From an uncultured Pseudomonadota bacterium (GTDB lineage Bacteria; Babelota; Babeliae; Babelales; JAUPTZ01), in NCBI GenBank assembly GCA_964429275.1, contig CAYSBJ010000003.1, positions 44,906 to 64,905 on the forward strand: a stretch of DNA of 20,000 bases. Reading direction: 5' to 3'. The translations under genes were made by a program, and so were the position numbers. This document shows positions 1 through 20,000 of the stretch, piece by piece. Within the stretch, counting starts at the first letter, position 1, and each line of letters opens with the position of its first letter. Under the pieces are notes generated by a model. The model was not told where the DNA came from and did no database searches. It was given only the letters and a program-made list of their open reading frames with translations.

Positions 1-193
1 AGCTCCTGTACCATCAGTTGCGAATCAATCACCAAGCTCGCCAGTATCGATGCCAAATGATGCGTCTTCGGTTAAAGAATCGGATGCTATCAAATCAAGT
101 GCTGATGCTCTTACGCCGCCAACTTCTGTCCCCTCTGTTAAAGCTAAAGGAAAGCGATCACGGTCAAGTGCTGTTCGCAGGGACGAACATTAA
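1..193 (+). CDS. 3' end of an unidentified gene with a Pro/Ser-rich low-complexity C-terminus (partial)
   Basis: Frame 2 is open from the window start: APVPSVANQSPSSPVSMPNDASSVKESDAIKSSADALTPPTSVPSVKAKGKRSRSSAVRRDEH, TAA at 191-193, followed by a terminator. Not in the ORF track. Confidence 0.6.
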   Translation, partial: APVPSVANQSPSSPVSMPNDASSVKESDAIKSSADALTPPTSVPSVKAKGKRSRSSAVRRDEH

Positions 194-212
194 AAACAAA
201 TAACCTCTAAAC

Positions 213-244
213 AAAAAGGGCTCGCAGAAATGCGAGCCCTTTTT
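213..244. terminator. Bidirectional intrinsic terminator
   Basis: AAAAAGGGCTCGCA-GAAA-TGCGAGCCCTTTTT is a perfect hairpin with A and T tracts, lying between convergent genes. Confidence 0.9.
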
Positions 245-273
245 CCATAAGCGCTACGAACGAAGGCAACATC

Positions 274-1350
274 TTACTCTATTAACAAACCATGCGTCTG
301 TTGTGCAATCGCGCACGTCTTGCCGTGAACCAGTGCGTTCAATAGCAATTGTTTCTTCGAACTAATGCCATCATCAAGTTCCGGTGATTCAAGGAATGGC
401 ACGAGGCCGTTATTTAAATCGCTTTCAATATTCTCATACCACGACACCGGCAGTTGGTGTCCTGATTGTTCTATAAAGAACACAAAACGGGTGACGAGTG
501 TGCGGTAGGCTTCATCAGCATCATCCAGATGCGCAATGATGCGGTTGCTGCACAGTTGTGAAATGTTGTGTGCGGCTTTCAGCACAGAAGGCCAAATGCT
601 GTGTGGATGCTGAGCGTACCAAATAGTTTTGCTTAGAAGCAGCTCCACAATCTTGAGTATGAGGCTTCGCAGGCGTTCATTCATCGCTGCTTCATCATTG
701 ACCCCAATATCCTTTACCGATTGTGCAATCGTGTGGGAAAGACCGGTGAAGAAGTTCTCGGTTGAAGTCTTTGGCGCTTCCAGATGTGTGGTGAGTCCAG
801 AGAGCATGATATTTTCAATCATTTTTGCGGGTGACTTTATTTTGGCGCTGTTGAGCGGGTTGAGTGGGAAATGGCGTTCGAGTTCAACCGGCAGCACTGC
901 CAAAATGTGGTCGACAACGGTGTCGTCGATGAGCGATGCTTCTTTTAATTTATTATGAAAGAGGCGGAGGCCAGTGTACGTTTGCTCGGCAGTGAAGTTA
1001 TATTCGCCGGAGAGTACTAAGAACTCAGTGATGTGTCGTGCATCGCGAGAGAGGAGGTCGGCATAGCCAACGGCGTTATATTGTTCTTGAATGAATGGTG
1101 AAAAAGCGTGGGAGAAAAAGCTTTCTTCATGCGGAGCTGCCTTTTCTTTTGCTGCATCAAAGTAGGAACGCAACGAAATAGTAGCAACGGGGCTTGATAT
1201 CGGCGATGGTGTGTTAAAGTAGTCGCGCGTGGCATCTGGGTTGCACACCATGCCGCTGTTTTCATGAATGATAAGCCCATGCGTTGACGTTATATAGAAA
1301 ACGCCGCTTAAAAACAGTACAATTGGGGTGACAGAACGATTTGTTTTCAT
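274..1350 (-). CDS. Hypothetical protein with N-terminal signal peptide, probably mostly alpha-helical
   Basis: Long ORF. Likely start ATG 1350 (MKTNRSVTPIVLFLSGVFYITSTHG) preceded by GAGGA. No family recognised. Confidence 0.75.
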   Translation of the reverse strand: MKTNRSVTPIVLFLSGVFYITSTHGLIIHENSGMVCNPDATRDYFNTPSPISSPVATISLRSYFDAAKEKAAPHEESFFSHAFSPFIQEQYNAVGYADLLSRDARHITEFLVLSGEYNFTAEQTYTGLRLFHNKLKEASLIDDTVVDHILAVLPVELERHFPLNPLNSAKIKSPAKMIENIMLSGLTTHLEAPKTSTENFFTGLSHTIAQSVKDIGVNDEAAMNERLRSLILKIVELLLSKTIWYAQHPHSIWPSVLKAAHNISQLCSNRIIAHLDDADEAYRTLVTRFVFFIEQSGHQLPVSWYENIESDLNNGLVPFLESPELDDGISSKKQLLLNALVHGKTCAIAQQTHGLLIE

Positions 1351-1460
1351 ACTAATCCTCTTTTTGCTATAGTGCGATCTGCTGATTGAAGTATGTATCA
1401 GTAAATACAATACAATTACGGGTAAGCCTGTTTCAAGTAATCAAAAAACGGGAATAAATA

Positions 1461-2672
1461 ATGCCGCTATATAAATACAAATCATTCACGCGATCTGGTA
1501 AGCAGGTCACGGGCACTATTGACGCTCCGTCGCCGCAGGGTGCCAAAGATATGTTGCAAGGTCAAGGCCTAATGCCGGTTGAGGTGCAGCTTGCTTCCTC
1601 TGCGGGTGGTTCGTTTTTGTCTCGTCTTTTTGCTCCCAAAGTAGAAGAAAAAACAGTTTTTGCGTTTACCAAACAAATGAGCGTTTTGTTGCGTTCTGGT
1701 GTGCCGCTCGTTGACTCGCTTGAAATGTTGACCGAGCAATTTGATCAGCCGTTTCAGGGTATTTTGATGTCGGTGACAGAAGGGGTTAAGTCTGGTGAAC
1801 CATTGGCTTCACAGCTCGCCGCTCATCCTACGGCTTTCTCAAATATTTACATTCAGCTGGTAAAAGCCGGTGAAGCAAGTGGTAAACTCGATGTAATTTT
1901 GATGCGCCTCTTAGAATACATGCAACGCTCAAGTGAAACGCAGAAGAAAGTAAAGAAGGCTGTATCAAAGCCAATTATGATGCTTGGTGTGGTGGGCGCT
2001 GTCGTTGGGTTGATGCTCGGGTTTGTGGTGCCACGTATGAGTGCCATGTTTGCAAAGACAGGGAAAGAATTGCCTGGGCCAACGCAGCTTCTTATGACGC
2101 TTTCAGGTTTTTTGACTAATCATTACATGCTTTTACTTGGTGGCGGTATTGGATTTTTCTTTCTTTTTTCGCATTGGAAATCTACTCCGTCTGGTATTCG
2201 CACGCTTGATGAGTTAGTGCTTAAAGTTCCGCTGTTTTCTTACTTTGCAAAAACTAAGGCCGTGGTACAATTTAGCCAGACGCTAGGAATGCTTATGGAA
2301 AGTGGTGTAAATCTTTCAGAAGCGCTCGATATTGTGTGTAACATTGTTGAAAACAAAGTTCTCACCCAAAAATTGCAAGAAGCCCGTGATAATATCATTA
2401 AAGAAGGTAAGATTGCGCGGTATCTTGCTGCAACGGGATTATTCCCTAAGATGGCGAGTTACATGATCTCTACCGGTGAAGAGTCTGGCAAATTAGCCGA
2501 AATGCTTTTGACCGTGGGTAAAGATTATGATGCAGAGCTAGGTGAAATTACTGATTCGTTAACGGCAAAAATCGATCCGATAATGACGGTAGTTATGGGT
2601 TTAATCGTGTTGTTTATTGTGGCGGCTATCTTTCTGCCGATGATGCAGATGGGTGACATTTCAGGAGTTTAG
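1461..2672 (+). CDS. gspF: T2SS inner-membrane platform protein GspF/PilC family
   Basis: MPLYKYKSF..G..VTGTIDA start; FTKQMSVLLRSGVPL; AGEASGKLD; FSQTLGMLMESGV; GEESGKLAEML; C-terminal AIFLPMM. Two T2SSF domains, 403 aa. Confidence 0.95.
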   Translation: MPLYKYKSFTRSGKQVTGTIDAPSPQGAKDMLQGQGLMPVEVQLASSAGGSFLSRLFAPKVEEKTVFAFTKQMSVLLRSGVPLVDSLEMLTEQFDQPFQGILMSVTEGVKSGEPLASQLAAHPTAFSNIYIQLVKAGEASGKLDVILMRLLEYMQRSSETQKKVKKAVSKPIMMLGVVGAVVGLMLGFVVPRMSAMFAKTGKELPGPTQLLMTLSGFLTNHYMLLLGGGIGFFFLFSHWKSTPSGIRTLDELVLKVPLFSYFAKTKAVVQFSQTLGMLMESGVNLSEALDIVCNIVENKVLTQKLQEARDNIIKEGKIARYLAATGLFPKMASYMISTGEESGKLAEMLLTVGKDYDAELGEITDSLTAKIDPIMTVVMGLIVLFIVAAIFLPMMQMGDISGV

Positions 2673-2721
2673 AATCAGGGGATGCAGGAATAATAAAAGG
2701 TAAATTTGAGTTGGCCCGTAA

Positions 2722-2819
2722 CGTCATTGCGAGGAGCAAGGCGACGAAGCAATCCAGGTATGAATAGTAAGAAAGATTAGAATGGATTGCTTCGTCATCT
2801 ATGATTCCTCGCAATGACG
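2722..2819. repeat. Palindromic repeat element (RPE/REP-like), copy 1, intact
   Basis: Two perfect 14-bp stems: CGTCATTGCGAGGA (2722-2735) with TCCTCGCAATGACG (2806-2819), and GACGAAGCAATCCA (2743-2756) with TGGATTGCTTCGTC (2783-2796), around an AT-rich loop. Confidence 0.9.
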
Positions 2820-2889
2820 GCTAAAGCCGGTCTTGGACAGCCAGTTGGTCATACTGGTTTGATTATGTAGTGAGTAAATAGGAGATCTT

Positions 2890-3333
2890 ATGATATTTGG
2901 TAAAAACCGGGCAGCGGCTTTCTCGCTGATCGAAATTCTGATTGCTATGGCGATCATTGGTACTATGTTTGCTCTCATGGCGCCAAACGCAATGAAGTAT
3001 TTCGGGCGTGCTAAAAAGACAGCGACAATAAGCAACCTGCAAGCATTAAAGCAGGCGCTGCAAGAGTACTACAACGAAATTGGTCACTTTCCAAACAAGG
3101 CTGAAGGTAACTTGAATGCATTGGTAAAGATGCCAAAGGGTGATAAGTTTAAAACCCGTTGGACAGGCCCGTACATTGATGGAGACGAGTTGCCAGAAGA
3201 TGGTTGGAAGCAACCGTTTGTGTATAATGCGCCACCAGTTAAATATAAAAAATACAAGTTCTATGAGCTGTATTCGATCGGGGAAACAGGAGATGAAGAC
3301 GCCAAGAATGAAGATCTTGCCGTCGGTCAGTAA
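2890..3333 (+). CDS. gspG: T2SS major pseudopilin GspG
   Basis: Prepilin motif A|FSLIE plus hydrophobic helix; ALQEYY.EIGHFP; WTGPY; LPEDGWKQPFVY; acidic C-terminal loop; RBS AGGAG. Confidence 0.93.
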   Translation: MIFGKNRAAAFSLIEILIAMAIIGTMFALMAPNAMKYFGRAKKTATISNLQALKQALQEYYNEIGHFPNKAEGNLNALVKMPKGDKFKTRWTGPYIDGDELPEDGWKQPFVYNAPPVKYKKYKFYELYSIGETGDEDAKNEDLAVGQ

Positions 3334-3334
3334 G

Positions 3335-3874
3335 GTGCGCCAATCTTTGCCAGCATTTAGCTTGATTGAAATTTTGATTGGGCTTTTTATTATTGGGGTC
3401 GGGGCATCAGTATTGTTGCCCCGACTTACTCGTCGTTCGCCAAATCTTGAATGGCCGGCATTGCAGCAAGAGCTGAATAATGTGCTTTATTTTGCCCGAC
3501 AAGAAGCGATTACAACGCAAAAGGTCCATCGGCTTACGTTTAATAAAAAGAAGCGCACGGTTACTGTTGAGGCGCGTGATGGCGATGTAGAAAATAAGCC
3601 CGGAGTACCGCATTATGGACCGGTGGCATCTACCTACTTTACCACTGAGTACGAGTGGCCAGAGCAGATTACTTGTGAGTGGGTAAAGCTGAACAAAAAA
3701 GATTTATTTGATGAGAATAAAGGGATGGCTTGGTGCTACGTGGTGCCAAATGGTCTGGTTCAAGACGTGTCGGTTAAGCTGGTGCGTAATGAGCATGGCG
3801 TGACAACCCACATGGTCTTTACTGCTGCGCCATTCCTGGGTGCTTTCTTTGAGGAAGAGGAAGTAAAAAAATGA
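3335..3874 (+). CDS. gspH: T2SS minor pseudopilin GspH/FimT-like
   Basis: GTG start at 3335 gives MRQSLPA|FSLIEILIG; L.FARQEAI motif; lies directly after gspG. Confidence 0.8.
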   Translation: MRQSLPAFSLIEILIGLFIIGVGASVLLPRLTRRSPNLEWPALQQELNNVLYFARQEAITTQKVHRLTFNKKKRTVTVEARDGDVENKPGVPHYGPVASTYFTTEYEWPEQITCEWVKLNKKDLFDENKGMAWCYVVPNGLVQDVSVKLVRNEHGVTTHMVFTAAPFLGAFFEEEEVKK

Positions 3875-4278
3875 AAATCATCGCTCGCGGTTTTACGATC
3901 ATCGAAGTGATGATTTCTCTTTTTATTCTTTCTACTACCATGTTTGTGCTTTCAGAGCTTCAAATTCGTTCAATGCTGCGTGTGTGGCAAAGTCGGGAAG
4001 ATATTGATCGGGTTTATATCATTAAAAAATTCTTGTATCGCATGTATCAAAGTCCCGCTGATGCCCGTAAAACTTCACAAAAATTTGATGAGCCGGAAAT
4101 GCATATGATTATTGAGCCGGTAGAAATTAATAAGAAGTCTGCTTTGGCTCCGTATGCAAAGCAATTGCAGTATTTGCGCGCTACCGCTAAATGGTCGCGA
4201 GGGACGACACAGCGAACGCTGAATTTGTTTGCGCTCGCGCCGCGGGCTCTGTCTCCTGGGAAAGGAGATGGGGCATGA
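3871..4278 (+). CDS. gspI: T2SS minor pseudopilin GspI-like
   Basis: MKIIARG|FTIIEVMISL prepilin motif, 135 aa, ATGA overlaps, canonical G-H-I-J-K order. Confidence 0.8.
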   Translation: MKIIARGFTIIEVMISLFILSTTMFVLSELQIRSMLRVWQSREDIDRVYIIKKFLYRMYQSPADARKTSQKFDEPEMHMIIEPVEINKKSALAPYAKQLQYLRATAKWSRGTTQRTLNLFALAPRALSPGKGDGA

Positions 4279-5447
4279 AGATTGATTTTATACCTGGATT
4301 GCGTCGTCACTTTGTTTCTCGCAATGGCGAGGGTTTTGTCTCCACGGGGCATTGCGACAGCGAGTCTACGAAGCTGGAAACAATCCATCTATTTTCCCCT
4401 GCGTTTAGTCTTATAGAACTTCTTATCGCTCTGGCTTTATCTGCCGTTATCATGATTGGCATGGTGCAGGGTAATCGCAACGCGGCTTATTTGCTGCGGG
4501 AAGCTCAGGCATTGCTCATCGTAAACCGCCAGGTTGCATTGCTGTATAATCAGCTTGAGCGTGACGTAACGGCTGCTATTGTCTACCAGAAACCAATTCC
4601 TTATCCGCCCGCCAAGGCCCAGCCAAAGAAAAAAGAGGGTGAGAAACAAGAGGAAAAACCGGCACCACCAAAGCCACCAGAAGAGCAATCGAACACTGGT
4701 GCTGAAAAAGGAAAAGCGGAAAAAGATAAGTTTGTACCTTCTTGTGTTCTCGAGGCATTTGATGAGGGTGTATATAAAGTTGGTACGAAAAAATGGCAAC
4801 AGACAAAGCGGCTTTCTTTTATTACAACAACGCCGCTAGAAGTATATGAACAAGAGCATGAGCGATCAGTGCGTGTAGGCTATGAGTTGGTGTATGACAA
4901 AGCAATGAGCACGCCGCAGAAGAGTGTATATACGCTGTATCGTCTCCAAACTGATGAGCTTGAAAACGTTGCATTTAAAGAAGATGAAAGTAAAAAAGTG
5001 AAGAGCGTTCTGCGGTATGTAGTGGCGGATCATATTAAGCAGTTTTCACTAGAAGCGTTATATGATCAGCGGCCGCCGCAAGCAAAAGACAATTCAGGAA
5101 AGCCGGCTGCTGTCGAGGCTCCAATTGCTGAACCGTTAACGGAAGAGGGCAGCCGTCCAACGCAGTTGCGAACATTCACGTGGGGTGAAAAAGAAGAAAC
5201 CGAAAAGAGTAAGACTGTGTTGCCCGATATGTTTGCAACACACATTGAGGTGTGGGATGGTGCCCTGCAGCGCTCATATTCATTTACTTCAACCTTTCCG
5301 GTTTTTGTAAAAACAGAAGCAAAGTCAAAACAACCAAAGAAGAAAGATGGTGCGACTGCCGGAGCTCCGGTAGAGCCAGGGGCGCCGAATGCGGCACCAA
5401 AGACTTCTGATGCCCCAGCGCCGGCAGCGAAGGAAGTGGTTCAATGA
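4275..5447 (+). CDS. gspJ: T2SS minor pseudopilin GspJ-like, with extended 43-aa leader
   Basis: ATG 4275 overlaps the gspI TGA and has an AAGGAG RBS; A|FSLIELLIALAL at 4404; QLERDV motif; V.YEL and LYR strands. Confidence 0.8.
   Translation: MKIDFIPGLRRHFVSRNGEGFVSTGHCDSESTKLETIHLFSPAFSLIELLIALALSAVIMIGMVQGNRNAAYLLREAQALLIVNRQVALLYNQLERDVTAAIVYQKPIPYPPAKAQPKKKEGEKQEEKPAPPKPPEEQSNTGAEKGKAEKDKFVPSCVLEAFDEGVYKVGTKKWQQTKRLSFITTTPLEVYEQEHERSVRVGYELVYDKAMSTPQKSVYTLYRLQTDELENVAFKEDESKKVKSVLRYVVADHIKQFSLEALYDQRPPQAKDNSGKPAAVEAPIAEPLTEEGSRPTQLRTFTWGEKEETEKSKTVLPDMFATHIEVWDGALQRSYSFTSTFPVFVKTEAKSKQPKKKDGATAGAPVEPGAPNAAPKTSDAPAPAAKEVVQ
4295..4387. repeat. Palindromic repeat copy 2, half-units in reversed order, inside gspJ coding sequence
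   Basis: TGGATTGCGTCGTCA...CTCGCAATGGCG (4295-4329) matches the right arm of copy 1. GGCATTGCGA...CAATCCA (about 4348-4387) matches the left arm. Confidence 0.8.
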
Positions 5448-6586
5448 TAAAGAAAAAGCCAGCATTCGTTCTTATTTTCTCTTTACTCAGCATGGGTATT
5501 GTTACCATTCTTACACAACAGCTTATGAAAAGCGTGTCGGTTGGCATTGCCTTCAGTCGGCAGATGGTATTGCGGGAGCAGGTCAAAATGTTTGTCTATG
5601 GTGGCATTGCTATTGCCACTGCTCAGCTTGAGCAGTGTTATCCTGAAGAAAAGAAGAAGCAGGGAGCAGAGCCAGCAGCCGGCCAACAGTCAAGCGCTCA
5701 GCCTCAAGGGCTCAAGCGGCCGTTTTCTTTTAAAACATTTATTCTGAGCGTGCTGCCACATTTAAATCGATGGCAGACCTTTGAGCTGACGGATAAAATT
5801 GATGGTGTAGATGCGCAGATTAAAGTTTGTATTGTTGCTGAAGAAGGCAAGATTCCGTTTACCCAAGTTTTTGATGAGCCGGCGCGCGAATTGACCGATC
5901 CTGCGCATGGCTTTTTGCAGCAGTTTCCTTCAGCAAAAAAGGGGGCCTCAAGTGATTTTGTTACAAAGTTTACTGCGTTTCTCAAGGGGCGTACGCATCG
6001 GATTGTCGATATTTCTGCACTACTTCCTTTTGCGCACCAAGTAAAGGTGCCGTTATGGTATGCACCGCCAGAGTTTCCAACGCGGCGTACAGCGGCTGGT
6101 GAAGTAAAGAATGAGAAAGGGAAGCCTGTTCCGGCAGCATGCGCTTTGCAAGATTTATTTACGCTTTGGGGGCAGGGAAGTAGTTTGAACCCGCTTTTGC
6201 TCAGCAATGCGCTCTGTGTTTTGAGTGGTTTGCGACCACCGCAACCGAACGATGCCCAAAAACGCAAAGATCAGTACAAGCAGTTGGCTGAAAATTACGA
6301 TAAGATTAAAAGCTTAAAAGGAGATGAGTTGTGGAAGGCTCTCGGTGCTCTGTATGACGCCAAACCAAAGCTGTCAGCCGAATTTAATACTCTCTTTTCG
6401 CTGGAAGTTGAGCCGCGTTTTTATTCTGTGCTATCTTGTGCGACAGTTGCCGGAGTGACACAGCAACTTATTGCAATTTTAGAACATGTGCCACCGACAG
6501 TTGCGCCGGCAGAACGGCGTGAACAACGGCAAAAAAAGAAGGAAATACAGCCACTGTTTGCAATCCGTAGATTGTATTGGTTGTAA
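5444..6586 (+). CDS. gspK: T2SS minor pseudopilin GspK-like
   Basis: MIKKKPA|FVLIFSLL lacks Glu5, as is typical of GspK; GGIAIA..L; I.AEEGKI motif; C-terminal RRLYW; last gene of the pseudopilin run. Confidence 0.78.
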   Translation: MIKKKPAFVLIFSLLSMGIVTILTQQLMKSVSVGIAFSRQMVLREQVKMFVYGGIAIATAQLEQCYPEEKKKQGAEPAAGQQSSAQPQGLKRPFSFKTFILSVLPHLNRWQTFELTDKIDGVDAQIKVCIVAEEGKIPFTQVFDEPARELTDPAHGFLQQFPSAKKGASSDFVTKFTAFLKGRTHRIVDISALLPFAHQVKVPLWYAPPEFPTRRTAAGEVKNEKGKPVPAACALQDLFTLWGQGSSLNPLLLSNALCVLSGLRPPQPNDAQKRKDQYKQLAENYDKIKSLKGDELWKALGALYDAKPKLSAEFNTLFSLEVEPRFYSVLSCATVAGVTQQLIAILEHVPPTVAPAERREQRQKKKEIQPLFAIRRLYWL

Positions 6587-6621
6587 TAGAGAAAATTATT
6601 AAGTCTATAGACGACGAGACT

Positions 6622-6680
6622 CGTCATCGTGAGGAATACAGCGGCGTGGCAATCCATGCGAGCTTGTTACTGCGATGACG
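6622..6680. repeat. Palindromic repeat copy 3 (degenerate, right arm mostly deleted)
   Basis: 6622-6656 CGTCATCGTGAGGAATACAGCGGCGTGGCAATCCA matches the copy-1 left arm at 26/35, ungapped. CGATGACG (6673-6680) pairs with CGTCATCG. Confidence 0.75.
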
Positions 6681-6708
6681 CGTGCAACGGGTAGAGAAAG
6701 GTAGAGTA

Positions 6709-8265
6709 GTGAAAACAGAGACGCGGGTTGGGATATTTGTTATCGGCGCCGTGCTGGTATTTTTGTATTTGAGCTTTAACATCGGCGCCTTACGTATCGA
6801 TCAAAAAAATTATGATACGTACATCAGCTTTTTTGATGATACTGGCGGTCTTGATTTAAAGGCGGCAGTAAAAACATCTGGGGTACGTATCGGGTATGTT
6901 GAGGCCATTTATTTGCGTGAAGGTGGCAAGGCTGAAATTCATCTTAAGATTCTTAAGACATATAAGTTAGCGCTCAACGCCTATGCTACGATTTCTCAGG
7001 AAACGTTGCTTGGGGGCAAAATTGTGGAACTCGACCAAGGGGATTTCTCCACTGGCATTCTTGCGCCAGGCACGACACTGGCTATGCCTGGAAAATCTAC
7101 GACGAGTGTGGGCGACTTAATTGATCAGTTTCGTGATATTGCTCAGAATGTTAGTGATATCGCTTACTCTTTTAAGACCGTTTTCTCTTCTCGCGAAGGT
7201 CATCAGCAGCTAGAAAGCACCTTGCGCAATGCCTCTGAGGCAGCAGAGAATATTGCTCATCTTTCTGATGCGGTTGATCGCATTGTGACGAAAAAAGAAG
7301 GGTCTATTAATACAACGATTGATAACTTGGATGACACGATGCGTGAATTGCGTAATGGTGTGCCAAAGGTTATTCGTGCGATTGATCAAACAGCGGCTGA
7401 TATTCGTGCTAAAGTGGTTCCTGAAGTAGTTAAAGTTGGTCCAGCTTTTGAAACCATACAAGAAGCAGCTGTTCATGCAAAAGAAGGGTTTCGTGAGGCG
7501 GAACAGGTTATGGAAAAAATAAACACCGGCAAAGGTGTTGTTGGAAAGCTGATTAACGAAGACGAGGTATATGCCGATCTGAAGAAGACTATTCATGGAC
7601 TCAAAGAGTATGTGAGTCGTGTTGAATCGCTGCAAATCTACATAGATATGCACAGTGAGACACTCTTTAAGTATGCGCGTAATAAAGGATTTTTGGAAAT
7701 GAAGATCCGACCATCGCATGACTATTTCTGGATGATTCAGATATGTAGCTCCGATTACGGCACGATTGACCGAGAGGTAGAGCAAATTATTCGCCGCGAT
7801 AGTTATGGCAATATTCTTTCAACTACCACACTCACTGAGCCACAGCACAAGCTCTGGCTTGCTGATAGCGTTGAGCGTGTTACGCGTACAAAAAATACCT
7901 ATACCTTGAGTGCGCAGTTTGGTAAGCGGTTTGACCGCTTGGTCTTGCGTGCAGGGCTTTTTGAAGGATTTTTTGGTGGTGCGGTTGATTATTACGTACC
8001 GCTTGATACCGATTTCGTTCATTGGGTGACTACCTTAGAAGCATATGACTTCCAAGGTGTATTGCGCCTTGACGATAACCGTATGCACGTGAAGTGGATT
8101 AACAAAGTAATGTTTATGAAGAATCTCTACACTTGCTTTGGCATAGATGACATTGTCAGTCGCGGCAATGCAAGTCCATTTATTGGATTCGGATTGCGCT
8201 TTACTGACTCTGACCTTAAATACTTCTTATCGTTGATTGCTGGTGCTAGCCCGTCAAACAAGTAG
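6709..8265 (+). CDS. mlaD: MlaD/MCE-domain lipid transport protein with long helical region and beta-rich C-terminal domain
   Basis: GTG start; ETRVGIFV transmembrane anchor; MCE motif F.DTGGL..KAAVK.SGVRIGYV, ATISQETLLGGK.VEL; KINTGKGVVGKLINEDEVY; C-terminal alternating beta strands. Confidence 0.88.
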   Translation: MKTETRVGIFVIGAVLVFLYLSFNIGALRIDQKNYDTYISFFDDTGGLDLKAAVKTSGVRIGYVEAIYLREGGKAEIHLKILKTYKLALNAYATISQETLLGGKIVELDQGDFSTGILAPGTTLAMPGKSTTSVGDLIDQFRDIAQNVSDIAYSFKTVFSSREGHQQLESTLRNASEAAENIAHLSDAVDRIVTKKEGSINTTIDNLDDTMRELRNGVPKVIRAIDQTAADIRAKVVPEVVKVGPAFETIQEAAVHAKEGFREAEQVMEKINTGKGVVGKLINEDEVYADLKKTIHGLKEYVSRVESLQIYIDMHSETLFKYARNKGFLEMKIRPSHDYFWMIQICSSDYGTIDREVEQIIRRDSYGNILSTTTLTEPQHKLWLADSVERVTRTKNTYTLSAQFGKRFDRLVLRAGLFEGFFGGAVDYYVPLDTDFVHWVTTLEAYDFQGVLRLDDNRMHVKWINKVMFMKNLYTCFGIDDIVSRGNASPFIGFGLRFTDSDLKYFLSLIAGASPSNK

Positions 8266-8268
8266 TTT

Positions 8269-8772
8269 CTACCAGCATCCTGCATTAAAATAAAACCCCT
8301 TAGGATGTCTTGTTGCGGAGGTAAGTATATCGATGCAGCAAGGATTGATGCTCCGGAGGCTTTCTACCCAGCTGCCGAGCTTGTATTTCTCCACGAGCAT
8401 CACTATGGATTCTAGTTCTTTTTCGGTAAAATTTTGGAACGTATGTGTGCGTTCGCACTTGTCCCAAAAATAAATAAACTCAAGAAGAAGCGTTTGAGTG
8501 AAAATGGGCTCGGTATTTTCGTCGTATTTTGTACACGCGATTGAATAGATTAAAAGTTTTTTATTTATGCGGTATCTCATGCTCTTTTCGATATATTTGA
8601 TTTTGGCATACAAAAGCTCCCGTTTATGTGGTTCTTTTTCCTCTGTGATTGGGTTAATGACATATTCTTTGAGCGAGGTACGCGCGATTGCAATTTCCTC
8701 AGTATTATATTCTGCTGATAGAGTGAATGTTGTGAGAAGAGAAAGGGAAAATAAAGATATAAGATTTTTCAT
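8269..8772 (-). CDS. Hypothetical secreted protein
   Basis: 167-aa ORF with Sec signal MKNLISLFSLSLLTTFTLSA and GGGGGA RBS. Confidence 0.75.
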   Translation of the reverse strand: MKNLISLFSLSLLTTFTLSAEYNTEEIAIARTSLKEYVINPITEEKEPHKRELLYAKIKYIEKSMRYRINKKLLIYSIACTKYDENTEPIFTQTLLLEFIYFWDKCERTHTFQNFTEKELESIVMLVEKYKLGSWVESLRSINPCCIDILTSATRHPKGFYFNAGCW

Positions 8773-8902
8773 GGTGCAGTCCCCCGACTAGTTGTGTAAT
8801 GAGTAGCACGCTGTTAGATGTGCTGCTCTGATTTGCTGATGTATAGCACATTTTGAGAAATGAGTCATTTTTGACGGCGAATGCCGTCATCCGTTGCCGT
8901 TA

Positions 8903-9418
8903 CTACTCTGAGGCGGTTTCTGAATCAGAAGTTTCTGTTGAGCCTAAACCTTCTTCGCATTTGGTAAGATCTCCAGGCTTTAAGCGGTACAAATCACTGG
9001 CAACCTGCCGCAGGCTCTCTGCTGAGAGTTTGTATTTTTGTTCCTCGTTCTTTGTGTTAGAGTGCAGTGTATTCAAAATATCATACAAGAGTGCTCTATG
9101 CTTCTGGGTGTAATCTTTTTTTATGTCCAGGGTATAGGTGACCTCAGTGTATGAACAATCTCGATCGTATGTGCGTGTTATGCAGCCGTAGATAAGGCAA
9201 AGATCAGGATTATTCTCCGTGTGCTGATGCCAGGTATGGCTTTCTTTTGCTATACGCTCTATTACCTTATGAGAAACTATAAGGCCGGGAACGGACGTTC
9301 TTACTGAGCACAGTACTCGAATAAGTCCTTGAGTTTCTGCGACAGCTTTTGTTTCTGCCGCCGTGACGATGGTTATTTGTGTCAGGAAGGCGAACGCTAA
9401 AAGTCCAAGGTATCTCAT
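8903..9418 (-). CDS. Hypothetical secreted protein with acidic/Ser tail
   Basis: 171-aa ORF with signal MRYLGLLAFAFLTQITIVTAA and GAGGGA RBS. Confidence 0.75.
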   Translation of the reverse strand: MRYLGLLAFAFLTQITIVTAAETKAVAETQGLIRVLCSVRTSVPGLIVSHKVIERIAKESHTWHQHTENNPDLCLIYGCITRTYDRDCSYTEVTYTLDIKKDYTQKHRALLYDILNTLHSNTKNEEQKYKLSAESLRQVASDLYRLKPGDLTKCEEGLGSTETSDSETASE

Positions 9419-9511
9419 GTATCCCTCACAATAAGCCCAGCTTTGGGATGGGGCTATTTTTTCTTTTTTCCTCTATGAATGCAATAGTTTCGTTGAGAGG
9501 AGGATGGGTGG

Positions 9512-9631
9512 CTAAGCCTCGGCTATGCCGTCGTCAGTTCCAATATCTTCTTCTTCGGTGAAGATGATGTTGGCTTGGTAAATGGGAGTGTAGATTGGTT
9601 GTAGATAACTTGATTGGTAGAGGTCGTTCAT
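9512..9631 (-). CDS. Putative 39-aa small acidic protein
   Basis: MNDLYQSSYLQPIYTPIYQANIIFTEEEDIGTDDGIAEA. Co-oriented with its neighbours, with a candidate promoter upstream but a weak RBS. Confidence 0.3.
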   Translation of the reverse strand: MNDLYQSSYLQPIYTPIYQANIIFTEEEDIGTDDGIAEA

Positions 9632-9673
9632 CTTAAAAACTCGCTATAAAACAATGCTTTTTGCTTAGAGAGA

Positions 9674-9701
9674 AGCATATTCGAATTTCTATGAAAAGCA
9701 A
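9674..9701 (-). promoter_or_regulatory. Candidate sigma70 promoter
   Basis: TTGCTT-16 nt-TATGCT on the minus strand. Confidence 0.35.
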
Positions 9702-9715
9702 GGGGGGCTTCCTAG

Positions 9716-10288
9716 CTAGTCGTCAGATGAGTATTCTTCGGCGATTGGGTTATTGTCGCTCGGTTCCTCTTCAGAGTCGGAGATCGTAGGGGAAGTTATA
9801 GCAGAAAAGGTCTTCTCAGCGAGAAGGATTAGCAGTGACTTGGGGGCGGTGACAGTGTCAAATTGCTGAACCCATGCCTCGAGCCTGAGGTTTGCAATAG
9901 CGTTGCAGAGGTCGCTCTTGAGTAGAGGATTTAGCATATCCAGTGGGCTTTCTGATTCGTTTGTTATTGCAGAGAGAAGCATAATGATTGTCCACTGTAG
10001 ACCGAGGGGATGAGAGGCGTACTTCGTGGTTAGATACAAAAGGATGTCTTCTTCCTTGGGCAATGAAAGCTTAAAGTGCTCATAAAAGGTACAAGCGGCG
10101 AAATGTAAGGCTTCTTGCTGCTTATCCTTCCCATCCTGTCCCGTTATCCAGCGGGCTATCTGGTTACCATCAAGAGCGATGATTTGTTTTTTGGTCTCTG
10201 TCAACTTTGCGTTCGCGATTACATCTGCTCCATGCAAAGCGGTTCCACCTAGCAAAAAAGTTATTGTAATAATACCTAAATATTTCAT
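9716..10288 (-). CDS. Hypothetical secreted protein with acidic/Ser tail
   Basis: Likely start ATG 10288 (MKYLGIITITFLLGGTALHGA) after AGGGA. Ends SDSEEEPSDNNPIAEEYSSDD. Confidence 0.75.
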   Translation of the reverse strand: MKYLGIITITFLLGGTALHGADVIANAKLTETKKQIIALDGNQIARWITGQDGKDKQQEALHFAACTFYEHFKLSLPKEEDILLYLTTKYASHPLGLQWTIIMLLSAITNESESPLDMLNPLLKSDLCNAIANLRLEAWVQQFDTVTAPKSLLILLAEKTFSAITSPTISDSEEEPSDNNPIAEEYSSDD

Positions 10289-10369
10289 ATAAATCCCTGC
10301 GCAGCAAAGTTTTTGTAGCAATGCGGGGCATTCTAGCCGACTTTGTGGGAAAAAGGAATGAGAGGGTGG

Positions 10370-10828
10370 CTATTTTTTCCCTGTTGCTGCCTGCAGTAGT
10401 TCATCTTCAAGCGCCTGCATGCGCGCATAATCTTCGTCGGTTTCATGGTCATGTCCTAGCAAGTGGGCAATGCCGTGGGCGAGCAAAACAATGCAGTGTT
10501 CGTCAAAGGGACGGTTCCATTCGAGGCGCTTTTTCTCAATGATTTCTGGGCAAAGGATAATGTCGCCGATATTGGCATCCTCATCGCAGGTTAGGCTTAT
10601 CCGTTCCCCTGCCTTGAGTGTGTCATGGTAGGGGAAGGATAAAATGTCGGTTGGCCCCTCTTTGCCGCGGTAATCGAGGTTGAATTCGCTCATCCGCTGC
10701 GCATTGCAGATCAAGATACCCAGATCAAAGTCTGGATAATTCAGTGCCTTGAGCATGGCCGTAGCGGCTGTTTTGAGCTGCGCCGTATTTACTGAGTATT
10801 TGCGTTGCGTGTTAGTGATAGTAATCAC
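10370..10828 (-). CDS. ybeY: rRNA maturation endoribonuclease YbeY
   Basis: N.DYRGKEGPTDILSF; GDIILC; HGIAHLLGHDH motif. Confidence 0.96.
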   Translation of the reverse strand: MITITNTQRKYSVNTAQLKTAATAMLKALNYPDFDLGILICNAQRMSEFNLDYRGKEGPTDILSFPYHDTLKAGERISLTCDEDANIGDIILCPEIIEKKRLEWNRPFDEHCIVLLAHGIAHLLGHDHETDEDYARMQALEDELLQAATGKK

Positions 10829-13290
10829 GCTTTGTTCTCCGGTGCTGGTTCTTGTGGTGCAAACACCATGGCAACGCCACAGAGTTTGTTTTGGTGAGCA
10901 GGGTCAATCGCTACTACCATTTCCTGGGCTTTGGTAATACCGGTAACCATTGCTGTTTGTGCTGTAAGCAGAGCGTGTTCTTGCTCGGTCGCAACGGTCA
11001 GCGTCAAGTTGCTGAGTGGTGTTTTAAGCGATACATGGTTCTCCGATTTTTGCCGACGTACTTCGCCGACGATGTGCAAAATCTGCTTCAACGTATCTTC
11101 TACCGCTGTCATTGTAGTAACTGTAGTCTCCGGTACCATAAGCTCGGTGATGTGTAGACTGGCGGGGCAGGTTGGCGTTTGTCGGTACATCTCTTGATAG
11201 ATAAAGTCGGTTACAAACGGGACGAATGGAGCATATAGCTGCAAGATGCGAAAGCCAATAACCCAGAGTGTTTCTTGGGTAGCGGCCAGCTCAGTGGCTG
11301 AGTATTTGTGCGGGTTGAAGAAGCGGTCTTTGACCAATTCGAGGTAGTTATCGCAAAAATCTTGCCAGAAAAACTGATCAACGCTATCAAGGGCACGGGC
11401 GTACTCTGCGGCTTCAAAGTGCTTTGTGTAGGCCGTCGTGACCAGGTCGCAGCGGTTTGTAAGCCAGAGATTAAGCGTATCCAATTCGTTGCCAAAAGAT
11501 GGCTTTTGCGGCACTTGCTGGCGGATAAAGCGGAATGCATTCCACAGCTTCGTCTGCAGCCGCTGACCGATTTTGATCTGTTCTTCGCTAAAGGCGGTAT
11601 CAACCCCGGGGCTTGCTTTGCCAGCCCAATACCGAATGGCGTCGGGAGAAAATGACTCCAGCAGCGATTGCGGAGTAAGTGCTGCGCCGCCGGTCGATTT
11701 TGAAATCTTACCGTTGCTTTGGGTAACATGGCCCGAAATAACAATTGACTCCCACGGAATGGTATTTGATGCGTACGTTGATTTTACAAGAGTGTCAAAA
11801 GCCCAGGTACGGATAATATCATGCGCTTGTGGTCGCAGTGAAAAGGGCAGTGTCAGTGCCGATGAATTTGCTTTGATTTGAACATTTTCGATGTTGATCT
11901 GTGGTGTCAGCGAAGAAATGTTCCAGGTGTCCATAACATCAGTTTCTCCTTTGAGGTTACTGCTGCCGCAGGAGCATTTTTCGCCGGGAAAGGTTGTCTC
12001 CGTTGGATCAATCGGCAAGCAATGCTCTGGCGCGGTTAAGATTGCAGTGCAATCAAGGCAGTGCCAGAGTGGGAATGGAACGCCATAAAAGCGCTGGCGG
12101 GAAATGCACCAGTCCCAGCCAAGGTTGGCAACCCAGTCTTTATAGCGAGAATGCATAAACGCTGGAAACCAGGAGACTTTTTCTCCGTTTTCTAAAAAGA
12201 GCTCTTTGTTGTTCATGATGCGCACAAACCATTGTGGGATAACCCGGTATTCAATTGGCTGCTTGCAGCGTTCATGGATGTTTACCGCATGAACTAAGTG
12301 TTTTTCTTCAGTTAGAAGGCCATATTCTTTGAGGGTTGCAATGATCGCTGTACGTGCTTCGGTGGCGCGTAGTCCAGTCATTGGGCCAGTGTGTTCTTGC
12401 CATACACCGCGCTCATCCATAACAGACTTGAGAGGAAGGTTGTGCCGCTCAAACCAAGTAATATCAGTTTGATCACCAAAGGTGCAGCACATAACAAGGC
12501 CGGTTCCTTTATCGGGAAGTACATCACCGTCTGCAATACAAGGAACCGAAGCGTTAAAAAATGGGGAAGATAATGTTTGACCGGCGAGGTGAGTGTAGCG
12601 GCTGTCGTCTGGGTGATAGAGTACTGCCACGCAGGCAGGCAGCAATTCTGGACGGGTTGTAGCAACTGGGTAGGTGCTGCCGCTTTTATCAGTGAAGAGA
12701 ATAGTGTTGAATGTTGTTTTGCATTCCAGGTTGTCCAGCTCAGCCTGCGCTACTGACGTTTGGCAGGTGGTGCAATAGAGTGCGGCGGTGGCGGTGCGGT
12801 AGGCTTGCTCCTTGCTGAGCATGTCTAGAAAGTTCTTTTGTGCTACTTTGCGGGCCATGTCGGAAATGGTTGAGTAGGTGAAGCGCCAATCAATAGAGAG
12901 GCCGAGTTCTTGCCACAAGCCGGCAAAGGCTTCGTGGGCGTGGGAAACTTCTTCAAGACAGAGCTTAATGAACGCTGAGCGTCCAACAACATGGGCCTTG
13001 GTTTTGTGCTTTTTTTCTACGTAGCGCTCGGTCGGCAGTCCATTGTCGTCAAAACCCATGGGATAGAAGACATTAAAGCCGCGCATACGGCGATAGCGTG
13101 CTAGAAAGTCGGTGTGCGTGTATGAAAAGACGTGACCGATGTGCAGATTGCCAGAAACTGTTGGTGGCGGGGTATCAATGCTGTATATCGGGCGAAATCT
13201 GTCTTCAGGATTAAATTGGTTAGTCCCGGCGTCTTGCCATATTTTTTTGATTTTTTCTTGTGCCGTCTTAGCGCAATACGTAATTTCCAT
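10825..13290 (-). CDS. valS: Valine--tRNA ligase (short type 2 form)
   Basis: IDTPPPTVSGNLHIGH; ATTRPELL; GTGLVMCCTFGD; WDWCISRQR.YGVPFP; RPQAHDIIRTW; KISKS. Confidence 0.96.
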   Translation of the reverse strand: MEITYCAKTAQEKIKKIWQDAGTNQFNPEDRFRPIYSIDTPPPTVSGNLHIGHVFSYTHTDFLARYRRMRGFNVFYPMGFDDNGLPTERYVEKKHKTKAHVVGRSAFIKLCLEEVSHAHEAFAGLWQELGLSIDWRFTYSTISDMARKVAQKNFLDMLSKEQAYRTATAALYCTTCQTSVAQAELDNLECKTTFNTILFTDKSGSTYPVATTRPELLPACVAVLYHPDDSRYTHLAGQTLSSPFFNASVPCIADGDVLPDKGTGLVMCCTFGDQTDITWFERHNLPLKSVMDERGVWQEHTGPMTGLRATEARTAIIATLKEYGLLTEEKHLVHAVNIHERCKQPIEYRVIPQWFVRIMNNKELFLENGEKVSWFPAFMHSRYKDWVANLGWDWCISRQRFYGVPFPLWHCLDCTAILTAPEHCLPIDPTETTFPGEKCSCGSSNLKGETDVMDTWNISSLTPQINIENVQIKANSSALTLPFSLRPQAHDIIRTWAFDTLVKSTYASNTIPWESIVISGHVTQSNGKISKSTGGAALTPQSLLESFSPDAIRYWAGKASPGVDTAFSEEQIKIGQRLQTKLWNAFRFIRQQVPQKPSFGNELDTLNLWLTNRCDLVTTAYTKHFEAAEYARALDSVDQFFWQDFCDNYLELVKDRFFNPHKYSATELAATQETLWVIGFRILQLYAPFVPFVTDFIYQEMYRQTPTCPASLHITELMVPETTVTTMTAVEDTLKQILHIVGEVRRQKSENHVSLKTPLSNLTLTVATEQEHALLTAQTAMVTGITKAQEMVVAIDPAHQNKLCGVAMVFAPQEPAPENKA

Positions 13291-13386
13291 GAAGTACCCT
13301 GCTCGTTGCTATTTTTGAGATTCGAGCAGTTTACTGCTGATGCGGGTAAAAAACTAGCCTCGGACCCTTAAGAATTATCTTAATAT

Positions 13387-13415
13387 TTGACGAAAAAACC
13401 GTAGTTTTCTACGCT
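13387..13415 (+). promoter_or_regulatory. Candidate sigma70 promoter for the M50-homolog/tyrS unit
   Basis: TTGACG-17 nt-TACGCT upstream of ATG 13453. Confidence 0.5.
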
Positions 13416-13452
13416 GCATGCCTTGTCTAACCTTTTTAGTGAGTGATTTCTC

Positions 13453-14187
13453 ATGAATAGTACTTATATGTATGCCTTTATAAAACAGGTTGCGGTTTTG
13501 TTTCCGACTTTTATTTTGCTTTTTACCGTTCGTGGTTTTTTTCAGGCGTTGGCTGCTCACTGTGTTGGCGATGATACCCCAGAAGAGAACGGCTTTCTCT
13601 CGCTTAATCCGCTAGCACATATTGATATTGTTGGCACATTGATGCTTTCTGCTATTTTTGCGGTGCTGTATAAAATCGAATCATCAGGCGGTGGTTTTTT
13701 AGGTATGGCACTTATTTTGCTATCCATTTTTATTGGTGTGCGTCCGTACTACCCGGTACTGTATGATGCCCGTAATTTTCGCTGGCATAAGCCAGGGATT
13801 GTGATTACTACACTGGCAACTACGCTTAGCTATCTAGTGTTGGCGTTGCTTGCTATGTATGCATGGGTATGGGGGCAGTATTTCTTATCAAATGCGCCAG
13901 GGGCGGCTCAGGTTGTTCGTCAGATTTCTGACTCACTAATCGAGTGGTCCACTATTTGGGCAGTTATCTCACTCATACCAGTGCCACCGTTCGACGCAGG
14001 CGCCCTGTTGCCGGTCATTTTTGGTGAGACTGGTCAGGAAATGTACGATGCTCTGGAGCAGTATGCACTCTTTATTTTTATAGGATTGTTTTTTATACCC
14101 GGGCTTAAAGACATCTTTTTGCAGGGTATTGGCTTTGTTCATTTCTACTTATATCAAGGGCTTGCGTACTTGGTGGTGCTGCCATAA
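13453..14187 (+). CDS. Site-2 protease (peptidase M50) family membrane protein, probably catalytically inactive
   Basis: A...GDDTP...G.LSLNPLAHID.VG and SLIPVPPFDAG motifs are present. The HEXXH position reads RGFFQ. Confidence 0.85.
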   Translation: MNSTYMYAFIKQVAVLFPTFILLFTVRGFFQALAAHCVGDDTPEENGFLSLNPLAHIDIVGTLMLSAIFAVLYKIESSGGGFLGMALILLSIFIGVRPYYPVLYDARNFRWHKPGIVITTLATTLSYLVLALLAMYAWVWGQYFLSNAPGAAQVVRQISDSLIEWSTIWAVISLIPVPPFDAGALLPVIFGETGQEMYDALEQYALFIFIGLFFIPGLKDIFLQGIGFVHFYLYQGLAYLVVLP

Positions 14188-14235
14188 GGGGATACGTAAG
14201 GAAAATAGGATAATTGTTAAGGGCGCGTAACTATG

Positions 14236-14316
14236 CGTCTTTGCGCGGAACAACGTGGCGTAGGAGTCCAGCTAAGCATTCCTGGATTGCTACCGGCCAC
14301 GTTATGCTCGCTATCT
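14236..14316. repeat. Palindromic repeat copy 4 (degenerate)
   Basis: 14236-14270 CGTCTTTGCGCGGAACAACGTGGCGTAGGAGTCCA matches the copy-1 left arm at 26/35. Right arm starts TGGATTGC (14283). AACGTGGC pairs with GCCACGTT. Confidence 0.7.
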
Positions 14317-14377
14317 ATAGAGCTTTAAATCATGTGGGTGACTATGCATGAAAGGGGCAGAGTGTGAGAGGGATGAT

Positions 14378-15559
14378 ATGATTAAAAAATTAATGACCGG
14401 CGCCGATCAGGTATTGCCGGTTGGTGGATTGGAAAAAAAGTTAGCAACGGGTAAGCCGTTATGTGTTAAATTTGGTGCTGATCCAACAGCGCCAGATATT
14501 CACCTGGGGCATGTGGTCGTTTTATCAAAACTGCGCCAATTCCAAGATGCGGGGCATGTTATTCGTTTTATTATTGGTGATTTTACGGCACGTATCGGGG
14601 ACCCAACTGGTAAGTCAAAAACACGGCCGCCTTTGGAGCCTGAAGAAATTGCGCTTAATGCAAAAACTTACCTCGAGCAAGTAACGCGAGTCCTTGATCC
14701 GGAAAAACTTGAAGTGGTGTATAATTCGCAGTGGCTTGAGCCAGTCACGTTATCAAGTTTTATTCGTATTGCCGGCAAAGTGACGCTGGCAAGACTCATG
14801 GAGCGTGATGACTTTTCAAACCGATTTGCTTCTGGTTCTACTATTAGTTTCCATGAACTTTTTTACCCGATCTTGCAAGGATATGACTCTGTTCATCTGA
14901 AGAGCGATATTGAGCTTGGTGGAACAGACCAGACCTTTAATCTTTTGATGGGGCGCTTTTTGCAGGAGCAGTACGGCCAGGAGCCGCAAGTTATCATGAC
15001 CATGCCACTCCTTGAAGGTTTGGATGGTGTGCAAAAAATGTCCAAAAGCTATGGCAATTACATTGGCCTTGCGGAATCGCCGGTATCGGCCTACGGTAAA
15101 TTGATGTCAATCTCTGATGAACTTATGTGGCGCTATTGGTTGCTCTTGAGTGGCAAGAGCAGTGAAGAAATTGAAGAAATGCGTGCTCATGTACAAGAGG
15201 GACTGCTTCATCCTCTGGCCTGTAAAAAAATGCTGGCGCACTGGATTGTTAGTCGGTATTGGTCTGCGGTTGGTGCTGATGAAGGGCAAAGTTCTTTCGA
15301 AGCGCTTTCGCAGCAAAAAGATTATTCACAGGCGCAAGAATTCAATCTTGGCGTCGATATGCCAACCACTTTGTGGGTCGTCGATTTGCTTAGAGCACTT
15401 GGTGCGGTGACCAGTTCATCTGAGGCGCGCCGCCTCATTGAGGCCGGCGCGGTACTGTTTGATGGCGCTAAAGTAACCGACGTTAAAGCTATGGTTACCT
15501 GGCAAGAGGGCGTTGTTGTGAAAGTAGGTAAACACCGTGTTTATAAGCTAGCGTTCTAA
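14378..15559 (+). CDS. tyrS: Tyrosine--tRNA ligase
   Basis: KFGADPTAPDIHLGH; IGDFTARIGDPTGKS; YPILQGYDS; GGTDQTFN; KMSKS; C-terminal S4 domain. Start is 14378 or 14348. Confidence 0.97.
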   Translation: MIKKLMTGADQVLPVGGLEKKLATGKPLCVKFGADPTAPDIHLGHVVVLSKLRQFQDAGHVIRFIIGDFTARIGDPTGKSKTRPPLEPEEIALNAKTYLEQVTRVLDPEKLEVVYNSQWLEPVTLSSFIRIAGKVTLARLMERDDFSNRFASGSTISFHELFYPILQGYDSVHLKSDIELGGTDQTFNLLMGRFLQEQYGQEPQVIMTMPLLEGLDGVQKMSKSYGNYIGLAESPVSAYGKLMSISDELMWRYWLLLSGKSSEEIEEMRAHVQEGLLHPLACKKMLAHWIVSRYWSAVGADEGQSSFEALSQQKDYSQAQEFNLGVDMPTTLWVVDLLRALGAVTSSSEARRLIEAGAVLFDGAKVTDVKAMVTWQEGVVVKVGKHRVYKLAF

Positions 15560-15620
15560 GTCTGTTAAAGTTGATTGCTTTATTAGCCTCGGGGCCCTGT
15601 TGTAACGAAAGAGCACCGCA

Positions 15621-16511
15621 ATGAGCATCCGTACATGTGCCATTACCCTCGCTTTTATATGCGCCTATGCAACTTTCTCTCTGGGGATTGGCGTAGGGAG
15701 TGCTATTAATACTGCTGACCGTGTTTATGTGGCCAATGCATTGTTGGCCGAAAGCCCAGAAGAATTTGCCCATTTTATGGGCAAGATTGCTGACGCTCAG
15801 AAAGGATTGGTTATTATTAGTGCGATTGGTTCGGCCTGTAGTGCGGGGCTTGCTCTTTGGTTTCTTACAACAGTTAAGAAAAAAGGCCCGTGTGTCACGT
15901 GGGATCGAGACGGAAGGGTTCGCAACGCTGGTGTTATTACGGGGCAGTCACTATTGTCATCTGAGCGTAGTATGTTGTTGTCTGGGTATGTAGGAGTAAA
16001 GTCAGGTGAGCGTTCTCTTACCGGGCGTAAGGGCTTACGGCGGAATGGAGGTTTTCTTATGGTTGCCGCTTGTATTTATGCCCTGGTAACCTCGGTGCGT
16101 GCTCGTCGTCGTCAAGTTCAATACCAGTTACATGCCGCACACGCTCATAAAATTTATAAGTTGTTACGAGACGCTGCCGTCAAGGCAGAAGGAGATTCAC
16201 AAGATTGGGTGCTTGTTGCTGCTGCAATCAAGAAGGCAGAGGCGGTTGGATGTGTAGCGCAAATGAGCACGACACTGATGGGATTGCTAATGCTGGGAAA
16301 AATACTAACAATGGATGTTTTGCGTAAGAATCAATGGAAAAAAGATGGAGCGGCAGTTGCCGCTCTTCTTTTTACATTGTGCGGTGGCTATCTCATAAAG
16401 CCCCTCGTTACTGCTGGGATGCGTGCACGCGCGGGTGTGCCAGATATAGATGAATTATTTGCGGGGGTTAGCCGTGCCGGGCGTGATGCGTCATTGAGGG
16501 GCTATTCTTAG
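15621..16511 (+). CDS. Hypothetical membrane protein
   Basis: 296-aa ORF with an N-terminal signal/TM segment and about four further hydrophobic segments. Confidence 0.7.
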   Translation: MSIRTCAITLAFICAYATFSLGIGVGSAINTADRVYVANALLAESPEEFAHFMGKIADAQKGLVIISAIGSACSAGLALWFLTTVKKKGPCVTWDRDGRVRNAGVITGQSLLSSERSMLLSGYVGVKSGERSLTGRKGLRRNGGFLMVAACIYALVTSVRARRRQVQYQLHAAHAHKIYKLLRDAAVKAEGDSQDWVLVAAAIKKAEAVGCVAQMSTTLMGLLMLGKILTMDVLRKNQWKKDGAAVAALLFTLCGGYLIKPLVTAGMRARAGVPDIDELFAGVSRAGRDASLRGYS

Positions 16512-16541
16512 GGAGGGAGTTTTGATTCGCTGGATTGTAAC

Positions 16542-16576
16542 AAAAAAGAGCGTGGATTAAACCCACGCTCTTTTTT
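16542..16576. terminator. Bidirectional intrinsic terminator
   Basis: AAAAAAGAGCGTGG-ATTAAAC-CCACGCTCTTTTTT between the convergent CDS and tRNA cluster. Confidence 0.9.
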
Positions 16577-16586
16577 GTTTAATTTC

Positions 16587-16663
16587 TGGCGGGGCTGACG
16601 AGGCTCGAACTCGCGACCTCTCGCGTGACAGGCGAACGCTCTAACCAACTGAGCTACAGCCCC
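16587..16663 (-). tRNA. tRNA-Asp(GTC)
   Basis: GGGGCTGTAGCTCAGTTGGTTAGAGC...CT-GTC-AC...GTTCGAG...GCCCCGCCA, 77 nt. Confidence 0.96.
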
Positions 16664-16672
16664 ACAGAAACT

Positions 16673-16748
16673 TGGCTCCCCGAGCAGGACTCGAACCTGC
16701 GACCTAATGATTAACAGTCATGTGCTCTACCAACTGAGCTATCGAGGA
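16673..16748 (-). tRNA. tRNA-Asn(GTT)
   Basis: TCCTCGATAGCTCAGTTGGTAGAGC...CT-GTT-AA...GGTTCGAG...TCGGGGAGCCA, 76 nt. Confidence 0.96.
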
Positions 16749-16859
16749 ATACGGTTTTAAATTTTACACGTTTTGGATTTTGCTAGTCTTTATTCTTCTA
16801 GCTGTCCGCTGTAGCCTGTTTTTGTTTGTGGAGCAAACAATAGTGCAGACTAAGACGAA

Positions 16860-16935
16860 TGGTGGGCGAAACAGGACTCGAACCTGTGACCCCCTGCTTG
16901 TAAGGCAGATGCTCTACCAACTGAGCTATTCGCCC
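16860..16935 (-). tRNA. tRNA-Val(TAC)
   Basis: GGGCGAATAGCTCAGTTGGTAGAGC...CT-TAC-AA...GGTTCGAG...TTCGCCCACCA, 76 nt. Confidence 0.96.
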
Positions 16936-16958
16936 AAAACGTGAGCGAGGAATGTACT

Positions 16959-17660
16959 TTAATTTGCGCGGCAAGTCAAAATATTTTTATCCTTTTTGGT
17001 GATCAGCTCATTTTCTTCCATAAATCGAGCTACTTTTTGTGCTAATTCTGCCATGCGGGTTGGGTTGTTGGCAAAATCTTCGGTGACGTCCAAGACGAGG
17101 ACTGGTACGGTGCTGATTTCAGGGGCAATGCCGGCTTTATGCATGAGGAATTGTTCGTGCCAGTGATGAATTTTCTCAAGATAATCGAGTGGGATACCGG
17201 ATTCGCCGTTGCGGTTGCGTTTGGCAATGCGGGCATTACAGATCGCGGGCGTAGTGCGTAAGTAGATGAATCCACTGGGCGGGGTGCTCTTGCTGGCGAA
17301 AATGAAATCTACCCATTGTTGGTATACATCCCATTCTACGGTGGTGAAGTAGCCTTCTTCCTTGCCGTTGAGCGCAAAGCAATAGTGGCCAGAATAAAGT
17401 GATCGCTCCATTACATGAAAGGGAGAGTGGGTATTTTTGCCCAAATAATCGCGTGAGCGGCAGAGCATCGCGAGGGTTTCGATGGTATAGGCCCAGCGAT
17501 GAGGGTCGGTATAAAATTGTTCGAGGAGTGATTTGCCATAGTTTTGGCGTGCCCACGTATCCACTGGTTCAAGCGAATAGGTGATGTGCGGAAGGTAGGA
17601 GCTTAAAAGTGTAATAAATGTTGATTTTCCCGCGCCAATATTGCCTTCAACGATGTACAT
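16959..17660 (-). CDS. Deoxynucleoside kinase (dNK; dAK/dCK/dGK family)
   Basis: Start ATG 17660 after AAGGA; EGNIGAGKST P-loop; EPVDTW; FY.DP.RW; ERS; YLR..P..C..RI.KR.R.GE lid. Confidence 0.93.
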   Translation of the reverse strand: MYIVEGNIGAGKSTFITLLSSYLPHITYSLEPVDTWARQNYGKSLLEQFYTDPHRWAYTIETLAMLCRSRDYLGKNTHSPFHVMERSLYSGHYCFALNGKEEGYFTTVEWDVYQQWVDFIFASKSTPPSGFIYLRTTPAICNARIAKRNRNGESGIPLDYLEKIHHWHEQFLMHKAGIAPEISTVPVLVLDVTEDFANNPTRMAELAQKVARFMEENELITKKDKNILTCRAN

Positions 17661-17802
17661 ACCAGGTCCTTTTTGATGAAAATGAATGGGCCACACTATA
17701 ACCCAAAATAAGAAAATTGCAGCTCCTTTTCATAAAAAATTCTGGCGCCCGATGGCAGGGGTGTGGTAAGGATGAGGCAACTAGTAAGGGTTTGGAGGAA
17801 AT

Positions 17803-18858
17803 ATGAAAAAAAAAAGTCTACATTTTTTGTGGAAAGCTATTTGTATCGCTTTTGCGGGAGTACTGACGGTGGTGTGTATCGGCTATTATTTTGCTGCACC
17901 AAGTGGTCCGGTGTCGGTTCGCGTTGGGTTTGTACTAGCGCGTAATGTGTATGCCCACGGGAAGGCATATGAGGGCTTTTTGCGTAAGCACTCACAGGTT
18001 GAAAAAAAGCGAGTGTATGATGTACGCCCGTTTTACTTTCAGGAGGATGAACCGACAAGCTTAGCGAGCATTGTAAAAGAGTTGCGCGGGTGGAAGCCTG
18101 ATGTGGTCGTAGTCGATGGATATTTTGCTACACCCTATGTAGCGCGTGAAATGCCTGACTATCCCGTTGTCTTTATTGGTGTTGACGACTGTGTTGAGCG
18201 AAAGTTGGTGGACTCCTTTGAGCGCCCGGGAGGTCATGTAACTGGTGTGATTTCGGGTTCATATGACCGCCTTGCGATGGCGGCGATGCTCCAAGTGGTG
18301 AAGCCGGGAGCGTGCAATGTGTTGCTACCGTATGACTTGAACGATGACGTTGGGGGCCTTGTTGTGAGGGACGCGCGAGCAGTGAAGCGGTTTCTTGCAC
18401 GAGAAAAAGTGAATACAACGATTTTTCCTATTTCTGATATGGCTCACGCTTTGGAGGAGATAGCACCGTTATTACAAAGTCATGATGTCCTTTTGACTCT
18501 TGAGTGTGATCCGTTGGAGTACTTGATTGAGCCATTAGTGGCGCTGTGTGAGAAGACAGAGACAACTTTTTTCCCCGGCAGTTTGGGGGGGATGGAGGCG
18601 GGAGCGATGTTTGCGTTTGGTGGCCATGCGCAGGTTCCTGGCAAAATGGCTTTTGTATTAGTGCAAAAAATAGTTGAGGAGGGGATTCTCCCGGCAGATC
18701 TGCCCATTGCTAAGGTGACGGGCCATCGGCAGTTTGTGATCAATGCGAGCAAGGCGGCAGCCCAGCATATGCAGCCAGTAAACGAGCAGGCGGTTCGATT
18801 GCGCTTGTTGCGATACAACAGCAGCGCACCTTTTGAGCTTAACCTTAAAATAGTGTAA
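17803..18858 (+). CDS. ABC transporter substrate-binding protein (ABC_sub_bind-like), orphan
   Basis: N-terminal TM; PVVFIGV.D.V...LVDSFERPGGHVTGV; I.EEGILPADLPI; FVINASKAA. GGAGG RBS. Confidence 0.85.
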   Translation: MKKKSLHFLWKAICIAFAGVLTVVCIGYYFAAPSGPVSVRVGFVLARNVYAHGKAYEGFLRKHSQVEKKRVYDVRPFYFQEDEPTSLASIVKELRGWKPDVVVVDGYFATPYVAREMPDYPVVFIGVDDCVERKLVDSFERPGGHVTGVISGSYDRLAMAAMLQVVKPGACNVLLPYDLNDDVGGLVVRDARAVKRFLAREKVNTTIFPISDMAHALEEIAPLLQSHDVLLTLECDPLEYLIEPLVALCEKTETTFFPGSLGGMEAGAMFAFGGHAQVPGKMAFVLVQKIVEEGILPADLPIAKVTGHRQFVINASKAAAQHMQPVNEQAVRLRLLRYNSSAPFELNLKIV

Positions 18859-18874
18859 GGAAAGTGCGTTGCTA

Positions 18875-18902
18875 TGGACATTTTGCCTGGGAATGCTATT
18901 CT
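18875..18902 (+). promoter_or_regulatory. Candidate sigma70 promoter (extended -10)
   Basis: TGGACA-16 nt-TATTCT, with TG-C immediately before the -10. Confidence 0.4.
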
Positions 18903-18964
18903 GAAGTCAACGTTTTGGTGAGAGTGATGAGATTTTAGTATTTGTAGCCAAAAGGAGCTGCCTC

Positions 18965-19177
18965 ATGTCGATGGAAAGCTTAAAAGTAATGTTTACCCTG
19001 TCGCGTGAAGATGCCTACAGCCTTGCCTGTATTGCCGAGCACGACGGAATGACGATGCAAACATTGGTTCGCAAAGTTGTGTTGGATGAAATTAAACGGC
19101 GTGAAGATGAATTGCATGTTGCCGAACACGGTGCTGGTTGTACCTCGTGTAAGCCGCGGCGGAGATATGGGGAATGA
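18965..19177 (+). CDS. Small RHH-like (CopG/antitoxin-like) protein with C-terminal CxxC
   Basis: AAGGAG RBS; alternating strand LKVMFTLS, helix REDAYSLACIAEHDG, helix MTMQTLVRKVVLDEIKRRED; ATGA overlap with nfo. Confidence 0.65.
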   Translation: MSMESLKVMFTLSREDAYSLACIAEHDGMTMQTLVRKVVLDEIKRREDELHVAEHGAGCTSCKPRRRYGE

Positions 19178-20000
19178 AAAAAGATCTTTTTGGTGCTCAC
19201 TTGTCGGTTGCTGGTGGGCTTCATACAGTTTTTAAGCGTGCGGCGGAGGTTGGCGCCCATGTGGTGCAAATTTTTACCAAAAGTAATCAGTCTTATTTTG
19301 CCAAGCCTATTGCGTCTGAAGATGCTGCCGCGTTTGTAGAAGCGTGGAAGCAGAGTGATGTAAGTGTCGTAGTTACGCATGCTGCTTATCTCATTAACCT
19401 GGCGGCTTCCAATAGTGAGGTTGAGAAAAAATCGATTAATTCTTTGCAGCACGAACTTGAGCGCTGCGTTCAGTTAAAAATTCCATATCTTGTTTTACAT
19501 CCTGGTGCTCATACTGGGCGCGGTGTTGAGTCTGGCATTGCGCAAATCGCGTGCAACCTGTCCGAGGCTTTGCACAAGGTTCCGGGAGATACGGTTGTTT
19601 TGCTGGAAGCCGCTGCTGGTCAAGGCACAACGCTTGGTCGAACATTCCAAGAGCTGCGTGCGATGTACGATGCGTGCGACGAAAAAATACGTCATCGTGT
19701 GGGAATATGTTTAGATACCTGTCATGTTTTTGCGGCCGGTTACAACTTAGATTCTGTTGCCGCATATCATGCGATGATGAAAGAGTTTGACGCCATTATT
19801 GGGCGCACATTACTTAAAGTTGTGCACTTGAACGATTCTCTGTTTGAGGTTGGCTGTGGCAAAGATCGTCATGCAAATCTTAAACAGGGAAAGATTCCAT
19901 TCGAAGTGCTGCATGCTTGCGCGCATGATATGAATGAACGCGGGATTGCGGTTATTCTTGAAACGCCGTCAGAAGATGGAGTGACTGAATACACACAAGA
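19174..20000 (+). CDS. nfo: Endonuclease IV (AP endonuclease), 3' truncated by the window
   Basis: Manual translation: GAHLSVAGG, QIFTKS, HAAYLINLA, VLHPG, LLE.AAGQG, CLDTCHVFAAGY, HLNDS, KDRHANL, ILETP. Confidence 0.96.
   Translation, partial: MKKDLFGAHLSVAGGLHTVFKRAAEVGAHVVQIFTKSNQSYFAKPIASEDAAAFVEAWKQSDVSVVVTHAAYLINLAASNSEVEKKSINSLQHELERCVQLKIPYLVLHPGAHTGRGVESGIAQIACNLSEALHKVPGDTVVLLEAAAGQGTTLGRTFQELRAMYDACDEKIRHRVGICLDTCHVFAAGYNLDSVAAYHAMMKEFDAIIGRTLLKVVHLNDSLFEVGCGKDRHANLKQGKIPFEVLHACAHDMNERGIAVILETPSEDGVTEYTQ

Follow-up and report, generated by a model that had tools for sequence, protein, structure and literature searches.

An in-frame hairpin-repeat insertion in the predicted prepilin leader of a GspJ-position minor pseudopilin

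Introduction

The predicted leader of a GspJ-position minor pseudopilin in an uncultured Dependentiae bacterium carries a hairpin repeat, most likely a tolerated passenger that is translated with the gene and then cut off. The gene lies in the window, the whole 20,000-nucleotide stretch of DNA analysed here. In the proposed course of events, a two-unit composite of a genus-restricted hairpin repeat would have inserted in frame a few codons past the gspJ start, so that the leader grew from about 6 to 43 residues. As a class III leader it would stay in the cytoplasm, where prepilin peptidase would remove it just before Phe+1; this removal would leave the mature protein unchanged and make the insertion nearly neutral. 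The insert would since have decayed differently in the window's genome (G000) and in its closest relative (G004), with an open frame as the sole constraint. A preliminary description of this DNA had proposed just such an in-frame insertion, tolerated because the leader is discarded, and the idea is supported by the short leaders of orthologs, by a dN/dS of 0.081 in the mature part and by other in-frame copies of the repeat.

Results

The gene row and the start of gspJ

The features of the gene row are as follows.

1461-2672: gspF-like gene (Pfam T2SSF match)
2890-3333: gspG-like gene (Pfam T2SSG match)
3871..4278, + strand: GspI-position pseudopilin gene (Pfam N_methyl and TIGR02532), leader MKIIARG/FTIIE (slash, predicted cut), TGA overlapping the GspJ-position ATG
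4263..4267, + strand: Shine-Dalgarno-like AGGAG, from the sequence, 7 nt upstream of ATG 4275
4275..4403, + strand: 43-codon prepilin leader of the GspJ-position gene, from translation and start scan, Ala at -1
4404..5447, + strand: mature GspJ-position minor pseudopilin, 347 residues and stop; FSLIE hydrophobic helix, then beta-sheet head
5444..6586, + strand: GspK-position gene, leader MIKKKPA/FVLIF, from translation, with a weak NF037980 GspK match; start overlapping the gspJ stop

After the T2SSG gene come three N_methyl genes and then the K-like gene, and this G-H-I-J-K order next to gspF supports the GspJ position. The protein gave no match to Pfam T2SSJ or NCBIfam GspJ at E 0.01 or better, and a PDB profile search returned pilin N-termini only. 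In Foldseek, ranks 1-11 and 17 are EpsJ, XcpW and GspJ complex entries (probability 0.99-1.00, target TM-score 0.44-0.69, E 1e-3 to 2.5e-2, for an AlphaFold model with a mean pLDDT of 70). Judging from chain lengths and entry titles, the matched chains are presumably the J subunits, and the modelled protein appears to adopt the GspJ fold.

The 43-residue leader before A/FSLIE is as first described, with an open frame that translates as MKIDFIPGLRRHFVSRNGEGFVSTGHCDSESTKLETIHLFSPA/FSLIE. The same description had ATG 4275 coupled to the gspI stop and provided with a ribosome-binding site; indeed, this ATG overlaps the TGA of gspI as ATGA, with the AGGAG at 4263-4267. A start scan confirmed that no in-frame ATG or GTG lies between 4275 and the cleavage codon, and added one in-frame TTG at 4299, inside the repeat, that had been missed. 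The upstream in-frame candidate, ATG 4191, is inside gspI, and in G004 there is a stop two codons 5' of the gspJ ATG. Canonical in-frame starts are therefore found only upstream of or inside the insert; 3' of the repeat, the only near-cognate codons are CTG 4374 and ATC 4383, both without a Shine-Dalgarno sequence. Since the start is coupled to gspI and no other start lies downstream, the repeat would be translated within the 43-residue leader, and we infer that translation of gspJ begins at ATG 4275.

The alternative is that the repeat forms an untranslated spacer between gspI and gspJ, with a start at CTG 4374 or ATC 4383 and a leader of 7-10 residues. Starting at 4383 would give MHLFSPA/F, of normal leader length, and repeat units do abut start codons elsewhere (ffh, and a signal-peptide ORF on contig 2). 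In the same-genus genome G003, a similar composite stands in front of gspK, where an in-frame GTG inside the repeat could serve as the start of a 10-residue leader; repeats can thus also supply new starts. We nevertheless regard an untranslated repeat in gspJ as decidedly improbable. A CTG start at codon 34, which the preliminary description had allowed for, is not borne out, as G004 lacks CTG 4374; ATC makes a very poor start, and the ancestral coupled gspJ ATG and its Shine-Dalgarno sequence are kept in both genomes. Both leaders are open and in frame despite a net difference of 21 nt and 58% amino-acid divergence, and in another Dependentiae genome, G005, the only possible gspJ start lies upstream of its repeat.

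The other four pseudopilins of the row had been assigned leaders of 7-10 residues, which holds for the G (10), I (7) and K (7) positions; the GspH-position leader is ambiguous (7, 16 or 21).

Leader, peptidase and selection on the mature protein

According to a 2023 review by Pelicic (PMC10191384, in the parts consulted), class III leaders are of variable length, have Gly or Ala as their last residue, remain in the cytoplasm and are cut on the cytoplasmic side. The GspJ-position leader ends in Ala, as the prepilin rule requires, giving the cleavage site Ala43/Phe44, after which comes the hydrophobic stretch FSLIELLIALALSAVIMIGMV with Glu+5. TIGR02532 matches residues 44-61 with 16.5 bits (cut-off 16.3) and PF07963 scores 20.2 bits, below its cut-off of 21.2. 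AlphaFold models a helix over residues 46-99 of the prepilin and the 43-residue leader as disordered (pLDDT 41-53). The leader is hydrophilic to neutral, with no hydrophobic window. Its 15 membrane-proximal residues have a net charge of -1, compared with +1 to +4 in other orthologs, a poorer match to the positive-inside rule.

The genome has a gene for an A24 prepilin peptidase (42.7 bits, above cut-off), together with two T2SSE ATPase genes and three secretin genes. The peptidase translation has paired Cys motifs and a GEGD motif. We infer that the peptidase would cleave the GspJ leader.

Between G000 and G004, the mature GspJ is 94% identical over 347 codons, with a dS of 0.34 and a dN/dS of 0.081. 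This ratio indicates that the mature protein is under strong purifying selection and the gene alive, and it speaks against the pseudogene that had been considered at the outset.

The repeat in the leader and in the rest of the genome

The repeat units within the window are listed below.

2722..2819, + strand: complete intergenic repeat copy in the gap between the gspF-like and gspG-like genes (+ unit 2722-2757, AT-rich loop, - unit 2782-2819)
4294..4329, - strand: well-kept repeat unit in the leader (nhmmer, 36.9 bits), read as GLRRHFVSRNG
4330..4349, + strand: 20-nt spacer between the leader units, from the sequence
4350..4389, + strand: decayed repeat unit in the leader, read as HCDSESTKLETIH (3.0 bits, in a local nhmmer search only)
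6622..6657, + strand: weak single repeat unit just 3' of the GspK-position gene (nhmmer, E 2e-3)

The unit at 4294-4329 reaches E 3e-9 genome-wide with a 37-nt unit profile, and 4287-4329 is 84% complementary to 2722-2764 over 43 nt, far above chance. The two units of the intergenic copy have E values of 3e-10 and 3e-6 with the unit profile in nhmmer. The orthologous + unit is intact in G004 (45.5 bits, nhmmer). The insert had been described as a copy of 2722-2819 of about 93 nt. The kinship holds (84%, E 3e-9), but the insert is not a plain copy: the order of the units is swapped, the leader having the - unit, the 20-nt spacer and the + unit, and the intergenic copy the + unit, the loop and the - unit. 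The net gain over the uninserted ortholog is 111 nt (37 codons), the edges of the insert in gspJ being uncertain by about 10-15 nt.

Genome-wide, the repeat is palindromic, its units of 36-37 nt occurring in pairs that form elements of about 100 nt. Of 40 repeat clusters, just 4 fall within confirmed genes and the other 36 outside them, in a genome of which ORFs cover about 91%. Repeat units also lie in six small ORFs of 80-117 residues with no Pfam match, which are not counted as genes here; the missing match is no proof that they are spurious. No conserved outer flank or target-site duplication was seen among 31 units. Searched against Rfam (E 1 or better), 2500-7000 gave one chance-level match only, and a promoter and terminator scan of 2600-6800 found no more sites than in shuffles. 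Four of the six frames of the unit are stop-free, which is about what chance gives for 12 codons, and we therefore do not suggest that the repeat has been adapted to encode protein. When the leaders are shuffled, 13% and 11% of trials leave the frame open; with these proportions and the four stop-free frames, a frame open by chance is not very improbable.

Further in-frame copies, above all in signal or leader peptides, had been suggested as something to count; such copies exist, one of them in a signal peptide. The same family is in frame in the MutL linker of G000 and G004 and not in that of G001, G003 or G005. Another copy is in frame in the n-region of a Sec signal peptide, where the usual TGA of the frame is changed; in the sister, this gene has a 22-nt repeat remnant and no downstream start.

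Orthologs and the timing of the insertion

When the gspI-gspJ junctions are aligned, G000 and G004 alone have the insertion, which is clean; the insert of G004 is 36 codons long and differently decayed. The same-genus orthologs G001, G002 and G003 (58-68% identity) have the leaders MISRAG/F, MMHRPG/F and MIVRPA/F from the same ATGA-overlapping start. As had been expected of relatives without the insert, these leaders are short, with 6 residues, although the repeat family is present elsewhere in the genomes of all four relatives. All the comparative checks proposed at the outset agree with an in-frame insertion: apart from G000, the insert is present only in the 94%-identical G004, where it is likewise open and in frame. 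A homolog at 74% identity has the leader MMKPG/F, and 17 of 19 full-length homologs have leaders of 5-10 residues. Among the best 150 cluster representatives, the motif is recognisable in 130, with a leader of 3-12 residues in 123 and of 42 in only one. These comparisons show the insertion and place it in the common ancestor of G000 and G004. Metagenome contigs scanned for more strains of the clade, by protein and by an exact 26-nt pattern, gave no hits in either scan.

The two leaders have since diverged to 18 identical residues of 43, and 12 of these 18 sit in the non-repeat ends. Of the palindrome, G000 keeps the minus arm only and G004 the plus arm only.

Is the leader regulatory or an artefact?

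The preliminary description had also raised the possibility that an mRNA hairpin tunes GspJ/GspK stoichiometry. This regulatory hairpin is unsupported, because the palindrome in the leader has decayed: its fold is no more stable than those of shuffled sequences (z -0.76), compared with a z of -8.4 for the intergenic copy (-62.8 kcal/mol). More broadly, the insert might have been co-opted, the long leader or hairpin modulating the supply of GspJ and GspK through initiation, mRNA stability or processing rate. Co-option would explain three independent GspJ-leader insertions; three independent lineages have a repeat-bearing long leader at the GspJ position, none of about 52 N-termini surveyed at the G, H and I positions has one, and the leader region of G004 folds slightly better than shuffles (z -2.1). 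That G000 and G004 each retain a single arm of the palindrome and that the leader peptide is conserved mainly outside the repeat both count against it, as do the use of three different repeat families and the absence of the insert from most orthologs. Also on this side stands the chance that three insertions all fall on one of four genes, which is about 0.06. On balance, co-option is improbable.

That the long leader is an artefact, from mis-assembly at a repeat or a dying gene, is exceedingly improbable. Repeats are classic sites of assembly error and the MAG consists of 8 contigs, of which four have a foreign G+C content, but the independently assembled G004 carries the insert in the same position and between the same flanking sequences. 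A 12.6 kb Logan contig, possibly from the source sample, covers 3900-4900 with no difference, and a 151-nt contig from another study covers 4346-4487, the right half of the leader, with 4 differences and no gap; the small-share sequencing runs X4 and X5 cover 3900-4049 only, which stops short of the leader. None of the sequencing runs listed for the locus is an RNA run. A dying gene is at odds with the low dN/dS.

Recurrence in other Dependentiae lineages

Repeats are found in the GspJ leader of two further lineages. In G005, the leader has 20 residues, one possible start and a strong Shine-Dalgarno sequence, and it includes a hairpin that is present at 17 further places in that genome. In G016, the leader has 28 residues and includes a 36-nt repeat of which 10 or more copies are at least 90% identical; the only ATG of this leader lacks a Shine-Dalgarno sequence. 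Both repeats differ from the G000 family, making three repeat families in all. In a tally of 72 prepilin N-termini with a start candidate (20 loci), the shortest possible leader exceeds 13 residues in 4, all GspJ-position; this tally leaves out 5 of 13 extra ortholog loci that have no recognisable cleavage motif, and L018 and L019 are ambiguous. The discarded leader thus seems to be a site at which mobile DNA is readily tolerated.

A stronger version of this idea is that the leaders of tip pseudopilins are preferred landing sites for several families of hairpin repeats, including Ssn-linked ones, which would be drawn to coupled 5' gene ends and kept for their effect on GspJ/GspK amount or processing rate. 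Three independent GspJ insertions within one order, and a GspK insertion in a sister species, lend it some support; we consider it unlikely.

Discussion

Taken as a tolerated passenger, the GspJ insert indicates that a cleaved cytoplasmic class III leader can take up over 100 nt of selfish repeat DNA and leave the protein unharmed, and it does so in a clear before-and-after comparison. With the copies in the Sec signal peptide and the MutL linker, it begins a map of tolerant sites in a tiny, gene-dense genome. Recurrence in three Dependentiae lineages suggests a general rule, and no description of a general rule of repeat insertion in prepilin leaders was found in the literature searched. One prediction is that leaders of 20-43 residues encoded by repeats are acceptable substrates for prepilin peptidases. 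For annotation, prepilin starts that have been lengthened by a repeat should not be trimmed.

The repeat family is genus-restricted and, by its ends, appears to resemble the Ssn-nuclease-linked NTS/SRM repeats more closely than it does Rickettsia palindromic elements (RPEs). NTS and Ssn-related motifs are associated with SsnA, a small GIY-YIG (cd10448) nuclease that acts on single strands (Chenal et al. 2025, PMC11893778, in the parts consulted). The consensus of 21 units starts CGTCATTGCGAGG and ends GCAATCCAG; compared by eye, these are the same ends as in the NTS consensus, CGTCATT ... AATCYRG around a hairpin, the hairpin being longer in the G000 unit than in the NTS published in that source. 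The degenerate SRM search sequence given in the literature fails to match the unit; its only 3 matches on the three main contigs lie away from the repeat. Three genes of G000 encode single-domain GIY-YIG proteins of about 90-100 residues; the two on contigs 1 and 3 have repeat units on both sides, and the nearest solved relative is a UPF0213 protein. The inserting repeat, with its CGTCATT...AATCCAG ends, would be of the NTS/SRM kind and accompany small GIY-YIG genes. In the searched parts of PMC11893778, copies in coding sequence are not mentioned and the words 'intragenic' and 'in-frame' have 0 occurrences; for Ssn/SRM repeats, the present case would add evidence that related units can enter coding sequence.

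Intragenic MITEs such as ERIC, BOX and Coxiella QMITE1 are likewise non-autonomous hairpins that sometimes form in-frame fusions (PMC10969869, in part). Unlike these, the G000 element has no definable terminal inverted repeats with target-site duplication, and it is linked to small GIY-YIG genes only, with no transposase.

RPEs of Rickettsia are short, palindromic, dispersed repeats that lie in frame in coding genes and are translated at tolerant sites (PMC10969869, in part). The G000 repeat is also short, palindromic, dispersed and in frame in genes, an analogy that likens the two by description only. It belongs to another phylum, its units of 36-37 nt and elements of about 100 nt are mostly intergenic (36 of 40 clusters), and in gspJ the insert lies in the part that would be removed, so that the mature protein has no extra peptide.

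Long class III leaders are natural in type IVb pilins and in the type IVa pilins of Streptococcus sanguinis, and prepilin peptidases accept leaders far longer than the usual 5-10 residues (PMC10191384, in part). Their length is characteristic of whole families of major pilins, and the parts of that source consulted do not trace it to repeats. The GspJ leader of G000, in contrast, owes its length to a genome-wide repeat whose insertion into a minor pseudopilin can be dated and is specific to the lineage.

Gene row and identity of the GspJ-type protein

The window spans 44906-64905 of contig 3 in a 1.21-Mb genome of eight contigs, the three largest at 46% G+C. The closest public relatives of this genome are metagenome-assembled genomes named Candidatus Dependentiae. 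Four short contigs (C4-C7, 4-13 kb) have 60-70% G+C, against 46% elsewhere, and are probably binning contaminants. The window carries a type II secretion or type IV filament-like gene row:

1461-2672, T2SSF gene
2890-3333, T2SSG gene
ending at 3874, 4278 and 5447, three more genes with a prepilin N-methylation motif
5444-6586, weakly GspK-like gene

Further along, 16685-16929 contains a pair of 58-nt direct repeats (81% alike, separated by 187 nt) that resemble adjacent tRNA genes on the minus strand.

Family-model and profile searches returned no match to GspJ models for the fourth pilin-like gene, which is classed as GspJ-type because its predicted fold matches EpsJ, XcpW and GspJ, and by gene order. 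The AlphaFold model (mean pLDDT 70) is disordered over residues 1-44, helical over 46-99 and then forms a beta-sheet head; in a Foldseek search ranks 1-11 and 17 all went to entries for complexes of EpsJ, XcpW or GspJ (probability 0.99-1.00).

An insertion lengthens the GspJ leader

The gspJ ATG at 4275 overlaps the gspI stop (ATGA), with AGGAG 7 nt before it, and its frame places 43 residues ahead of A|FSLIE. Canonical in-frame starts are ATG 4191 (within gspI, giving a 71-residue leader), ATG 4275 and TTG 4299; the preliminary description was correct that no ATG or GTG lies in frame between 4275 and the cleavage site, but had overlooked this TTG inside the repeat. A non-canonical start past the repeat, such as CTG at codon 34, would leave the repeat untranslated in gspJ. 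The sole start candidates 3' of the repeat, CTG 4374 and ATC 4383, both lack a Shine-Dalgarno sequence, and the closest sister genome, G004, lacks the CTG and has a stop two codons 5' of its gspJ ATG; such a start is accordingly unlikely.

A whole-genome search found a gspJ-type gene in 33 of 41 genomes, G000 (the window's genome) counted. In three genomes of the same genus, G001, G002 and G003 (58-68% identity), the gene has the same ATGA-overlap start and a six-residue leader (MISRAG|F, MMHRPG|F and MIVRPA|F, respectively). Aligned against these, the gspI-gspJ junction shows a single clean block in G000 and G004 only: the extra leader block is an insertion, as the preliminary description had proposed. 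The repeat family occurs elsewhere in G001, G002 and G003 (14, 8 and 12 matches), and was not found in 35 of the 36 genomes outside the genus that were searched with one query, the exception being one weak 19-nt match.

Wider sampling bears out the unusual length. A 74%-identical homolog from a large protein collection has the leader MMKPG|F. Among 21 homologs, two truncated gene calls were set aside; 17 of the 19 full-length proteins have leaders of 5-10 residues, so a long leader shared by repeat-free orthologs is not what is found. The G004 protein has 36, and the remaining homolog has 27 as called, but with an internal Met at -6. The motif was visible in 130 of the best 150 cluster representatives from a profile search, with leaders of 3-12 residues in 123, 15-19 in five, 25 in one and 42 in one. 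The peptide of P0039, a distant GspJ homolog with a 42-residue extension, looks repeat-derived; an internal Met at -9 would give a 9-residue leader.

Composition of the insert

The repeat family is built from 36-37-nt hairpin modules (units) in + or - orientation. Positions 4287-4329 are 84% complementary to 2722-2764, part of the complete intergenic copy at 2722-2819, and 4294-4329 scores 36.9 bits against a profile of 21 units (E 3e-9 genome-wide). A second, decayed unit lies at 4350-4389 (3.0 bits, local search only). Because the two units oppose each other, the insert reads as - unit, 20-nt spacer, + unit. The usual order, found at 2722-2819 as in most of the 40 repeat clusters, is the opposite: + unit, AT-rich loop, - unit. 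The insert had been described as a copy of 2722-2819; the shared repeat holds, but the unit order is reversed and the second unit decayed. Two further 5' gene ends in G000 carry the reversed composite.

Descent of the insert and state of the gene

The G004 leader has 36 codons (MKIHLIPIANVIQFNGRRSRHCEKRSDEAIHLFSPA|F), and the mature protein is 94% identical to that of G000. The first 20 and last 25 leader bases are the same in both genomes; the leaders have a net difference of 21 nt and 18 of 43 positions identical, 12 of these 18 in the non-repeat ends. In G004 the + unit is intact (45.5 bits) and the - unit is not recognisable. Since G004 retains the + unit, G000 the - unit, and the flanks are shared, the two leaders derive from one ancestral insertion that lost a different arm in each lineage.

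Over 347 mature codons, dS is 0.34, dN 0.028 and dN/dS 0.081 between G000 and G004, which argues against gspJ being a pseudogene. Together with the dating of the insertion by G001-G003 against G000 and G004, it upholds the view that an in-frame repeat is tolerated in the cleavable leader. Both leaders are open solely in the gene's own frame, and after shuffling an open frame survived in 13% and 11% of trials. Selection for an open frame would fit this, but the common ancestry of the two genomes keeps it short of proof.

Positions 3900-4900 are covered with zero differences by a 12.6-kb Logan contig, whose run is possibly the source. Since a 151-nt contig from a different study spans 4346-4487 gap-free, with four differences, a third population retains at least the right half of the insert.

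Probable leader removal and the proposed mRNA hairpin

A single homolog of the A24 prepilin peptidases is encoded in G000 (42.7 bits, which exceeds the cut-off); its translation contains two Cys pairs and a GEGD motif. Two T2SSE ATPases and three secretins are also encoded. Class III leaders are described as variable in length, ending in Gly or Ala, and as staying cytoplasmic, with cleavage at the cytoplasmic face (Pelicic 2023, PMC10191384). In character the 43-residue leader is hydrophilic to neutral, with a GRAVY of -0.28, a net charge of 0 and no 15-residue window that is hydrophobic; over its final 15 residues the net charge is -1, less favourable than in orthologs. We infer that this leader is cleaved.

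A regulatory mRNA hairpin had also been suggested. The intergenic copy at 2722-2819 folds at -62.8 kcal/mol (z -8.4), whereas the leader region of G000 does not exceed its shuffles in fold stability (z -0.76) and that of G004 does so only slightly (z -2.1), so that a conserved regulatory hairpin is unsupported.

Other in-frame copies

ORFs of at least 100 codons cover ∼91% of the three main G000 contigs, yet confirmed genes contain only four of the 40 repeat clusters. One is the gspJ leader; the others, in line with the expectation of further in-frame copies, signal peptides included, are:

contig 1, 368743-368848 and 369013-369050 (L028), two clusters in the MutL linker, reading WIAASPMTPRNDE and VIASEAWQS...EWIASSPMAPRNDG
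contig 3, 150712-150830 (L029), '- +' composite in a TPR-like exported protein, N-terminus MLCMQFSWIASSLRSSQKRLSPSRHCGRSAAIHMSFSILFFLVFFIGSAHA|ST

The MutL clusters (694-residue protein) are in frame in a disordered linker between the Pfam domains DNA_mis_repair and MutL_C; G004 has them too, whereas G003, G001 and the sister genus genome G005 lack them. The G004 MutL (contig 70, L031/L036) is split over two frames just 3' of the repeat-bearing linker, by either a frameshift or an assembly error. The L029 composite separates, in frame, a Shine-Dalgarno-preceded start from the hydrophobic core of a Sec-type signal peptide, with the unit's usual TGA in that frame altered. The G004 ortholog keeps a 22-nt remnant (MFYMQFSWIASSLRFLLFFLVLLAGSAQA|ST) within the signal peptide and has no later start; G001-G003 carry no repeat at the equivalent site. 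From the gspJ leader, MutL linker and L029 signal peptide, every in-frame copy in confirmed genes of this clade sits in a removed or disordered segment. Six more clusters fall in small ORFs with no Pfam match.

In G000, + units end right at start codons on contig 1 (∼454057-454090, likely the ffh start) and contig 2 (∼44112-44145, L030); at L030, a signal-peptide ORF, the ATG comes immediately after the unit's ...CCAG. Because + units abut these two starts, 5' gene ends seem to be sites where this repeat commonly settles.

Recurrence at GspJ and GspK

A survey of 20 loci gave 73 prepilin N-termini, 72 with a start candidate. In four of the 72, even the shortest possible leader is longer than 13 residues, and all four stand at the GspJ position: G000, G004, G005 and G016, a genome of another family. 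Eight of 13 further orthologs were resolved, with leaders of 4-10 residues. The only start in G005 (L006) follows the gspI stop directly and has a strong Shine-Dalgarno sequence. It gives a leader of 20 residues, MRNQVLRPRIKSGETGKRPA|F, the central part of which is a GC-rich hairpin that recurs at 17 other sites in that genome. The only in-frame ATG in G016 (L013), 20 nt past the gspI stop and lacking a Shine-Dalgarno sequence, gives a 28-residue leader, MSARPELVEGFRAGSKACVLKKPNNRPG|F, with a 36-nt segment present in at least 10 copies at ≥90% identity. Each of the two is a different genome-wide hairpin repeat of its own genome, independent of the window's family.

In G003 (L003), the stretch from the gspJ stop to the GspK hydrophobic segment contains, in frame, a '- +' composite of the window's family, read as GLLRRFTPRND...CHCEERSDVAIQ. 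Translation of gspK may begin at a GTG overlapping the gspJ stop, for a leader of 46 residues, or at a GTG within the repeat, for one of 10.

Relation to known repeats

The unit consensus begins CGTCATTGCGAGG and ends GCAATCCAG, and has oriented ends in common with the Neisseria NTS consensus CGTCATTCCCGCGMAVGCGGGAATCYRG reported with the Ssn nucleases (PMC11893778). That account gives SsnA as a 94-residue cd10448 protein. G000 encodes three single-domain GIY-YIG proteins of ∼90-100 residues; units flank two of the genes:

contig 3, 166173-166577 (L050), and contig 1, 345518-345919 (L051), small GIY-YIG genes of 98 and 99 residues

With a + unit on one side and a - unit on the other, each resembles an extended form of the hairpin element. 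The published degenerate SRM pattern has no match to the unit and the cd10448 link of the G000 genes is only putative, so the repeat is best termed Ssn/SRM-like, as distinct from a member of the SRM family.

Among the open-access papers listed for palindromic repeats in Dependentiae, for palindromes with prepilin leader peptides, and for pseudopilins, MITEs and in-frame insertion, none describes repeats in prepilin leaders, as judged by title and the opening of the abstract; in the last group the word 'pseudopilin' does not occur at all. In-frame insertion of palindromic repeats is reported for Rickettsia palindromic elements and some MITEs (PMC10969869). The gspJ case is a well-documented, datable example of this known event, a selfish repeat tolerated in frame; its new aspect is that the repeat-encoded peptide lies in a discarded class III leader and that this recurs at the same gene.
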